Source: an uncultured Spirochaetota bacterium (GTDB taxonomy: Bacteria; Spirochaetota; Spirochaetia; SZUA-6; Fen-1364). Taken from it: a stretch of DNA of 64,000 bases. Positions within the stretch are counted from its first letter, which is position 1. Each line of letters opens with the position of its first letter. The notes under the pieces were generated by a model that was not told the DNA's origin, did no database searches, and worked only from the letters and a program-made list of their open reading frames with translations. The translations under genes were made by a program, and so were the position numbers. The DNA is taken from NCBI GenBank assembly GCA_963820525.1, contig CAWGAA010000002.1, positions 160,001 through 224,000 of the forward strand, read 5' to 3'. Shown here one piece after another: positions 1 to 64,000 of the stretch.

Positions 1-69
1 TGCGCTTGGAGCTTTTCTCATGCTTGATCAGGTTCAGCGCGATATGGGCCGCTGGAACAATATGTTGTA

Positions 70-1551
70 CTATATCCTGAATTGAACAATCCCGCCCGTA
101 TCATCGGTATATTCTATTAAGGATCGGCTGGTTTTCAAGTCCACGGTCAACGTACAGATCTTTTCTTCCTTCTGCCAGGAAATGCAGATAATGCTTTCTT
201 CGGTGTCCAGCACCTGGAAAATGCCGTTAAAGGCCGGATACTCGTTTCTGAAACGGATGAGCCTCAAGAGCCTCTGGACCACTTCTTTGCGGACATTGGC
301 GTTGATTTCCTCAACGCTGTAATTGTGGCGGTTGATCTCCCGGCCTTCTCCGGTCCGTTGAACGGCTTCCAGATCGTTTTCACCCGCGAGCAGCCCTATG
401 TAATAAACCTGCGGTATTCCTGGCGTGAAAAACTGGATGGCCCTGGCCGAGAGATAGGCGTCATCGTTCGAGTTCAGAACGGAGTAATAGGAGCACCGGA
501 TCTGGTGGACATCGAAACCGTCCGGGTCTTTATGTTTAGGCGAGAGTACATGGCTCAGGTTCGCGCCGCGCTCCACACAGGTTCTTACCAATTCCTTCGC
601 GTCATGGCCTTCATACAAGTCATTCAGATCCGGCTTGACTGGAATTCCGTCATGGCAATCGAGCATCGTGAATTGCCTGTGAGGACGGATGCTAAGATAG
701 TCTTTCAGTTTTTTGCCATTCTGCTTCAGCAGGGCTTCGAGAATGGTGTATGGCAATATAAAATCATATATCCAGTATCCATGTCCGGACAGATTGAACT
801 GGGTTGTGTAGTGTGCATGGACTTCGGGAAGCAGCTCGATCCCGAAGGAGTCAGCCAGTTTGCTGATCCAGTCCAGGAATTGGAAGATTTCCGGCTCCAC
901 GAAAAAGCAGCTTGTCCCGATTTTCTTGATCATGTAGCCAACGGCGTCCAGCCTGACCATCTTCACATTGTTCCGGTTGAAATTCGCCATAAACTGAGTC
1001 AGGAGCTGCCGGAACACCTCCGAATTCCAGTCCATGTCGATCTGCTCTGATGGGTCCTGCTTTCCAAAGGTGGTCCAGACCATTTCTTCCTTGCCGGTTT
1101 CCTCGATGGTGAAGCGAGAAAAAGGCGAGGGCCTGCGCAGGAATATTTTGGAAAGATCCTCTTCAGAAGGGTTGCCATCCGGCCACATCTTGTCCAAAGT
1201 GATAAACAAGTCCGCGTATCGCGAGCGGCGGCCCTTTTTCAGAAAGTCCTGAAAATAGAAGGACTGCCGGGAAATATGATTCACCATCAGGTCGAGCATG
1301 ACATCGGAGCTCTCGCTGATGTGCCATATATCCTTCCAGCTCCCGAATCTCGACTCTATCTCTAGATAGGTCAAGGGAGAGAAGCCCCTGTCTCCGGAAG
1401 AAGGAAACGGCGGCAGGATATGAATTCCACCGGAGAAAATTCCGGGAAAATAATTGCGGATGACCTGATCGAGCCCCTTTAAACTTCCTCCAAGCGAATC
1501 TGGATAGGTAACGAGTTGGACCCTATTCTTCACACCCATGGTGCGTTTCAT
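70..1551 (-). CDS. GH13_18 sucrose phosphorylase family; likely sucrose-6F-phosphate phosphorylase
   Basis: N-terminal VQLVTYPDSLGG, GIHILPPFPSSGDRGF, nucleophile motif VRLDAVGY, acid/base LPEVH, LDCHDGI, loop GFDVHQ. Confidence 0.9.
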   Translation of the reverse strand: MKRTMGVKNRVQLVTYPDSLGGSLKGLDQVIRNYFPGIFSGGIHILPPFPSSGDRGFSPLTYLEIESRFGSWKDIWHISESSDVMLDLMVNHISRQSFYFQDFLKKGRRSRYADLFITLDKMWPDGNPSEEDLSKIFLRRPSPFSRFTIEETGKEEMVWTTFGKQDPSEQIDMDWNSEVFRQLLTQFMANFNRNNVKMVRLDAVGYMIKKIGTSCFFVEPEIFQFLDWISKLADSFGIELLPEVHAHYTTQFNLSGHGYWIYDFILPYTILEALLKQNGKKLKDYLSIRPHRQFTMLDCHDGIPVKPDLNDLYEGHDAKELVRTCVERGANLSHVLSPKHKDPDGFDVHQIRCSYYSVLNSNDDAYLSARAIQFFTPGIPQVYYIGLLAGENDLEAVQRTGEGREINRHNYSVEEINANVRKEVVQRLLRLIRFRNEYPAFNGIFQVLDTEESIICISWQKEEKICTLTVDLKTSRSLIEYTDDTGGIVQFRI

Positions 1552-1554
1552 GAA

Positions 1555-2208
1555 TTATTCCATGCTCAGCACATCATAGTCTTTTGTGATAATGAAGTCC
1601 GCGAGCTGCCTATGCCCCGCTATGATCATGTGCTCGCTCATCAAAACCTGCTCGATGAATGGGTCTCCCGCTTCGTTGCCCCGGTTTCTTTTTTGCCTAT
1701 GCTCTAAGGTGTCCAAGCGACTTCTGGCTATAAAGATTCTGGTATCCACATGCTTCAGCAATGAAGAATAGGTTCCTTCAACAATGAGCACCTGGATGCC
1801 ATCCAAGCTTATTCTCTCTTCTTCAACGGAATTCGTATCATAATCGATTAGGGGCTTGATGAACTCGGTTTTCCCTTCGGCCGCGTCTCTCACATTGCTC
1901 TCCAGCAAATCAAGCTTCACCTCCACGTGGGGTCCGAGCCATTCCGGGTCTTTCCGTCTTTTCTCGTCATTAGACTTCGGCGGAAGAACGAAGTAATCGT
2001 CCTGCCCCAGTATCACGGATCGAACGCCGAGCATTGCCAGCTCGTCGGCAATCGCTTTCCCAGTCTCGGATTTGCCGCTGCCGGATTCGCCGGCAACCGT
2101 GATGATATATCTCGATGACTTCATTCTGACTTTTTCGATTATTCTTGACACGATCAAACCAGCCGCTTTGCGGTGATGTTCTTCCACTATGATAATATCC
2201 CCCTTCAT
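1555..2208 (-). CDS. P-loop kinase, uridine kinase/phosphoribulokinase family
   Basis: ITVAGESGSGKS Walker A, QDDYF, LIVEGTY; GAGGAGG upstream; stop 3 nt before the phosphorylase start. Confidence 0.8.
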   Translation of the reverse strand: MKGDIIIVEEHHRKAAGLIVSRIIEKVRMKSSRYIITVAGESGSGKSETGKAIADELAMLGVRSVILGQDDYFVLPPKSNDEKRRKDPEWLGPHVEVKLDLLESNVRDAAEGKTEFIKPLIDYDTNSVEEERISLDGIQVLIVEGTYSSLLKHVDTRIFIARSRLDTLEHRQKRNRGNEAGDPFIEQVLMSEHMIIAGHRQLADFIITKDYDVLSME

Positions 2209-2299
2209 TCTCAATGCCCTCCTCGGGTAGATCCGGCCCCAAAAGCCTCGTCAGCCTCGCGTCCCTCGCGTGCGTCCATGTCTCGCCCGAAAAAAACAA

Positions 2300-2362
2300 T
2301 TGACAGATAACCCAAAATGCCCCATAGTCGTAATGAAAGAACTTTCATGAAAACGCTTTCAT
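2300..2362 (+). promoter_or_regulatory. sigma70 promoter plus two overlapping LacI-type operator palindromes
   Basis: TTGACA(2300)-17nt-CATAGT(2323); ATGAAAGAACTTTCAT (2333-2348) and ATGAAAACGCTTTCAT (2347-2362). Confidence 0.65.
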
Positions 2363-3381
2363 CTAGAAGGGATAGCATACCACGCAAGGGTGAGTCAACA
2401 ATATATAGCGTCGCTGCCCACGCCGGGGTGAGCATCTCCACGGTGTCGCGCTTCCTCAACTCCCCTGAAAAAGTGAACGCCGAAACCGCCCGGCGCATCA
2501 AGTCCTCGATAGACCAGCTCGACTATTTCCCGCATGGACACACGGGAATGCGGGCGCACAGAAGCATCGGGCGTATTGGGGTCCTGTCGCCTTTCTTCCC
2601 CGCGCCTTCGTTCGTGCAGCGCCTCCAGGGCATGACCAGAGTCTTTCGGGAAGCGCATTGCGAGATGGTGATATGCGCGGTGGACTCTCCTGAACAACTG
2701 GCCGAATACCTGCACTCGATCTCCTTCCTGTGCAGGTTCGATGGCCTGATCATCATGTCGATGCACGTCGGGGACGGAGACGCCCGCCGCCTCATCCAGT
2801 CCAACCTCCACGTCGTGATGATCGAGTCCGTGAATCCCCTGTTCACGTGCGTCGAAGCAGACAACGTGCTGGGCGGACGCCTCGCGGCTCAATGCTTCCT
2901 GGAAAAGGGCTATTTGCCTTGCGCCTTCATCGGAGAGCAGACGTCCCTCCCCTACTCCCTGCAGCCCAGCGGCATGCGGATGGCCGGTTACCGTGAAGTC
3001 CTGCAGGCCGCGGGCCATCCACTGGCCCCTGAACTCATCCGGACCGGGCAGGTCAGTGTCGACGATGCGTGCCGCATGGCCGGGGAGTTGTTGGATCTGC
3101 CGGCGCCGCCACGCGCCATATTCGCGATGTCGGATCTCCAGGCCATCGGTGTTCTCAAGGCGGCACGGCAGCGGGGGATCGCGGTTCCGGAAGCGCTCGC
3201 GGTCCTGGGCTTCGACGACATCGAGGCGGCGGGCTTCATGGACCTGAGCACGGTGAGCCAGTCCCTGGAAGAATCTGGTCGAGTGGCCGCGCAGCTTCTC
3301 ATCGACCGCATTCGCGAGCCGGGCCGGCCCCTTCAGCGCGTGCACCTGGACGTGCGAGTTGTAGAGAGGGACACGACGTGA
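2347..3381 (+). CDS. LacI-family transcriptional regulator (start codon uncertain)
   Basis: TIYSVAAHAGVSISTVSRFLN HTH; AIFAMSDLQAIG and VLGFDD sugar-binding domain motifs. Confidence 0.92.
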   Translation: MKTLSSRRDSIPRKGESTIYSVAAHAGVSISTVSRFLNSPEKVNAETARRIKSSIDQLDYFPHGHTGMRAHRSIGRIGVLSPFFPAPSFVQRLQGMTRVFREAHCEMVICAVDSPEQLAEYLHSISFLCRFDGLIIMSMHVGDGDARRLIQSNLHVVMIESVNPLFTCVEADNVLGGRLAAQCFLEKGYLPCAFIGEQTSLPYSLQPSGMRMAGYREVLQAAGHPLAPELIRTGQVSVDDACRMAGELLDLPAPPRAIFAMSDLQAIGVLKAARQRGIAVPEALAVLGFDDIEAAGFMDLSTVSQSLEESGRVAAQLLIDRIREPGRPLQRVHLDVRVVERDTT

Positions 3382-3604
3382 ATGCGCGCCCTTTGCCCAG
3401 GAGGAGGATTCCGATTGTCACCCGTACTCCCGGTTGGGGAGGCAGCAAATCTCTTTCAGAAGGCGGAAGAAGATGAGACAGAAAACCATCATCATCTTCG
3501 CGGTCCTGACTCCGGTTGCCGGAGCGACTTTCAATAAGCTTCCTTTTCCTTTCCCCCTCGGTGAGGGGGCAGGTCACCATCAAGTTTTTTAAACGGAGGA
3601 TGCT

Positions 3605-4831
3605 ATGAAGAAACTCGTACTGGTACTCGCATCAATCCTGCTCGGTGCCGCGGCTTTTGCCCAGGGCATCACCCTGGCCCAGAACAAGCCCGAGATCGAC
3701 GCGGTCCTCAAGGCGTACGCGGCCGTGTGGTCCAAGGCGAACAACGTTCCCGTCACCATCAAGTCCGTGGGCGGCGGCATCGGCATGGACCTCAACAGCC
3801 AGCTCAAGGCCGACCTCGCCGCGGGCGACATGCCCGACATCTTCGCCATCAACGGCCTGGCGGAATACAAGGACTGGGCGGACCTCGTCCTCGACCTCTC
3901 GAGCGAGCCATGGGTAAAGAACACTTCGGTCGCGTTCAAGTATGACGGCAAGGTCTACGGCTACCCCGTCGCCATCGAGGGCTGGGGCATGGCCTACAAC
4001 GCCGACATCCTCAAGAAGGCCGGTGTCGATCCCAAGACCCTCGTCACCTACGCGGCCTACAAGGCCGCCTTCGAGAAGATCAACACCCAGAAGGCCAAGC
4101 TCGGCATCAAGTCCGTGGTCTCCATGGCCGCCTCTCTCGACATGGGCTGGGTCACTGCCCACCACAACTTCAACTCCCTGCTCTCGAACGGCCTTCCCTA
4201 CGGCGACCTCTCCGTCGTGAACGACCTCCTCGCCGGCAAGGTCGACGCCAAGCGCCTCTCCGAGTACGCCAACTGGGTGGAGCTCCTCTTCAAGTACGCC
4301 GACAAGGCCGTCCTCACCACGGGCAACTATGCCGCGCAGGTCGGCGCGTTCGCGTCCGGCCAGGCTGCCTTCCTCCACCAAGGCAACTGGACCGATCCCA
4401 ACATGGCAGAGGCGAAGGCCACCTTCCCCATGGCCTTTGCGCCCCACGGCTCCATGGCCAAGGCCACCGACGGCATCTTCGTGGCCGCCCCCTCGTTCTA
4501 TTGCGTCAACAAGAACTCCCGGAACGTCGCGGCCGCGAGGGAGTTCCTGAACGACCTCGTCTTCACCGAGGCGGGCAACAAGTACATGGTCCTCGACGCG
4601 GGCTCCATCCCCGCCTTCTCGAACGTGAAGCTCAACCCGACCGGCCAGCTCTCCAAGTCCGTCCAGGCCTGGGCCGCCGCCGGCAAGATCTACAGCTGGA
4701 ACCAGTACTACTTCACGGAAGATTTCCGCAACAAGACGCTCGCGCCGATCTACAACCAGTTTGCAACCGGCGCCATCACCAAGGCGCAGTTTATCGACCT
4801 CATGACCAAGGCCTTCCAGGGCCTGAAGTAG
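3605..4831 (+). CDS. carbohydrate ABC transporter substrate-binding protein
   Basis: signal peptide, GDMPDIF, GKVYGYP, AFLHQGNW; strong RBS GGAGG. Confidence 0.9.
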   Translation: MKKLVLVLASILLGAAAFAQGITLAQNKPEIDAVLKAYAAVWSKANNVPVTIKSVGGGIGMDLNSQLKADLAAGDMPDIFAINGLAEYKDWADLVLDLSSEPWVKNTSVAFKYDGKVYGYPVAIEGWGMAYNADILKKAGVDPKTLVTYAAYKAAFEKINTQKAKLGIKSVVSMAASLDMGWVTAHHNFNSLLSNGLPYGDLSVVNDLLAGKVDAKRLSEYANWVELLFKYADKAVLTTGNYAAQVGAFASGQAAFLHQGNWTDPNMAEAKATFPMAFAPHGSMAKATDGIFVAAPSFYCVNKNSRNVAAAREFLNDLVFTEAGNKYMVLDAGSIPAFSNVKLNPTGQLSKSVQAWAAAGKIYSWNQYYFTEDFRNKTLAPIYNQFATGAITKAQFIDLMTKAFQGLK

Positions 4832-4931
4832 GATCCGTCCTGCGGGCCTGCCGTATGGACGGCTCGCGTCCGACCCGCCCTCTGGCGCTTACCGGGGGGC
4901 GGGTTTATTATGTGCGCAGGAGCGTCAATAA

Positions 4932-5846
4932 ATGCGGAAAGCGAAACATCCCGCCGTCTTCTGGATCTTCCTCGCGCCCGTCCTCTTCGCCTTCGCGGTC
5001 GTCATCGTCATCCCCTTCTTTCTCGGTGTGTACTACTCCTTCACGAACTGGTCGGCGACGGCCCGGCTGGGTGACAGCCTTAAACTGGTTGGCCTCAAGA
5101 ACTACGCCGGCATCCTGAAGGACCCGAGCTTCACCTATTCCTTCATCCTCACGGTCGTGTACACCCTGCTTAACATGATCGTCATCAACGTGGTGTCATT
5201 CAGCCTTGCCATGCTCGTGACGCGGAAGCTCAAGGGACGCAACCTCTACCGCGCGGGCTTCTTCATCCCGAACCTCATCGGCGGCCTCATCCTCGGCTAC
5301 GTCTGGCAATTCATCTTTAATAACGCCGTTCCCTCGATCGGGACGATGCTCGGGTTCGCGTCCTGGGCAGACGCAGCGAACCTCATACTCGCAAAGAGCG
5401 GCACGGCTACCCTCGCCCTGGTCGTGGTGGGGACTTGGCAATACGCGGGCTACGTCATGGTCATCTACGTGGCCGCGATCGAGACCATCCCCCAGGAACT
5501 CATCGAAGCGGCGCAGATCGACGGCGCCTCGCCGCTTCGCCGGCTCTTGGCGATCACCTTGCCGATGACACGACAGGCTTTCACAATCACCCTCTTCCTG
5601 ACCCTGGTGAACTCGTTTAAGCAATTCGACGTCAACGTCTCCCTCACAGCGGGAGGACCGTCCGTCATGTACATGGGTCAGGCGATCTATGGCACCCAGC
5701 TCCTCGCCATGAACATCTACAACCAGGGTTTCAAGTCGAACGACATGGCCGGCGGCCAATCCCGCGCAGTCATATTCTTCCTCGTGCTGGTAATCGTTTC
5801 GATCATCCAAGTCTCCGTCAACAAGAAGCGGGAGATCGAGCTGTGA
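4932..5846 (+). CDS. carbohydrate ABC transporter permease (MalF-like)
   Basis: hydrophobic segments, EAA loop ELIEAAQIDGAS. Confidence 0.92.
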   Translation: MRKAKHPAVFWIFLAPVLFAFAVVIVIPFFLGVYYSFTNWSATARLGDSLKLVGLKNYAGILKDPSFTYSFILTVVYTLLNMIVINVVSFSLAMLVTRKLKGRNLYRAGFFIPNLIGGLILGYVWQFIFNNAVPSIGTMLGFASWADAANLILAKSGTATLALVVVGTWQYAGYVMVIYVAAIETIPQELIEAAQIDGASPLRRLLAITLPMTRQAFTITLFLTLVNSFKQFDVNVSLTAGGPSVMYMGQAIYGTQLLAMNIYNQGFKSNDMAGGQSRAVIFFLVLVIVSIIQVSVNKKREIEL

Positions 5847-6700
5847 AAAAGCGCCACCCCCGACTCGTCGCCCCCGAGATCCTCGCCGTCGTCCTCTTCC
5901 TCCTGTTCCTCTTTCCCTTCTTCATTGTCGTGGTGAACGCGGCAAAGACTCCCTTCGAGATCACGCAGAGCCCACTTACACTTCCCGCAGAATGGAAGAA
6001 GATCCTCGAGAACATGTGGTCGATCTGGACCAGCGTCAACGTTCACTACTCCTCCTCCTTCCTGAGCTCCGTCATCATCACCGTGGCTTCCCTCCTCCTG
6101 CTCAACGTCCTCTCCTCGCAGGCGGCCTGGGTCCTCGTGCGCACCAAGACGAAACTCTCGATGGGCATCTTCATCACTTTCGTCGCGGCAATGGTCATCC
6201 CCTTCCAGATCGTCATGTTCCCCCTGCTCACCTGGTTCCGCGAGATTTCCACGCTCACAGGGGTGCGGCTCCTCCGGTCCTTCGCGGGAATTATCCTCGC
6301 CTACATTGGCTTCGGCATGTCGCAGTCCATCTTCCTGTTCCACGGGTTTATAAAGAGCATTCCGCTGGAGCTCGAGGAGGCCGCGACCATCGACGGCTGC
6401 AAGCCCTGGCAGATCTTCTACCAGATCATCTTCCCTATCCTGAGGCCCATCCACGCGACGGTCCTCGTGCTGAACGGTATCTGGATATGGAACGATTACC
6501 TCCTCCCCCTTCTCATCCTCGGGAAGGGGAACAGGGTGATGACCATCCCTCTCGCCGTCTCCAACTTCGCGGGGGCATACGTCAAGCAGTGGGACCTCAT
6601 GCTCACGGCCATCCTCATGGCGATGATTCCCATCGTCATTTTCTTCCTCGTCGCCCAGAAGTCAATCATCAAGGGAATGGTCGCCGGCTCGATCAAATAA
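5843..6700 (+). CDS. carbohydrate ABC transporter permease (MalG-like)
   Basis: ELEEAATIDGC, WIWNDYLLP; start overlaps the upstream stop (GTGA). Confidence 0.92.
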   Translation: MKKRHPRLVAPEILAVVLFLLFLFPFFIVVVNAAKTPFEITQSPLTLPAEWKKILENMWSIWTSVNVHYSSSFLSSVIITVASLLLLNVLSSQAAWVLVRTKTKLSMGIFITFVAAMVIPFQIVMFPLLTWFREISTLTGVRLLRSFAGIILAYIGFGMSQSIFLFHGFIKSIPLELEEAATIDGCKPWQIFYQIIFPILRPIHATVLVLNGIWIWNDYLLPLLILGKGNRVMTIPLAVSNFAGAYVKQWDLMLTAILMAMIPIVIFFLVAQKSIIKGMVAGSIK

Positions 6701-6771
6701 CGAGGAGCCGAGGGCTTCGTGAAGGATCGCCGACTCCTCCCTATTGACGGGCTCGGATTCTAACGGTAGTG

Positions 6772-6920
6772 GCGGCCTGATTGAATCCCCCTGGCGGGGG
6801 CCCATAGGACTTCACCCTCATGGGGCCGAGCTCTCTGAAAGCCTCCGCACGAACCCCTCACGCAATTAGCCTGTACTGGAGCAACGAAACAGGGCGGGGC
6901 AGGTGGGATCGTAAGGCCGC
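6772..6920. ncRNA. candidate structured RNA or small inverted-repeat element, family unidentified
   Basis: ends pair (GCGGCCT/AGGCCGC, ATCCC/GGGAT, CCTG/CAGG); internal hairpins; no credible ORF. Confidence 0.35.
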
Positions 6921-7015
6921 GGCTTGACACTCATCGTGGAGAAAATGCATGCTCGTGGGTAAGTTGTTGGCGATTCGAATTTGAGCAAAACGTGGGCGTG
7001 CGCGAGCAGTTGCTG

Positions 7016-7537
7016 ATGGCCGATAAGGGATACGTTCAGGTTTACACCGGTGACGGCAAGGGCAAGACAACGGCGGCGCTGGGCCTTGCCCTGCGCGCGT
7101 CGGGCGCAGGGCTGAAAGTCTTCATCGCGCAGTTCCTCAAGGACAAAAGATCGAGCGAGCTCGTCTCGCTCTCCCGGCTTTCGGATCTCATCCACGTCGA
7201 ATGCTACGGAAGCGGAGCTTTCATCCGCGGAGAGCCGTCGCCGAGGGATATCTCCCTCGCGCGAAAGGGCCTCGGCGAAGCCCGCGCAGCCGCCGCCTCG
7301 GGATCGTGGGACCTCGTGATCCTCGACGAGGCGAACCCCGCCGCCCGCCTCGGCCTCATCTCGGTAGACGAGCTGCTGGAGCTAATCGAGCATTCAGCGG
7401 GGAGATGCGAGATCGTCATCACGGGGCGCGGCGCGGACCCCCGGATCGTGGAGCGCGCGGACCTGGTCACGGAGATGCGGGAGGTCAAGCATTACTTCGC
7501 GCGAGGCGTTCGCGCGCGAAAAGGAATCGAGACATGA
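7016..7537 (+). CDS. cobO: cob(I)yrinic acid a,c-diamide adenosyltransferase (CobO/BtuR family)
   Basis: VYTGDGKGKTTAALG, QFLK, LVILDE, VITGR, ADLVTEMREVKH. Confidence 0.92.
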   Translation: MADKGYVQVYTGDGKGKTTAALGLALRASGAGLKVFIAQFLKDKRSSELVSLSRLSDLIHVECYGSGAFIRGEPSPRDISLARKGLGEARAAAASGSWDLVILDEANPAARLGLISVDELLELIEHSAGRCEIVITGRGADPRIVERADLVTEMREVKHYFARGVRARKGIET

Positions 7538-7571
7538 GACAAGGAGAGAGGGGGTTCCCGTAGGAATCAGG

Positions 7572-8084
7572 ATGTTGTCTCTGTGCGTTTTCATCGCCGC
7601 CGGAGGGCTCGCCCTGACGTCTTCTCTTTTCGGGGAAGGACACTCGCCCCTGGTCGACCCGGGCGAGCGGGTGGTGTTCTCCTTCCAGATGGCCGGGAGC
7701 GACAAGGTGGCGACAATCGCCATGAGCGAAAAGGAGCCGGGCTATATCGTGTACCGCTATGGAGTGCGGGAGAAAATCGAGCTCAAGTATCCCCGGCAGA
7801 AGAGCGGATCCTGGAAGCTGTTCAGCTATTCCTACTACCTGCGCGGGGGAGGGGCGGCGAATGCCGGGCTGGACCTCAACGCGCTCTCCTTCACCAATAG
7901 CGGATTCACCTACACCGTGTACTGGGACTATTCGGCGGAGGACGATTCCACCACCGTGGGAATCAGGGTGAAGAATCTGAAAACGGGCAAAGAGGTTGAC
8001 CTTCCGGGGGTGCTGTCCAGCGTCATTGGAAGCCTTGTAGACCTTCGGGAAGAGCCGCGACTGGAAGCGAAGCCCCAAGAGTAG
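7572..8084 (+). CDS. hypothetical exported protein
   Basis: hydrophobic N-terminus, typical codon usage, YLRGGGAANAGLDLN. Confidence 0.6.
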   Translation: MLSLCVFIAAGGLALTSSLFGEGHSPLVDPGERVVFSFQMAGSDKVATIAMSEKEPGYIVYRYGVREKIELKYPRQKSGSWKLFSYSYYLRGGGAANAGLDLNALSFTNSGFTYTVYWDYSAEDDSTTVGIRVKNLKTGKEVDLPGVLSSVIGSLVDLREEPRLEAKPQE

Positions 8085-8221
8085 TCCGTCTACGGCCTTC
8101 GCGCGCTTGTCTGCCGCAATCGATCGGGGGACGCGAGGCCAGGCAGCGGGGCGCTCATAGCGAGTCCGCCATTGACCGCGCCTCTCTCCATCAGATATCC
8201 TTCAGTGAGCAGGAGGCGCCC

Positions 8222-8800
8222 ATGCCAAAATCTCTGAAGGGAACAAGGACGGAAGCAAATCTCTTGAAGGCCTTTGCCGGGGAATCCCAGGCGAGGAACC
8301 GCTACACGTTCTTCGCCAGCGCGGCCCGAAAGGAAGGCTTCCAGCAGATCGCCAATTTCTTCATGGAAACGGCGGACAACGAGAAAGAGCATGCCAAGGT
8401 CTTCTTTGCCCACCTGGAGGGGGGAGACCTCGAGATCACCGCCTCGTACCCGGCGGGTGCGATCGAGGATACGGCGGCCAACCTCCGCGCCGCCGCGGAT
8501 GGCGAGAAGATGGAGTGGAGCTCGGTCTACCCCGATTTCGGCAAGGTTGCGCGCGAGGAAGGCTTTCCCGAGGTTGCCCGCTCGTTCGATCAGATCGCGA
8601 AGGTCGAGGCTTTCCACGAGACCCGCTACCGCAAGCTCGCCGAAAACCTCGCGAACAAGGAAGTCTTCAGGAAGAAGACACGGGTGAAGTGGCACTGCAT
8701 CAACTGCGGCTACGTCTTCGAAGGCGAAGAGCCGCCAAAGGAATGCCCTGCCTGCAGGCATCCCCAATCCTTCTACGAGGTGCTTGCTGAAAACTGGTGA
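8222..8800 (+). CDS. rbr: rubrerythrin
   Basis: NLLKAFAGESQARNRY, EKEHA, C-terminal CINCGY...CPAC rubredoxin-like domain. Confidence 0.95.
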   Translation: MPKSLKGTRTEANLLKAFAGESQARNRYTFFASAARKEGFQQIANFFMETADNEKEHAKVFFAHLEGGDLEITASYPAGAIEDTAANLRAAADGEKMEWSSVYPDFGKVAREEGFPEVARSFDQIAKVEAFHETRYRKLAENLANKEVFRKKTRVKWHCINCGYVFEGEEPPKECPACRHPQSFYEVLAENW

Positions 8801-8862
8801 GAAAGGGCGAGCGCTCGCGAGAGGCGCACTGCTTGCCGATCTCCTGGAACGGGCCGGGCGCC

Positions 8863-10320
8863 TCAGGGTGCGCCGCGGGTCGATCCGGGGCGCCGCCCCT
8901 CGCGAGCCTCCGGCGCCTTCTCGCCCGCGGTCAGCAAGAGAACTGTCTGTTTGAACTTCCGTCCGCGGTCGAACTCGTTCTGAAACATGCCGAAGGACGT
9001 GCAGCCGGGGGAGAAGAGGATTGAAACCCCCTCGCGGGCGCGGGATAAGGCCGCCGACACGGCCGGTGAAAGCTCGGTGAACGGCCCTTCGTAGTGAATA
9101 CTCCGGGAGTCCAGGACACGCCGGAGCTTTTCAGTTCCCGTGCCGGCCAGGAGGATGATGGCCTCGGGCTTTTCAGCAACCTCAGAAAGCGGAGAAAAGT
9201 CGATGTTCTTGTCCGTGCCGCCCGTTATCAGCACCACGGGAGGCTCCAGGGCCTTGAGCGCCTGGACCGTGGCGTGGGGAATCGTCGCGGCGGAATCGTT
9301 GTAGATCCGGGCTCCCTTCCATGTGTGAAACATCTCAAGGCGGTGCTCGACGCCGGGGAACTCGGCGAGCGCCCTGCGGATAACTTCAGCCTTCACGCCG
9401 TAGAGGCTCAAGACCACGGCCGCGCAGAGGAGGTTCGATCGGTTGTGAGCCCCCGGGATTCGTGACTCCGCCAGTACTGTCTTGACGGGTCCTGTCTCGC
9501 TCAGCCGCACCACGCCTGTTTCCCCGGAAAGCCATCCGCCCAAAACGCCGTCGGGAAGAGCGTTCTCTGAATGGAAGAAACTGCGCGCATCCGTCTGCCT
9601 GGGAAAATCCTTCTGCCACGGATCGTCGAGATTGAATACGGCGAATGACCTGCGGCCCTGCTCCTGGAAGATCGCCTTTTTGTCCTCCACGTACTCGTTC
9701 ATGCCGGGATACTTGTCCAGGTGATCGGGGAGGATGACGGTGAACGCCGAAATCAAGGGCTTGATGAGGCCGCGGCCCTTCAGGTCCCCCAGCTGCCAGG
9801 AGGAGAGCTCCAGCACCACGGGAGACCGGGGATCGAGATCGTCGAGAAACGAAAGCGGGGAGACGGTGATGTTCCCGCCCAAACGGGCATTCGGGTCGAT
9901 AAGCTTCAGGGCGAAATGGATCGCGGATGCCGTGGTCGATTTTCCCTTGGAGCCGGTCACGGCAAGGATGGGGTTGGAGGCGAGGGAGAGGAAAACGGAA
10001 AGGTCCGTCTCCACGCTCACCCCCCGCGATCGGGCGGCCTGGAGGTAGGGCGAAGCCGTGGGCACGGCGGGGTTCTTGATGACCATGTCCGTCTCGATGA
10101 AATCCCGCTCTTCATGTTTTTCCAGGACGTAGCGGATGGGAAGCCCGGCCAGTGCTTCGATGGAGCTCGCCAGAGCCTCGCGCGTGCGCAGGTCTGTAAC
10201 CGTCACCGCGGCGCCGCGCCGCGCGAAATAGAGGGCGGATGCGAGGCCTCCCCCGTTTATTCCCAGGCCCATGACGGTGACCCTCATGCCCGGTATTCCG
10301 GAGGCGTCAATCTTGGACAC
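8863..10320 (-). CDS. murD: UDP-N-acetylmuramoyl-L-alanine--D-glutamate ligase
   Basis: VMGLGINGG, AVTGSKGKSTT, ELSSWQL, PDHLD, EHRLE, YNDSAAT, FSPGCTSF. Confidence 0.93.
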   Translation of the reverse strand: MSKIDASGIPGMRVTVMGLGINGGGLASALYFARRGAAVTVTDLRTREALASSIEALAGLPIRYVLEKHEERDFIETDMVIKNPAVPTASPYLQAARSRGVSVETDLSVFLSLASNPILAVTGSKGKSTTASAIHFALKLIDPNARLGGNITVSPLSFLDDLDPRSPVVLELSSWQLGDLKGRGLIKPLISAFTVILPDHLDKYPGMNEYVEDKKAIFQEQGRRSFAVFNLDDPWQKDFPRQTDARSFFHSENALPDGVLGGWLSGETGVVRLSETGPVKTVLAESRIPGAHNRSNLLCAAVVLSLYGVKAEVIRRALAEFPGVEHRLEMFHTWKGARIYNDSAATIPHATVQALKALEPPVVLITGGTDKNIDFSPLSEVAEKPEAIILLAGTGTEKLRRVLDSRSIHYEGPFTELSPAVSAALSRAREGVSILFSPGCTSFGMFQNEFDRGRKFKQTVLLLTAGEKAPEAREGRRPGSTRGAP

Positions 10321-11251
10321 TGAACTCCCTTTGTTCGGCCTCGTTGAGGTAGGCCTCCACCCGAAGCCTCTCCCACGGAGCGTACCAGGCCTCGGGGACT
10401 TTCGCCTTCAAATCGAGAAAGAACTTCATCTCCTCGGAGAAGCTGGTATTCTTCATCACCGCCTGGACCGTGTCGATGGTGGGAAGGAGAAACCGAACCG
10501 CGCGGTGGAGCTGGGGGATGACCCCCTTGCGCTCCTCGGGCCCCAGGTCGATGACGGACTGGCAGACGGTTTTGTACTTGCAGAGGTAGGGATAGAAGGG
10601 ATAGGTCTTCTTTCCCTTGGGGAGGAAGAGCTTGCTGAAGAACTTGGTGAGGTCCATGTCGATCCAGATTCCCTGAACGAAATACCCGCGGCCCTGCTCT
10701 CCGATCCAGGTCTGGGAGATCGTCTGCTTGATCCGGAAGGACTTCACTTTCCCCTCCACGCGGATAACCTCGTCGAGCGGGATCACCACCGCCTCCAGGA
10801 AGAGCTTCCGCGAGCGGTAGAGGGAGGTCATGTCGTTGGTGCCGCGCTCGATGACCACGCCCTCGGACGGCTTCAGCATGAGGTCCAGCCTGAGCAGGTA
10901 GAGGTAGAAGCATTCTTCCAGGCGGTAGATCTTGAAGAAGCTGGGCCTGAGGATCTCCGCCGGGTCGAAGAAGTAGGCGAGGTCATTCAATGCCTGCGGA
11001 GCGAGCCTGACCACCTGCGCGATCACGTTGATGAGGTTCCCCAGGTAGACCTTGTCCGGCTGCGCCACGCGCACGTCGTGGTGGATGGGGAAATGGGGCA
11101 CCACCAGATCGCCCTGCAGCTTGAGGAAGAACTCCTCGTCCTGGCTGAAGTGCCGTGTGATCGGGTTCGAGGCGTCCCCGATCGATTCGAGGAGCGCATT
11201 GATCTCCCGATCAGAGTATCCGAGACGTATCTCGTTGGCGATTTGCTCCAC
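10307..11251 (-). CDS. hypothetical protein (start uncertain)
   Basis: long ORF with genome-typical codon bias; overlaps the murD start. Confidence 0.7.
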   Translation of the reverse strand: MEQIANEIRLGYSDREINALLESIGDASNPITRHFSQDEEFFLKLQGDLVVPHFPIHHDVRVAQPDKVYLGNLINVIAQVVRLAPQALNDLAYFFDPAEILRPSFFKIYRLEECFYLYLLRLDLMLKPSEGVVIERGTNDMTSLYRSRKLFLEAVVIPLDEVIRVEGKVKSFRIKQTISQTWIGEQGRGYFVQGIWIDMDLTKFFSKLFLPKGKKTYPFYPYLCKYKTVCQSVIDLGPEERKGVIPQLHRAVRFLLPTIDTVQAVMKNTSFSEEMKFFLDLKAKVPEAWYAPWERLRVEAYLNEAEQREFSVQD

Positions 11252-11425
11252 CGTGGGGTATTTAAGCCGAAATAGGCCGTTCGCGCAACCTGAGTTCAGC
11301 GGCCGGCTGGAGGCGAGATGGCACGGCCAGCGGGGCCTGGGCAGTGAGGGCCGGCCCGGTTCGCTCGAAAAGCCGCCGCAGGGCTTCTCCACGGGCGGAC
11401 CAAGGCCGGCGGGCGCAAGCCGGCC

Positions 11426-13387
11426 CTAGCCTCCCAGCTGCTTGGGGCTCACCACCGGCCCGAACTTCTCCTTCAGGGCCAAAAGCCCCTTCTTCTGCTC
11501 CTCGTAGACTTCCAGGATCCGCGGCGGAAGCTTTTTCTCCTTCTTATAGGCGTCTTCCTGGAGCTGGATGCGGGAGACGATGTTGTCGATGTAGAAGGAG
11601 AACTGCCTGTCATAGAGCTCCCGCGGATATTCCTTGTTCACGAGGCCCGTGAACAGGGCCGCCAGATCCTCGTATCTCGGGATGAAGCCGATGGGGGCGT
11701 CGATGGCCGATACCTCGCCATGCGCCATGCGCTCCAGCCAGGAAAGCCAGACCTTCACGTCTCGCTTCTCTCCCAGGAGCTTCGTCGTGTCCCCGCCGCG
11801 TGCGCAGTCCATGAGGAAGTAGTTGAGGCCCGCCATAAGGGGCCTGCCGCCGGCGGAGAACTTCTTCGAGTTGAAGAACTGGAACTGGGCCTCCATGTAA
11901 TCCCCCAGAGGGCAGGGGATGAAAGGGGAGTTGGCCCACGGCTGCCGGTTCACTCCCTTGGCGCCCACTTCCGTGGCGGTAGCGGCGGAGAGGATTGAAG
12001 CGCCGATGACGACTCCATGGTCGGGATTCTTTGCCACCCAGACCGGGGGCATGGTGTCGCTGTCGCGGCCGCTGTAGGTGATCACCTTGATGGGCACTCC
12101 CGCCGGATCATTGCCGTACTTCCCGTTGTGGTTGCCGATCGCCTCATTGGAAAGGGTGATCCGCGCGTTGGGATTGGAGATGGGCACCGGCTTTCCGTTT
12201 GCGTCGGTCTTGCCCGGCCACCACTCCCCCTGGAAGTTCCTGCCCTTCTGCGGCACGGGCTCGCCGCTGCCTTTCCAATGTGGCACCCTGTTCTCGTCCA
12301 CCAGGACGTTCGACCAGATGACCTCGGTGCACTCCCGGCGCAGGCACTTGTAGAGGAAGGGGTCCCCCTCCTTGTTCAGGTCTTCCACGATTCCGAATAT
12401 GCCGATCTCGGGGTTCACGGCGCGAAGGGTGCCGTCCCGGCCTATCCACATCTGCGCCAGGTCGTCGCCGATATAATCAGAGCCCACCATTGCGGTGGTG
12501 GTCTTGCCGCATCCCGAAGGGGCGGCTCCTGCGAAGAAGGTCTTCCTGCCGCCGGGTCCCGTCATGCCGGTGATGAACATGTGCTCGGAGAGCTCCTTCT
12601 CCCGGCGGTAATACGTGCAGAGGTCCACGGCGAAGCGGTGGTTTCCCTTCTTGAGCATCAGGGTGTTTCCCGCATAGGTGCAGTACATGCTGAAGGTGGT
12701 GAACCAGCTCCTGTCCATGAAGATCCGCGCCTTCGAGATGTCCTCTGACCGGTTGGTACCCTGGCTGTGCACGTTCGTGAAGAACACCCCGGCGCGCTTC
12801 GCCTCGGCGTCGAACTTCTCGTAGACGTCTCGGTAGAGGATGTTGGCGCTGTGAAGCACGTAGGCGGAGCTGGAGATCATCAGGCCGGGGATGGCGGCCT
12901 GGGCTCCGATGGGCCCGCGGTTGTAGAAGCCGACAAGCATCGTCTTTCCCCGCATGATCCCGCCCATCGTCTCCTTGATGTAGGCCATGGCCTCGGCGCG
13001 GATCATCTTCTTGGCCAGGACGCTCACCTCTTCATCTTCGTTGGCGATGTAGAAGGTCTGGTCCACCATGCGGCCCTGGTCCTCGGGCAGGTCGAAATGG
13101 ATGGTGTGGTCCTTCATGGCGAGGGGGGATTCTTCCCCGTTCGCCAGGCTCATCCGGCGGCAGGCGGCGATGTCCTCCGGCGAGCCGCTCACCACGAACA
13201 CGCGCTCCGGGCGGCACATGGCGATCGCATTGGCGATCTTCAACAGCGCCTCCGGGTTCTTGATCCGTTCGAGCTTCTTTCGGTTCTCGGCATCGAGTGC
13301 AGTTTCGAAGACCTTCCTGGCGTCGGATGCGGTTTTGACGCCTCCTGCCTCGCACAGGATGTCGACACCCTTCTTCAGCTCCAGCAT
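11426..13387 (-). CDS. pckG: phosphoenolpyruvate carboxykinase (GTP)
   Basis: YAGNTL, SEHM, GAAPSGCGKT, IGDDLA, NPEIGIFG, SNPNAR. Confidence 0.93.
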   Translation of the reverse strand: MLELKKGVDILCEAGGVKTASDARKVFETALDAENRKKLERIKNPEALLKIANAIAMCRPERVFVVSGSPEDIAACRRMSLANGEESPLAMKDHTIHFDLPEDQGRMVDQTFYIANEDEEVSVLAKKMIRAEAMAYIKETMGGIMRGKTMLVGFYNRGPIGAQAAIPGLMISSSAYVLHSANILYRDVYEKFDAEAKRAGVFFTNVHSQGTNRSEDISKARIFMDRSWFTTFSMYCTYAGNTLMLKKGNHRFAVDLCTYYRREKELSEHMFITGMTGPGGRKTFFAGAAPSGCGKTTTAMVGSDYIGDDLAQMWIGRDGTLRAVNPEIGIFGIVEDLNKEGDPFLYKCLRRECTEVIWSNVLVDENRVPHWKGSGEPVPQKGRNFQGEWWPGKTDANGKPVPISNPNARITLSNEAIGNHNGKYGNDPAGVPIKVITYSGRDSDTMPPVWVAKNPDHGVVIGASILSAATATEVGAKGVNRQPWANSPFIPCPLGDYMEAQFQFFNSKKFSAGGRPLMAGLNYFLMDCARGGDTTKLLGEKRDVKVWLSWLERMAHGEVSAIDAPIGFIPRYEDLAALFTGLVNKEYPRELYDRQFSFYIDNIVSRIQLQEDAYKKEKKLPPRILEVYEEQKKGLLALKEKFGPVVSPKQLGG

Positions 13388-13485
13388 AAGCCTCCCTTTG
13401 AGCAGACCGAATCATCAGAGCCGGCCTCTGCATATTTATGCGTTTCGGTTATAAATACCCGAAAGGGAGGAATCTGTCAATCGCT

Positions 13486-13827
13486 CTAGCCGATCGCCGC
13501 CTTCCCCGTTTCTCCGCTTCTGATGCGGATGCATTGCGCGAGGTCCACGACGAAGATCTTGCCGTCTCCGATGGCTCCTGTCCGGGCTCCCTTGATTATG
13601 CCATCTATCGCGGGTTGGACAAAGGCGTCATTCACCGCGATTTCCAGGCGCACCTTTCTCAGCAGTGCGCCGGCTTCCTTCACCCCGCGGTAGACCTCGG
13701 TGATTCCCTTCTGGCGGCCGCAGCCCAGGACGTTGGACACCGTCTTGAGGTAGATCTGGCGGAGATCGAGCTCCCGCCGGACGTCATTGAGTGCGTGCGG
13801 CTGGATGACGGCAATGATCAACTTCAT
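13486..13827 (-). CDS. glnK: P-II nitrogen regulatory protein (copy 2)
   Basis: [32 protein letters not shown]. Confidence 0.92.
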
Positions 13828-13930
13828 ATACTTTCCCGTAAGATGATGATGAGGCAGCGGCGGATGATGGGTCTATGATCGCCGGGGAATCGTCCCCGGG
13901 CGGCCACCACCGCCGGCCTCACATCTTCAG

Positions 13931-14272
13931 CTATCCGATGGCCACTTTTCCCGTCTCTCCGCTCCTGATGCGGATGCACTCCGCCAGGTCCACGACGAAG
14001 ATCTTGCCATCCCCGATGCTGCCGCTGCGGGCGGCCTTGACGATTGCATCGATTGTCGGCTTGACGAACTCCTCATTGACCGCGATTTCGAGGCGTATCT
14101 TCTTCAGAAGGTTTCCGGCCTCCTTCACCCCGCGGTAGACCTCGGTGACGCCCTTCTGGCGGCCGCAGCCCAGGACGTTGGACACCGTTTTGAGGTAGAT
14201 CTTCTTCTCGTCGAGCTCCTTGAGCACGTCGTCGAGCTTGTGCGGCTGGATGATTGCGATGATGAGTTTCAC
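13931..14272 (-). CDS. glnK: P-II nitrogen regulatory protein (copy 1)
   Basis: same PII motifs; directly downstream of amtB. Confidence 0.92.
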
Positions 14273-14286
14273 TCCCCTGTCTCCTT

Positions 14287-15528
14287 TCAGTCGATGAGCG
14301 TGTAGGCGCTCTCTTTGTGCTGAGTGTTGTCGAGCCCGATCGCTTCATCCACGTCGCGGACGCGAAGGCCCATGAGCTTGTCCAGGACCTTGACCAGGAT
14401 GAAGGTCACGACGACCGCGTAGCCGATCGTGGCCGCGACGGCGATAGCTTGAATCCCCAGCTGGGCGGCGTTCCCGTAGAACAGCCCGTCGGCCCCCGCG
14501 GGGTTGATGAGCTTTGTGGCGAAAAGGCCTGTGGCGAGGGCACCGACGGTGCCTCCCACGCCATGCACGCCGAACGCGTCCAGGGAGTCGTCATAGCCCA
14601 GCCTCTGCTTGATTATGGCAACCGCTGTGTAGCAGACCGCCGCCACGAGCACGCCGATCGCGATTGCCGCCAGAGGCGTGACAAAACCGGCCGCCGGGGT
14701 GATGGCCACGAGGCCGGCCACGGCCCCTGTCGCCCCTCCCAGAACCGTGGGCTTCTTGTTTACCAGCCATTCAATCGCGATCCATCCGAGAGCGGCCGCC
14801 GCCGCGGCGGTATTGGTGTTGATGAACGCGCTCACGGCAAGCCCGTTGGCGGCCAGCGCGCTTCCCGAATTGAAGCCGAACCAGCCGAACCAGAGCATCG
14901 CGGCCCCGATCAGGGTGTAGGTCATGTTGTGGGGAGGAGGCGACTGAGTCGGATATCCGATGCGCTTGCCGATTGCCAGGGCGAAGACCAGCGCGGATAC
15001 GCCGGATGAGATGTGCACCACGGTGCCGCCGGCAAAGTCGAGAGCGCCCAGGTTGCGAAGCCATCCGCCCGCTCCCCAGACCCAATGAGCAATCGGATCG
15101 TAGACCAGGGTAGCCCACAGGAGAGCGAACACGACAAAGGTCGGGAACCTCACCCTCTCGGCAAAAGCCCCCGTGATGAGGGCCGGGGTGATGACGGCGA
15201 ACATCATCTGAAAGATCATGAAGAGCTGGTGGGGGATCGTCGCTGCGTAGTCCGGGTTGGGCGTCAGTGCGACGTCCTTGAGGCCGAGCCAGGCCAGGTT
15301 GCCGATGACGTGACCGGCGTCGGGACCGAATGCGAGGCTGTAGCCCCAGAGAATCCATTGGATGCTGATCACGCACAGGAGGAAGAACGACTGCATCATT
15401 GTTGACAGCACGTTTTTCCTCCTCACGAGGCCGCCGTAGAACAGCGCCAGCCCCGGTGCGGTCATGAACATGACAAGGGCCGTCGAAATGAGGACCCAGG
15501 CCGTGTCGCCGAAGTTGATCGCCTGCAT
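14287..15528 (-). CDS. amtB: ammonium transporter
   Basis: [43 protein letters not shown]. Confidence 0.96.
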
Positions 15529-15608
15529 CTCTTTATCCTCCGTGAGTGCAAGATTTCAATTGACTCAAAGAGTGCATAAGCACTTTTGGCCACTGATGAA
15601 AATCATAA

Positions 15609-15624
15609 GCAATTTATGTGCCAA
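15609..15624 (-). promoter_or_regulatory. sigma-54 (-24/-12) promoter of amtB-glnK-glnK
   Basis: minus strand reads TTGGCAC-ATAAA-TTGC, a consensus match about 80 nt upstream of amtB. Confidence 0.85.
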
Positions 15625-15779
15625 GAATTCAAGACGCGGCTTTTGTTGCGTAACTCCGATGCTATATAGACTTATGCATATGCGGCTTTGAGTTTGTTGA
15701 TTCTTCGGACTTCAATCGACGGGCCAGACCATACAGGAATGTCGGAATCGGGAAAGAGGGGAGCGCCGGTGAGCTCGGC

Positions 15780-15977
15780 TCAGGCGCGGAAGCTGCGGGC
15801 GTCGATGCCGTACTTTCTCACGCGCAGGCCCATGATCCGCTCCGTTATGCCCAGAGCGGCGGCCGCGGCCGCCATGTTGCCGCGCGATGTCGAAAGCGCA
15901 TCCGTGATCATCTCCCGCTCGACCTTTTCCAGGGCTTCCTTCAAGCTCCTGCGCGGGAATCTTTCGTTCGCCCGCAT
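15780..15977 (-). CDS. stand-alone Fis-type HTH protein (65 aa), paralogous to the C-terminus of the upstream activator
   Basis: RBS GGAGGTGA before the [47 protein letters not shown]. Confidence 0.75.
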   Translation of the reverse strand: MRANERFPRRSLKEALEKVEREMITDALSTSRGNMAAAAAALGITERIMGLRVRKYGIDARSFRA

Positions 15978-16095
15978 TCTTCTCACCTCCGCGAGGACTG
16001 TGTGTCGCGAAGCAGCGGCGCTCCACACCGGGAGCGCCTCCACCCCATTCAATGCATGCAATCAACGTGCCAGGAGGTGAAAAAGCGCGAAAGCT

Positions 16096-17664
<1,569 letters not shown>

Positions 17665-17712
17665 GAACTCCTGCCTCGCTTTCCTACAAAACCGTAACAA
17701 TTAGAATTAAAA

Positions 17713-17728
17713 GCTACATAAATGTAGC
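17713..17728. promoter_or_regulatory. perfect palindrome GCTACAT-AA-ATGTAGC upstream of the activator; putative operator
   Basis: 7-bp arms in an AT-rich intergenic region; related site CTACA-AAAC-CGTAA at 17684-17697. Confidence 0.5.
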
Positions 17729-17903
17729 CGATCCATGACTGGCGGTCAAGGGGGCGCCCTCGGCTCTGCGTCCGTTCGCGCGAAGGCTCGCGGGAGGCGG
17801 CAGTCACGCTTCTCTCCGGGGCGCAAAAGCGCATGGGCGGCGAGCTCGTTCGTCCGGCCGGCAGGCTTGACATCGGCTCCATCTCCCTCGTATAAGTGCC
17901 GGT

Positions 17904-19211
17904 ATGCACCCACTCGCGCAAGAGTTGAACACAACCCTGGCCGGAAGCGTCGTCGAAGCGCTGTTCTCCGACCTTGGCAAACGGATGTACTTCCCGAAGG
18001 GGATCGTCGCGCAATCCGCCGAGGCGAAGAAGCATGCCACGAGGATGAACGCCACCATCGGCATCGCCTACAAGGGCGGCAAACCCATGTCCCTCCCCTC
18101 CATCCGCAATGTCCTGCCCGGCCTGGAAGTCGAGGAGATCTTTCCCTACGCGCCCACCCAGGGGATCGAGCAGTTCCGGGAAGCGTGGAAGAAGGACATC
18201 GAGCTGAAGAACCCCGACCTCGCGGGAAAGACCTTTTCCCTGCCCCTCGTGGTGCCGGGGCTGACGGCCGGGATCGCGACCCTGGCGGACCTGTTCACGG
18301 GCCCGGGCGATGCCGTCGTGCTCCCCGACCTCTGCTGGGACAACTACCCCCTCATCTTCGAGACCCGGCGCGAGGCGCGCATCGCTCCCTTCCCGTTGTT
18401 CAAGACCGATAAAAGCGGAATGGACGTGGAGGGGATGGCGAAGACTCTCCGAGGCGAGGCGAAAAGGAAGGGCAGGATCGTTCTCCTGCTCAACTTCCCC
18501 AACAACCCGACGGGATATTCCCCGACTAAGGCGGAGGCAGCCAGGATCGTATCGGAGCTGGAAAGCCTTGCGCGGTCGGGCGTGCGGATGCTGGTGATAA
18601 CGGACGACGCCTACTTCGGGCTGTTCTACGAAGAGGACACCTACACCCAATCCCTGTTCGCCCCGCTCGCCGCGCTGCATGAAAACATCCTCGCGGCGAA
18701 AATCGACGGCTCCACCAAGGAGCATCTCACCTGGGGATTCCGAACCGGGTTCGTGACCTTCGCCTCCAAGGGCCTTTCGGCCGAGCAGTATGACGCCCTT
18801 ACGCGAAAGCTCATGGGGGCTGTCCGCTCCTCGGCTTCCAACTCCAGCATCCTGGCCCAGAGCGTGATCCTTCGGGCGCTGAAGAGCCCAAGCCTGGCTG
18901 AAGAGAAGGGGGAAGCGTTCCGCATTCTCAAGGAGAGATACCGGCGGTCCCGCGAGATCCTCGCGGGCAGGAAGAGCCAGGCGATCGCGCCTCTTCCCTT
19001 CAATTCGGGCTATTTCATGAGCTTCCAGCTCGCCCGCGGCCGCGCTGAAGACCTGCGCAAGGCGCTTCTCATGCACTCCGGGGTGGGCACCATCGCCATC
19101 GACGAAACGTGCCTTCGGGTCGCCTATTCGAGCGTGGATACCGAGAAGCTGGAAGAGCTCTACGATTTGATCTACGCGGCCGCGGAGAAGGCGCCGGAGA
19201 CCTCTCTCTAG
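17904..19211 (+). CDS. class I/II PLP-dependent aminotransferase
   Basis: NATIG, NFPNNPTGY, DDAY, KIDGSTKE..WGFRTGF. Confidence 0.9.
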   Translation: MHPLAQELNTTLAGSVVEALFSDLGKRMYFPKGIVAQSAEAKKHATRMNATIGIAYKGGKPMSLPSIRNVLPGLEVEEIFPYAPTQGIEQFREAWKKDIELKNPDLAGKTFSLPLVVPGLTAGIATLADLFTGPGDAVVLPDLCWDNYPLIFETRREARIAPFPLFKTDKSGMDVEGMAKTLRGEAKRKGRIVLLLNFPNNPTGYSPTKAEAARIVSELESLARSGVRMLVITDDAYFGLFYEEDTYTQSLFAPLAALHENILAAKIDGSTKEHLTWGFRTGFVTFASKGLSAEQYDALTRKLMGAVRSSASNSSILAQSVILRALKSPSLAEEKGEAFRILKERYRRSREILAGRKSQAIAPLPFNSGYFMSFQLARGRAEDLRKALLMHSGVGTIAIDETCLRVAYSSVDTEKLEELYDLIYAAAEKAPETSL

Positions 19212-19708
19212 GAGGAGATCAGGAAGCGCCCCAGCTCCTTGAGCTCGGGGATCTTGTCGTAGACCGGCGGTTTCTTCCCGTGAGCTTCCCTGTCGAGGCT
19301 CGTCGTCTTGATGTACAGCTCGTTCACCATGTCCGAGAGGATCTCCAGGTTCACGGGGAAGTTCTTCGCCGCCATGTCGCGCAGGACCTTGTCCTGCTCC
19401 GCAGCGCCGCCCATTCCCGGGGAGGAAGATCCCCCGATCATGTTTCGGATGTTGGGAAGCAGCTTCTGCCGCGCCTGGTAGATGAAGTGCGCTGCGGCGA
19501 GAATCATCTCGTAGAGCTCGTCGAACTGGAAACCCTGAGCCTTGTAGTAGTCCGACTTGGTGGTGAGGTTGTCCAGCTTGTCCCATTCTCCCTGGGCCAG
19601 CTCCAGGACGACGATTGCCTTTCGCACGAAGCGGTTGTTGACGTTCGTCTGGTAGTGGTCGCCGATTTTCTCGACGAGCCTGTAAATGTCCGGGTCCTTT
19701 ATCGCCAT
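19208..19708 (-). CDS. hypothetical protein
   Basis: RBS AGGAG, strong codon bias. Confidence 0.75.
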   Translation of the reverse strand: MAIKDPDIYRLVEKIGDHYQTNVNNRFVRKAIVVLELAQGEWDKLDNLTTKSDYYKAQGFQFDELYEMILAAAHFIYQARQKLLPNIRNMIGGSSSPGMGGAAEQDKVLRDMAAKNFPVNLEILSDMVNELYIKTTSLDREAHGKKPPVYDKIPELKELGRFLISS

Positions 19709-19754
19709 CCGCTGATCTCCTGACGCAGCACTGTAACCCGTGGCCGGAGCACGG

Positions 19755-20750
19755 TCAAGGCGCCGGGAATGAGGGGGGATCCGAGGCGCCCGCCCGCCCC
19801 GCTTCCGGCAATCCGGTCTGCCCGCGCCACAGCCTCCCCTGGCTGGTCCCGCGCTCGCGCATCTCGGCTGCCAGCCGCGAAGCGAAGCGCTGCTTGTCCC
19901 AGAAGAATCGGGGCGCCAGGAGCCTCTGGCGCGGGGTGTCGCACGTCAGGCGCATGATGAGGCAGCGGGGCGGGAGGATCTGGAGCACCGCGATGGCATA
20001 TTCAAGGTGCCTCTGCGCGCTGGGCGCGCCTACCTCGCCCTTGAGGAACTCCTCAGCAAGGGGCGCGCCCATCTGAATGTGCAGGTTGTGGATCTTCACC
20101 CCGTCGGGGTCGAGCCGGGCCACGAAGCGCGCCGTCCGCTCGATGTCGGAGATCTCCTCCCCCGGCAGCCCGAGGATGAGGTGGACGGCAACCTTCACCC
20201 CGTGCCGCCTCACCCTGTCAAAAGCCGCCGTGAAATCCGAGGCCGAATGCCCGCGGCCGATCCTGCAGAGCGTCAGGTCGTTGGAGGATTGCAGCCCCAG
20301 CTCGACCCAGACATCGAGGCCGCGGCCGCGGTACGAGCCGAGAAGCGCCGCCTTCTCCTCGTCGATGCAGTCCGGCCTCGTGGAGACGACGAGCTCGCGG
20401 AAAGAGGCCAGCGCGAGAGCTGAATCGTAGATCCGCGCAAGCTCGCCGGCGGGTGCGTTGGTGGCGGAAAAGGCCTGAAAATAGAGGATGAAGGCTTTTG
20501 CCGCGTAGCGGCGCCTGAGGAACCGGATGCCCGTTTCCACCTGGCGTCGGAGGCTTCCTGCATTGCCGAGATACGGAGCGCGCGCTCCGTCTTCGGCGCA
20601 GTACGAGCATCCCGGCCGCGACCTGTCTTCGCGGTTTGGGCAGGAGAAGCCGCCATCCACCGAGACGCGGTAGATGCTGCACCCATAGACGCGCCTGAGG
20701 TAGCGGGAATAGCTGTTGTAGGGAAGCTCCACCATGTTCCGCACCGTCAT
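19755..20750 (-). CDS. radical SAM protein, YhcC/TIGR01212-like
   Basis: GFSCPNR...GCSYC, YFQAFS, TRPDC, VELGLQS, GVKIHNLH. Confidence 0.88.
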   Translation of the reverse strand: MTVRNMVELPYNSYSRYLRRVYGCSIYRVSVDGGFSCPNREDRSRPGCSYCAEDGARAPYLGNAGSLRRQVETGIRFLRRRYAAKAFILYFQAFSATNAPAGELARIYDSALALASFRELVVSTRPDCIDEEKAALLGSYRGRGLDVWVELGLQSSNDLTLCRIGRGHSASDFTAAFDRVRRHGVKVAVHLILGLPGEEISDIERTARFVARLDPDGVKIHNLHIQMGAPLAEEFLKGEVGAPSAQRHLEYAIAVLQILPPRCLIMRLTCDTPRQRLLAPRFFWDKQRFASRLAAEMRERGTSQGRLWRGQTGLPEAGRAGASDPPSFPAP

Positions 20751-20807
20751 GGTAGCAGAATCGCTTCAGGATTGACATCCGGCGCAGGGGCTCCTACAGT
20801 GCGGATC

Positions 20808-22055
20808 ATGGGAAGCCGATCCCGCATTCGCCCCCTTCTTTTCGCGGCGGCCTGTTGTGTTCTGGCCTCATGCGGCCTGTTGTCCGAGCCGTCGGTGAGG
20901 CTGCTCACCGATCGCCCCGAGCTCGCCGCATACGTCGAGCGCTACAATGTGCGGCAGGGCGATTTCCGGGTGGAGGTCCAATACCGGGAACAACCCGGCC
21001 AGGCGGTACTGGATGGGGAGCAGGCCGACGTCGTTGTCGGAGAATGGCTGGCATCGCCCCAGCTCCTGGACCGCTTCGAATCCACGGCGGACATTGTAAA
21101 GCCGGGCAGGATAGAGCCGTCGTGGTTTTATGCCGGGCTTTTGTCCATGGGTTCCAAGGACAACAGACCCGTTCTCATCCCCCTTTCCTTCGACCTTCCC
21201 GCGGTTGCCTTTTGCCAATCCAGCGTTCCGGACGATCTTCCCTCAATGTTCATGCCGCTGGAGCTGATGCGCTCGATGAGCCCGGGCTTCAATAGCACGG
21301 CGAAGAACGGCTCCGCCTCTTCCCTGGGTTTTTCCCCCCTGTGGAACCTCGACTTCCTTATCCTGAGCTCGAAGCTCCTCGGAGCCCGCTTCCATGCCGG
21401 CCGGGGGGGCCTGCCCGCCTGGGACACGGACGGGCTGGCGCGGACCCTCGATTACCTGCGGGCCTGGATCACGAGCGCGAACGGCGGGAAAGACAGGGAC
21501 AAGGCCTTCGCCGACAAGAACCTCGTTCAACCCTACTACAAGCTCCTTACGGCCAAGAAGACCCTCTTCACGCTCACGCGATTCACGGATTATTTCGCCC
21601 TGCCTGAGGACAAGAGAAAAGACCTCGATTATCGCTGGATGTCCAGCAATGGCGTCATCCCGGTGGAAGACGATGTCCTGTTCGCCGGGGTGCTCCGCTC
21701 TGCGCGCAACAAGAGGGGAGCCAAGGCATTCCTGGAATGGTTTTTCACCCTCCAGAACCAGAGGAGCTTCCTCGAGGTGGCCCAATCGCTGCGCATCGGC
21801 GTATTCGGCGTCACCGACGGTTTTTCATCCTTCAAAATCATCAACGAAAAGGACATGGCCCAGAAGTATCCAATTCTCCTCGGCCATGTACCCCTGGAAA
21901 GCCTGCTCGAGTTTCCCGACACCCTGCCGGACAATTGGGTGAAGGTCAGGGACGAGGTGATCCTGCCGTGGATCTCACGGGCGACGGTGGGGGACGATAC
22001 CGCGGATCTTTCCACGCGAATCGACGAATGGCATGCAGCGGCAATGAAGAAATAA
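20808..22055 (+). CDS. lipoprotein, extracellular solute-binding-like
   Basis: lipobox LASC; AKAFLEW; upstream of an ABC ATPase. Confidence 0.7.
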   Translation: MGSRSRIRPLLFAAACCVLASCGLLSEPSVRLLTDRPELAAYVERYNVRQGDFRVEVQYREQPGQAVLDGEQADVVVGEWLASPQLLDRFESTADIVKPGRIEPSWFYAGLLSMGSKDNRPVLIPLSFDLPAVAFCQSSVPDDLPSMFMPLELMRSMSPGFNSTAKNGSASSLGFSPLWNLDFLILSSKLLGARFHAGRGGLPAWDTDGLARTLDYLRAWITSANGGKDRDKAFADKNLVQPYYKLLTAKKTLFTLTRFTDYFALPEDKRKDLDYRWMSSNGVIPVEDDVLFAGVLRSARNKRGAKAFLEWFFTLQNQRSFLEVAQSLRIGVFGVTDGFSSFKIINEKDMAQKYPILLGHVPLESLLEFPDTLPDNWVKVRDEVILPWISRATVGDDTADLSTRIDEWHAAAMKK

Positions 22056-22127
22056 TCGAGAGAGGCGAAACTGAAGCCGCGGGAAGCCTTCCGCAGGCCC
22101 GCTCTGCCCGCTCGACTTCCGGTAATG

Positions 22128-22156
22128 TTGACATCACATCGGTTATGCTCTATGAT
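22128..22156 (+). promoter_or_regulatory. sigma70 promoter of the MalK-like ATPase
   Basis: TTGACA-17nt-TATGAT. Confidence 0.7.
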
Positions 22157-22189
22157 GGACGCATAAGATAATCACCCCGGGAGGTACCA

Positions 22190-23283
<1,094 letters not shown>

Positions 23284-23304
23284 AGATTCTCATCTTCTCA
23301 CGCG

Positions 23305-23344
23305 AAACAAAAAGGCCGGTGGAAACGCCGGTCTTTTTGTTTCC
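23305..23344. terminator. intrinsic terminator, probably bidirectional
   Basis: AAACAAAAAGGCCGG-TGGAAACG-CCGGTCTTTTTGTTT. Confidence 0.75.
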
Positions 23345-23387
23345 TTGAAGCGGCACCGCCGTTTCGCTATACTCTTTGCGGAAACCT

Positions 23388-25199
23388 ATGGCAGTTCCCG
23401 CCGCAACCGTGAACCAGCGCTCCCGCATCGTCGAGAACCTTCACTCCCTCGTGGAGAGAACGGAAAAGGCCTACATCCGTATGGGCCAGATGCTGCCCGA
23501 CATGATGAAGGAACTGGACCGCGGCTTCGGAGAGGCGAGGACGCTGGTGGGCTATTTCACCGGCCAGCACATCCAGGACCGGTCTGCCTCAAACGCCGAA
23601 CAGGGCATGGTGGGCACCGTGCTGGAGGACGCCCGGTCCGTGATCGCCGATGCGACCTTCTTCTTTTCCGGCATGCAGGAAGCCGACCAGGTGAGCTTCC
23701 AGTCGATCAACGACGGGATCCAGAACCTCTCCCTGCTCGACGAGAAGCTGAAGGCCATCCGGGAAGACTCCATGGAGATGGAGCTGATATCCCTCAATGC
23801 CATGACCGTGGCGCTGAAGGCCGGCCAGGCCGGGCGCGCCTTCTCCGTCATCACGGAGGAGCTGAAGGCGCTGTCCGGCGATACGATCGGGTATACGGAA
23901 AAGCTCACGGCCGAGGGCAGGAAGATCCTCGAGCTGTTCTTCCAGTACCGCCGGGACGTGGAGAAGATCCAGAGCTTCCAGGAGAGCTTCTACGCGGGGT
24001 TTCGCGCGAAGCTCGAGGGCAGCTTCGAGAACTTCCGCCTCGGCGTGGGAAAGATGGCGGAGATCCTCCTGCAGGTGATCGACGGGGCCGGCAACACCAG
24101 AAAGCCGCTCGTTCTGATCATGGAGGAGATCCAGTCCCAGGACATCATCAGGCAGTCGATCCAGCACGTGGTGCTCTCCCTTTCAGCCGACGCCGACGCG
24201 AGCCTCCTCGATTCGGATCCCCAGAAAGCCGACGAGCTTTTGGACGAGCTCGCGTTTCTGGCGATGCTGCCGGATCTTTCCGGCAGCCTTCTGAAGGACG
24301 TGGAGGCGAACATCTCCCGCGGCGTCAGCGTCTTCCGCGAAAACCTCGGCGAGCTTCGCACGCTGCTGGAAAGCGCCGAGCAGGAGAAGCGGATATTCGT
24401 GGAATACTTCGACTCCGGAGAGAACGCGCTCGCGAAGATGTTCGAGGAGTCCATCGAGGGGATGAGCGGCCTCTTGGAGAGCGTCGAAAAATCGATGGCG
24501 GAGAAGGGGAAGCTGGGCCCCGAGGGCGGGAGGATCCTCGAGGAGCTGAAGGACCTCCAGGAGAGCTTCGAGGATTTCGTCTCCTTCGCCGACCGCTTCC
24601 GGACCGTTGACATTGCGGCGCGTATCGAGCTTGCCAAGCAGGAGGTGCTGCGCTCGAAGCGCAGCACGATGGGCAGCCTCACGGGGCTGGCATCACGGAT
24701 CGGCGGGGACGTGAAGGCGGCTCTCGATACGATCCTGGTGACCATCGAGCGCATAGAGACGACCATCAGGCGCTTCGCCGTGGAGGTGGAGAGGGGCGCG
24801 GTGCGCGTGGGCTCCCTCGTCGTCGCCATCCGCGGCGTGTACGCGCGGCTCACCGAAGCCAAGGATTTCCTCTCTCATACGATGCGGGAGTTTTCCCTGT
24901 ATACCAGCCGGTTCTTCACGCTGATCGACGAGCTGGAGGGAGAAGTGGAGGCCCTGGCGGCCCTGGAGGTCCCGATGGCGGAAACGGTGGGCGAGCTCAC
25001 CGAGCTTCGCGCCCAGCTTCTGGCGCGAAAGGAGGCGGCCCTCGCCGCGCGCGGCCTTACCTCCTGGACAATCAGAGACAGCAGGCTGAAGGAGATGATC
25101 GAAAAGTTCACAATCCTCACTCACAAGAAGACCGCGGCCGAGCTCGGGGGGTTCACCATCGAAGACGGCGGGAAGCCGGGCGAGCTCACGCTGTTCTGA
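23388..25199 (+). CDS. soluble methyl-accepting chemotaxis-like protein
   Basis: signalling-tip homologue ELISLNAMTVALKAGQAGRAFSVITEELKALS; IQSQDIIRQSIQHV; no transmembrane segment; C-terminal GELTLF. Confidence 0.8.
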   Translation: MAVPAATVNQRSRIVENLHSLVERTEKAYIRMGQMLPDMMKELDRGFGEARTLVGYFTGQHIQDRSASNAEQGMVGTVLEDARSVIADATFFFSGMQEADQVSFQSINDGIQNLSLLDEKLKAIREDSMEMELISLNAMTVALKAGQAGRAFSVITEELKALSGDTIGYTEKLTAEGRKILELFFQYRRDVEKIQSFQESFYAGFRAKLEGSFENFRLGVGKMAEILLQVIDGAGNTRKPLVLIMEEIQSQDIIRQSIQHVVLSLSADADASLLDSDPQKADELLDELAFLAMLPDLSGSLLKDVEANISRGVSVFRENLGELRTLLESAEQEKRIFVEYFDSGENALAKMFEESIEGMSGLLESVEKSMAEKGKLGPEGGRILEELKDLQESFEDFVSFADRFRTVDIAARIELAKQEVLRSKRSTMGSLTGLASRIGGDVKAALDTILVTIERIETTIRRFAVEVERGAVRVGSLVVAIRGVYARLTEAKDFLSHTMREFSLYTSRFFTLIDELEGEVEALAALEVPMAETVGELTELRAQLLARKEAALAARGLTSWTIRDSRLKEMIEKFTILTHKKTAAELGGFTIEDGGKPGELTLF

Positions 25200-25213
25200 A
25201 GCAAGGGGGGACA

Positions 25214-25594
25214 ATGGGAGGGAAAGTCATCTTCATCGTCGACGATTCATCGACGCTGCGCGCGTCCGTCGAGTTCACGCTCACCGAAGCCGGATACACC
25301 GTGGTCCAGGCCGAGGACGGCGCCGCTGCCCTCGCCGCCCTGAAGGAATTCGACGGCAAGGAGAGCGAGGTCGGGATGATCATCACCGATATCAATATGC
25401 CCGCCATGGACGGCATCACCTTCATCAAGGAGGTCAAGAAGACCGCCTTCAAGTTCGTGCCCATTCTCGTGCTCACGACGGAGAGCCAGGAATCGAAAAA
25501 GATGGAGGGCAAGGAAGCCGGCGCGTCCGGCTGGCTGGTGAAGCCCTTCAAGCCCGAGCAGCTCACGGGGGTGGTTTCGAAGTTCCTCCCGTAG
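25214..25594 (+). CDS. cheY: single-domain response regulator, CheY-like
   Basis: IVDDS, ITDINMPAMDG, VLTTES, WLVKPF. Confidence 0.88.
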   Translation: MGGKVIFIVDDSSTLRASVEFTLTEAGYTVVQAEDGAAALAALKEFDGKESEVGMIITDINMPAMDGITFIKEVKKTAFKFVPILVLTTESQESKKMEGKEAGASGWLVKPFKPEQLTGVVSKFLP

Positions 25595-25603
25595 GAAGCT
25601 TCG

Positions 25604-25752
25604 ATGCACGTCGCATTCAATCCGAAACACAACCTGGAGGTGGTCGAGATCTACCCGGGGGAGTGGCATGCCACCAGGGCTTCTTGCATCATCTCCACCG
25701 TTCTCGGCTCCTGCGTCTCCGTGGCGCTGCACGACTCCGCCGTCGGGGTGGC
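25604..25752 (+). pseudogene. cheD: N-terminal fragment of the chemoreceptor deamidase CheD
   Basis: IYPGEW...ISTVLGSCVSVALHD; similarity ends after about 49 codons. Confidence 0.7.
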
Positions 25753-25847
25753 CGAGGCTGTTCTTCACGTCGGATGCCCACGTACTCCTCAAGCGCATCT
25801 CCGTTCGGGAGGAGGCGCCCCTCGAGAAAGAGGAGGAAGAGTATCTC

Positions 25848-27017
25848 TTACCCCTGCGCGCGCAGGAGAAAAGGGGGGGATCGTCCTTTTTTAGGGCCCG
25901 AGTCCTTGAAGAAATCGTCACTCCCGCCCTGGGGCTCATCGAAGGCGCCCGTGGGAACGGTTCCGTTGTTGCGCAGCGCGTAGAGCTTGGCCACGTAGCG
26001 GACGGTGGCCATGGCGCGCTCGAGATCCTTCTTGTCCTTCTCCATTCCCGCGAAGAAGTCGTCCGTCGTGACTCCCGTCCTGATGAAGCCCTTTCCATAG
26101 CCCTGGTCGTTGTAGGCCTTGAGCTCCAAGAGACGGTAGTAGACGCGCTCGAAGCGGAAGAGGGTCTTTCGAAGCTTGAACAACAGCCCGATGATCTCCT
26201 TCTTCTCCTTCATCACTTCCAGCCTGCCGCCCACCTGGCCCTTCTTGTCTTCCTGGACCCACTTGTTAAGGACCGCCTTGTTCTTCATCAGCGCTCCATA
26301 GTCTAGGAGGAACTGCATGGTCATCGAGTCGTAGAGCTTGGCATAGTTGGTGATTGCCTGCAGGGCATTGGCCTTCAAGGCCTCGATGCGCTCGGCCAGC
26401 CAGTTGGCGCGGAAGGTCTCCAGATCCGACACCGCGATGGGCACCTTCCGAAGCGCCTCCCCTTCCTGCTTTTCGATCGCGGTCCCGGGGGCGGCGGAGA
26501 TGTTCCTGCCATCCTCGTCGGTGCAGACCACCTCTCCCTCGTCGCAGGTGACCAGGATGTCCCCCGAAGGCGGAGCGGTGACGGTGAACTGGGTTCCGCG
26601 GACTCCCATGGCGGTGGATTCCGTGCGTACCTTGACGTCCTGCGCTCCGGTGAGCTTGGAGACCTTCAGCGAAAGGGAGCCCGTGATGAGGTTCACCGAG
26701 CTCTGCTGTTTGGAGCCGATCCGAGAGAGCTCGAAGCTGAACTTGGTGTTCGCCGACAGCTTCACCGTCATGGAGGCTGCCTTGGGGGATGTCATGCGGA
26801 CTTCCGCAAGGCCGTCGGCGCCGGTGGAGAGCAGGTCGAAGTTCTCGATGCCCATTCCAACCTGGACGTCCGAAGGTGAAAGCTCGTCACCGTTCCTCAT
26901 CACCGACACATCGCCCTCGAGATAGGCCGTTTCTCCGATCCGGTCTCCCGCCGCCAGGGAAGCCGTGCCCACGAGGACGATGAGAGCGAACGCGAAAATC
27001 CCCTCACGTGCCTTCAT
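25848..27017 (-). CDS. exported FecR-domain protein
   Basis: signal peptide, YLEGDV, TESTAMGVRGTQF, CDEGEV. Confidence 0.8.
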   Translation of the reverse strand: MKAREGIFAFALIVLVGTASLAAGDRIGETAYLEGDVSVMRNGDELSPSDVQVGMGIENFDLLSTGADGLAEVRMTSPKAASMTVKLSANTKFSFELSRIGSKQQSSVNLITGSLSLKVSKLTGAQDVKVRTESTAMGVRGTQFTVTAPPSGDILVTCDEGEVVCTDEDGRNISAAPGTAIEKQEGEALRKVPIAVSDLETFRANWLAERIEALKANALQAITNYAKLYDSMTMQFLLDYGALMKNKAVLNKWVQEDKKGQVGGRLEVMKEKKEIIGLLFKLRKTLFRFERVYYRLLELKAYNDQGYGKGFIRTGVTTDDFFAGMEKDKKDLERAMATVRYVAKLYALRNNGTVPTGAFDEPQGGSDDFFKDSGPKKGRSPPFLLRAQG

Positions 27018-27130
27018 AATCTTACTCCTCGAGCCTTCTCTGGGATGCTTATCTCGAAGTATATCATCCCGGCCGGCGATTTACACGCCCGCTACGGGGG
27101 GCTTCAGAAAAGCTTCAGTCTCCGGACGGA

Positions 27131-28291
27131 TCAGAACACGGCGAAGATCTGCCAGGACCCGTCTTCCTCCGTGAAGTAGTACCTCTGGTAGGTCGTCCAG
27201 AAGGGGACGGTATCCGAGAGGTCCACCTTCGCCTTCACGTTGAGGGCGTACACGGGGCCCTGTATCTCGTCCACGAACTCCTTGCTGGGCTCCACGAAAA
27301 TGCTGGCCGAATCGACGACGTCGGAAAGGGTGAGAGAGCCGAAATCGGTGCTCTCGAAGTACCCCTGGAAGGTGGTTTGGAGCTCGTCCCGCGAAACCGT
27401 CTGGCGCATGCGAATGACCCGCACGTTCTGCGCGATGTATGCAAGGGTTGCGTCGATGTCCTTCCTGAGGAACGCGCTCACGCAGTCGCCGAAGGCCTGC
27501 TGGATCTGCTTGTCTGGAGCCAGGGGGGTCTCGCTGGGAGCGGCGGCCGGGGCGGAAGCGGGCAAGGGCTGCGGCCTCCAATCCATCGGCGGGGAGTTCG
27601 GGCCGATGGCGAAGATATACCAGCTTGCCCCGAGCTTATGCGCCCAGAACTGCTGGCTCTCCTCCCAGAAGCTCATCTGCTGGGAGAAGTCCATCCGGGC
27701 GTCGACGCGCAGGGTGGAGGTCTGTCCCCACTGTTTCTGTGCCTGATCGGGGGCCTTCGCTATGGCAATGGAGTCCAGGTTATAGAGGGCGCCCGGATCC
27801 ACCCCCGCCAGGGGAACCGTGGAGAAAAAGTCCCTCAGGGCCGCCTCGGCGTCCGCCCGGCTCACATCCGCCTGGAGAGCGTCGATGTAGACGGATCCGT
27901 CGAGGAACGCGGTCACCTCAGCCGGATCCCGATCGAGGAACGCTCCCAGGAGCCTGAGGAAGAACGAGCGCGGGAGAAGCCCGGGCTTTTCCGCGGCCTC
28001 GGGCGGGGCGAGCATGCCTGCCCTGCCCTGGGCAAGCAGCTCCTCGGCCGATGGCTGCTGCGGTTCCGTGATCTCGGATGGGGCGAGCTGCGGGTAGATC
28101 ATGACGGCGAGCTCCTTGTATTCCCTGCCCAGCTCAGTTTTTCCTACTTTCGCGTACTGGGCGCCCGCCAGGTAGCAGGCCTCGGCGAGGGACTTCCGCT
28201 GCGTTTCGCTGAAATCTTTGTAGAATTGCGACCATGCGATTCCCGCAACCAGCGGGAGTATGAGGATGGAGAGCACGAACTTATTTCTCAT
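27131..28291 (-). CDS. exported hypothetical protein with two similar (NTF2/SnoaL-like) domains
   Basis: RBS AGGAGG, signal peptide; internal duplication (AFL.RD...VSR...FF...SW.IFA). Confidence 0.7.
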   Translation of the reverse strand: MRNKFVLSILILPLVAGIAWSQFYKDFSETQRKSLAEACYLAGAQYAKVGKTELGREYKELAVMIYPQLAPSEITEPQQPSAEELLAQGRAGMLAPPEAAEKPGLLPRSFFLRLLGAFLDRDPAEVTAFLDGSVYIDALQADVSRADAEAALRDFFSTVPLAGVDPGALYNLDSIAIAKAPDQAQKQWGQTSTLRVDARMDFSQQMSFWEESQQFWAHKLGASWYIFAIGPNSPPMDWRPQPLPASAPAAAPSETPLAPDKQIQQAFGDCVSAFLRKDIDATLAYIAQNVRVIRMRQTVSRDELQTTFQGYFESTDFGSLTLSDVVDSASIFVEPSKEFVDEIQGPVYALNVKAKVDLSDTVPFWTTYQRYYFTEEDGSWQIFAVF

Positions 28292-28408
28292 ACGGCGCCT
28301 CCTAGCGAGCGTTCTGCGGCAACTATACCAAACATTTCGTCGAGTTGACAACCCAATGCGCACCTGCTACTATTCCCGAAGGAATCCGAGTTGAGGGAGG
28401 ATGATAGA

Positions 28409-30004
28409 ATGTCCAAGCTCGTCACGCTTGCCCTCGTAGCCGGTCTTTCGCTTTTTCTCCTCGGCTGCCCTTCCACGCCAAAACCGCCGGAGCAGACGGC
28501 GGCGACCCCCGTGTTCAACCCCGTGGGCGGAACGTTCACCCAGGAGGTGTCGGTGGAGGTCACGACCCAGACCGAGGGGGCCGAGATCCGCTATACCCTT
28601 GACGGGAGCGACCCTTCGTCCACGAATGGCACGCTGTACTCGGGACCCGTGAAGATCAGCGAGACGACCACTCTCGCCGCCATCGCGGTCAAGACGGGCT
28701 TCAAGGACTCGGAGATCGCCAAGGCCACCTACACGATCTCCCCACCTGCGGCCGTCACTCCTCCGCCCGCGGAAGTCTCCCCGATTACGGACGCAGAGAT
28801 CTCCGCCGTGCGCGATGCAATCGCCCGCGCCAAGGAGGCGGATGCCGACTACTACGACCCCGACACGATCGAGCAGGCGAGGCAGTTGTTGAACGACGGC
28901 CTGGCCGCGCGCACCTCGGATCCCGCCAAGGCCAGGGAAGACCTGACGGCGGCAAAGGAAAGGGCGGACCTCGCTTTCCAGAACTCCGTGGAGAAGGCCG
29001 TCGTGGACCTGAGCAACCGCATGGAAGCGTTGAAGGAGATGCTCGTCGAGCAGCAGGCCGACAAGTTCCTCCCGGATGAATACAACAAGGCCGTTGCCGG
29101 CATAGACGAGGCAAAGGCCCTGTACGACAGCGGAGACCTGGCCGGGGCCAGGGCCCGCGCCTATGCGGCCCTCAAGGATATGGCGGACCTCTCTTCCCAT
29201 CTGCAAAACAGGCTCGCCTGGATCAAGATACTGAAGAGGGATACGGAGGATTATCTCCAGCAGGCGGAGGCGGCGGACGCGAACCAGTGGGCGCCCGACC
29301 AGAAGAACAAGGCCAACTCCCTCTACCTGCAGGGCATGGAGGCCTTCCAGGCCTACAGGCTCGATGACGCCGAGGAGAGCTACGGCGCCGCGCGGGAAGC
29401 TGCCAAGGACGCCGTAAACATGGCGCGGGAGAATAAAAGCGCAGCCACGGCAGAGCTGAAGAAGAAAACGGAGGCGCTGAGGCTCCAGACGATGAAGGCC
29501 CTCGAGGACGCCTCCTCCCTTACCGTCGTCACCGAGGACGGGACTGTCATCAAGCCGCAGAAATGGTCCGGCGAAGATCTGCTGAAGCAGCAGCAGGAAC
29601 AGCAGCAGCAGGACCAATCCCCAGGGGACCAGTCGATGGCGGTTCCCGGCGGCGCCGACACCGTTGTCCTGGCCGACGAATCCCAGGAGAACCTCCTCAC
29701 TCAGGCCAAGGAGCTGTGGAAGCTGGGCCTGGAGGAGGAAGCGAAGGGCAACTACGCCAAGGCGCAGGAGTACTACCAGGAAGCGCAGCGCTACGTCGAT
29801 GTCTACAAGAGCTTCGCCGTCAAGGGAGTCTACACGGTGCGCCTGATCCCCGAGAGGCGCGATTGTCTCTGGAGGATCTCCGAGTACGATTTCATCTATG
29901 GCAACCCCCGGCTGTGGCCGAAGATCTGGCGGCGCAACAGGAAGCTCATCCAGAACCCCGACCTGATCTATCCGGGGTGGCTGCTCGTCATCCCGCCCCA
30001 GTAA
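28409..30004 (+). CDS. lipoprotein with an Fn3-like/chitobiase C-terminal domain, helical repeats and a C-terminal LysM-like domain
   Basis: lipobox LLGC; IRYTLDGSDP; DCLWRISE...WPKIW..N...IQNPDLIYPG. Confidence 0.85.
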   Translation: MSKLVTLALVAGLSLFLLGCPSTPKPPEQTAATPVFNPVGGTFTQEVSVEVTTQTEGAEIRYTLDGSDPSSTNGTLYSGPVKISETTTLAAIAVKTGFKDSEIAKATYTISPPAAVTPPPAEVSPITDAEISAVRDAIARAKEADADYYDPDTIEQARQLLNDGLAARTSDPAKAREDLTAAKERADLAFQNSVEKAVVDLSNRMEALKEMLVEQQADKFLPDEYNKAVAGIDEAKALYDSGDLAGARARAYAALKDMADLSSHLQNRLAWIKILKRDTEDYLQQAEAADANQWAPDQKNKANSLYLQGMEAFQAYRLDDAEESYGAAREAAKDAVNMARENKSAATAELKKKTEALRLQTMKALEDASSLTVVTEDGTVIKPQKWSGEDLLKQQQEQQQQDQSPGDQSMAVPGGADTVVLADESQENLLTQAKELWKLGLEEEAKGNYAKAQEYYQEAQRYVDVYKSFAVKGVYTVRLIPERRDCLWRISEYDFIYGNPRLWPKIWRRNRKLIQNPDLIYPGWLLVIPPQ

Positions 30005-31361
30005 CGGGGCCGGAGGAGTAGCGGGAAATTCTCTCCACGAGCTCCCGTTTGAGCTTTTCCAGCTCCTTGTCCGAAGCGGCCTCGACGACGAGGCGGAGCA
30101 GCGGCTCCGTGTTTGATTTTCTCACGTTGAACCACCAGGTGGGGAAATCGATCCTGACTCCGTCGATGTCGGTGAGGGTCCCCGTCGAATAATCCCCGCT
30201 GATCCGCTGCACGATCTCGGCCGCATTGGGGACGGTGAAGTTCATCTCCCCGGAGAAAAAGTACTTCTTGACCGACCGCATGAGCCGGGACATCGGCACC
30301 CGCCGGTGACAGAGCACCGCGAGCACGATCAGCGCCGCGATCATGCCCGAGTCGCAGAAGAAGTTCTCCCGGAAGTAGTAGTGCCCGGCGAGCTCCCCGC
30401 CGAAGATCCCCCCCGTATCCCGCAGGAGCTTTTTCGCGTGGGAGTGTCCCACCTTGCAGATGCGCGGCTCGGCCCCGAGGGCGGCGAGATGCTCCACGAC
30501 GGAGCGCGAGGAACGCACGTCGTAGCTCACCACCGGGGAGGCGCCGGCGAGCCTCCCACGGTGGAGCCGGAAGTAGTAGTCCCCGATGAGACAGATGATG
30601 AGGTCGGGCGAGATGAAGGCCCCCCGTTCGTCGACAAACATCACCCTGTCCGCGTCCCCGTCGAAGCAGATCCCCAGCGACGCCTTCTCCGAGACGACCC
30701 TCGCCTTCAGGGCGGCGAGGTTCGCCTCGACCAGCGGGTTGGGCGAGTGGTTGGGGAAGCGGCCGTCGGGCTCATCGAAGATCGTGACGAAGTGCGCCGG
30801 GAGGCGGGAGAGAACGTCGTGCAGGTACACGCCCGCCGTGCCGTTGGAGCAGTCGATGACGGCGGACACATCGGAGATCCCGCCGGAAAAGCGGGCGAGG
30901 TGAGCGATGTAGCCGGCCCGGATGTCGAGGTTCGTGAGGCCGCCCCGCAGGACGGTGCGGCTTTCGATGGAGCCTGAAGCGACGAGCTTCTCCAGCTTCT
31001 CGAGGCCCGTGTCGTAGCCCACGGGGATGGCCTGCCGCGCCGAAACCTTCAGGCCGTTGTACTGGGGCGGGTTATGGGAGGCCGTGATCATGACCCCGCC
31101 GTCGAACCCATAGGAGGCGGTGGCGAAATAGACCGCCGGGGTGTCGCACAAGCCGATGTCGATGACCCCCGCCCCCGCGTCGCGCAGCCCCGAGCTGAGG
31201 GCATCGAAGATTTCCGCGGAGGAGAGCCGCGCGTCCCTTCCCACGACGATCTCGCGGGCCTCAAGCAGTCCGGGGAGGGCGCGGCCGATCGCATACACCG
31301 TCTGCCGGTCCCATTCGCTGCCGTACACGCCTCGAATGTCGTATGATTTGAAGATGCTCAT
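29988..31361 (-). CDS. phosphomannomutase/phosphoglucomutase
   Basis: FKSYDIRG, ITASHNP, FDGDADR, GGELAGH, RKSNTEP. Confidence 0.93.
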   Translation of the reverse strand: MSIFKSYDIRGVYGSEWDRQTVYAIGRALPGLLEAREIVVGRDARLSSAEIFDALSSGLRDAGAGVIDIGLCDTPAVYFATASYGFDGGVMITASHNPPQYNGLKVSARQAIPVGYDTGLEKLEKLVASGSIESRTVLRGGLTNLDIRAGYIAHLARFSGGISDVSAVIDCSNGTAGVYLHDVLSRLPAHFVTIFDEPDGRFPNHSPNPLVEANLAALKARVVSEKASLGICFDGDADRVMFVDERGAFISPDLIICLIGDYYFRLHRGRLAGASPVVSYDVRSSRSVVEHLAALGAEPRICKVGHSHAKKLLRDTGGIFGGELAGHYYFRENFFCDSGMIAALIVLAVLCHRRVPMSRLMRSVKKYFFSGEMNFTVPNAAEIVQRISGDYSTGTLTDIDGVRIDFPTWWFNVRKSNTEPLLRLVVEAASDKELEKLKRELVERISRYSSGPVTGAG

Positions 31362-31406
31362 CTCGCTGCCTTCCCGGAGCCCGCCGCCGGGGCCGCGCCC
31401 GGCGCT

Positions 31407-32819
31407 CTACTTTCCTTCGTACCAGATCTTGCCGGCATCCCGGAAGGCCTTCTTGCCCGCGAGCCCCCTGTACGCGATCAGGGAGAACGCCGCGTACAAG
31501 GCGAAGCCCAGGAGGGTGAGCCACAGGTAGATGGGATTTCCCGTCGTTTGCCAATAGATGGGGAGGTTGATAAGCAGCACCATCGGGATGGCCAGGGCGA
31601 AGGTGATGCCCGAAGCGAACATGTAATCGCTCGCCACGGGCGAGGCGAACTCCGGATCGACCACGCGAAGGAGGGCGAGCCCCGTGGAGAGCGTTCCCGT
31701 CATGTTGCCGTAGATCATGATGGATCTGCCGAACTTGTGGTCCTCGAACAGGCGGGAGCAGGTCCAGATGCATGTGATGGTCGTGATGATTCCCCCGACG
31801 ATCCCGATGACGACGATGGGCATCCAGTAGCGGGAAACCGTTACGATGGTGATGGTTGCCACCGAGGCGGTGACCATCACGTCGACAGACGCTCCCGCGA
31901 TCCGGTTGAGGCTGCCCTCGTCGAGGGTGTAGTCGATGCGGGCCGCCTTCATCAGCCTCTTCACGAAGAGGGCGATCACCGCGGCGAAGATGAAAGAGAT
32001 GCCCCAGAGGGTATCGGCCAGCTGTTTGCCCAGCGCTCCGGCGAGAGAGACGGGATACGTGATGCCGCGCAGGAGCACGTAGGTGACGAGATAGATGGCG
32101 AGAATGACCGCGAGATTGTAGGACATCGAATCGATGGCTTCCGTGTCCGTGCGCAGGAGCGCCCCGACGGGCAGGCTCTCCTTCGGGCCGTAGATTCCCG
32201 TGCGCAGCTCCTTCTTGCTCATGCCGGCGAGGGACTTCTTCTCCAGCCAGCCCCTGCTCCTGCCGTAGTTGATGAGATAGACCCCGCCGATGCACCCCCA
32301 GATGTATCCCATTGCCGCGAATATGAGGCCGAGGTTTCCCGCGTTCTCGAATCCCGAGGATTCCCATGCCTTTCCGATGGCGAAGGATTGGCCGGGCCCC
32401 AGGCCGTAGCCGAGGGCCAGGAAGAAGCCGAAGTTGAGGAAGAGCTTCGGCATGGCGGCGACGATGATCAACGCCGTCAGCGCCAGTCCGACGATGACCT
32501 GGATGGTGTACTGGGAAACGATGGTCACGGCGGTGGCGAAGATCCGCTTTCCCGATCCCTTCACGGAGCCTTCCTTGAGGCTCATCGCGATAAAGGAGAG
32601 GTTCAACAGGTGGAAGACGAGGTTTCCCAGGCCGTCGCTGTTCATGCCGATGCGCGGCGCCAGGAAGTTGTAGAAGGGCAGGAGGAGAAAACCCGCCGTG
32701 AGGGCATTGGGGATGAGATAGCGCTGGAAAAAGGGGACCTTGGCTCTGACGAGCGTGGCAATGAGCAGGGCGAGGGAGATGAGCCCGAAATCGAGGAAGA
32801 TCGACCATGAGAAAGTCAT
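31407..32819 (-). CDS. sodium/glutamate symporter-like membrane transporter
   Basis: multi-pass membrane protein; LGYGLGPGQ, YGNMTGTLSTGLALLRVVDP. Confidence 0.75.
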   Translation of the reverse strand: MTFSWSIFLDFGLISLALLIATLVRAKVPFFQRYLIPNALTAGFLLLPFYNFLAPRIGMNSDGLGNLVFHLLNLSFIAMSLKEGSVKGSGKRIFATAVTIVSQYTIQVIVGLALTALIIVAAMPKLFLNFGFFLALGYGLGPGQSFAIGKAWESSGFENAGNLGLIFAAMGYIWGCIGGVYLINYGRSRGWLEKKSLAGMSKKELRTGIYGPKESLPVGALLRTDTEAIDSMSYNLAVILAIYLVTYVLLRGITYPVSLAGALGKQLADTLWGISFIFAAVIALFVKRLMKAARIDYTLDEGSLNRIAGASVDVMVTASVATITIVTVSRYWMPIVVIGIVGGIITTITCIWTCSRLFEDHKFGRSIMIYGNMTGTLSTGLALLRVVDPEFASPVASDYMFASGITFALAIPMVLLINLPIYWQTTGNPIYLWLTLLGFALYAAFSLIAYRGLAGKKAFRDAGKIWYEGK

Positions 32820-33014
32820 GCCGATATCACCCCCGGGCGTCCCCGGCATCTCGCGGGACAGCCCCCTTCAGGCCGGGAGTTTAGCAGGAATGAGGCGGGG
32901 TGTCGAGGAGCCGCGAAAGGCGCGGCCGTCAAAGGCGCGATCGGCCTCTGTACAGCGTGCGGTGTTTCCACTACCCTTGCGGGAGCAAATTGTACAAAGG
33001 TAGAAGGAGGCGGT

Positions 33015-35552
33015 ATGGGGCTTCTCAGCTTCACCGTCAAGCCGAACATCCCCGAGCAGCTCAAGGCGCTCGAGGAGCTTGCCAACAATCTGTGGATCAG
33101 CTGGAACTTCGAGGCGATCATGCTCTTCATGCGTCTCGACTACGAGACGTGGCTCGCTTCGCGCCAGAACCCGACGCGGATGCTCGGCATGGTCTCCCAG
33201 AAGAGGCTCGAGGAGGCGGCCACCGACGACTCGTTCCTCGCCGCCCTGGAAGCGGTTTACGGCAAGTTCAAGCGCTATCAGAGCGCCGAACGCTGGTACA
33301 CGGGGCCCATGGACAAGGTGATCGCCTACTTCTCCATGGAATACGGCCTGGACGTGGCGCTTCCCACGTATTCCGGCGGCCTGGGAGTCCTGTCGGGGGA
33401 CCATATGAAGACCTCCTCAGATCTGGGCCTTCCGCTGGTAGGAGTGGGCCTTCTCTACAGGCAGGGTTATTTCCAGCAATACCTCAACGTGGACGGTTTC
33501 CAGCAGGAGCTGTACCCGGAAAACGACTGGTACAACATGCCCGTTACGCTGTGCCGCGACGCCAAGGGCAAGCCCATCACCGTCGTCGTAGAGCTCGCCG
33601 ACAAGCCGGTTTCCGCGTGGATCTGGGAGGTGAAGGTGGGAAGGAACTCCCTCTACCTCCTGGACACGAACATCGAGTCAAACACTCCGCAGAGCCGTCC
33701 CGTCACCGCCTCGCTGTACGGCGGCGACAGGGAGACGAGGATCCAGCAGGAGATCCTCCTGGGAATGGGAGGGATCCGCGCGCTTCGCGCCCTGGGCCTG
33801 ACGCCGGCGGTGGTGCACATGAACGAAGGCCACTCCGCGTTCCTCGGCATCGAGCGCATCCGCCTGCTCATGCGGGAGGCCAAGCTCTCCTTTGCCGAGG
33901 CATGGCAGGCCGTGTGGTCCAGCTGCATCTTCACCACCCATACGCCGGTCCCGGCGGGCAACGAGCGTTTTTCTCCGAGCCTCATGGAGAAGTACTTCCG
34001 GCCCGTGTGCCAGGAGCTCGGCATGGTTTGGAAGGATTTTCTCGCGCTGGGCCGGGAAGACCCGAACAACGACGGGGAGGAGTTCTGCCTCACCGTGCTT
34101 GCGCTGAAACTTTCGGCCTACAACAATGGAGTGAGCAAGCTGCACGGCGAGGTGTCCCGCCACATGTGGCGGCGCATCTGGCCATCGCTCCCCCTCGACG
34201 AGATTCCCATCTCCCACGTCACCAACGGCGTTCACCCCCGTACCTGGGTCACCCACGACATGGTGGATCTCCTGGACCGGTACTTCGGCCCCGACTTCCA
34301 CGACGAGCCGACGAACCTGGCGGTGTGGGCCAGGATCAACCGGATCTCAGACGAGGAGCTGTGGCGGACCCACGAGCGGCGGCGCGAGCACATGGTGGCC
34401 TACGCCCGCTCGCGCCTCATGGCGCAGCTGGCGCGTCGCGGGGTTACCAACGCCGAGGTCTCCCAGGCCGAGGGTGCCCTGTCTCCCTATGCCCTCACGA
34501 TCAGCTTCGCTCGACGCTTCGCCACCTACAAGCGGGCGGACCTCCTCCTTCGAGACCCCGACAGGCTCACCCGGCTCCTCACGGACAAGGAAAAGCCCGT
34601 GCAGATGATCTTCGCGGGCAAGGCGCATCCTCACGACCTTGCCGGCAAGGAGATCATCAAGAGGATCATCCATTTCGCGAGCGAACCCCGGGTGCGCAGC
34701 CGGATCGTCTTCCTGGAGGACTACGACATGACCATGGCCCGCTACCTGGTGTCGGGAAGCGACCTGTGGCTCAACTGTCCCCGAAGGCCCCTGGAGGCGA
34801 GCGGGACCAGCGGCATGAAGGCGGCGATAAACGGCGTGCTCAACATCTCGGTGCTCGACGGCTGGTGGGACGAGGCTTTCTCCAAGGAAATCGGCTGGGC
34901 GATCGGACGCGGAGAGGAGTACGAGGACCAGTCTCTACAAGATGAGGTGGAGGGCAAGGCCCTCTACGACCTTCTGGAGCGCGAGATCGTCCCCCTGTTT
35001 TACACCCGCGGCATGGACGGTCTTCCCCGGGAATGGATCCGCATGATGAAGGCCTCGATGAGCCGCGTGGGGCAGGGCTTCAGCACCCACCGGATGCTGC
35101 TGGAGTACGCCCAGAGGTTCTACGAGCCGGCCCTCGCCAACTTTGCCGCTTTCACTGCCGACGGCTCCAGCCTGGCCAAGGAGATGGCGGCATACGTGGA
35201 GAAGCTGAAGGAGAACTGGGGCGCCCTTCGAATCGAGGAACTCACCTCCTCCAGCGCGTCGATCCTCAAGGTCGGCGACACCATCTCGATCCGCGCCAAG
35301 GTTTTTCTCGCCGGCCTGTCCTCAAGCGATGTCGCCGTGGAGCTGTACCACGGCACCCTCTCCTCCCAGGGTGAGATCGGGCAGCCGATGCGAAAGGAGA
35401 TGACCGCCTGCGGCCGCGACGGGCAGAGCTCGATCTATTGCGTCGATCTGATCTGCGAGGCCACGGGGAGACAGGGTTTCACCCTGCGGATCCTGCCCAA
35501 GCACAGGGCCCTGGTGCACCCATTCCTTCCCGGCCTGGTCAAATGGGGCTGA
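33015..35552 (+). CDS. glgP: alpha-glucan (glycogen/maltodextrin) phosphorylase
   Basis: AYFSMEYG, YSGGLGVLSGD, HMNEGH, FARRFATYKR, EASGTSGMK. Confidence 0.95.
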   Translation: MGLLSFTVKPNIPEQLKALEELANNLWISWNFEAIMLFMRLDYETWLASRQNPTRMLGMVSQKRLEEAATDDSFLAALEAVYGKFKRYQSAERWYTGPMDKVIAYFSMEYGLDVALPTYSGGLGVLSGDHMKTSSDLGLPLVGVGLLYRQGYFQQYLNVDGFQQELYPENDWYNMPVTLCRDAKGKPITVVVELADKPVSAWIWEVKVGRNSLYLLDTNIESNTPQSRPVTASLYGGDRETRIQQEILLGMGGIRALRALGLTPAVVHMNEGHSAFLGIERIRLLMREAKLSFAEAWQAVWSSCIFTTHTPVPAGNERFSPSLMEKYFRPVCQELGMVWKDFLALGREDPNNDGEEFCLTVLALKLSAYNNGVSKLHGEVSRHMWRRIWPSLPLDEIPISHVTNGVHPRTWVTHDMVDLLDRYFGPDFHDEPTNLAVWARINRISDEELWRTHERRREHMVAYARSRLMAQLARRGVTNAEVSQAEGALSPYALTISFARRFATYKRADLLLRDPDRLTRLLTDKEKPVQMIFAGKAHPHDLAGKEIIKRIIHFASEPRVRSRIVFLEDYDMTMARYLVSGSDLWLNCPRRPLEASGTSGMKAAINGVLNISVLDGWWDEAFSKEIGWAIGRGEEYEDQSLQDEVEGKALYDLLEREIVPLFYTRGMDGLPREWIRMMKASMSRVGQGFSTHRMLLEYAQRFYEPALANFAAFTADGSSLAKEMAAYVEKLKENWGALRIEELTSSSASILKVGDTISIRAKVFLAGLSSSDVAVELYHGTLSSQGEIGQPMRKEMTACGRDGQSSIYCVDLICEATGRQGFTLRILPKHRALVHPFLPGLVKWG

Positions 35553-36243
35553 AGCTGAAGAGCCCTTCCAGGACCACGAAGAGCACGATGAGGAGGAGGG
35601 CGGGAAGGAAGTTGGCCGTTTTCAGCTTGGCAAGCCCCAGCAGGTTGACGCCGATCATCAGGACGAGCGCTCCCCCCACCCCGGTGAGCTCCCGCAGGAG
35701 AATGTCCGAGACCAGCGGTTTCAGCCACGCGGCGGCAAGCGTCAGCGCCCCCTGGTAGACGAGGACCGTTACGGCCGAGAACGCCACCCCGATTCCCAGC
35801 GCCGCGGTGAGCATGACGGCCATGAACCCGTCCAGAACCGACTTGGTCAGGATGAGGGTGTAGTCGCCCTCCGTTCCCGCCTTGAAGGATCCGACGAGCG
35901 CCATTGCCCCCACGCAGAACAGGACCGATGCCGTGAGGAACGCGTAGGCGAAATCCTTTCCGCTCTCCTTGCGAGCGAAGGTCCGCTTGAGCGCCTCTCC
36001 CAGCGCGAGAATTCCGTCCTCGATCTTCCACCACTCTCCCAGTATTCCGCCGATGATGAGCGACAGGGCGAGAAAAACGATCTTCGAGCTCTCCAGGGCC
36101 ATTTTGACGCCCAGGATGACGGTCATGATCCCGGCGCCGACGTAGACGATGTTCTTGAACGACTCCTTTATCCTTGCGTGCAGGAGAAGCCCGATGATAG
36201 ATCCGAGGATGACTGCGGCTGCGTTGATGACGGTGGCGATCAT
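35539..36243 (-). CDS. DUF554-family membrane protein
   Basis: ATVINAAAVILGS, LFCVGAM, KSVLDG, ANFLPAL. Confidence 0.85.
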   Translation of the reverse strand: MIATVINAAAVILGSIIGLLLHARIKESFKNIVYVGAGIMTVILGVKMALESSKIVFLALSLIIGGILGEWWKIEDGILALGEALKRTFARKESGKDFAYAFLTASVLFCVGAMALVGSFKAGTEGDYTLILTKSVLDGFMAVMLTAALGIGVAFSAVTVLVYQGALTLAAAWLKPLVSDILLRELTGVGGALVLMIGVNLLGLAKLKTANFLPALLLIVLFVVLEGLFSFSPI

Positions 36244-36373
36244 GGCAAGGCACGATAGCTGAATTCGAGGCCAAAGGGAAGCGTCCACGAAGCCGCGGGG
36301 AGCGTCTCACCGCCGGCCATGTCGGCCCCAAGCCCTTGTCGGACGACTCCAAAACCCGTAGAATCCGCAGGCT

Positions 36374-36832
36374 GTGAGAGTACGCAACGCCGCGGCCGCC
36401 GTAGTGATCTTCGCCTCGCTTCTCTTCTGTCCCTCGATGTTCGCCGACGATGTCGACCCGGCTTCGATCATCGGCATGGAATTGAAGCAGGCATTCGACG
36501 CCTTCGGCGCTCCCCGGGAAGTCTTTTCCTTCCGGGGACCCGAGGAGTGGCAGGACAACGTCGTGTTCTTCTATCCCAATTACACCTATCTTTTCTGGTA
36601 CAGGAACAGGGTGTGGCAGGTACGATGTGACGGGAGGTTCGGCGGAACGCTTTTCGGGCTCTCTTTCGGCATGGGCCGCGAGGCTGTGAAGGAGAAGCTC
36701 GGGCGGCCGCTCGCCGACCAGGACGGCTCGCTTTACTTCGACATCGACGGGGGGAAGTATCCCATCCGCGTTCGCCTCGTTTTCGCCGCGGAAAGCCTTT
36801 CCGACGTCTACGTGTACAGGAGCGACTTTTGA
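36374..36832 (+). CDS. hypothetical exported protein
   Basis: signal peptide; stop overlaps the start of the aroD-aroE fusion. Confidence 0.7.
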   Translation: MRVRNAAAAVVIFASLLFCPSMFADDVDPASIIGMELKQAFDAFGAPREVFSFRGPEEWQDNVVFFYPNYTYLFWYRNRVWQVRCDGRFGGTLFGLSFGMGREAVKEKLGRPLADQDGSLYFDIDGGKYPIRVRLVFAAESLSDVYVYRSDF

Positions 36833-38376
36833 AGACGCGCGCGTCAAGCTTCGATGCGCCCCTCGACGGAGCGAATCTCTGCCTCTGCCTGACGGGACGC
36901 TCCATCGAGGAGGACCTCCAGATCGTTCGTGAACACGGCAGGCATGCCGACCTCCTGGAGCTTCGCGTCGATTTTCTCTCCGCCGGCGAGCGCTCCCTCG
37001 CCTCGCGAATACCCGGGCTTGTCCGGCTTCCCGTGATCCTCACGGTCCGCCGGACCAAGGAAGGGGGGCAGTTCGCGGGTGAGGAATCCGAGAGGGTCTC
37101 CCTTTTACGGCGGCTTGTTTCCAGCGGCTTCGCTTTCGCGGATCTCGAGGAGGATCTGGAGGCCCCGGAGCTCGACCAGGCGGCGCGCGCGGCCGGATGC
37201 CGCGTCATCCGCTCGCTGCACGATACCGGCGGAGTTCCAGAGGACCTGGCGCGGCGGCTCGCCTGCATTGCGCGAAACCGGCAGGAGATCGCCAAGGCGG
37301 CCGTCACTCCCTGCGGCGCCGAGGAGCTCCGGCGGCTTCTGGGTGTGTTCGCGGAAACGCGCGGGATGGCGAAGATCCTCATTGGAATGGGCGAGGTGGG
37401 TTTTCCCACCCGCGTGCTGGCGGGCAAGCTCGGCTCCCTGGTGTCCTACTCATCGGGCCCGGGGAGGAACGCCGCGCCCGGGCAGACGGATCCCGGGACC
37501 CTTCACGATCTGTATCGCTTCCATTCCATCGGGGCAGAGACCGCGGTGTTCGGGGTGATCGGCGATCCCATTGCCCACACGCTTTCGCCCCTGATCCACA
37601 ACAGGGGATTCGCGGCGCTGGGAATGGACGCCGTTTACCTGCCGTTTCTCGTGGATGAACCGGCGCCGTTCCTGAAGGCGGCCGAGACGCTGGATATCCG
37701 GGGCTTTTCCGTCACGATCCCGCACAAGCAGGCCGTCATCCCGCTGCTTGAGCGGCGCGACCGGTTCGTGGAATCGGCCGGTGCGTGCAACACGGTGATG
37801 AAGAGCCCCACCGGGTGGAGCGGATTCAACACCGATTCCGAAGGCTTTCTCTCCCCCCTGCGCCAGGAGCTGGGCGGCGAGATCCCGCCCGGATTGAAGG
37901 CCACCGTGATCGGCGCCGGAGGGGCTTCCCGGGCAGTTGTGTCGGCTCTCCGCGAGCATGGTGCCCGGGTCCTCGTCCTCAACCGCACCCCGGGGAGGGC
38001 CGAAGAGCTTGCGCGCGCCTTCGATGCCAGCTGGGCCTGCCTTGACGAGAATGGCATTGGACTGATGAGCGCCTACTCGGACCTCATCGTGCAGACGACG
38101 AGCGTGGGGATGGAGCCGGAGCCCGATGGCGACCCCGCGCCGGGATATCTTTTCACGGGCCGTGAAGTCGCCTACGATCTGGTGTACAGACCCGCAGTGA
38201 CGCGTTTTCTTTCCCGGGCGCGCGCGGCGGGATGCCGCATCGTTTTGGGATCCCGCATGCTCCTGGCCCAGGCTTTTGCGCAGTTCAAGCTGTTCACGGG
38301 GCGCGAGTATCCCGGGGAAATCGCGGCGGGGTTGGAGGAAGAGATGGGACTCGGGAGCGCGGCGTGGCAGATATGA
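36829..38376 (+). CDS. aroE: bifunctional type I 3-dehydroquinate dehydratase / shikimate dehydrogenase (aroD-aroE fusion)
   Basis: ELRVD, IRSLHD, AAPGQ; HTLSPLIHN, SVTIPHK, GACNT, NTD, GAGGAS, NRT, DLVY. Confidence 0.9.
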   Translation: MKTRASSFDAPLDGANLCLCLTGRSIEEDLQIVREHGRHADLLELRVDFLSAGERSLASRIPGLVRLPVILTVRRTKEGGQFAGEESERVSLLRRLVSSGFAFADLEEDLEAPELDQAARAAGCRVIRSLHDTGGVPEDLARRLACIARNRQEIAKAAVTPCGAEELRRLLGVFAETRGMAKILIGMGEVGFPTRVLAGKLGSLVSYSSGPGRNAAPGQTDPGTLHDLYRFHSIGAETAVFGVIGDPIAHTLSPLIHNRGFAALGMDAVYLPFLVDEPAPFLKAAETLDIRGFSVTIPHKQAVIPLLERRDRFVESAGACNTVMKSPTGWSGFNTDSEGFLSPLRQELGGEIPPGLKATVIGAGGASRAVVSALREHGARVLVLNRTPGRAEELARAFDASWACLDENGIGLMSAYSDLIVQTTSVGMEPEPDGDPAPGYLFTGREVAYDLVYRPAVTRFLSRARAAGCRIVLGSRMLLAQAFAQFKLFTGREYPGEIAAGLEEEMGLGSAAWQI

Positions 38377-39323
38377 AATTCCCCATCAACCCGGAAGAGC
38401 TTTCGGAGATCGTGGCCGTCTGCGATCAGGACGGGATCATTCTCTGGTGGAACCGGGCCGGCAGCGAAATCACGGGATTCTCCGCGGATGATCTTGCGGG
38501 ATATCACGTCGAATCGCTTTTCTCTGAAGAATCCCGGGGGGGCCTCGCTGAAATCCTCAGCCTGCGCAGGACGGGAACCATCCTGCCGGGAATGCCTCTC
38601 CGCCTTCTCACCAACTACGGGATGGAGGTGCCGGTGGAGGCGACTTCCCTCCCTCGCTACAAGGAGGGAACGTTCGACGGATGGCTGCTGATCCTGCGGG
38701 ACGTCACCCTGAAGGTTCAGCAGGTCGGGCAGCTCGACAAGCTGGATCTCCTCTATAGAAGCCTCGTGGAGAACTCGCCGGCCATCGTCTATGTGCTCGA
38801 TGATCAGGGCAAGCTGATTTTCGTCAACGACACGGCGGAGCTCCTCTTGGGCTACGCCAAGGCGGAGCTCATCGGGCGCGAGCTCTCGGACTTCGTACAC
38901 CCCGAGGACAGGGCGCGTGCATACTGGCCGCTTCGGGAGCGCAGGCGTTTCCCCCGCGCCACGCAGAACTGCGAGTTCCGCTTCGTGACCAAAGCCGGCA
39001 CCACCCGCCGCTTCGATCTCGATTACCTCTACGTCTCCCTCAACAGCATCGGCCTGCAGGATCCCGTCTCGGCTCCGGGGCAGGATCAGGCCCTCTCTCT
39101 CGGCACTCAGGGCATTGCGCGCGACATCACGGAGCTGGTCATGTTCCGCGAGTTCTCCCGGCAGGTCTCGCTGATCCTTCCCATCTGCAGCGTTTGCCAC
39201 AAGATCCGGGTGGAAATAAAGGGCGGCGAGGAATGGGTTCCCCTCGATTCGTATATCTCGGGCAAGACCACCACGCGCTTCTCCCACACCTTCTGCCCCG
39301 ATCATATGCCGAAGGCGGAGTGA
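38373..39323 (+). CDS. tandem PAS-domain protein with a C-terminal Cys/His motif
   Basis: two PAS repeats (WNRAGSEITGFS; VNDTAELLLGY..FVHPED..GIARDIT); LPICSVCHKIR...FSHTFCPDH. Confidence 0.8.
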   Translation: MKFPINPEELSEIVAVCDQDGIILWWNRAGSEITGFSADDLAGYHVESLFSEESRGGLAEILSLRRTGTILPGMPLRLLTNYGMEVPVEATSLPRYKEGTFDGWLLILRDVTLKVQQVGQLDKLDLLYRSLVENSPAIVYVLDDQGKLIFVNDTAELLLGYAKAELIGRELSDFVHPEDRARAYWPLRERRRFPRATQNCEFRFVTKAGTTRRFDLDYLYVSLNSIGLQDPVSAPGQDQALSLGTQGIARDITELVMFREFSRQVSLILPICSVCHKIRVEIKGGEEWVPLDSYISGKTTTRFSHTFCPDHMPKAE

Positions 39324-39416
39324 AGCCGCTCCATCGAGAATATTTTCACGATTACGGCTTGACTCATTTTTCTTTTTTTGTACTATTATGCAAACCTTCA
39401 TCAAGAGAGGAAAACG

Positions 39417-40493
39417 ATGCCGCACAAGAAACTCTTCATCCCAGGGCCTACCGAAGTCCATCCCGACATCCTGGCCGCCATGGCCACTCCCATGATCGGG
39501 CACAGAGGATCCGAGTACACGGAGCTGCAGAAGCGCGCCACAGAAAAGGTGCAGAAGCTTCTCTTTACCGCCAATCCCGTGCTCTTCTCCGCCTCATCGG
39601 GAAGCGGGTTGATGGAAGGGGCGATTCGCTGCAGCACCGCCAAGCGTGCCATCGTTTTCTCCGTCGGCACCTTTGGAAACCGCTGGCACGAGATCGCCGA
39701 AGGCAATGGAGTTCCCTCGGACAAGCACGAGGTGGAGTGGGGCACCGGGATCACCCCGAAGATCGTGGAGCAGTACCTGTCCACGGGCAAGTACGACTGC
39801 GCCACCGTCACCCACAGCGAAACCTCCACCGGAGTCATGAACAATCTCGAGGAGCTGGCCCCCGTGTTCAAGAAATACCCCGAGGTGGTGTGGTGCATCG
39901 ACGCGGTGTCCTCGGCGGGCGGAGTCAAGATAGAGACCGACAAGCTGGGAATCGACATCCTGGTCACCTCCAGCCAGAAATGCCTCGGCCTGCCCCCCGG
40001 GCTGAGCCTCGCCACGCTCTCCCCCAAGGCGGAGGAGCGCGCCAAGGGGGTGAAGAACCGCGGCTACTACTTCGACCTCCTTCAGCTCTTGAAGTTCATC
40101 CGGGAGAAGAACTACCAGTATCCCTCCACGATGAGCATCTCCCACATGTTCGCCCTGGATCGGCAGCTGGACAGGATGATGGCCGAAGGCTTCGACGCGC
40201 GGTTCAAGAGGCATGCCGAGATGGCGGCCATCGTCCAGGAGTGGGCAAAGAAGTATTTCGCCCTGTATCCCGAAGAGAAGCTCGCCTCCAAGACCGTGAC
40301 GTGCATCAAGAACACGCGCGGCATCGTGGTGGCGGATCTCAACAAGGAGCTGGGAAAGCGCAACCTTCAGCTCTCCAACGGCTACGGAAAGCTCAAGGAG
40401 CAGACCTTCCGCATCGCCCACATGGGAGACCTTCAGAAGAGCGACATCAACGAGCTTCTCACGGCCGTCCAGGACATCCTGAAGCTGAAATGA
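39417..40493 (+). CDS. class V PLP aminotransferase (alanine-glyoxylate/serine-pyruvate family)
   Basis: LFIPGPT, HSETSTG, DAVSS, SSQKCLGLPPG, FRIAHMG. Confidence 0.92.
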   Translation: MPHKKLFIPGPTEVHPDILAAMATPMIGHRGSEYTELQKRATEKVQKLLFTANPVLFSASSGSGLMEGAIRCSTAKRAIVFSVGTFGNRWHEIAEGNGVPSDKHEVEWGTGITPKIVEQYLSTGKYDCATVTHSETSTGVMNNLEELAPVFKKYPEVVWCIDAVSSAGGVKIETDKLGIDILVTSSQKCLGLPPGLSLATLSPKAEERAKGVKNRGYYFDLLQLLKFIREKNYQYPSTMSISHMFALDRQLDRMMAEGFDARFKRHAEMAAIVQEWAKKYFALYPEEKLASKTVTCIKNTRGIVVADLNKELGKRNLQLSNGYGKLKEQTFRIAHMGDLQKSDINELLTAVQDILKLK

Positions 40494-40550
40494 TCGGCTC
40501 ACGGCCGCCTTCGCTGCCGTCTTAGCAGTGCGCCCGGCAGGACGCACTAG

Positions 40551-40691
40551 AAAACAGGCAGCAGATGGCTCCGCTGCCTGTCCAAATCTGCTCCCCCTAT
40601 TGGACGAGCTTAGAACATATTACTATGAGCACGGGATTGAGGAGATACCAGCTCTTCTCGCCGTTTGACAAGCGTGTTCGAGCCGGTTTCT
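40551..40691 (+). repeat. left 141-bp inverted repeat of the island (att-like junction plus terminator)
   Basis: reverse complement of 46810-46950 with 2 mismatches. Confidence 0.92.
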
Positions 40692-40723
40692 GCTCCCCCG
40701 GACGGACTCGAACCGCCGACCTA

Positions 40724-41860
40724 GTGTAGTGCGTCACAAATCTATTGACATATGTCTCGCTTCCTTGTATACTACCCTTGAAATGAGCAGGAAAGCCCAA
40801 GCGATTATACTCTGCGAAGCCGAGCGCGGGACGCTGGACACGTGGAAACACAGTAGAAGTCTCCCTCACCGGCAGGTGATTCGCGCACAGATCATCACAC
40901 GAGCGGCTGATGGCCAAGACAGTCAGGACATCGCCAGGGCTTTGCACGTGTCACGTCCCACGGTTCAGCTTTGGTGTCAGCGATTTCTCGCCCTGCGCGT
41001 GGAGGGTTTGCTGAAGGACGCGCCCCGGCCGGGAAGAAATCCCCGCATCTCAGCAGGAAAAATCAAGAAAGTGGTAGAGGCAACCTTGCACAGTACTCCC
41101 GCAAACGCCACCCATTGGAGTACGCGGAGCATGGCCAGAGCACAGAAACTCTCCGAAGCCAGTATTCGCCGCATCTGGAAACAACACAATCTCAAACCCC
41201 ATCTGGTGGAAACGTTCAAACTCAGTCGTGATAAAAACTTCGTGGAGAAGCTGAAGGACGTAGTCGGACTGTATCTGAATCCACCGGATAAGGCTCTTGT
41301 ATTATGTGTGGATGAAAAGAGCCAGATTCAAGCGCTCGACCGAACCCAGCCGCTGTTGCCCATGCGGCCGGGTGTTCCAGCTCGTCAGTCGCACGACTAT
41401 AAACGCAACGGCACGACAACGTTGTTCGCCGCTCTGAGCATGCTGGATGGACGGGTCATCGGTGATTGCATGCCACGGCATCGGCATCAGGAGTTCATCC
41501 GGTTTCTGAAAAAAATCGATGTCGAGACACCACCAGAATTGGAGCTTCACCTGATCGTGGACAACTACGGGACTCACAAACATGCTCGGGTGAAAGCATG
41601 GATTCAACGCCACCCCCGCTACCATCTGCATTTCATCCCGACGTCTAGTTCGTGGTTGAATATGGTCGAACGCTGGTTTCGTGAGATAACCGATAAAAGA
41701 ATTCGTCGTGGGACTTTCCCCAACGTCCAGACTCTGATTGCGGCTATTAAGCAGTACCTTGAGAATCACAATCAAAACCCGCAAGCCTTCGTCTGGAGTG
41801 CCCCGGTTGCGCATCCTCGCCAAAATCGCCAAATGTAAAGAAGCGTGAGACGCACTACAC
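40724..41860 (+). mobile_element. IS630-family insertion sequence
   Basis: terminal IRs GTGTAGTGCGTC[A/T]CA; TA duplication at 40722-23 and 41861-62 within a CTAG target. Confidence 0.92.
40783..41838 (+). CDS. IS630 transposase (extreme C-terminus probably frameshifted)
   Basis: DAPRPGR, THWSTR, CVDEKSQIQAL, IVDNYGTHK, PTSSSWLNMVE; RILAKIAKCKEA* lies in another frame. Confidence 0.93.
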   Translation: MSRKAQAIILCEAERGTLDTWKHSRSLPHRQVIRAQIITRAADGQDSQDIARALHVSRPTVQLWCQRFLALRVEGLLKDAPRPGRNPRISAGKIKKVVEATLHSTPANATHWSTRSMARAQKLSEASIRRIWKQHNLKPHLVETFKLSRDKNFVEKLKDVVGLYLNPPDKALVLCVDEKSQIQALDRTQPLLPMRPGVPARQSHDYKRNGTTTLFAALSMLDGRVIGDCMPRHRHQEFIRFLKKIDVETPPELELHLIVDNYGTHKHARVKAWIQRHPRYHLHFIPTSSSWLNMVERWFREITDKRIRRGTFPNVQTLIAAIKQYLENHNQNPQAFVWSAPVAHPRQNRQM

Positions 41861-42189
41861 TAGTGGTTAACAGCCACCCTGCCCAGGCTTTCCATCCCAG
41901 TCTTAATAGAAGGGGAGAGGCTTCGGCTGTCCTTCAGCTTCTACGCCGGAGAACCGCTGGAGCGGATCTGGGCTTCCCTGGAGGCACACTCGGAAAGTTC
42001 AGGTCGGCCGGTTCGGCTCCGGGTGAAGCGTTTCGCCGTGAAGCAAATCGAAGGACAGGAGAAGCACGACTTTCGCGTCTCGTGCTTCGATCTTGTTCAC
42101 GAAGATCGGCCGTGATCAGGAGATAGACGCCGTCTTTGATTAAGCTTCTGCGCAAGGGTACTTCAAGGGCAAGGGCGCTCGTCCCAGAG

Positions 42190-42545
42190 ACCGCGGCTAT
42201 TACATCTACTACAAGGCTTCTTCAACGGGCGGGCACTTCCAGATCGTGGCTGCCACAGCGGAAACGCCCGCTCCTGGCGGGACGCCCGGACCGGCTGCTG
42301 CTCCGGCTAACGTGCCGACAATCGCTCCCACATCCGCGCCAGGCGGATGAAAGGGCGACGTCAACAACTCCGGCAGTGTCGATATCGCTGACGCGCTCCT
42401 CGTCGCGCAGTACTATGTGGGATTGAATCCGATAGGCTTTGTGAGCGCAAATGCCGGTGTGAACTGCTCGGGCGGGATCGACGTTGTGGACGCGCTATTG
42501 ATCGCCCAGTATTGCGTGGGGCTCATCTCGTCCTTCCCCTGCTGA
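42190..42545 (+). pseudogene. 3' remnant of a secreted protein: Pro/Thr linker plus type I dockerin-like domain
   Basis: GDVNNSGSVDIADALLVAQYYVG...VNCSGGIDVVDALLIAQYCVG (42354-42545); in-frame TGA at 42348; absent from the ORF track. Confidence 0.8.
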
Positions 42546-42563
42546 TGCAAGATGAATGGGCCG

Positions 42564-44274
42564 CTATTTCTTTTTCCTGCCGGAATCATGTGCCGCGACC
42601 CACGCCTCGTATTCTGCGCCGACATCAGTCGGAGTTTTATTGCTTTTGATGAGCTCCTGCAGCAGCGGATTAAACACCCCCATTCCTTCGCGGTTCATAA
42701 CTATGTCTATAACAAATCCTGCAGGGGTTCTGGCGTTGAACGTGACGAGCTTCTTTGACATCGGATCGAGATTGGGGATATCAATTTTATATGCCACCTC
42801 CTGGTTTCCAGCGGATCCCAAGGCTTCGCTCCTTAATTTTGAGCCGCCCGGCCCCGAGTAGAACCATATCCATTTCCAGGCCGCATCCGCCTTCTTTTCC
42901 GTAAGCTTCGCATTCATTCCGAACCCGAAGCCTGGAACGGCGGATGTGGAACCAGCATTTTTCTCACCGGGGATCGCGGGAAAAACTTCGAGAGATACAT
43001 ACTCTTTCTGTTGTGGGGAGAGGCCGCTCGCGAAGCTTACGACTCTCCAGCTTCCGTCAATAAGATATACCGCCTTCTCGTTTATAAAATCTCCAAACGC
43101 GGTGCCGTAAGAATTTGCGTTGATTCCCGGAGAAAACATCTGAGCATCGGCTAGGTCTTTGATTACTTTTATCGCCCTAATAAATTCCGGATCAGTAAAC
43201 TTAGCTTTCCCTTCGATCGCTTTCTGGAACCATTCTTTGCCGCACATACGCTCAACAAGAACGCTCGCAAGGCACGACTGCAACTCCCAGCCTTCCCAGT
43301 TATCCATTGCGATCGGTATCAATTTTTTCGCCCTGATCTTCGCGCCTTGGTCGATCAATTCCGACAGTGTTTTCGGAAATGTGAGCCCCAATTCCTTTAG
43401 CAGCCTGTTGTTGGTGTACATGATATGAGTTGCGGTCACAACCCCTGGGAAGCTCGAAGAGTTCTCCGTTCGGCCCCTGAGGAATCAATGCTGCGGGTAT
43501 AAACTCGCCCTCGTGTCCTTTAAGGAATGGCCGCAGGTCCTTAAGCTTTCCGCCGGCGATCAACGTGTTCGGCCAATTGTATATGAGATCGGGCAATTGG
43601 CCCGCCGCTGCAGCCGCGGACAATTTCTGTAAATAGGATGACTCCTTGTATTCGTATTCGATCGTGAGCGTAGTATTCGGGTTTGCGGATTTGAATCCCG
43701 CAAGCAGCGAGTCCCAACTTAGTGATGATGCTGTATCCGACGGATTATTCATGTACATGAGCATGCTGAGCTGTACCTCATTATCAGTTTTTCCGGCTGT
43801 CACCGCAGTTCCCGCATTTCCTTCAGAGAGTTTGATGCCCACGCGGCTGGCGATTTTGAGCGTAATCGAGGCTTTGCCTTCATCCTCATCAGATGCCTGG
43901 GCCGTGATCGCCCCGGTCTGCACGTCGATCATCTTTGCCGAAATGAAATACGTACCAGCAACGAGGGAAACACGGGTCACGACGACGTAATCGGCGCCGA
44001 GCCGTTCCCCGGCCTTTTTGATCTCGGCGTTGCTCACGATGCCGGACATCTGGAATTCGAGCTCTTTGAGGCTTTGAGCGATGGTTGTTCTATCGAGAAC
44101 CGTAAACTTGAGCGAGGAGACGAGCTCTTCGCTTATCTTTTCGGTTATCCCGATTGATATATCCTTATCCATCTTTGCCGGCAGTAGTGCATCAAGGACA
44201 GCAACCTTGGGTAGAGCAGAGAGAAGTGTTGATGAAGCGAACAAGCAAATTAGCGGTAGCAGTTTTACTTTCAT
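42564..44274 (-). pseudogene. exported CsgG/HfaB-like domain fused to a sugar ABC substrate-binding domain, frameshifted near 43443
   Basis: signal peptide, KVAVLD..FTVLDR..LGADYV..KMIDVQTG; binding-protein motifs GQLPDL, KLIPIAM, DGSW continue in the second frame. Confidence 0.7.
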
Positions 44275-44356
44275 AAATTCCTCCTGGTTGATTTTATCTG
44301 AATAATTGTATAGTGAATATATGATGAATGCAATAAAAAATGGTATTTAGAGCAAA

Positions 44357-44674
44357 TTGTACATCCGCATCTCCAGTGAACGGCAGGCCAAGGTTGAAGA
44401 AGGTTCGCTGAAGAACCGGGAGCAGATGCTGCGCGCGGGGATCCAATTGAAGATGATTACCGGGGACTACTGGCTCACGGCGGAGCGAATCACAAGAGCA
44501 GCCGCAGGTGCGAATCCTCCTGTGCGAGAAGACCGACCGCCTCTATCGCAACTTCAAAGACTATGTGACCATCGACGAGCTGGACTTGAAGCTGATCTTG
44601 GTCAAAGAGGCTCGGTCTTGAACAAAGACTCCCGATCCCACGAGAAATTCATCCACAGCATCAAGGTGTTGATG
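44357..44674 (+). pseudogene. serine recombinase (large serine integrase-type) catalytic-domain fragments
   Basis: YIRISSERQ..EGSL (catalytic Ser motif); 44511-44609 RILLCEKTDRLYRNFKDYVTIDELD; after a frameshift, SRSHEKFIHSIKVLM. Confidence 0.75.
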
Positions 44675-44755
44675 TGGCGCAGGATCTTGATGGACCTCCT
44701 CCGGCTCGGTAATTTCGGCAAGAATCCGCATCGGAGCGGAACAACGTGGTCCGAG

Positions 44756-45317
44756 TCATTTGGCCTTCATGACTGTGACCTTGCCGCCGTTACCGCCGTC
44801 CTTATAGGCGATGTAGAGAGTATCCGACGAATCGATCGCCAGGGACGTATAGGCCGCCTCGCCCGCGCTGAAGCCCGCCGTGCCCACCGTCTGCCACGAG
44901 CCGTCGCCGTACTTCATGACCGTGGCCTTGGTGCTGTTTCCCCAGTCCAAATAGGCGACGAAGGGGGTGCCCGACGAATCAATCGCCAGGGAGGTATAGA
45001 CCGCTGTGCCCGCACTGAAGCCCGCCGTGCCTACCGTCTGCCACAAGGCGCCCCCGTACTTCATGACCGTGGCCTTGCCGCTGTGTGCGTAGTCCTCATA
45101 GGCGACGTAGGGGGTGCCCGACGAATCAATCGCCAGGGAGGTAAAGGACGCCTCGCCCGCGCTGAAGCCCGCCGTGCCCACCAGTTGCCACGAACCGCCG
45201 GTGTACTTCATGCCTGTGGCCTTGCCGCTGTTTCCCCAGTCCTCATAGGCGACTAAGGGGGTGCCGGACGAATCAATCGCCAGGGAGATATAGTCCGCCT
45301 CGCCCGCGCTGAAGCCC
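44756..45317 (-). repeat. about 3.8 tandem 147-bp (49-aa) coding repeats; 3' remnant of a beta-propeller-like surface protein
   Basis: CTTCATG recurs at 44765, 44912, 45059 and 45206; unit WQ.VGTAGFSAG.A.YTSLAIDSSGTPYVAY.D...GKATVMKY. Confidence 0.88.
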
Positions 45318-46028
45318 CCGGTACGTGTGGAGCTCGTCCAGGACCAGGAAGCGAAGGAGCTTGCCGCTCTGCACGAACGCGCGCTCCCGGGGCCGCGTGA
45401 GGATGAGCTCGAGCATGACGAAGTTGGTGAGCAGGATGTCCGGGGGGTTGGCCAGGATGCGCTGCCGCTCCTCCTCGCCCTCCTGCCCGGTGTATCGATC
45501 GAAGGTCACCGGGGTACTGCCGGCGGGCATCCCCAGTTTCAGGAACTTCTCCAGCTCCCCCTTCTGGCTGTTGGCCAGGGCGTTCATAGGGTAGATGACG
45601 ATGGCCCGCAGGCCCTTTCCGGACCCGCTACGGATAACGTGGTCCACGATGGGCACCATGTAGGCGAGACTCTTCCCGGACCCGGTTCCGGTGGTGAGCA
45701 CGTAGTTGTGCCCACCCGCTGCGATCCGGATGGCCTCCTCCTGGTGGCGATGCAGGCGCAGCATCGTCCCACGTCCCGCCGCGGTCTTCCCCACGCGGAA
45801 GATGCCCCGACACTGCTCGTGGAGCACGCCGTCGATCACGAACTCGTCGATCGTATGCCCGCGCTCGAAGGAGGGGTTCAACTGGATGAGGGGATCCGGC
45901 CACAGCTCGCCGTCGTCAAGGTGCTGGTTCACCGCGGCGCTGATCCTGACGTCCCGGATCACGAAGAAGCTCTTGATGTACTCTTCGTAGTCGCGGATGA
46001 GGTTATTGCGAAGACCGAAGACGTCCAT
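45318..46028 (-). pseudogene. DEAD/DEAH-box helicase, N-terminal fragment
   Basis: LHRHQEEAI, TGTGSGKS, YPMNALANSQ, PPDILLTN, LDELHTYRG, then an abrupt junction. Confidence 0.85.
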
Positions 46029-46566
46029 GCGATCACCCCGCAGCTTCAGAACTCTTTAAATTGCCCCGATTCAGTATAGTCAATAGACCCTAGAAATGAG
46101 CTTCCGAATATTTTCGCCTGATCGATCATATCACATTTGAGGGTCACTGAAACAGTCGATAGAATGGAGCTTCTTCACAATCCGCCCATCCCCGCAATAC
46201 CGACGGGCTACTTCCCAATACTCCTGGTCGCGGCCTTGCTCGGCTCTTGGGCTCAGACTCTTCACTGACGGTAGTACCCGATAACGGGTGATGATGAGTG
46301 GGCCCGTTGTTTGGGAGTGGCTCCACCGACTCCTTATCCTTCGGAGACGATATTGTTCCCCTCAGTGAGCCGCACCCCAGCACGTAGCGGTCCCCCGACG
46401 ACCGCTCTCCGTCTCAACGCCGAAACTCCCCGTTCCCTCCTCCGCCGGGCAACGTCCTGTTGCCCGGCGGCTCTCTTGAGCCCTACACACCCTGGCAGGG
46501 ACCAGGGGTGTGGGGCTCCTCTTGGGGGGCGCGAAAGAGAAGAAAAAGCTTCGCCTTCCCGACGCT

Positions 46567-46836
46567 TCAGACGCAGAACGTGCTCCGGTGCTCAACCACG
46601 ATGCCGAATCGGCCGAGGGCATCAAGGACCACGGATTGACTGACATGAGTGAGCTGGGCGATCTCCCGGATCGACAGGTTTTGTCCGGAGTAGAGTCCTC
46701 CCAGATATTCCCTGCGCTTCAGACGGAGCAGGGACGGAAGAGGGACGATACCCTCGATGATCGCGGGGAGCGCCGCGCTCCCGTTCGCTTTCTGTTTGCT
46801 TCGGGGAGGAGAAACCGGCTCGAACACGCTTGTCAA
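46567..46836 (-). CDS. small HTH-containing protein starting inside the right inverted repeat
   Basis: LYSGQNLSIREIAQLTHVSQSVVLDALGRFGI; TTG start overlaps the TGA of the short repeat-internal frame. Confidence 0.5.
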   Translation of the reverse strand: MTSVFEPVSPPRSKQKANGSAALPAIIEGIVPLPSLLRLKRREYLGGLYSGQNLSIREIAQLTHVSQSVVLDALGRFGIVVEHRSTFCV

Positions 46837-46950
46837 ACGGCGAGAAGAGCTGGTATCTCCTCAATCCCGTGCTCATAGCAATATGTCCTAAGCTCGTCCA
46901 ATAGGGGGAGCAGATTTGGACAGGCAGCGGAGCCATCTGCTGCCTGTTTT
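46810..46950 (-). repeat. right 141-bp inverted repeat of the island, ending in an outward-facing terminator
   Basis: matches the reverse complement of 40551-40691; hairpin ACAGGCAGC...GCTGCCTGT followed by TTT. Confidence 0.92.
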
Positions 46951-47034
46951 CACGGCTGCCGCGCCGGGACCCTCGAGTGCGTCCTGCGGCGCGCGAGGCT
47001 TGCGCACACGGGAGCCTGCGCATATACTAGGGCC

Positions 47035-47418
47035 ATGGAGGAGTTGAAGTGCTGCCTCTTCTGCGGCAGGTACATCGATAAGAGCTTCCGCTACTGCCCG
47101 TATTGCGGCTACGAGTTCACGGCGCGAGAGGAGCTCGGGGAGCAGCCGGAAGAGAGCGCGGAAGAACAGCCGCCCAACTTCGAGCCCGCCGAGTTCGAGC
47201 CGGACCTCCCGGCAATGGTAGCATGGCCGGCGCCGGTGGAAACGCGTCAGGCCGGCGACAAAGCGGCAGACCGCGTCCTGGCGTACCTGGAGAGGCTTCG
47301 AGACATCGAAAAGCATCTCTCCGACATGGAAAGGGAGCTCGACTTCATCATCTCGCGGGCTCGTCCCCTGCAGTCAGCCGCGCGAGGGCCCGTCACGTCC
47401 TCTTCAAAAGGTCCTTGA
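47035..47418 (+). CDS. zinc-ribbon domain protein
   Basis: CLFCG...YCPYCG N-terminus, coiled-coil C-terminus. Confidence 0.7.
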   Translation: MEELKCCLFCGRYIDKSFRYCPYCGYEFTAREELGEQPEESAEEQPPNFEPAEFEPDLPAMVAWPAPVETRQAGDKAADRVLAYLERLRDIEKHLSDMERELDFIISRARPLQSAARGPVTSSSKGP

Positions 47419-48628
47419 TAACGCTCCTGTCGTCGAGGAGCGAGCTTAAGCTTCTGTTGTGGTGCAGCCGGTAGATGATCCGGCCGAACAGGCTCGACAC
47501 GTCCGCGCTTAAGTACCATTCCCTGCCCAGAAGGGTGTCGTCATGGTACACCGCGTTCGTCCCGATGATGCGGTAGAACATCCCCTGCCGGTAGGCGTTC
47601 TCGAAGCTTTCCACGGCGCGCGCGGTGAACAGCGGCAGGCTCGTTGCCGAGATGATCCTCTCCGCCCCGAACTCCTTGAGGACCCGCATCGCCTTGATCA
47701 GGGTGCCGCCGGTGCCCAGCATGTCGTCGCTCATGAAGACGGTCTTCCCTTCGACGCTTCCCAGGAGCTTCATGTCCGTGATGTTTCCGTTCTCCGCGTT
47801 CTGGGCCACCCGCGAGTAGTCCCTCTCCTTGTACAGCATTCCCAGAGGCTTTCCCAGGATGGAAGCGAAGAACTTGTTGCGGTCCACCGCTCCCGTATCG
47901 GGCGCCACGATGACCAGCCGCTCGTCCTTCAGATCGATGATGGTGGAGAGCACCTTCAGGATCTGGTAGGTGCCGTGGAGGTTCTCCATCCGCATCTTGT
48001 TGAAGCTGTTCTCGATCTCCTTGGAGTGGATATCGAGGGTGATGACGCGCGCGACGCCGAGATACTCGAGGATCTGGCCGATGCGGGCCGCCGAGAGGCT
48101 CTCCCGTCCCTTTTTCTTGTGCTGGCGCGAGTACGGGTAGGTGGGGAGGACCACGGTGACCTGCTGCGCCCCCGCCTGCATCGCGGCGTCCACGGTCACC
48201 AGGAGGCAGAAGATATGATCGTTCACCGAGAGGACGCAGGGATCGTCTGATTTCTGGAACTGGAGGGGATAGTTGTTGCACACGTCCTGCACAACGTACA
48301 CGTCGGTATTGCGCACGGACCCGAGGATCTCGGTCTTGAACTCGCCGTTGGGAAAGCGCGTGTAGCAGGCCTGGACGAGGTAGTTGGGAGTGCGATACCG
48401 GTCCGGCGGCTCATCCGAATCCCAATGCGATGGGAGAAGGTCGCTGGCCAGGTTGATCCGCCGCAGGATCTCCGCCCGCTCCAGGCCGTAGGACCTGCTC
48501 AAGCTCCTGATGCGGTCTTCGAACTTGTCCCTGGTGGCGGCCTCCAGGAAGGAGAGGAGCCTCTGGGCGAAGCTCATCCCGCCCGGGCAGGGCAGGATGC
48601 CGATCTGAGACTGGCTTAAGTCGGGCAT
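47393..48628 (-). CDS. prs: ribose-phosphate pyrophosphokinase
   Basis: FPNGE, PTYPYSRQHKK, TLDIHS, APDTGA, DDMLGTGGT. Confidence 0.92.
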   Translation of the reverse strand: MPDLSQSQIGILPCPGGMSFAQRLLSFLEAATRDKFEDRIRSLSRSYGLERAEILRRINLASDLLPSHWDSDEPPDRYRTPNYLVQACYTRFPNGEFKTEILGSVRNTDVYVVQDVCNNYPLQFQKSDDPCVLSVNDHIFCLLVTVDAAMQAGAQQVTVVLPTYPYSRQHKKKGRESLSAARIGQILEYLGVARVITLDIHSKEIENSFNKMRMENLHGTYQILKVLSTIIDLKDERLVIVAPDTGAVDRNKFFASILGKPLGMLYKERDYSRVAQNAENGNITDMKLLGSVEGKTVFMSDDMLGTGGTLIKAMRVLKEFGAERIISATSLPLFTARAVESFENAYRQGMFYRIIGTNAVYHDDTLLGREWYLSADVSSLFGRIIYRLHHNRSLSSLLDDRSVIKDLLKRT

Positions 48629-48634
48629 CGATCT

Positions 48635-49570
48635 CTAGCGCTTCCGCTTCCGGAAATAGGCCGCCGTATTCTTGAGCCCCTCCTCGAGGGAGTGCGACGG
48701 CGTCCACCCCAGCACCGCCTTCGCCTTGGAGTTGTCCAGGCAGCTTCGCCTGATGTCCCCCGGCCGCGGGCCGGCGGAGGTGAAGGCGAGCTCCTTGCCC
48801 ATGACGCGGCAGATGGCGGCGAGAAGCTGCTTGGTTTTCACCGGCTCGGCTGAACCGATGTTGAGGGCCTCCCCGTCTCCCTTCTCCAGGGCAAGAAGGT
48901 TGGCCTTGGCCACGTCCTCGACGTACACGTAATCGCGCGACATCCCGTCGGGGTCCTCGGGAAAGGCGTTGACCGTGGGCGTTTCCCCGGCGAGGAGCTT
49001 GTTGATGAAGATGGCCACGACGCCGGCCTCTCCGGTGGGATCCTGCCGGGGCCCGTAGACGTTGGCGTAGCGCAGGATGGTGAAGCCCAGACCGTACTGG
49101 CGGTTGTAGAACCTGACGTAATTCTCGCCGGTCTGCTTGTGGATGGCGTAGGGGGAGAGCGGCTGGGGAGGGTAGTCTTCCGAAGCCTTCTCGACGGAGG
49201 CCTCTCCATAGATTGCGCCGCCCGAGGAGACGAAGATCAGCTTCTTCACCGAGGCGGTGCGGCAGCATTCCAGGAGATTGAGGGTTCCCAGGGCGTTCAC
49301 CTCGGCGTCAAGGGCGGGGTTTCTCGCGGAAACGGTGACGCTGATCTGGGCCGCGTGATGGCTCACGACATCGGGTCTTTCGATCATGAAGACCTTCGCC
49401 AGCTCCGGGGCCTTGATGTTCAGCAGGTAGAACGAGGCTCCCCGGGGCACGGTGGAGCGCGAGCCCGAGCTGAGGTCATCCACGATCACAACCTGGTGGC
49501 CGGCCGCAAGGTAGGCATCGGCGACGTGAGACCCGATGAAGCCGGCTCCTCCCGTGAGAAGCACTTTCAT
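48635..49570 (-). CDS. NAD-dependent epimerase/dehydratase (GalE-like)
   Basis: TGGAGFIGSH, SSGGAIYG, YAIHK, RYANVYGPRQ. Confidence 0.92.
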   Translation of the reverse strand: MKVLLTGGAGFIGSHVADAYLAAGHQVVIVDDLSSGSRSTVPRGASFYLLNIKAPELAKVFMIERPDVVSHHAAQISVTVSARNPALDAEVNALGTLNLLECCRTASVKKLIFVSSGGAIYGEASVEKASEDYPPQPLSPYAIHKQTGENYVRFYNRQYGLGFTILRYANVYGPRQDPTGEAGVVAIFINKLLAGETPTVNAFPEDPDGMSRDYVYVEDVAKANLLALEKGDGEALNIGSAEPVKTKQLLAAICRVMGKELAFTSAGPRPGDIRRSCLDNSKAKAVLGWTPSHSLEEGLKNTAAYFRKRKR

Positions 49571-49682
49571 GCGAGGACACTACCATCGGCCCGGCGGGGG
49601 GGTCAAGTGCGGGGGCGTCCTGCCCGGCTTTTTCCGTGAAACTTGGCCAAGGGTCTGCCGAACATTGGATGTGGCGGCAAAG

Positions 49683-51986
49683 ATGAGGTACGGCGTCGTG
49701 CGGAGACTCGCGTTTCTCCTCGGGGGGTTTCTCATCCTCACCGCCGAGGCTTTTGCCCAGGTGACTTTTTCCGCGCTCGACCTTTCGGCCCAGGACAAGC
49801 TTCTCTTCCAGGCAACGTCGCAGTCCCCCGATTTCGGCCCTTTCGAGGCGCTTTTCCTCGCGGAATTGAAAGAGAAGGCGCTGCGTCAGCTCACCGTCTT
49901 TCCCGAAGAGGTGCTTCTGCTCCAGCAGAAGCAGGTTGTCCAGATCCAGAACCGATACGGGGTTTTCCGCTCGGACTCGGGCTTCCGCGCCTTTTCTCCC
50001 ATTCCCCTCTTTCCCTCCTTCGTTTCGGGCGGCCAGATCCAGAGCGGAAAGATCGCGCCCATGCAGACATCCCCTGACGGCAGGTACCTCCTGTACCTGC
50101 GCCAGCGCTCTCCCGCGTACGGGGATCTGACGCTCCTGGACATCTCCCGGGAGCAGGAGACCGTGATCTCCAACCGTGTCGAGGTTTCCCTTGCGGGGCT
50201 GCCCGCGATCTGGTCTCCCGATTCTTCCTACGTGGTCTACAGCAAGGGCGCAGCCCTCTACTACTTCTCCCTCGCCCAGCTCCAGCAGGGGCGCGTCCTC
50301 GCGGAGGGCCTGCGCGCTCTGGGCGACGGCAGGATGGCCAACGTGAGATGGAGCGCGAGCGGGCTTCTCTACTACCTGGCGGGCTCCATCCTCTACCGCA
50401 TCAATCCCGGCGAGCTTTTCACGCGCGCCCTCTATGCGGGGTTCCTCTCGATCGGAACGCCCCAGGGCAGGATCCCCTTCGCCTTCGATTCCAATTTCGA
50501 CAGCTTCTGGGTCTCGCCGGACGGCATGCATCTGCTCCTGAACAAGGGGGGCAGAAACGTGTTCCTCTACGAGACGAGCGTGGGGGATTTCCACGGCTCC
50601 GGTGACCCCACCTCCCTTCCCTACCTCTACCTCCCGCGCGATACCACGGTGCGGAAGCTCCTCTGGTCCTCCGCCAACACGGTGACGCTCCTCTGCAGCA
50701 CGCGAAACGGGGGGAAGATCGGCTCGATCATTTTTCGCCTGGCCCCCGACCCAGGCGGCAAGCTGTCGCATTTCGAGCAGCTCCCCGACAGCGACGCCCT
50801 CGACATGGTGCTTTCGCCCGATGAGAGGCACGTCGCGTTCATGCGCTCCGGGGAGGTTGCCTGGAAGGACTACGCTTCCTGGAAGGACGAGGGACGAGCG
50901 GCGCACCCCTCTCCCCTGCACGTGATCTGGCTGAACGACAACGAGCTTCTCATCGCGGGCGCGTGGTATACGGAAAAGCGCGCCATCGATACCGGGATCA
51001 GCACCCTCGTCTCTCTCTCCCAGGTCGACCGCGCCGGCTACAGGCAGGACGGCACGACGGTGATCGCCGCAGTCGGCGACAAGCCGTACACCTTCGACGA
51101 GAAGACCGGCTTCTGGAGGCCCGCCGCGGCGTTCGCGCCCCGAAGCGGCTCGCTTATCTCGGATTCCACCCGGGTGTACCTGGAGACCTCCAAACGCGGA
51201 AGCTACCAGAACCTGATCATGGCGAGGGACATCAAGGGCTTCGGCACCTCCTCCGTGGTTCCCGCGGAGAGCGCGGGCTACGAGGCGTTCCCCGCCGAGG
51301 ACCAGACCATCGACTTCGCCAACTTCACCCATGGATCGCGCCTGCGGCGCCGGGAGGTGAGCCTGGTCTTCAATGCAGTGGATTCCGCGGAAGGGCTCAC
51401 CGATATCCTCAACACCCTCTCCGGCTTCCGGCTTCGGGTCACCTTTTTCGTGAACGGCGAGTTCATCCGCCGCTACCCTGATGCCGTGCGGGAGATAGCC
51501 GACTCCGGCCACGAGGTCGGCTCCCTGTTCACCACCTACTTCAACATGACCGACGCCCGCTTCAAGGTCGACGAGGGCTTCGTCAAGGCGGGGCTGGCGA
51601 AGAACGAGGACGACTACTATGGCGCGGCGGCAAAGGACCTCTCCCTGCTGTGGCACGCCCCCTACTACATCGTGAACTCCGACATCATCAGGGCGGGCGC
51701 CGTGATGAACTACGCCTACATCGCCAGGGACCTCGATACGTTCGACTGGGTATCCGCCGGCGGCGCCAACCAGGGCATGGGGATCTACTCCCCGGCCGCC
51801 GCCCTCGTGGACAGGCTCATCGCGGAGAAGAAACCGGGATCCATCATCCCCATTCTCGTGGGGCCGCCGCCGGAGGGGGGGAGGGGAGACTACCTGTTTA
51901 AGTCTCTCGACCTGATCGTGAACGAGCTCATCAAGCTCGGCTACTCCGTTGTGCCCGTTTCCAGCCTGATGGAGCACGCTCGATGA
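49683..51986 (+). CDS. exported protein with beta-propeller-like N-terminus and C-terminal polysaccharide deacetylase-like domain
   Basis: signal peptide, SPDG repeats, TFFVNGEFI, GHEVGS, WHAPYY; metal-binding motifs look degenerate. Confidence 0.75.
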   Translation: MRYGVVRRLAFLLGGFLILTAEAFAQVTFSALDLSAQDKLLFQATSQSPDFGPFEALFLAELKEKALRQLTVFPEEVLLLQQKQVVQIQNRYGVFRSDSGFRAFSPIPLFPSFVSGGQIQSGKIAPMQTSPDGRYLLYLRQRSPAYGDLTLLDISREQETVISNRVEVSLAGLPAIWSPDSSYVVYSKGAALYYFSLAQLQQGRVLAEGLRALGDGRMANVRWSASGLLYYLAGSILYRINPGELFTRALYAGFLSIGTPQGRIPFAFDSNFDSFWVSPDGMHLLLNKGGRNVFLYETSVGDFHGSGDPTSLPYLYLPRDTTVRKLLWSSANTVTLLCSTRNGGKIGSIIFRLAPDPGGKLSHFEQLPDSDALDMVLSPDERHVAFMRSGEVAWKDYASWKDEGRAAHPSPLHVIWLNDNELLIAGAWYTEKRAIDTGISTLVSLSQVDRAGYRQDGTTVIAAVGDKPYTFDEKTGFWRPAAAFAPRSGSLISDSTRVYLETSKRGSYQNLIMARDIKGFGTSSVVPAESAGYEAFPAEDQTIDFANFTHGSRLRRREVSLVFNAVDSAEGLTDILNTLSGFRLRVTFFVNGEFIRRYPDAVREIADSGHEVGSLFTTYFNMTDARFKVDEGFVKAGLAKNEDDYYGAAAKDLSLLWHAPYYIVNSDIIRAGAVMNYAYIARDLDTFDWVSAGGANQGMGIYSPAAALVDRLIAEKKPGSIIPILVGPPPEGGRGDYLFKSLDLIVNELIKLGYSVVPVSSLMEHAR

Positions 51987-52122
51987 GGGGCGCGCCGTCA
52001 TGGCGGGAGGCGGGGAGATTCCGCTGTAGAGCTTCGAGCCCGGCATGCCGACATTTGGTGTAAAGGGGCTGAATCTGTTGTATACTGGAGAGGATTGCAT
52101 GCGGGAAAGGGGGGAGAGAGCC

Positions 52123-52551
52123 GTGAGCGCCAATGACCCGGTTCAAACCTACAAGGAAATCCAGATCAAGACGGCGAACCAGATCAAGCTGATCGTCATG
52201 CTCTACGACGGGGCTATCCGCCATCTCAACCTCACGCTCGACTGCTTCGCCGAGAAGCACCGGAAGTTCGACGTGATCAACAACCACGTCCTGGCCGCCC
52301 AGGACATCATCTCGGAGCTCATGGCGTCGCTGGACTTCGACAAGGGCGGAACGGTGGCGAAGAACCTCTACGCCATCTACCACTACATGAACCGGCAGCT
52401 CCTGGAAGCCAACTTACGCAAGGAAGACAAGCCGATCCGGGAAGTGAAGAAGCTGCTCTCGGAGCTTCGCGCGGCGTGGGACGAGATCTCCACCAGGAAA
52501 GGCCTCGAGGAGAAGATCACTCCCGCGGGTGGGATCAACATTGCGGGGTGA
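52123..52551 (+). CDS. fliS: flagellar export chaperone FliS
   Basis: LIVMLYDGAI, AQDIISELMASLD, NLYAIYHYM, ELRAAW. Confidence 0.92.
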   Translation: MSANDPVQTYKEIQIKTANQIKLIVMLYDGAIRHLNLTLDCFAEKHRKFDVINNHVLAAQDIISELMASLDFDKGGTVAKNLYAIYHYMNRQLLEANLRKEDKPIREVKKLLSELRAAWDEISTRKGLEEKITPAGGINIAG

Positions 52552-53015
52552 TGAGGGAGAGACGCGTGACTGCCACGACAATTGAAGAAAGGGTTTCGAT
52601 CGTGAAGAGGCTGCGGGAGATGCTCCTGCGGCAGCGGGAGAAGTTCCAGGGCTACCTCGACCTGCTGGAGCTGGAAGGCGGCGCCATCGAGCGGGGAGAC
52701 CTGAACGCGCTCCAGGTCCAGCTCGAGGCGGAGAAGCTCATCATCGCGGAGATCCACACGCTCGGAAAGGTGATCGCGCCGCTGGAGGACCTCTACCGGG
52801 CCGCCTACCCGCAGAGCGAGGAGAGCATCCCCGCGCTCAAGGCGGTCCTCGATACGATGGGCGCTCGGATGAAGGAGCGCAACAGCAGGAACAGGCAGGT
52901 CTTGAAGGAGAAGATGGAGAGCCTTCGACAGGAGATCGCGGGGCTTCGCTCGTGGCGGCGGCCCGCCTCCCCGTTCGCCGAGGTGGCGCCCAGCCTCGTC
53001 GACATCACCACATGA
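52551..53015 (+). CDS. FlgN-like flagellar chaperone
   Basis: helical protein directly after fliS; ends SLVDITT. Confidence 0.65.
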   Translation: MRERRVTATTIEERVSIVKRLREMLLRQREKFQGYLDLLELEGGAIERGDLNALQVQLEAEKLIIAEIHTLGKVIAPLEDLYRAAYPQSEESIPALKAVLDTMGARMKERNSRNRQVLKEKMESLRQEIAGLRSWRRPASPFAEVAPSLVDITT

Positions 53016-55849
53016 GGGGCGAGCTCTACCTCGTCGACGGCTACAGCGTCATCTATCGCGGATACTTCGCATTTCTCAAACGGCCGCTCTTGAACCCGGC
53101 GGGGAGGAACTCCTCCTCTGTTTTCGTGTTCTTCCGCACCCTGCTCGAGCTGATCCAGAAGCGGGAGCCCGGCTACCTCGCCGTGGCCATGGATTCCCGG
53201 GAGCCCACCTTCCGACACAAGCGCTACCCCGAATACAAGGCGAACAGGGAGAAGGCTCCCGATGACCTGCACGCCCAGGTTCCCGTGATCGAAGAGATCC
53301 TCTCGGCGCTCGGCGTCGCCTGCGTCCGGGCGGACGGGTACGAGGCCGACGACGTCCTGGCAACGCTTGCCGAGGGATGCCGCGCCACGCGCAGGCCGTG
53401 CTGGATCGTCTCCGGGGACAAGGACATTCTCCAGCTCATCGGTGCAAACGTGCGGCTGCTCAGCCAGGCCGCCGGAGGCGCGGCCCGCCCCGGCCCCGGG
53501 GGCGATCTCGCCGAGCTCTCGCGCGAAAAAATCTTCGAGACGCGCGGGGTGTATCCCGAGCAGATCGTGGATTACCTCGCCTTGACCGGGGATTCGTCGG
53601 ACAACGTGCCCGGAGTGAAGGGCGTGGGCGACAAGACCGCCGTGAAGCTGCTTTCCCAGTTCGGAAGCCTCGACGCGATCTATCAGCACCTCCAGGAGAT
53701 CTCGCCGGAGTCTCTCAGGAAAAAACTCGCCGATGACAGGGAGTCAGCCTTCCTCAGCAGGGAGCTGGTCACGCTCGTGCGAAACGTCCCCGGGGTGCCC
53801 GGGGTCGAAAAGCTCTCTTTTCCCGGGGTGAGGGCGGAGGCGGCGATTCCTCTCTTCCAGCGGGAAGGCATGAAGAGCATTGTGGCCGAGCTGGAGAAGC
53901 TTTCTACAGTAGACCGCGTGCCGCGCGCGCGGCCGCGCGAGGCCCCCGCCGCGCACGTGGCGAAAAGCCCGGCGGCGGCGAGCCTCTCCGGGCCGGAGGC
54001 TGAACGCTCCCGCAGCGAAGCGGCAGACGTCCAGGCTCCGCGGCCGGCCCTCGCGCGCACGACGCCCGGCACCTACACGGCCGTGACCGAGCTCCCCGAG
54101 CTTGACGCGTGGCTGGAGGGGGCGCGGAAGGCCGGCGTCTACGCCTTCGACGTGGAGACCGACTCGACCGACGAGATGCGCGCCGTCCCCATCGGGTTTT
54201 CACTTTCCTACCAGGAGGGGCGGGCCTGCTACATCCCGATTCGTGCTGTCGGCGTGAGCTGTCCGCCGGAGGGCGCCGTCAGGGAGCGGGTGAAGAGGCT
54301 GTTGGAAGACCGGGGCGCCAGGCTCGTCGGGCAGAACGTGAAGTACGACTACAAGATCCTGTCCCGCTGGGGCGCGCGGCCGGCGAATGTCGACTTCGAC
54401 ACCATGGTGGCCGCCTGGGTCCTCGACAGCGATCAGAGCTCCTACGGGCTGGATAGGCTGGCCGAGCGCTTCCTGCATTTCCAGGCTCTCCCGTACGATG
54501 AGCTTGTTCCCAAAGGGGCCACTCTCGCGGACCTGCCCATTCAACAGGTCACCGACTACTCGGGAGAGGACGCCGATCTCACCCTGAGGATGCACCGCCT
54601 CCTGTCCTTCGAGCTTGAGAAGGAGGGGCTTTCCTCCGTGTTCACGGACGTGGAGATCCCCCTCATCGAGGTGCTGGCGGACATGGAGCTCACCGGGATC
54701 CGCATCCTCACCCGGGAGCTCGCGCGCTACGGCGGGGAAATGGGGACGGAGCTCGCCGCGCTGGAGGAGGAGATCTACAGCCTTGTCGGCAGGAAGTTCA
54801 ACATCGGCTCCACCAAGCAGCTCCAGGAGGTCCTTTTCACCTGGCGGAAGCTCCAGCCCGTGAAGAAGACCAAGACGGGGTACTCGACGGACATGGACGT
54901 GCTGGAAATCCTTGCCGCGCAGGACCCCGTTCCCGAGAAGATCCTGGCGCACAGGAAGCTCTCCAAGCTGAAGTCCACCTACGTCGATGCCCTTCCGCTT
55001 CTGGTCAACGAAAGAACGGGCCGCCTGCACACCCATTACGTGCAGACCGGCACCGCCACCGGCCGGCTGTCCAGCAAGGACCCGAATCTGCAGAATATCC
55101 CCATCAGGGAAGAGGAGGGCCGCCGCATCAGGACCGCCTTCGTGCCGGCCGCCGGCATGCGCTTCATCAGCGCGGACTACGCGCAGATCGAGCTCGCCAT
55201 CATGGCGTATCTCTCCAAGGACCCGATCCTCCTCGCCTCGTTCCGCGAGGGGCGGGACATCCACCGCCAGACCGCTTCCCTGATCTTCGGGGTGAGCGAG
55301 CCCGACGTGACGCCGGAGCAGCGCCGGGTGGGAAAGACGATCAACTTTGGAGTCATCTACGGGATGTCGGCCTACGGCCTTTCGCAGGGTTTGAAGATCT
55401 CCAAGTCGGATGCCGATTCCTTCATAAAAACCTATTTCAGCCGCTACAGCGGAGTGGAAGCCTTTCTCAAGGAGACGATACGGGGCGCGGAGGAGACGGG
55501 GTACGTGCGCACGCTCCTGGGAAGGCGGCGCAGGGTCCTCGGCATCACCAGCAAGAATAGGACGGAGAAGAACGCCGCCGAGCGGATAGCGGTAAACTCA
55601 CCGATCCAGGGCACGGCGGCGGACATCGTGAAGCTCGCCATGGTGAAGCTCCACCGGAGGCTCGCCAGAGAGGGGCTCTCCTCGCGGATCCTCCTTCAAG
55701 TCCACGACGAGATCATCCTCGAGGCGCCGGAGGACGAGGTGGAGCGCGCCCTGCCCGTGGTCAAAGAGGTGATGGAGAGCGTCACCGACCATGAGATACC
55801 CCTCAAGGTGAGCACGGAGGTGGGGGACAGCTGGGGGGATTTCCACTAG
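53012..55849 (+). CDS. polA: DNA polymerase I
   Basis: LVDG, YEADD, GDSSDNVPGV, FDVET, TGRLSS.DPNLQNIP, DYAQIEL, INFGVIYG, LQVHDE. Confidence 0.97.
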   Translation: MRGELYLVDGYSVIYRGYFAFLKRPLLNPAGRNSSSVFVFFRTLLELIQKREPGYLAVAMDSREPTFRHKRYPEYKANREKAPDDLHAQVPVIEEILSALGVACVRADGYEADDVLATLAEGCRATRRPCWIVSGDKDILQLIGANVRLLSQAAGGAARPGPGGDLAELSREKIFETRGVYPEQIVDYLALTGDSSDNVPGVKGVGDKTAVKLLSQFGSLDAIYQHLQEISPESLRKKLADDRESAFLSRELVTLVRNVPGVPGVEKLSFPGVRAEAAIPLFQREGMKSIVAELEKLSTVDRVPRARPREAPAAHVAKSPAAASLSGPEAERSRSEAADVQAPRPALARTTPGTYTAVTELPELDAWLEGARKAGVYAFDVETDSTDEMRAVPIGFSLSYQEGRACYIPIRAVGVSCPPEGAVRERVKRLLEDRGARLVGQNVKYDYKILSRWGARPANVDFDTMVAAWVLDSDQSSYGLDRLAERFLHFQALPYDELVPKGATLADLPIQQVTDYSGEDADLTLRMHRLLSFELEKEGLSSVFTDVEIPLIEVLADMELTGIRILTRELARYGGEMGTELAALEEEIYSLVGRKFNIGSTKQLQEVLFTWRKLQPVKKTKTGYSTDMDVLEILAAQDPVPEKILAHRKLSKLKSTYVDALPLLVNERTGRLHTHYVQTGTATGRLSSKDPNLQNIPIREEEGRRIRTAFVPAAGMRFISADYAQIELAIMAYLSKDPILLASFREGRDIHRQTASLIFGVSEPDVTPEQRRVGKTINFGVIYGMSAYGLSQGLKISKSDADSFIKTYFSRYSGVEAFLKETIRGAEETGYVRTLLGRRRRVLGITSKNRTEKNAAERIAVNSPIQGTAADIVKLAMVKLHRRLAREGLSSRILLQVHDEIILEAPEDEVERALPVVKEVMESVTDHEIPLKVSTEVGDSWGDFH

Positions 55850-55850
55850 C

Positions 55851-56441
55851 ATGCTCGTCGGGCTTGCGGGAGGGTACTGCGCCGGAAAGGACGCCGTCGC
55901 CCGGCTGCTCGCCGCCCGGGGATTCACCGTCATTGACGTCGATGCCGTGGGACACGAGGTCCTCTCCGAAAAAGCCCCGGAAGTTATTGCCGCGTTCGGT
56001 GAAGCCGTTCGCGGGGCCGGCGGAAGCGTGGATAGGAAGGCTCTGGGCCGGATCGTGTTCGCCCGCCCCTCCGAGCTCGCCCGGCTCGAGGGGATCCTCC
56101 ATCCCCCGATGGTCGAAAGGGTCGTTTCGATCGTTGGCTCCATCGGTGGGGACATCCTCATCAATGCCGCCGTGCTTTTCAGGATGGGCCTCCATTCCAT
56201 CTGCAATGCCGTGATCTGCGTTACGGCACCGGCGCTCGTGCGGGCCCTGCGCGCGGTCAGACGCGACGGCCTGCCCTTCGGAGCGGCCCTGCGAAAGGTG
56301 TTTTCCCAGAGGGGAATCTACCCTAAATCTGATGGTGCGGCGGTCGATACTTATTATATACGAAACTGGGGGACCGTCCGTTCCCTGGAGAGGTCTGTCG
56401 AGAGGGTCCTGGGACGGCTTGGAAGGGGCAAGGCGACTTGA
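55851..56441 (+). CDS. coaE: dephospho-CoA kinase
   Basis: VGLAGGYCAGK, IDVDAVGH, VDRKALGRIVF, ILHP; follows polA. Confidence 0.88.
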   Translation: MLVGLAGGYCAGKDAVARLLAARGFTVIDVDAVGHEVLSEKAPEVIAAFGEAVRGAGGSVDRKALGRIVFARPSELARLEGILHPPMVERVVSIVGSIGGDILINAAVLFRMGLHSICNAVICVTAPALVRALRAVRRDGLPFGAALRKVFSQRGIYPKSDGAAVDTYYIRNWGTVRSLERSVERVLGRLGRGKAT

Positions 56442-57199
56442 TGGAAAAGCAGAAGATTTTCTGGGTCATACTCTCCGTGAGCATCTTCATCGTTGTGATC
56501 CTGGTGGCGGGAGTATTCCTGCTGAAGCAGAAGCCGCTCTCCGTGTCCTCCGAAACGATCAGCCCCCTCTCTGAGCCGGGCACCCATGTCTATGAGTTCG
56601 GGCAGGAGAAGCCCCAGCCCGCGCAGCCGGAGGTGACGCCGAACGAGCCGGAGGTGCTGAAGCTCGTGATCGGCGAAGAGCCGGGCAAAAAGACCGAGCC
56701 CCAGAAGCTTCCCACTCCAACGCCGCCGGTCGCTCCCCCTGAAAAACCCGCCCAGCCGCTGGTTCCGGAGCAGCCGAAGCCCGCTCTCCAGCAGAAACCT
56801 CAAGCGGAGCAGCCCCGGATTGCCGAAGCTCCCCGCAAGCCGCAGGCGCAGAAGCCGGCCGGCAGCAGGAGCGCTCCCCGAAAGCCGGAAGCGCAGAAGC
56901 CTTCCCCCCAGAAGCCCGTCCCAGCCAGGACGGTGAGAGGGGTGGATTACTGGATCCAGACCGGGAGCTACAGGAGCCAGACAAAGGCGGAGGACCTGGC
57001 CAGGCTTCTGGGCGACAAGGGCATATCGGCCCGCGTTTTCTCCTACACGGTTTCAGGAGGAGACATGTACTTCCGGGTGAGGATCGGCCCGTATGGGAAC
57101 AAAAACGAGGCGGGGAAATTCCTCGCCATTGTCAAGCAGATCGAGGGGCTGGAGTCCAGCTACATCTCTTCCGTGGCGGGAACCAGAACGATAAACTGA
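56441..57199 (+). CDS. SPOR-domain cell division protein
   Basis: N-terminal TM, Pro/Gln/Lys linker, YWIQTGSY...FRVRIGPY. Confidence 0.85.
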   Translation: MEKQKIFWVILSVSIFIVVILVAGVFLLKQKPLSVSSETISPLSEPGTHVYEFGQEKPQPAQPEVTPNEPEVLKLVIGEEPGKKTEPQKLPTPTPPVAPPEKPAQPLVPEQPKPALQQKPQAEQPRIAEAPRKPQAQKPAGSRSAPRKPEAQKPSPQKPVPARTVRGVDYWIQTGSYRSQTKAEDLARLLGDKGISARVFSYTVSGGDMYFRVRIGPYGNKNEAGKFLAIVKQIEGLESSYISSVAGTRTIN

Positions 57200-57208
57200 C
57201 CCCCGCTT

Positions 57209-58390
57209 TTATCGCCCCAGGAGCCGCTCATAGATCGCCTCGTAGCGGGGCACGATGCTTTCGTAGCTGAAATGCTCCACGGCCCTCTTTCGCGCCGCCC
57301 TCGCGAAGCGCTTTTCAACAGCGCAGTCCAAAAGGATTTTCATGCTGTAGTCGGCCATGGCCTCCACGTCTCCCACGGGAGCCAGGAACCCGCTGACGCC
57401 GTGCTCCACCACTTCGGGCAGCCCCCCCACGTCTGACGCGACAACGGGCACGCCGCTTGCCATCGCCTCCAGCGCCGCCAGGCCGAAGCTCTCCGTCTCG
57501 CTGGGAAGGAGCAGCAGGTCCGCCGATTTCAGGATGGGAGCGATATCGTCCACGACACCGACGAACCGCACTGAGCCGGAGAGCCCGAGGCTCTCCACCA
57601 GGTCCATCGTGGTCCCGAACTCCGGGCCGTCTCCAACCAGCACCAGCCGCGCGTCGATCCTTTCATGGACCCGCGAGAAGATCGACACCACGTCGTGCAG
57701 TCTCTTCACGGGCCGGAAGTTGGAGATATGCATCAGCGTCACCTGCCGCTCCGAGGCCTTCTCAGGGATGCAGCGGGAGGACGGGACCTTGTGCGAATCG
57801 GGATCGATGAAGTTGTGCACGACCTCGATCTCCTTGTTCACCTCCAGCTGGCGGTAGGTCTCGTCCCTGAGGTAGCGGGAGACGGCGGTCACCGCATCCG
57901 AATGCTCGATGGAGAAGGCCGTGACCGGCTTGAAGGAAGGGCTGCCGCCGACAAGGGTGATGTCGGTCCCATGGAGGGTCGTGACGATCTTCAGCCCCAG
58001 CTCCGGCGCGATCTGCGCCGCCATGATGGCCGACGCGGCAAAGGGAATCGCGTAATGGACGTGGAGGATCTGCAGGTGGTGAGTACGAGCCACCTCGACC
58101 ATCTTGGCCGTGAGCGTGAGACTGTGGGGAAACTGCCTGAGCAGGGGGTGGCTTTCCTGGTCCACCTCGTGGTAGCAGACGCGCGGGGGAAGCTCGCGCA
58201 GGCGCAGCGGGTTGGAGTAGCTGATGAATGCAATGGAATGCCCGCGCTCGGCCAGGTGCTTTCCCAGCTCCGTGGCCACCACGCCGCTTCCCCCCGCGGT
58301 GGGATAGCAGCAGATACCGATGCGGATGCCCGGCTTTCCCGCCCGACCTGCGGCCAGCGGCTCGTGGCGATGCGCATGGCCGTCCGACAC
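57209..58390 (-). CDS. bshA: N-acetyl-alpha-D-glucosaminyl L-malate synthase (GT4)
   Basis: IGICCYPTAGGSGVVATELG, LHVHYAIP, TTLHGTDITLVG, HISNFRPVKR, ESFGLAALEAM. Confidence 0.88.
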   Translation of the reverse strand: MSDGHAHRHEPLAAGRAGKPGIRIGICCYPTAGGSGVVATELGKHLAERGHSIAFISYSNPLRLRELPPRVCYHEVDQESHPLLRQFPHSLTLTAKMVEVARTHHLQILHVHYAIPFAASAIMAAQIAPELGLKIVTTLHGTDITLVGGSPSFKPVTAFSIEHSDAVTAVSRYLRDETYRQLEVNKEIEVVHNFIDPDSHKVPSSRCIPEKASERQVTLMHISNFRPVKRLHDVVSIFSRVHERIDARLVLVGDGPEFGTTMDLVESLGLSGSVRFVGVVDDIAPILKSADLLLLPSETESFGLAALEAMASGVPVVASDVGGLPEVVEHGVSGFLAPVGDVEAMADYSMKILLDCAVEKRFARAARKRAVEHFSYESIVPRYEAIYERLLGR

Positions 58391-58391
58391 G

Positions 58392-59372
58392 TCAGGACCC
58401 CTTGGCGTGCGCGTCGGATGGGGCGGGGCTCTCTTCCCGGCAGCCGGCCTTGCCGGGCTCTCCATTGCCTCTGGTTTTTCTCGCGTTTCTGGGCACGCGA
58501 GCGACCTGGGTCGGCTGGTGGAGGATCCTGCTGTTGGGGGGCACGGATTCGGTCAGCCAGACGTTGCCGCCGATGATGGACCCCCGGCCCACGACGGTGT
58601 TTCCGCCGAGGATGGTCGCCCCCGCGTAGATGGTAACGTCGTCCTCGATGGTGGGATGCCTCTTCTTGTTGGCAAGCTCCTTCTGGACGCTCAACGCTCC
58701 CAGCGTGACCCCCTGGTAGAGCTTGACATTGTTGCCGATGACGGCCGTTTCTCCGATCACCACCCCCGTGCCGTGGTCGATGAAGAAGGACTCGCCGATG
58801 GTGGCCCCGGGATGGATGTCGATCCCGGTTTTTCCATGGATGTGCTCGCTCATCATCCTCGGGATCATGGCCACGTCGCGGATCCACAGCTCGTGGGCGA
58901 TCCTATGGACCATGATGGCCTCGATGCAGGGGTAGGCGAGGATGACCTCCTCGTCGGAGCGGGCCGCGGGGTCTCCGCGATTCGCGGCAACCACGTCGAG
59001 GCTGACCTTGGCGCGGATTTCCGGGATCCTGTCCAGCAGGGCTTCGACGATCTCCTGGGCTTCGGCGTGGCAGTCCTCGTGGCGCTCGCAGTCCTTCCGT
59101 ATCCTGCAGGTGTAGCGCAGGCTCTTCTCCACCTCCAGAGCGAGGGCGCGGGCCACCGAGATCACTTTCTCTCCGATCGCGTAGCGCAGGTTGGCCAGGT
59201 CGAGGTTCTCCTCGGCGCGGAAGCCGGGGAAGATGAGGGATTGAAGGTCCTCGACGATGCGCGCCACGCTCTGGCGGGAGGGAAGGTTCGGGCCTTCGAG
59301 GTGGTTGATGCCCCCGATGGCACGGTAGGAATCGAGGATCTTGTCGATCAGCGGATCGTAATTGCCGGTCAT
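58392..59372 (-). CDS. cysE: serine O-acetyltransferase
   Basis: GDPAARS.EE, TGIDIHPGA.IG, FIDHGTGVVIGET, KRHPTIED. Confidence 0.92.
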   Translation of the reverse strand: MTGNYDPLIDKILDSYRAIGGINHLEGPNLPSRQSVARIVEDLQSLIFPGFRAEENLDLANLRYAIGEKVISVARALALEVEKSLRYTCRIRKDCERHEDCHAEAQEIVEALLDRIPEIRAKVSLDVVAANRGDPAARSDEEVILAYPCIEAIMVHRIAHELWIRDVAMIPRMMSEHIHGKTGIDIHPGATIGESFFIDHGTGVVIGETAVIGNNVKLYQGVTLGALSVQKELANKKRHPTIEDDVTIYAGATILGGNTVVGRGSIIGGNVWLTESVPPNSRILHQPTQVARVPRNARKTRGNGEPGKAGCREESPAPSDAHAKGS

Positions 59373-59467
59373 CGCATGAAGGGTAATCCAGGAGTGCGCT
59401 TTGTCAAGTGCGGCCCGTGAGCACGCTCACTTGCGTTTTGGAGGCGAGGAGCGTACACTCACGTCCC

Positions 59468-59917
59468 ATGCGGACCGTCTTTCCATTGAGCATCACTCTG
59501 GTCTCGGCGATTGTCGTACAGGTGGCCTGCCAGCTCTTCAAGGTGGTTTTCTACTCCATCCGCGAGCGCAAGCCGAACCTCTCCTACTTCTTCTCGGCCG
59601 GAGGCATGCCGAGCGCCCATTCCGCCTTCGTCACCGCACTCACCGTGTCCGTCGGGCTGTGGGACGGGCTGCGCTCCGAGCTGTTCGCCGTCTCCTGCGT
59701 GTTCGCCGTCATCATCATCTACGACGCCTTCCGCCTGCGGGGAACCGTCGAGCATCACGCCAGGGTGTTGAAAGCGCTCGCCGCCAAGCATCCCGACGTC
59801 GAGACGGGAGAGCTCACCGAAATGGTGGGCCACTCCCTGGGTGAAATCCTCGCGGGCATCGTGGCGGGTGGAGGTTTCTCCGCCATCGTCTATCTTATTC
59901 TCTCGCGCCTTCTGTAG
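59468..59917 (+). CDS. divergent PAP2 family (DUF212) membrane protein
   Basis: GGMPSAHSA, YDA..LR, GHS..EILAG. Confidence 0.88.
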   Translation: MRTVFPLSITLVSAIVVQVACQLFKVVFYSIRERKPNLSYFFSAGGMPSAHSAFVTALTVSVGLWDGLRSELFAVSCVFAVIIIYDAFRLRGTVEHHARVLKALAAKHPDVETGELTEMVGHSLGEILAGIVAGGGFSAIVYLILSRLL

Positions 59918-59933
59918 GGGCGACGGGGGCCCG

Positions 59934-60539
59934 TCAGCCCGAGTCCCCTTTTTCCGGCTCGGCGGAGAGAGCGAATATCAGCTCCTCCAGCGGACGCTTG
60001 GGAACGTGGTGGGTCTGGGAATCGTCGCGATGGTACGCGATGGAACCCCCGGCGGGCACCTCTTCCACGACGACTTTTTCGGCGGGCTTCCCCAGCGCGA
60101 TCACCAAGAGCGGTTTGAGGTTCTTCGGGAGCCGCAGCGCGCCAGCGAGATCCTCCCACTTGAAATTGGCGAACATACAGCCCCCGAGGCCTTTCTCCAC
60201 GGCGCCCAGGAGGATGGTCTGGGCCGCGATCCCCACGTCGATCTCCGCATCGAAGGTGATGTCCGTGTCATGGAGAACGACGATGTACGCGGTTGGCCTT
60301 TCCCTCTCTTCGGGTCCCTGCCAATCCCGCAGCTGCGCGGCCCAGGTCAGGGTGTCGAAGATCCTGCCGTTCCATGGCGGCGAGAACGAGAGGGCGAATT
60401 TGAGCGGCTGTCTATTCGCCGCCGAAGGGATGTAGCGCGCAAGATCCACCAGCTCGCGAAGCGTCTCCTCCTGGATGACGAAGCTTCCGTCGAATCTTCG
60501 ATAACTTCGGTTCCTGCGAACGAGGCTGCTCAGTTCCAT
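59934..60539 (-). CDS. nitroreductase family protein
   Basis: RSYRRF, PSAANRQP, DVGIAAQTILLGA.EKGLGGC, ALGKP, HHVPKR. Confidence 0.9.
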   Translation of the reverse strand: MELSSLVRRNRSYRRFDGSFVIQEETLRELVDLARYIPSAANRQPLKFALSFSPPWNGRIFDTLTWAAQLRDWQGPEERERPTAYIVVLHDTDITFDAEIDVGIAAQTILLGAVEKGLGGCMFANFKWEDLAGALRLPKNLKPLLVIALGKPAEKVVVEEVPAGGSIAYHRDDSQTHHVPKRPLEELIFALSAEPEKGDSG

Positions 60540-60701
60540 GGATATCTCCTTCTCACCCCCTCGGGTTTCCTTCCGCGGCCCCTTCCGCCGGCCTCTGGTC
60601 GGTGTCTTCAATGTATAGGAAAGGGAGGGCGGTCGAACAGGACAACGGCGGGCGTAGACGGGAACATCCTTTTTCTGAATAATGCGGCTGCGAAAGTGCG
60701 C

Positions 60702-61817
60702 ATGACGAAGCTTCTCTCCATCCTGTGGATACTCCTGCTCGCCGCCGGCCCCGCGATGGGACAGGCGCCGACCGTCCTCAGGCTGTCATTCATCGGCGAC
60801 ATCATGGCCCATGAGGTCAACTATCTCAGCAAGGACTTCCACGATATCTATCGCGGAGTCGAAGGCCTGCTCACGGCGGACGACCTCACGTTCGCAAACC
60901 TCGAGCTCCCCATCGACGAACGAAAGCCCATCGCCGGATATCCGAAATTCAACGGAAGCAGGGCATACCTGAGGGCCGCGGTGGACGAAGGCGTCGAGGT
61001 CTTCTCCCTGGCCAATAACCATGCCTTCGACCAGGGCGCGGAGGGGATATCCCAGACCCTGATGTCGGTGGCCGCCGTGCGGAAGTCCAGCGGCCGTCCC
61101 GTCTGGGCCTCCGGCATCAGGGAGAACCCGGCGATCCCCTTCTCCGCCATGGAGATCAGGGTCAAGGGACTTCGCATCGGCTATCTAGCGGCAACCCAGT
61201 TCATGAACGAGGCCGGGCCGTGTCCCTCCGTCGATGTGGTGGACTACCTCGATCCCCCTGCGGCGGACCGGTTCGTTTCCCTTGTGCGGGAAGAGAGCAG
61301 GCGTTTCGATGTGTTCATCGTCTCATATCACTGCGGCGCCGAGTATGCGCCGAAGCCAAGCCCCTCGCTTCTGGCCTTTTTCGATCGGCTGCTGGCAAAC
61401 GGCGCGCACGTCGTGCACGGCCACCATCCCCATGTCTTCGAGGGCTGGCGCCTGGTGAAGGTGAAGGGGGAGCTTCGCGTTTCCCTTCCATCAATGGGCA
61501 ACTTCATATCCGGAATGACGTGGGGCATGTCCCCCTTCCCTCCGAGGCCTTTCTTCGCCGCAACCGGGGATTCCGCGATTGTCAGGGTCACCCTGCTCTG
61601 CGTCGGCGGAAGCGTCTGCGTGATCGGCTCCGATGCCGTCCCGATCGCCGACTATAGAAACGCCGGCGGCGAGATGGTTGTGGGCAGGCTCGATGAGCTG
61701 GCTTCGGGAAAGACTCCGCTCTCCGCGGGATGGACGGCGTACTACAGGGAGAGGCTTCGGGAAGTGGCGGGGAGGCTCGAGCCCGCCAGGGAGATCATCT
61801 CCCCTTGGCCACCATGA
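60702..61817 (+). CDS. CapA-family metallophosphatase-like protein
   Basis: FIGDIM, FANLE, SLANNHAFD, SYHCGAEY, GHHPHV, SMGNF. Confidence 0.88.
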   Translation: MTKLLSILWILLLAAGPAMGQAPTVLRLSFIGDIMAHEVNYLSKDFHDIYRGVEGLLTADDLTFANLELPIDERKPIAGYPKFNGSRAYLRAAVDEGVEVFSLANNHAFDQGAEGISQTLMSVAAVRKSSGRPVWASGIRENPAIPFSAMEIRVKGLRIGYLAATQFMNEAGPCPSVDVVDYLDPPAADRFVSLVREESRRFDVFIVSYHCGAEYAPKPSPSLLAFFDRLLANGAHVVHGHHPHVFEGWRLVKVKGELRVSLPSMGNFISGMTWGMSPFPPRPFFAATGDSAIVRVTLLCVGGSVCVIGSDAVPIADYRNAGGEMVVGRLDELASGKTPLSAGWTAYYRERLREVAGRLEPAREIISPWPP

Positions 61818-62385
61818 TCGCCTCGTTTATCCGGCTTTCTCCATCGGCGAGCTTCTCCTGGATCGTGAGGGCCTTCGCCTTCGCCGCGGCGAAAGCGCCG
61901 GAGGCAAGATCGTTCTGCGCGTCGGCAAGCGCGGTTCTCGTCGCTTCCGCCATGCTCAGGATGTCGGGGTCCAGCTTGACGCCTCTCACCCTCCTGGCCG
62001 CCCACACCTTGCCTTCGAACGCCGGTATGGCGGCAGCGAACCCCGCGATCAGGGCTTCGGCATCCGTCCGGGACTGCAGCTTGGCGCGGGCCGCATCCGT
62101 GGCGGCCTGTTCGGCCATTAACTTTGCCTCGGCGGCCAGTGTCTTCGCCGCATCGTAGCGCCGCATGAGAACGCCTCTTTTGGCCTGGGCGTCCAGCGCC
62201 GCCTGGAGCGTGTCCAGCTTTTCCTGAGCCGCGCGCAGAGAATCAGGCGCGTAGGTAATGACGTCGGGGTCCTTCGCCGACGCCTGGAAGGCCATCGCGG
62301 CGGCGTCGATCTCCGGTTGCGGAGGCTTTTCGCATGATACGAGCGCCAGCATCGCAGAAGCGAGCAGCAGGCCAAGATATTTCAT
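61795..62385 (-). CDS. helical lipoprotein, DUF4398-like
   Basis: lipobox LVSC, KPPQPEIDAA, YAPD. Confidence 0.7.
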   Translation of the reverse strand: MKYLGLLLASAMLALVSCEKPPQPEIDAAAMAFQASAKDPDVITYAPDSLRAAQEKLDTLQAALDAQAKRGVLMRRYDAAKTLAAEAKLMAEQAATDAARAKLQSRTDAEALIAGFAAAIPAFEGKVWAARRVRGVKLDPDILSMAEATRTALADAQNDLASGAFAAAKAKALTIQEKLADGESRINEAIMVAKGR

Positions 62386-62548
62386 TGCGCATTAGAAGAA
62401 ACTTTTTCCCAGGGTCTGTCAAGACGGGCCGTGCTCGCTTTCCGCTCCTGGAGATCCCGCGGACCGCCGGACGCAAATTCCCTGTTGATTTATCGCGTTT
62501 GAGGGTTATACTTTCGATGAAAGATCCGCTCACCGAGGAGGAGTACAG

Positions 62549-63505
62549 ATGAAGAAGCGCATGATCGTTCTTGCCTCTCTTGGCTTCATCCTTCTGCTTC
62601 TGACCGCGCCGCTTTTCGCCCAGGGCTTCAGCACGGGCAGAATCGGCGGATTCAGGGTGACCATCGTCACCAACGTGCCCAACCCCACGATCACCATTGA
62701 CGATCGCCCGATTGAGGGGAACACGGCAGTGGTGCCTGTGGGCGTGCACACGTTCCGCGTCAGCGCTCCCGGGTTCAATGATTTCGTACAGAGAGCCAAT
62801 GTAAGGGCCGCCCTCACCATCAATGCGCGGCTCACTCCCCAGGGATTTGCGCTCACGATCAACGGCAACGTGCCCGACGCGTCCATTTTCGTCGACGACG
62901 CCCAGATCTCGGGCAACATGGTGGTCGTGCCGCCGGGAAACCACACGGTTCGAATCTTCGCGGACGGCTATCAGGAATACAGCACGGTGGTGAACGTCGC
63001 AGGCCCGATGGTGCTCAACGCCGCTCTTGCGCCCGCGGGATTCCCGCTCATGATCACGGGCAATGTGAAGGGCGCCATCGTATTCATCGACGGCGTCCAG
63101 AAAGGCCCTGTTCCCTATAGGGAGATTCTGCCTCCCGGCAACTATTCACTCTCCGTTCTGGCGCCCGGCTTCCAGAGCTACGACAGGGATGTCATGCTTT
63201 CGGGACCTCTCTCCATCAATGCCAACCTCCAGCCGCTGGCTCCCGCCACCCTCACTTTCCTCTTCCCCCAGGGATTTCTCGGGCCCGGCGGCCGCAACGA
63301 TCGCAACCAGCTCAAGGTCCTCATCGACGGCAAGCCGATCCAGCAGCGGGATTTCGCGCACGCGCGTGTCCCCGCGGGAAGGCATAAGATCGACGTTTCC
63401 ACCGGCGGGATGATGCTGCGCTCCGGAGAGTTCGATTTCGATTCCGGGATGAGCTACACGGTCGAGCTCGTCCTGGATCTGCAGGTCTACGCCAGCGGGC
63501 AGTGA
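62549..63505 (+). CDS. PEGA-domain exported protein
   Basis: signal peptide; repeated NVP.A.I.ID...PG.H...V.A.G[FY] units. Confidence 0.85.
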   Translation: MKKRMIVLASLGFILLLLTAPLFAQGFSTGRIGGFRVTIVTNVPNPTITIDDRPIEGNTAVVPVGVHTFRVSAPGFNDFVQRANVRAALTINARLTPQGFALTINGNVPDASIFVDDAQISGNMVVVPPGNHTVRIFADGYQEYSTVVNVAGPMVLNAALAPAGFPLMITGNVKGAIVFIDGVQKGPVPYREILPPGNYSLSVLAPGFQSYDRDVMLSGPLSINANLQPLAPATLTFLFPQGFLGPGGRNDRNQLKVLIDGKPIQQRDFAHARVPAGRHKIDVSTGGMMLRSGEFDFDSGMSYTVELVLDLQVYASGQ

Positions 63506-63511
63506 ATGCTG

Positions 63512-63546
63512 AGGCCCGTTTCTCAGGGAAGCGGGCCTTTCTTTTC
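63512..63546 (+). terminator. intrinsic terminator
   Basis: AGGCCCGTTTC-TCAGG-GAAGCGGGCCT followed by TTCTTTT. Confidence 0.75.
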
Positions 63547-63593
63547 CCACGTTCCTGAAGGGTAATCACCGATACATCCGAAGAGGAGGACAG

Positions 63594-64000
63594 ATGATGC
63601 GCCGTTGCTTTTCCGTTGTGATCCTGCTGCTCTTTGCCCTGACGGCGGGCTACGCCGACTTTGCCCAGACCATCGTTTCCGCGGATTCCCTGCACGACCA
63701 GGGCCAGTATCTCCAGGCGCGCGCCATGCTGCTCGAAGCCGCCGCCTCGGCATCCGCAAAAGAGCAGGCCGAGCTGTATTGGCGCGCCGCCCGCGAAACC
63801 CTCGAGATCGGCGATCAGGCGGACAAGGCGAAGAAGCCCGTCGATTCCGTCCTGAAGATTTTCGAGGAAGGCCAGCTTTACGCGAACATGGCGATGTCGG
63901 CGGATCCGGACAATTGCCTCGGCTATTACTGGAAGTCCGCTCTCATCGGCCGCTGGGGCCAGGTGAAAGGGATTTTCGATTCTCTCGGCCAGGCCGCTCC
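63594..64000 (+). CDS. exported TPR-like helical protein (partial, runs off the window)
   Basis: RBS GAGGAGG; MMRRCFSVVILLL...ELYWRAAR...GYYWKSALIGRWGQVKG. Confidence 0.75.
   Translation, partial: MMRRCFSVVILLLFALTAGYADFAQTIVSADSLHDQGQYLQARAMLLEAAASASAKEQAELYWRAARETLEIGDQADKAKKPVDSVLKIFEEGQLYANMAMSADPDNCLGYYWKSALIGRWGQVKGIFDSLGQAA

Follow-up and report, generated by a model that had tools for sequence, protein, structure and literature searches.

Where does a sucrose-6F-phosphate phosphorylase (SPP) obtain its phosphorylated substrate when it is encoded beside an ABC importer and a kinase of an uncharacterised family? SPPs have been characterised from four organisms, but where bacteria get their sucrose-6F-phosphate is, in the words of a review, "currently unknown" (PMC7178133). 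The window, that is, the whole 64,000-nt stretch of DNA that was analysed, contains the following features at its start:

1..2300, no strand: low-GC island, with an extent of exactly the kinase and phosphorylase genes
70..1551, minus strand: predicted TtSPP-type SPP (GH13_18), 493 aa (TIGR03852 and best PDB match 6s9v)
502..519, minus strand: phosphorylase loop A motif GFDVHQ, residues 345-350 (alignment to 6s9v)
1132..1149, minus strand: phosphorylase loop B motif KIFLRR, residues 135-140 (alignment to 6s9v)
1555..2208, minus strand: 217-aa P-loop kinase from an uncharacterised family (PF00485), with the PRK/uridine-kinase/pantothenate-kinase fold
1990..2007, minus strand: kinase motif GQDDYF (counterpart of DDYH in an alignment to archaeal PRK 5b3f)
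2068..2091, minus strand: kinase Walker A motif GESGSGKS
2209..2346, no strand: divergent control region (consensus matches only)
2334..2361, no strand: two adjacent 14-bp palindromes, TGAAAGAACTTTCA and TGAAAACGCTTTCA, candidate LacI operators
2317..3381, plus strand: LacI-family regulator (PF00356, PF13377)
3605..4831, plus strand: sugar ABC substrate-binding protein (PF13416, PF01547; SBP_bac_1/8)
4932..5846, plus strand: ABC permease 1 (PF00528, BPD_transp_1)
5843..6700, plus strand: ABC permease 2 (PF00528, BPD_transp_1)

The locus and its phosphorylase

The genes lie as the first-pass annotation had placed them, with the kinase upstream of the GH13_18 gene and divergent from the LacI and sugar ABC importer genes, and the gap between the kinase stop codon TAA and the phosphorylase ATG is exactly 3 nt (TTC). 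The kinase open reading frame as listed spans 1555..2214 (minus strand); translation more probably begins at position 2208, at an ATG that is preceded by GAGGAGG and gives a protein of 217 aa, as in relatives, while the true start of LacI is probably the ATG at 2347. As consensus matches only, this GAGGAGG would serve the kinase ATG as a Shine-Dalgarno sequence, and the plus strand of the control region carries a promoter-like TTGACA-17-CATAGT at 2300-2328. The palindromes are sequences that we take to resemble LacI-family operators; TGAAANNNNTTTCA has two matches in the 64 kb, both of them the palindromes, and with at least two matches in 28 of 100 shuffles the count alone is weak. LacI homologues with 44-45% identity are found near the kinase-phosphorylase pair in loci L006, L007, L010 and L030, and one also near the kinase in L014, where the contig stops before any phosphorylase is visible. 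The GC content of the island is 0.48-0.53 versus 0.60-0.61 for the genome, and its GC3 is 0.60-0.65 versus 0.77-0.92 for the neighbouring genes. The binding protein has its best PDB match in 9xor, named "maltose-binding protein" (E 1.5e-44).

The score of the phosphorylase against TIGR03852 (492 bits; cut-off, 334.4) places it in the GH13_18 sucrose-phosphorylase family, and its best PDB match is TtSPP of Thermoanaerobacterium thermosaccharolyticum (6s9v; E 2.6e-212, residues 4-491 aligned). In this alignment the catalytic residues Asp197, Glu238, and Asp296 (TtSPP numbering; residue roles and numbering from PMC6720575) are kept within RLDAVGY, LPEVH, and CHDG, and the fructose-6-phosphate-binding residues Arg134, His344, Arg195, Tyr201, Gln345, and Arg399 are all kept within FLRR, DVHQ, RLD, GY, and GREINRH. 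The first Arg of KIFLRR aligns with Arg134, described as phosphate-binding (PMC6720575), and the His and Gln of GFDVHQ align with His344 and Gln345. Among 63 related metagenome loci, 54 have the motif GFD[VI]HQ, whose presence was not seen in the matched stretch of the other nine. By every sequence criterion tested, the enzyme is an SPP of the TtSPP type, as the first-pass annotation had proposed from its GFDVHQ loop. TtSPP itself is reported to prefer sucrose-6F-phosphate, with poor affinity for sucrose (PMC7178133), and to act on sucrose and take many acceptors (PMC6720575).

The kinase family and its pairing with phosphorylases

The kinase had been assigned to the uridine-kinase/PRK family, and its 34.3 bits against PF00485 (gathering threshold, 22) bear this out. 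Scores against narrower models were far below their cut-offs: 42.8 and 41.5 bits for the uridine-kinase equivalogs TIGR00235 and NF004018 (220.3 and 180, respectively) and 25.2 bits for the FrcK-type "fructose transport system kinase" NF006746 (250). The best fold matches of its AlphaFold model (pLDDT 96) are PanK, FrcK-like 3c8u, PRK, and UCK2, with TM values of 0.6-0.68; 3c8u is similar in fold only (TM 0.63), and the archaeal PRK 5b3f ranks among the top matches by sequence as well as by fold. The kinase has 4929 relatives, mostly of 217 aa, for which the automatic name in public sources is "uridine kinase," and the family comprises 628 clusters at E<=1e-3. Walker A residues G40, G43, G45, and K46 are invariant among 79 family members. 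The SPP-linked kinases form one clade (47 rows; SH-like support, 98), to which Gly68 of GQDDYF is specific, His or Gln standing there in other clades. Members of more distant clades, with 30-43% identity, occur as fusions to GH100 invertase-like, SPS-like GT4, TreC-like GH13, and trehalose-phosphate synthase/phosphatase enzymes; these clades fall outside the SPP-linked one and depart from it at conserved positions 68, 81, 94-95, 105, 109, and 177. One protein, P0121, is a fusion of the kinase to the phosphorylase.

Co-occurrence of this kinase with GFDVHQ-type GH13_18 genes, on which the first-pass annotation had made its reading depend, was found from both sides. A TtSPP-type phosphorylase lies beside the kinase in 19 of 29 genome loci with the kinase (directly downstream in 15, convergent in 4), and of the 53 assessable metagenome loci with the phosphorylase, 39 carry a same-strand kinase gene immediately before it. 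The pairing is thereby confirmed to be far beyond chance and conserved across phyla. At 14 of the 53 loci the kinase is missing, and in five kinase-less loci the same upstream slot is taken by a PfkB gene, the closest solved structure to these genes being the fructokinase 3hj6.

The co-occurrence extends to a second, strictly specific SPP clade. Among 31 GH13_18 loci from 401 Actinomycetota genomes, examined with 1.5-kb flanks, kinase-family matches were present at six, all of the IcSPP-like type, and at none of the 18 whose loop reads D[LIV]YQ. One of the six (L139) encodes a phosphorylase 100% identical to 6s9u, the IcSPP of Ilumatobacter coccineus, and the kinase upstream of it is 73% identical to that of the window and overlaps the phosphorylase gene by 4 nt. 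The 6s9u enzyme is described as active on sucrose-6F-phosphate and on no other compounds (PMC6720575). A strict IcSPP frees no fructose, and so there is no substrate there for a fructokinase; free fructose could arise at two IcSPP-like loci, L150 and L152, from the GH32 gene that each also carries.

Searches of the window's genome (96.7% complete) turned up no PTS EIIC, no SPS-type synthase (PF00862), no S6PP, and no GH32, and five other pair-carrying genomes showed no PTS EIIC above the cut-off and no PF00862. The window's genome contains 16 PfkB-family matches, four PF00365 phosphofructokinase matches, and, elsewhere than at this locus, two stronger PF00485 matches (75 and 63.6 bits).

Possible roles of the kinase

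The reading that we prefer, and to which we give an even chance, is that imported sucrose is phosphorylated on the fructosyl O6 by the kinase and then phosphorolysed. The kinase and phosphorylase genes would form a horizontally acquired two-gene cassette controlled by a LacI-type regulator and adjacent to an ABC importer of the oligosaccharide type, and the route would comprise the following steps: (i) import of unphosphorylated sucrose, or of a sugar yielding sucrose; (ii) transfer by the kinase of the ATP gamma-phosphate to the fructofuranosyl 6-OH, giving sucrose-6F-phosphate, with free fructose perhaps also being accepted; (iii) phosphorolysis of sucrose-6F-phosphate by the GH13_18 enzyme to glucose-1-phosphate and fructose-6-phosphate; and (iv) entry of both products into glycolysis. 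The acceptor and regiochemistry of the kinase, the imported sugar, and the regulation by LacI are what we infer here. Somewhat more tentatively, the kinase family may include sucrose 6F-kinases that feed both SPP clades, in a PTS-independent "phosphorylate, then phosphorolyse" route in Chloroflexota, Actinomycetota, Spirochaetota, and Bacteroidota.

The main rival explanation, which we consider rather unlikely, sees in the kinase an ordinary fructokinase, which would represent a new P-loop type of hexose 6-kinase. It would act after the promiscuous phosphorylase has split imported sucrose into glucose-1-phosphate and fructose, or else make fructose-6-phosphate for the reverse reaction. The fusion partners of the distant clades are no less compatible with phosphorylation of a hexose (fructose) at position 6 than with a sucrose kinase, and both the fructokinase-like PfkB gene in the kinase slot of five loci and the GH32 genes in L150 and L152 favor a fructokinase, as does the cleavage of sucrose by TtSPP (PMC6720575). 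All of these count against the sucrose 6F-kinase pathway, the fusions by pointing to a hexose 6-kinase and not a disaccharide kinase; so do the loci that lack the kinase, the fact that phosphorolysis followed by a fructokinase has the same net reaction, TtSPP-type enzymes being promiscuous, and the report that the sole published sucrose kinase acts on the glucosyl C6 (PMC7688924). A fructokinase is, however, less readily reconciled with the phosphate-binding Arg and His retained in the phosphorylases of the clade, with the occurrence of the same kinase clade ahead of the strictly specific IcSPP, a source of no free fructose, with the separation of the fused clades from the SPP-linked one at conserved positions, and with the 16 PfkB-family matches already in the window's genome.

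It is improbable that the substrates of the pair are some other imported alpha-glucoside and its phosphate rather than sucrose, or that the ABC system imports sucrose-6F-phosphate itself, leaving the kinase a side role. The name of the binding protein's best PDB match, the wide acceptor range of TtSPP (PMC6720575), and the import of phosphorylated sugar proposed for Ruminococcus gnavus by Tauzin et al. (PMC6521584) agree with such a role. Set against it, the fructose-6-phosphate-binding residues are all kept, and a tight coupling of kinase and phosphorylase would be purposeless if the substrate arrived phosphorylated.

Phosphoribulokinase phosphorylates the C1-OH of a ketose phosphate, and a fructose-6-phosphate 1-kinase would have a chemistry resembling this. 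That the window's kinase is such an enzyme, acting downstream of the phosphorylase like the PfkB of the T. thermosaccharolyticum operon, seems to us slightly less probable again, although its displacement by PfkB in the same slot, the description of the T. thermosaccharolyticum gene as a phosphofructokinase (PMC7178133), and the match to archaeal PRK 5b3f speak for it: four PF00365 matches already exist in the window's genome, it would be counterproductive to fuse such a kinase to an SPS-like enzyme, which itself consumes fructose-6-phosphate, and the source of the substrate would stay unexplained where the genomes showed no PTS EIIC or SPS-type synthase. A nucleoside (uridine) kinase that is a neighbor by chance only, as the public automatic names and the PF00485 match would have it, is hardly credible in view of equivalog scores of 42.8 and 41.5 bits versus cut-offs of about 220 and 180, the two stronger PF00485 matches elsewhere in the genome, and the conservation of the pairing across phyla.

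If the sucrose 6F-kinase reading is correct, a cytoplasmic kinase encoded directly ahead of SPPs, including the gene identical to the strict 6s9u, would close the gap concerning the source of their substrate. The kinase and phosphorylase would then together connect sucrose with glucose-1-phosphate plus fructose-6-phosphate in two enzymatic steps, which would be of practical use, a new sugar-kinase specificity would be added to the PRK/Udk fold, and thousands of genes annotated as "uridine kinase" would gain a function.

Comparison with known systems

The window's kinase has its fold and Walker A motif in common with uridine kinase, phosphoribulokinase, pantothenate kinase, and FrcK-like P-loop kinases; unlike these, it scores far below the equivalog cut-offs, its TM values reach only 0.6-0.68, and the genomic partners of its family are sugar enzymes, not nucleotide enzymes. 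The phosphorylase is a close homologue of TtSPP (EC 2.4.1.329, PDB 6s9v), with the same catalytic and +1-site residues, and the T. thermosaccharolyticum operon resembles the window in having a kinase gene in the phosphorylase operon. That operon is described as encoding a PfkB-family kinase, called a phosphofructokinase, and a PTS (PMC7178133), whereas the window pairs its phosphorylase with a P-loop kinase and an ABC transporter, and no PTS EIIC was found in the genome.

The first-pass annotation knew of no such activity in this kinase family, a claim that has to be withdrawn, since a sucrose kinase domain has already been published, that of R. gnavus AgaSK (PMC7688924). AgaSK is a GH36 alpha-galactosidase fused to a C-terminal kinase domain of 215 residues, modelled on uridine kinase 3ASY; the isolated domain phosphorylates sucrose in an ATP-dependent manner (Km, 1.0 mM; kcat, 2.4 per s), with sucrose-6-glucose-phosphate (glucosyl C6) as the product reported, and a strict SPP is encoded beside it together with an ABC importer (PMC7688924). 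The link between SPP genes and a kinase domain was remarked by Tauzin et al. (PMC6521584). Likened by description only, the window's kinase agrees with AgaSK in its Walker A motif, uridine-kinase-like fold, and length of about 215 residues, and it is likewise encoded beside an SPP and an ABC importer; the AgaSK domain is fused to GH36, no GH36 fusion was present among the family relatives and clusters searched, and PDB 2yfn was not matched by the kinase-family profile. A corollary of the sucrose 6F-kinase reading would be that the product of the AgaSK kinase domain is also the 6F-phosphate, which would resolve its mismatch with the neighboring strict phosphorylase.

The IcSPP locus differs from the window in that its phosphorylase is only 33% identical, has another set of +1 residues (PMC6720575), and has a GH32-like gene ahead of the kinase; in the main text of that paper, "kinase" occurs once, and not about the kinase gene of this locus. 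The architecture at the locus with the 6s9u-identical protein is that of the window: the kinase lies directly upstream of the phosphorylase, and their operon diverges from genes for LacI, a binding protein, and two permeases.

The six-gene locus and its low-GC cassette

The genes of the locus, assigned with Pfam and NCBIfam, stand in the arrangement in which the first-pass annotation had placed them, with 3 nt between the stop codon of the kinase and the start codon of the phosphorylase.

Genes of the six-gene locus (Pfam and NCBIfam)
70..1551, minus strand, GH13_18 phosphorylase, 493 aa
1555..2208, minus strand, P-loop kinase
2317..3381, plus strand, LacI-family regulator
3605..4831, plus strand, sugar-binding protein
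4932..5846, plus strand, permease 1
5843..6700, plus strand, permease 2

The start of the kinase in the list of open reading frames is a TTG at 2214; we preferred the alternative ATG at 2208, since it is preceded by GAGGAGG and gives a protein of 217 residues, as in nearly all relatives. On the 3' side of the phosphorylase a 273-nt gap is followed by a 995-aa gene in DNA of normal GC content, which may be read, from its N-terminal sequence alone, as a pyruvate phosphate dikinase. An operon extending past the phosphorylase is thereby ruled out, and the operon therefore comprises two genes. The best PDB match of the sugar-binding protein carries the name 'maltose-binding protein' only. Two adjacent 14-bp palindromes (2334-2361), flanked by a promoter-like site and the likely start of LacI, are candidate operators from which we infer control by LacI; the pattern has no other match in the window, yet at least two matches arise in 28 of 100 shuffles, and no LacI operator was found upstream of the binding-protein gene at up to 1 mismatch. 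In five Chloroflexota loci the kinase has a LacI homologue nearby (44 to 45% identity); four of these loci also hold the phosphorylase, while the contig of the fifth (L014) ends too early to show one.

Kinase and phosphorylase genes together make up a low-GC island with sharp boundaries (window 1-2300, genome C2:159800-162300), edged by the 995-aa gene on one side and lacI on the other, with a GC content of 0.49 to 0.50 against 0.58 to 0.65 in the neighbors and 0.60 to 0.61 in the genome, and a GC3 of 0.60 to 0.65 against 0.77 to 0.92 in the neighbors. One of 400 other sampled genomes of the same phylum yielded the kinase, and none yielded a phosphorylase above 44% identity. The whole six-gene arrangement is kept, at 79 to 85% identity, in a related Spirochaetia MAG (L003), and the pair likewise has a lower GC content than its surroundings in a Chloroflexia locus (L005). 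Together, these observations suggest that the two-gene unit has spread horizontally.

Conserved pairing of kinase and phosphorylase

The best solved relative of the phosphorylase is the sucrose-6F-phosphate phosphorylase (SPP) of Thermoanaerobacterium thermosaccharolyticum (TtSPP; PDB 6s9v; E = 2.6e-212, residues 4-491 aligned). Comparison of this alignment with the numbering of Franceus et al. (PMC6720575) showed that the enzyme retains its three catalytic residues (nucleophile, acid/base and transition-state Asp), as well as the six fructose-6-phosphate-binding residues of TtSPP (Arg134, Arg195, Tyr201, His344, Gln345 and Arg399). The motifs KIFLRR and GFDVHQ, noted in the first-pass annotation, were confirmed at residues 135-140 and 345-350. 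Enzymes of the TtSPP type are described by Franceus and Desmet as having poor affinity for sucrose and preferring the 6F-phosphate, the metabolic or environmental source of which is called 'currently unknown' in the same article (PMC7178133).

The proposed co-occurrence of the kinase with GFDVHQ-type genes proved to be conserved from both sides. The kinase-side sample comprised 29 genome loci (Spirochaetota, Chloroflexota, Bacteroidota and Actinomycetota). A phosphorylase homologous to that of the window, at 58 to 82% identity, accompanies the kinase in 19 of them, lying immediately downstream of it in 15 and in convergent orientation in 4; the remaining 10 comprise 2 whose contigs end just past the kinase, 6 with a protein of about 700 aa lacking a Pfam match, and 2 with neither. 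On the phosphorylase side, 63 metagenome loci were collected, a set biased to close relatives, since the search used peptides from the phosphorylase of the window; 10 are too short upstream, and among the 53 assessable loci the kinase lies directly upstream on the same strand in 39, usually separated from the phosphorylase gene, or overlapping it, by a few bases, and is absent in 14. In 5 of these 14, the upstream slot is filled by a PfkB-family kinase whose closest solved structure is the fructokinase 3hj6 (E = 7.6e-79), an apparent non-orthologous displacement. The SPP operon of T. thermosaccharolyticum has a PfkB kinase in the same slot, described in PMC7178133 as a phosphofructokinase.

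PfkB kinases replacing the P-loop kinase upstream of TtSPP-type genes (locus:coordinates)
L058:245-1201
L059:3023-3979
L060:3000-3992
L061:536-1498
L066:3-953

At another kinase-less locus, an APH-type phosphotransferase gene (L062:1244-2311) lies about 1.7 kb upstream of the TtSPP-type gene. At L093, a 722-aa GT4 protein resembling sucrose-phosphate synthase (SPS; L093:1734-3902) is encoded directly upstream of a TtSPP-type phosphorylase and is flanked by MFS transporters, and L095 is alike, so that a synthase and a phosphorylase for one sugar phosphate adjoin.

A search of 401 Actinomycetota genomes with the window's phosphorylase yielded 31 GH13_18 loci, kept with 1.5-kb flanks. The kinase-family profile matched 6 of the 31 loci and, within these flanks, none of the 18 with the D[LIV]YQ loop of ordinary sucrose phosphorylases. 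All six kinase-bearing phosphorylases share the loop-B motif (L/M)F(M/F/L)RKPGL, and both of those compared with the PDB had 6s9u, from Ilumatobacter coccineus (IcSPP), as top match; at locus L139 the phosphorylase matches 6s9u with 100% identity across 505 residues. For this enzyme, sucrose-6F-phosphate is given in PMC6720575 as the sole substrate among those tested. The kinase upstream of the L139 phosphorylase is 73% identical to the window's kinase and overlaps the phosphorylase gene by 4 nt; it is preceded by a GH32-like gene, and the operon is divergent from genes for a binding protein, two permeases and LacI. At a second locus, L152, the IcSPP-like gene is preceded by a divergent kinase of the family (27% identity at an hhalign probability of 99.6%), in which some 55 residues are inserted. 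This small Actinomycetota genome encodes two phosphorylases in one ABC locus (4787-6244 and 9932-11653), one with an ordinary DIYQ loop and one IcSPP-like, alongside a full-length GH32 and an esterase. The Actinomycetota distribution therefore indicates that the kinase tracks the substrate specificity of the phosphorylase, not GH13_18 membership as such. As judged from sequence, the kinase follows this specificity across two SPP clades that use different phosphate-binding residues.

A separate branch of P-loop kinases

The kinase matches PF00485 weakly (34.3 bits) and scores far under the cut-offs of the uridine-kinase equivalogs; on these scores and the genomic context a uridine kinase was rejected. 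Two stronger PF00485 matches occur elsewhere in the window's genome, each within a longer protein, as C-terminal parts of frames of about 450 and 670 aa (C3:358539-359891 and C2:527988-530006, respectively). Relatives of the kinase number 4929 at E<=1e-3, the best 120 of which are 71 to 100% identical, and an exhaustive phmmer search of 50%-identity cluster representatives gave 628 clusters at the same threshold; by these comparisons the family is large and tightly conserved. Atlas look-alikes are generic PRK clusters only, and a plasmid collection held one distant relative (40% identity). An AlphaFold model built from 79 family members (pLDDT 96.1) most resembles pantothenate kinase, the FrcK-like 3c8u, phosphoribulokinase and uridine-cytidine kinase (TM 0.6 to 0.68), and the predicted fold places the kinase as a separate branch within that P-loop group.

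In a FastTree phylogeny of 86 kinase domains, the grouping follows genomic context, with a separate group for each. A single clade (47 rows, support 98) holds the SPP-linked kinases and is marked at conserved positions against the other clades by Gly68, Asp81, a His94-Val95 insertion, Asn105, Ala109 and a Gly177-Asn178 insertion, positions 68, 81, 94-95, 105, 109 and 177 being placed by secondary structure only. Its neighbor on the tree is the group of kinases encoded beside the protein of about 700 aa, which takes the place of the phosphorylase directly downstream of the kinase in five loci; in the sixth (L031), a neopullulanase-like GH13 intervenes.

Conserved protein of about 700 aa beside sister-clade kinases (locus:coordinates)
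L021:3812-5938
L024:6787-8808
L027:7635-9728
L028:7416-9734
L029:6436-8547
L031:9565-11661

No family was matched by four copies of this protein against Pfam or by two against NCBIfam. A five-copy profile gave a weak match to GH13 conserved regions I and II of the maltosyltransferase 1gju (E = 1.5e-6), and the protein may be an undescribed GH13-like partner enzyme.

Searches for longer proteins revealed fusions of the kinase, the largest group of which carries GH100 invertase-like domains, while others carry SPS-like GT4 domains. P0302 and P0220 are fused to a TreC-like GH13 of the alpha,alpha-phosphotrehalase type (NF008183, 585 to 590 bits, above cut-off), and P0340, once, to a bifunctional trehalose-phosphate synthase/phosphatase; these three suggest glucose or trehalose, in place of fructose or sucrose, as the substrate of some kinase clades. 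A single kinase-phosphorylase fusion (P0121) has a kinase part 73% identical to that of the window.

The acceptor and comparison with AgaSK

Across the contexts of the family, the reaction that suits most of them is phosphorylation of a fructofuranose ring at its 6-OH. For the SPP-linked kinases the most plausible acceptor is the fructosyl unit of sucrose, giving the 6F-phosphate, a reading to which we give about even odds. Binding-protein-type importers deliver unphosphorylated sugar. Sucrose as the bearer of the ring is favored by several lines of reasoning: (i) the partner phosphorylase keeps the phosphate and, in the IcSPP type, strictly requires it; (ii) the searches turned up no alternative supply of the substrate; and (iii) the importer is of the binding-protein type. 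Regarding the second, searches of the genome that contains the window (96.7% complete) for PTS EIIC, an SPS/sucrose-synthase domain, sucrose-phosphatase and GH32 were all negative, and 4 PFK and 16 PfkB-family matches are present; in five other pair-carrying genomes neither PF00862 nor a PTS EIIC above cut-off turned up, and these negatives, from partly incomplete genomes, mean that nothing was found and do not imply absence. The CH2OH of a beta-fructofuranoside would resemble the 5'-CH2OH of a nucleoside, which is our own chemical argument, not a result.

That the kinase is a plain fructokinase seems to us unlikely. The fusion partners, which are synthases requiring hexose-6-phosphate and hydrolases releasing free hexose, are more in keeping with a hexose 6-kinase than with a disaccharide kinase, and the PfkB genes in its slot are most like a fructokinase, but the GH100-fused and GT4-fused kinases lie outside the SPP-linked clade on the tree. 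A fructose-6-phosphate 1-kinase, for which the description of the T. thermosaccharolyticum slot-mate as a phosphofructokinase speaks (PMC7178133), is very improbable.

As for sucrose phosphorylation in known systems, the open literature found neither describes the stand-alone kinase family nor proposes its formation of 6F-phosphate. The kinase-family profile gave no match to PDB 2yfn, and a GH36-kinase fusion appeared neither in two word-based searches, which are weak evidence, nor among the best 150 of the 628 phmmer clusters. A published sucrose kinase is AgaSK, a Ruminococcus gnavus GH36 alpha-galactosidase whose C-terminal domain, according to PMC7688924, spans about 215 residues, contains a Walker A motif and was modelled on uridine kinase; this domain phosphorylates sucrose with ATP, and the gene adjoins an ABC importer and a strict SPP. 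Its product is reported as the glucose-6 phosphate of sucrose (PMC7688924; PMC6521584), and its authors therefore send this product to a hydrolase and propose import of sucrose-6F-phosphate, in PMC6521584, which had already remarked on the general link between SPP genes and kinase domains.

Follow-up and report, generated by a model that had tools for sequence, protein, structure and literature searches.

A block of decayed foreign DNA between 149-nt inverted arms in a Spirochaetota genome, possibly the recombination scar of a tRNA-Asn-targeting integrative element

Introduction

Elements that integrate into tRNA genes leave a trace of their history. As outlined in PMC4383910, this trace includes a 3' tRNA fragment lying by foreign DNA, a junction at the tRNA 3' end, and a short identity block. 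The locus described here is located in a window of 64,000 nucleotides (the whole stretch of DNA analyzed) from an uncultured Spirochaetota bacterium. It resembles such Islander-type tRNA islands in having a displaced 3' fragment, which extends from the anticodon stem to the 3' end and adjoins foreign DNA of deviant GC content, and in a junction that lies, with a short block of identity, at the 3' end of the tRNA. It differs from them in that neither an intact, regenerated tRNA gene nor an integrase is present here, the repeats that bracket the block (the only long repeat around it, hereafter the arms) face each other in opposite orientation instead of being direct, most of the repeated DNA belongs to the element, as a gene leader, and the related loci scanned have no tRNA at this site. 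Tyrosine integrases, unlike serine integrases, typically have an identity of 11-15 nt, and no tyrosine integrase was seen, which argues against a tRNA scar.

In some temperate phages (mycobacteriophages and Gordonia phages), attP lies inside a gene. Similarly, a putative core at this locus is within a coding sequence, at codons 6-8 of a small helix-turn-helix gene, so that recombination with a tRNA would split this gene from its promoter. In phages with integration-dependent immunity, the core occupies the 3' end of a repressor gene, and a tyrosine recombinase serves as integrase. In contrast, the core here is at the 5' end of the gene, and the only recombinase link is a Recombinase domain in relatives of its product.

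The Recombinase domain of serine integrases reads attachment sites, and these enzymes need only 2 nt of identity, not 11 nt. PMC3783163 treats serine-integrase attachment sites. Likeness to large serine recombinases comes from the Recombinase domain (PF07508) in longer relatives of the arm-borne gene and from a short Resolvase-like remnant in the interior; however, in this family a helix-turn-helix replaces the catalytic serine domain, and the window copy lacks the Recombinase domain as well.

As in composite or long-terminal-repeat transposons, two inverted copies enclose unrelated DNA and sit exactly where the insertion ends, but no target duplication or cognate transposase was found, nor any other copy in the window or the 80 related loci. 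The IS630 family has CTAG/TA as its target, according to Table 1 of PMC2577343. An element inside the block has the terminal inverted repeats of this family, duplicates TA within CTAG, and encodes a DDE transposase that scores above the NCBIfam cut-off; it is an ordinary member in which no differences were found, and it is unrelated to the 149-nt arms.

In this study, we analyzed the block, its arms and its flanks by comparison with related loci, homolog and domain searches, RNA folding and direct reading. The block is best read as the scar of an old mobile element, dead foreign DNA rather than a working device. We see an even chance that it is, specifically, the recombination scar of an integrative element that targeted tRNA-Asn.

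Results

The coordinates of all features are given in Table 1. In 15 of the 17 closest related loci, from uncultured Spirochaetota, the zinc-ribbon gene directly follows the aminotransferase gene (gaps of 50-607 nt). As far as sequence comparison goes, this adjacency shows the whole block, 40550-46951, to be an insertion relative to related species. Both flanking genes are intact by Pfam. Since the aminotransferase is only 74-82% identical in the closest relatives (L001-L014 and L017), the age of the insertion and its exact ends are not fixed. No tRNA was found in any of the 23 related loci scanned. One alternative in the original prediction placed the island at a tRNA-Asn locus; given this absence and the abutting flanking genes in 15 of 17 loci, the site was not ancestrally such a locus. 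Neither the 80 related loci nor the remainder of the window contains a match to the island (blastn, tblastx), and direct reading detected no direct repeat flanking 40550/46951 or 40530/46994 that could be a target-site duplication.

Table 1. Features of the block and its flanks (window coordinates)
Feature	Coordinates	Strand	Evidence and remarks
Class V aminotransferase, left host flank	39378..40493	+	Pfam
Left half, outer inverted match	40530..40549	.	19/22 match
Left arm of inverted repeat	40550..40698	.	blastn against 46951-46803
Left-arm terminator-like hairpin	40554..40581	-	RNA fold; UUUUC towards aminotransferase gene
Outer 11-mer core, left arm	40587..40597	+	Exact match to TCTGCTCCCCC
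Inner 11-mer core, left arm	40689..40699	+	Exact match
tRNA-Asn distal piece (variable loop, T arm, acceptor 3' strand, discriminator G)	40693..40723	-	Direct reading
IS630-family element	40724..41860	+	15-bp perfect terminal inverted repeats; TA duplication in CTAG
tRNA-Asn proximal piece (anticodon stem and CTGTTAA loop, anticodon GTT)	41861..41878	-	Direct reading
Dockerin type I fragment	42351..42542	+	Pfam PF00404, E 2.6e-8
Solute-binding lipoprotein gene, two overlapping frames	42567..44346	-	Pfam SBP_bac_8, SBP_bac_1, LpoB; GC 0.495
Short serine-recombinase N-terminus remnant, two frames	44357..44618	+	Pfam Resolvase, E 0.012, below curated cut-off
Repeat-protein fragment	44759..45505	-	At least 3 tandem units of 147 nt (49 aa) each; weak Pfam matches only
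DEAD/DEAH-box helicase N-terminal fragment, ~250 aa	45276..46055	-	Pfam DEAD, E 5e-22
Small helix-turn-helix ORF	46567..46836	-	Start TTG 46836 or GTG 46827; homolog and domain searches
Inner core variant TCTCCTCCCC, right arm	46803..46812	-	Direct reading; one-mismatch 10-mer
Right arm of inverted repeat	46803..46951	.	blastn; homolog alignments into arm
Outer 11-mer core, right arm	46904..46914	-	Exact match
Right-arm terminator-like hairpin	46920..46947	+	RNA fold; UUUUC towards zinc-ribbon gene
Right half, outer inverted match	46973..46994	.	Repeat search, blastn, in-silico empty site
Zinc-ribbon gene with conserved promoter, right host flank	47035..47418	+	Pfam

The arms (40550-40698 and 46951-46803) are reverse complements over 149 nt with 146 identities (E 2e-70, blastn against the window). 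Their three mismatches are located at 40614/46887, 40622/46879 and 40692/46809, and the longest exact run is 69 nt. The inverted repeat of 141 nt with two mismatches described originally is the inner part of this repeat. A third copy was not revealed by blastn in the 64-kb window, and the 80 related loci contain no further copy. Beyond the arms, a weaker inverted match (40530-40551 with 46973-46994, 19/22) is offset by ~22 extra bases on the right side; its halves are possibly the arms of a single host hairpin that the insertion divided.

Three parts are found in each arm: the hairpin, a single 102-nt module with the 11-mer TCTGCTCCCCC (reverse complement GGGGGAGCAGA) at its boundaries, and codons 1-8 of the helix-turn-helix gene. 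On the plus strand, the left arm contains, in order, the hairpin, the 11-mer, 91 nt, and a GTG start with 8 codons ending in a second 11-mer; on the minus strand, the right arm carries the same leader and runs unbroken into the helix-turn-helix gene. The 11-mer occurs exactly three times in the window as an exact copy, every time in the arms, and the variant TCTCCTCCCC encodes S-P-P, i.e., codons 6-8 counting from GTG 46827. In both arms, RNA folding predicts a 12-bp stem, ACAGGCAGC..GCTGCCTGT, followed by UUUUC pointing outward from the island. These hairpins appear terminator-like; the U-tract has only 4 U, and neither hairpin was listed by a consensus terminator scan. The 26-codon frame LLPLLDELRTY[Y/C]YEHGIEEIPALLAV, ending in a stop, is indeed present in the arms by direct reading, but the right-arm copy has no start codon and an in-frame TGA immediately before the hairpin, and nothing was found to support the frame as a gene.

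Searches of 1.84 billion representatives yielded 66 homologs of the helix-turn-helix ORF. Many of them align from query residue 9-17, inside the arm, and share a conserved N-terminus, F-[D/E]-x-V-x-[S/A]-P, whose [S/A]-P falls at the position encoded by TCTCCTCCCC. Since homologs align into the arm, the right joint, from leader to helix-turn-helix gene, is the native arrangement, as these alignments show. In one homolog, P0050, the 102-nt module is repeated in tandem at least twice, with a 34-aa period, upstream of the helix-turn-helix region. These two observations place most of the arm in the element rather than in a tRNA flank. The arms had been interpreted as an att arm together with its terminator; they are instead a gene leader with the first 8 codons.

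Domain searches detected only the helix-turn-helix in the ORF and no Recombinase domain. The longer homologs P0017, P0024, P0040 and P0061 contain PF07508 (E 3e-8 to 1.2e-10), and these relatives have the helix-turn-helix and PF07508 without a catalytic domain. In tblastn searches, P0017 matched the same domain in annotated serine recombinases of plasmids and phages, and in the protein atlas it is found among clusters named 'Recombinase domain-containing protein'. Judging from these matches, the ORF belongs, as a short version, to a family in which the longer proteins also contain PF07508. Thus, the serine-recombinase link suggested originally holds, by way of a different gene.

ARAGORN found no tRNA genes in the 64-kb window, and Rfam found none in 38000-49000 at E up to 1. 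Direct reading of the minus strand (41878-41861 continued by 40723-40693) revealed a tRNA 3' part whose anticodon loop is CTGTTAA (GTT = Asn) and which the insertion sequence splits. The left arm is fused at the inner 11-mer to this antisense 3' two-thirds of tRNA-Asn, positions 27-76; in Rfam, the distal piece gave only a weak, truncated match to a tmRNA 3' end. A 5'-half motif search found no matches to the 5' half of the tRNA beyond the proximal piece, and no second tRNA remnant adjoining the right arm was found by direct reading and motif search. The 11-mer exactly matches the final 7 nt of tRNA-Asn and 4 nt of the trailer, and the inner left copy overlaps those 7 nt on the opposite strand and marks the recombinant joint. 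The proposal that the core acts like a recombination junction is borne out by the left arm, which meets the exact 3' end of the tRNA-Asn fragment at the 11-mer.

GC content is 0.558 for the island as a whole, between 0.495 and 0.64 for its individual parts, and 0.63-0.64 for the flanking DNA. The interior of the island is a mixed-GC mosaic of fragments from unrelated genes, and domain searches confirmed the broken genes expected of a decayed interior. The solute-binding lipoprotein gene carries a frameshift between 43303 and 43484, and the helicase fragment gave partial NCBIfam matches to models of 740-800 positions. Serine-recombinase fragments had also been reported here, and we take the interior motif YIRISSERQ to be a serine-recombinase motif. 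A six-frame Pfam scan of 103 open frames found no integrase or intact recombinase inside the island; what stands is a single, weakly matching Resolvase remnant, and its region includes a stretch similar to P-type ATPases (PDB copper ATPase, E 0.0045; NCBIfam P-type ATPase, E 0.037).

Discussion

These data suggest the following history. Both arms would be copies of one piece of a mobile element, i.e., the leader and the first 8 codons of the helix-turn-helix gene. The left arm would be a recombinant joint of the type that recombination between an element and the 3' end of a tRNA gene produces, and we infer that the element formerly targeted tRNA-Asn, the 11-mer presumably being the crossover site of a site-specific recombinase. 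The tRNA piece would have been cut at the anticodon stem first, and an IS630-family insertion at CTAG later split it. Of the predicted scar of recombinase-driven rearrangement at a tRNA-Asn locus, the recombination scar is thus retained and the ancestral locus is not, since relatives have no tRNA there. Two points count against this account. A single integration gives direct repeats and no 149-nt duplication, so the inverted layout needs extra, unobserved events; possibilities are two element copies followed by inversion or deletion, or a native terminal-repeat architecture. In addition, because no intact tRNA-Asn, integrase or second joint is present, the att assignment rests on one junction.

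The arms end ~0-22 nt from the inferred insertion boundaries, which argues against this account as well, being a better fit to a terminal-repeat element than to a random scar. The block could be a non-autonomous, transposon-like element with native 149-nt terminal inverted repeats that entered the loop of a host hairpin and acquired the tRNA-Asn piece later via the inner 11-mer, a reading that we consider unlikely. The arms do lie at the very ends of the DNA missing from relatives, a 17-bp hairpin forms between 40530-40548 and 46976-46994 when the empty site is built in silico (z -4.3 or -2.5, according to where the cut is set), and relatives have GC-rich palindromes at the same position. On the other hand, a terminal repeat does not predict a left arm that stops precisely at the tRNA 3' end, neither plausible boundary shows a target-site duplication, and no further copy occurs in the window or the 80 related loci. 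Moreover, no transposase fits the arm ends, and the element of the sole intact transposase gene (IS630) has different ends. The missing duplication, further copies and transposase likewise leave a cassette mobilized in trans, as originally considered, without support. The arms might also be the 3' flanks of two divergent tRNA-Asn genes with their own terminators, both genes having been destroyed by integrative elements. Outward terminator-like hairpins are expected of divergent tRNA genes, the left arm continues directly into the 3' part of a tRNA-Asn, and tDNA islands leave displaced 3' fragments, as PMC4383910 describes. This arrangement is nevertheless quite improbable: homologs align into the arm, one with the tandem module, the 23 related loci scanned have no tRNA, and the right arm lacks an adjoining second remnant.

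An invertible segment, in which arm-arm recombination flips the interior as a switch, was part of the original prediction as well. For homologous recombination, 149 nt at 98% identity suffices to invert the interior, and the gene start in the arms reads inward. However, flipping would alter neither border, since the two arms are alike in leader and 8 codons; on one side the partner is a tRNA fragment with an insertion sequence rather than an alternative gene body, and the Pfam scan found no intact invertase. We regard such a switch as very unlikely indeed. An assembly artifact, i.e., a metagenomic contig mis-joined via repeated leader modules or strain variants, has little probability. It would account for the patchwork interior (GC 0.495 to 0.64), the leader module belongs to a repeated sequence family, and every one of the closest relatives is a metagenome-assembled genome, as the window itself may be. 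Against it stand synteny of both outer flanks with 15 related genomes, intact flanking genes, the clean TA duplication of IS630 within the tRNA fragment, and three differences between the arms, which limit the longest exact run to 69 nt.

There is also a slight chance that the arms are the functional termini of an integrative element of a type not described so far. Such an element would have arrays of ~102-nt modules, each closed by an 11-mer copying the 3' end of tRNA-Asn, which would be read by small helix-turn-helix and Recombinase-domain proteins that have no catalytic serine domain and need a partner enzyme. Its terminal-inverted-repeat layout would allow insertion into hairpin loops as well as at tRNA, and the number of modules (1 here, at least 2 in P0050) would record repeated rounds of 11-mer recombination.

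Nothing in the block now looks mobile or switchable, except possible RecA-driven flipping between the 149-nt arms and the IS630-family element, which is intact by sequence criteria. The transposase ORF (40783-41838) matches NCBIfam transpos_IS630 (NF033545) with 277.8 bits against a cut-off of 100, over positions 2-299 of the 299 in the model, and contains Pfam DDE_3 and HTH domains. The TA duplication is located at 40722-40723 and 41861-41862, and copies of the 15-bp perfect ends are confined to 40721 and 41863.

Structure of the island ends

The island is enclosed by two arms that are reverse-complement partners over 149 nt, 146 of them identical (blastn of the arm regions against the window, E 2e-70), with a longest exact run of 69 nt. 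This bears out the inverted repeat of the original prediction. The same search found no third copy of the arm in the 64 kb. A weaker inverted match (19 of 22 positions) lies just outside the arms, with approximately 22 extra bases on the right side (see table). It was considered as a dispersed REP-like repeat, and this was dropped, as the window has no other good copy.

Inward from either end, the arms share one layout: a hairpin, the 11-mer core TCTGCTCCCCC, 91 nt, a start codon and eight codons that end in a second 11-mer. Exact copies of TCTGCTCCCCC occur three times in the window, all within the arms: two in the left arm, 102 nt apart, and one in the right arm, whose inner copy is a one-mismatch variant. 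Folding gave, for each arm, a 12-bp hairpin followed by an outward-facing UUUUC and a long inner hairpin (z scores against shuffles, -5.4 and -4.3). The original prediction had read the outer hairpins as outward terminators, which they resemble, but a consensus terminator scan did not list them; "terminator" is therefore a description of likeness only. Rfam searches of positions 38000-49000 (E up to 1) gave no match, and those of the arms alone gave only hairpin matches at chance level, so the arms correspond to no known RNA. A word-indexed protein search found no homologue of the longest arm frame. The frame that had been pointed out in the arms was tried as a serine recombinase C-terminus and as a decayed helix-turn-helix unit; both ideas were dropped, as the alignments behind them were insignificant (E 0.1-0.3 in a tiny database).

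Features of the island and its surroundings
Feature	Position	Strand	Remarks
Two-PAS-domain gene	38232-39323	+	
Aminotransferase gene	39378-40493		
Longest arm frame	40526-40726		
Weaker outer inverted match	40530-40551, 46973-46994		
Flanks forming hairpin when joined	40530-40548, 46976-46994		17 bp, in silico
Outer flanks of the arms	40534-40551, 46973-46990		hold TAGTGCGTC or GAGTGCGTC
Island	40550-46951		
Left and right arms	40550-40698, 46951-46803		mismatches at 40614, 40622 and 40692
tRNA-Asn 3' fragment	41878-41861 + 40723-40693	-	split
IS630 terminal repeat	40721-40735		
IS630-family element	40724-41860		
End of IS630 transposase	41790-41838	+	
ORF beside tRNA fragment	41864-42112		
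P-type ATPase-like stretch	44420-44500	+	27-36 residues
Tandem 147-nt units	44765-45322	-	repeat protein fragment
Dockerin domain fragment			island interior
Solute-binding lipoprotein gene			island interior, frameshifted
Serine recombinase N-terminus remnant			~90 aa; Pfam E 0.012, weak
DEAD-box helicase			island interior; first 250 residues
Stretch downstream of helix-turn-helix ORF	46442-46549	-	
Helix-turn-helix ORF	46567-46836	-	start TTG 46836 or GTG 46827
Promoter-like motif	46995-47037		
Overlapping 3' ends, zinc-ribbon (+) and PRPP synthetase (-) genes	47393-47418		~26 nt

A split tRNA-Asn fragment

ARAGORN identified no tRNA genes in the window. Direct reading located the 3' two-thirds of a tRNA, comprising the anticodon stem, a CTGTTAA loop (anticodon GTT, Asn), variable loop, T arm, acceptor 3' strand and discriminator G; a 16-nt motif search did not find the 5' half. 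An ORF beside the fragment had no homologue in a word-indexed protein search. An IS630-family element with 15-bp perfect ends and TA on both sides interrupts the fragment at CTAG; Table 1 of PMC2577343 gives CTAG/TA as the IS630 target. The element's transposase scores over the NCBIfam cut-off across the entire model. The last ~15 codons read better in another frame (ending in LRILAKIAKCKEA and a stop), which suggests a frameshift or sequencing error past the NCBIfam model. Of the two sequences in the outer flanks of the arms, TAGTGCGTC and GAGTGCGTC, the first has a 9-mer in common with the IS630 terminal repeat, and the CTAG-led stretch of the left flank is one 5-nt unit apart from that repeat; this likeness may be due to chance.

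The helix-turn-helix gene and its family

The right arm runs on as a helix-turn-helix gene. The ORF starts within the arm, which thus supplies its first eight codons, the last three being the core variant. Searched in full with HMMER, 1.84 billion representatives yielded 66 homologues, designated P0001, P0002 and so on, many of which align from query residue 9-17, i.e., within the arm. The homologues have in common the N-terminus F-[D/E]-x-V-x-[S/A]-P ... Q-x-A-N-G ... P-A-L-I-E-G-x-I-P-L-P, which precedes the helix-turn-helix. These alignments into the arm and the common N-terminus indicate that the right arm and the gene are natively contiguous. We considered whether F-D-S-V in this N-terminus is a translated tRNA T-loop and dropped the idea, as gene and tRNA are antisense to each other here; some homologues, too, have long protein-like extensions in the same frame.

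In P0050, the 102-nt module (the stretch bounded by two 11-mers) occurs at least twice in tandem upstream of the helix-turn-helix region, repeating every 34 residues in the second frame of the arm; E-values for these copies refer to very small databases. The module is therefore a repeated leader part of the gene family and not a tRNA-gene flank. Four homologues (P0017, P0024, P0040 and P0061) are longer and also contain the first half of PF07508, the Recombinase domain (E 3e-8 to 1.2e-10). In tblastn, P0017 matched the Recombinase domain of annotated serine recombinases, and a protein atlas groups it with clusters named "Recombinase domain-containing protein" (136-188 residues). The window's copy, P0001, P0002 and P0007 are short and stop just past the helix-turn-helix. 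Just downstream of the ORF, a translated stretch resembles part of P0051 located upstream of that protein's helix-turn-helix region (E 5.5e-4 in a small database), which hints at family units arranged in tandem.

The island interior

As proposed in the original prediction, the interior consists mostly of broken genes; apart from the tRNA fragment and the IS630 element, it holds fragments of unrelated genes (see table). Of the serine-recombinase fragments it had named, we recovered an N-terminal remnant with weak Pfam support, and this had no match among solved structures; no intact recombinase was present in the interior. The remnant is broken by a stretch with a MITGD motif that matches copper-transporting P-type ATPases (PDB E 0.0045). 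Since this stretch lies in frame between two recombinase pieces, the mosaic is fine-grained, on a ~100 nt scale. The repeat protein fragment has at least three tandem units, 83-84% identical, that encode 49-residue repeats; their family matches are weak. In distant mode, the whole island had matches in the plasmid collection for the IS630 element and the helicase fragment alone, and none in the phage collection.

The insertion site in related organisms

Using the aminotransferase protein as the query, we retrieved 80 related loci (L001, L002 and so on), the best of which came from uncultured Spirochaetota (74-82% identity). Of the 17 best loci, 15 have the aminotransferase, zinc-ribbon and PRPP synthetase genes in succession without an island, with a gap of 50-607 nt after the aminotransferase gene. 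The window has the same gene order, but the island lies between the first two. No tRNA genes were present in the 23 related loci scanned, and the 28 tRNAs in the 80 loci included no tRNA-Asn gene. The arms and interior parts had no match in the 80 loci or the rest of the window (blastn, tblastx), and a search of these loci for the helix-turn-helix family gave one unrelated match only. GC content is 0.558 in the island (0.495 to 0.64 among its parts) and 0.63-0.64 in the flanks. From the gene adjacency, lack of tRNA genes, lack of island matches and GC content, we conclude that the block was inserted in the window's lineage. The site is thus no ancestral tRNA-Asn locus, contrary to one of the two readings in the original prediction.

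The site is variable among relatives, with lineage-specific insertions of ~600 nt containing an ORF in L007 and of 190-270 nt in L002 and L009; a run of N lies between the two genes in L003.

Possible origin of the island

The left arm runs on as the antisense of the tRNA-Asn fragment. Codons 6-8 of the gene and the end of the tRNA (its last 7 nt and 4 nt of trailer) coincide in the inner 11-mer of this arm. Judged from sequence, this joint is shaped like a hybrid attachment site in which the 11-mer would be the core common to both sides. The type of junction proposed, att-like, was correct. The arm common to both ends is nevertheless DNA of the element, and of the two joints it is the left that is recombinant. 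Most of the arm belongs to the helix-turn-helix gene family, which makes two divergent tRNA-Asn genes an unlikely origin. Nor is an invertible switch likely, since the two arms are alike and one partner is junk. Misassembly is unlikely as well: the flanks are syntenic, the IS630 duplication is clean and the arms differ at three positions.

A single integration would not duplicate 149 nt and would leave direct repeats, so two leader copies are required. These are inverted at, or within ~22 nt of, the ends of the inserted DNA. Such a layout could reflect two element copies followed by inversion and deletion, or a native terminal-repeat architecture. When the outer flanks are joined in silico, they pair as a hairpin (z -4.3 or -2.5), and relatives have GC-rich palindromes at the matching position; together with the inverted leader copies at the ends of the inserted DNA, this speaks to some degree for a terminal-repeat element. 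A host hairpin may thus have been split by the insertion, which would also account for the weak outer repeat. Against this element stand the lack of a target duplication, of a cognate transposase and of any other copy in the window or the 80 related loci. Template switching at a hairpin predicts a hairpin in the middle of the repeat and was dropped, as the hairpins are at the outer ends. Overall, we see an even chance that the block is a decayed recombination product of an integrative element that recognized the tRNA-Asn 3' end, with the IS630 insertion occurring later. The structure is of a known kind, unusual in its layout, and shows no sign of present function.

A decayed scar as such changes little. 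The part that may be most worth following up is the widespread, uncharacterized family of small proteins with a helix-turn-helix and the DNA-reading Recombinase domain but no catalytic domain, together with its repeated leader modules, whose boundary copies a tRNA 3' end. In addition, att-type junction copies at insertion ends can be inverted rather than direct, a case that would escape island finders built on direct tRNA fragments.

Neighboring genes

The two-PAS-domain gene lies between a shikimate-pathway gene and the aminotransferase gene, and is missing there in the closest relatives (~200 nt versus ~1190 nt in the window); L025 and L029 have homologues (44-45% identity) at other positions. 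The gene appears to be a second insertion specific to the lineage, beside the island. Upstream of the zinc-ribbon gene is a promoter-like motif (TTGCAA or TTGCGC, 17 nt, TATACT) that ends 6-7 nt from the ATG in the window and all 15 related loci (L001-L014 and L017), a distance that suggests a leaderless zinc-ribbon mRNA. The zinc-ribbon and PRPP synthetase genes overlap at their 3' ends, and the arrangement of this gene pair is also kept in relatives.
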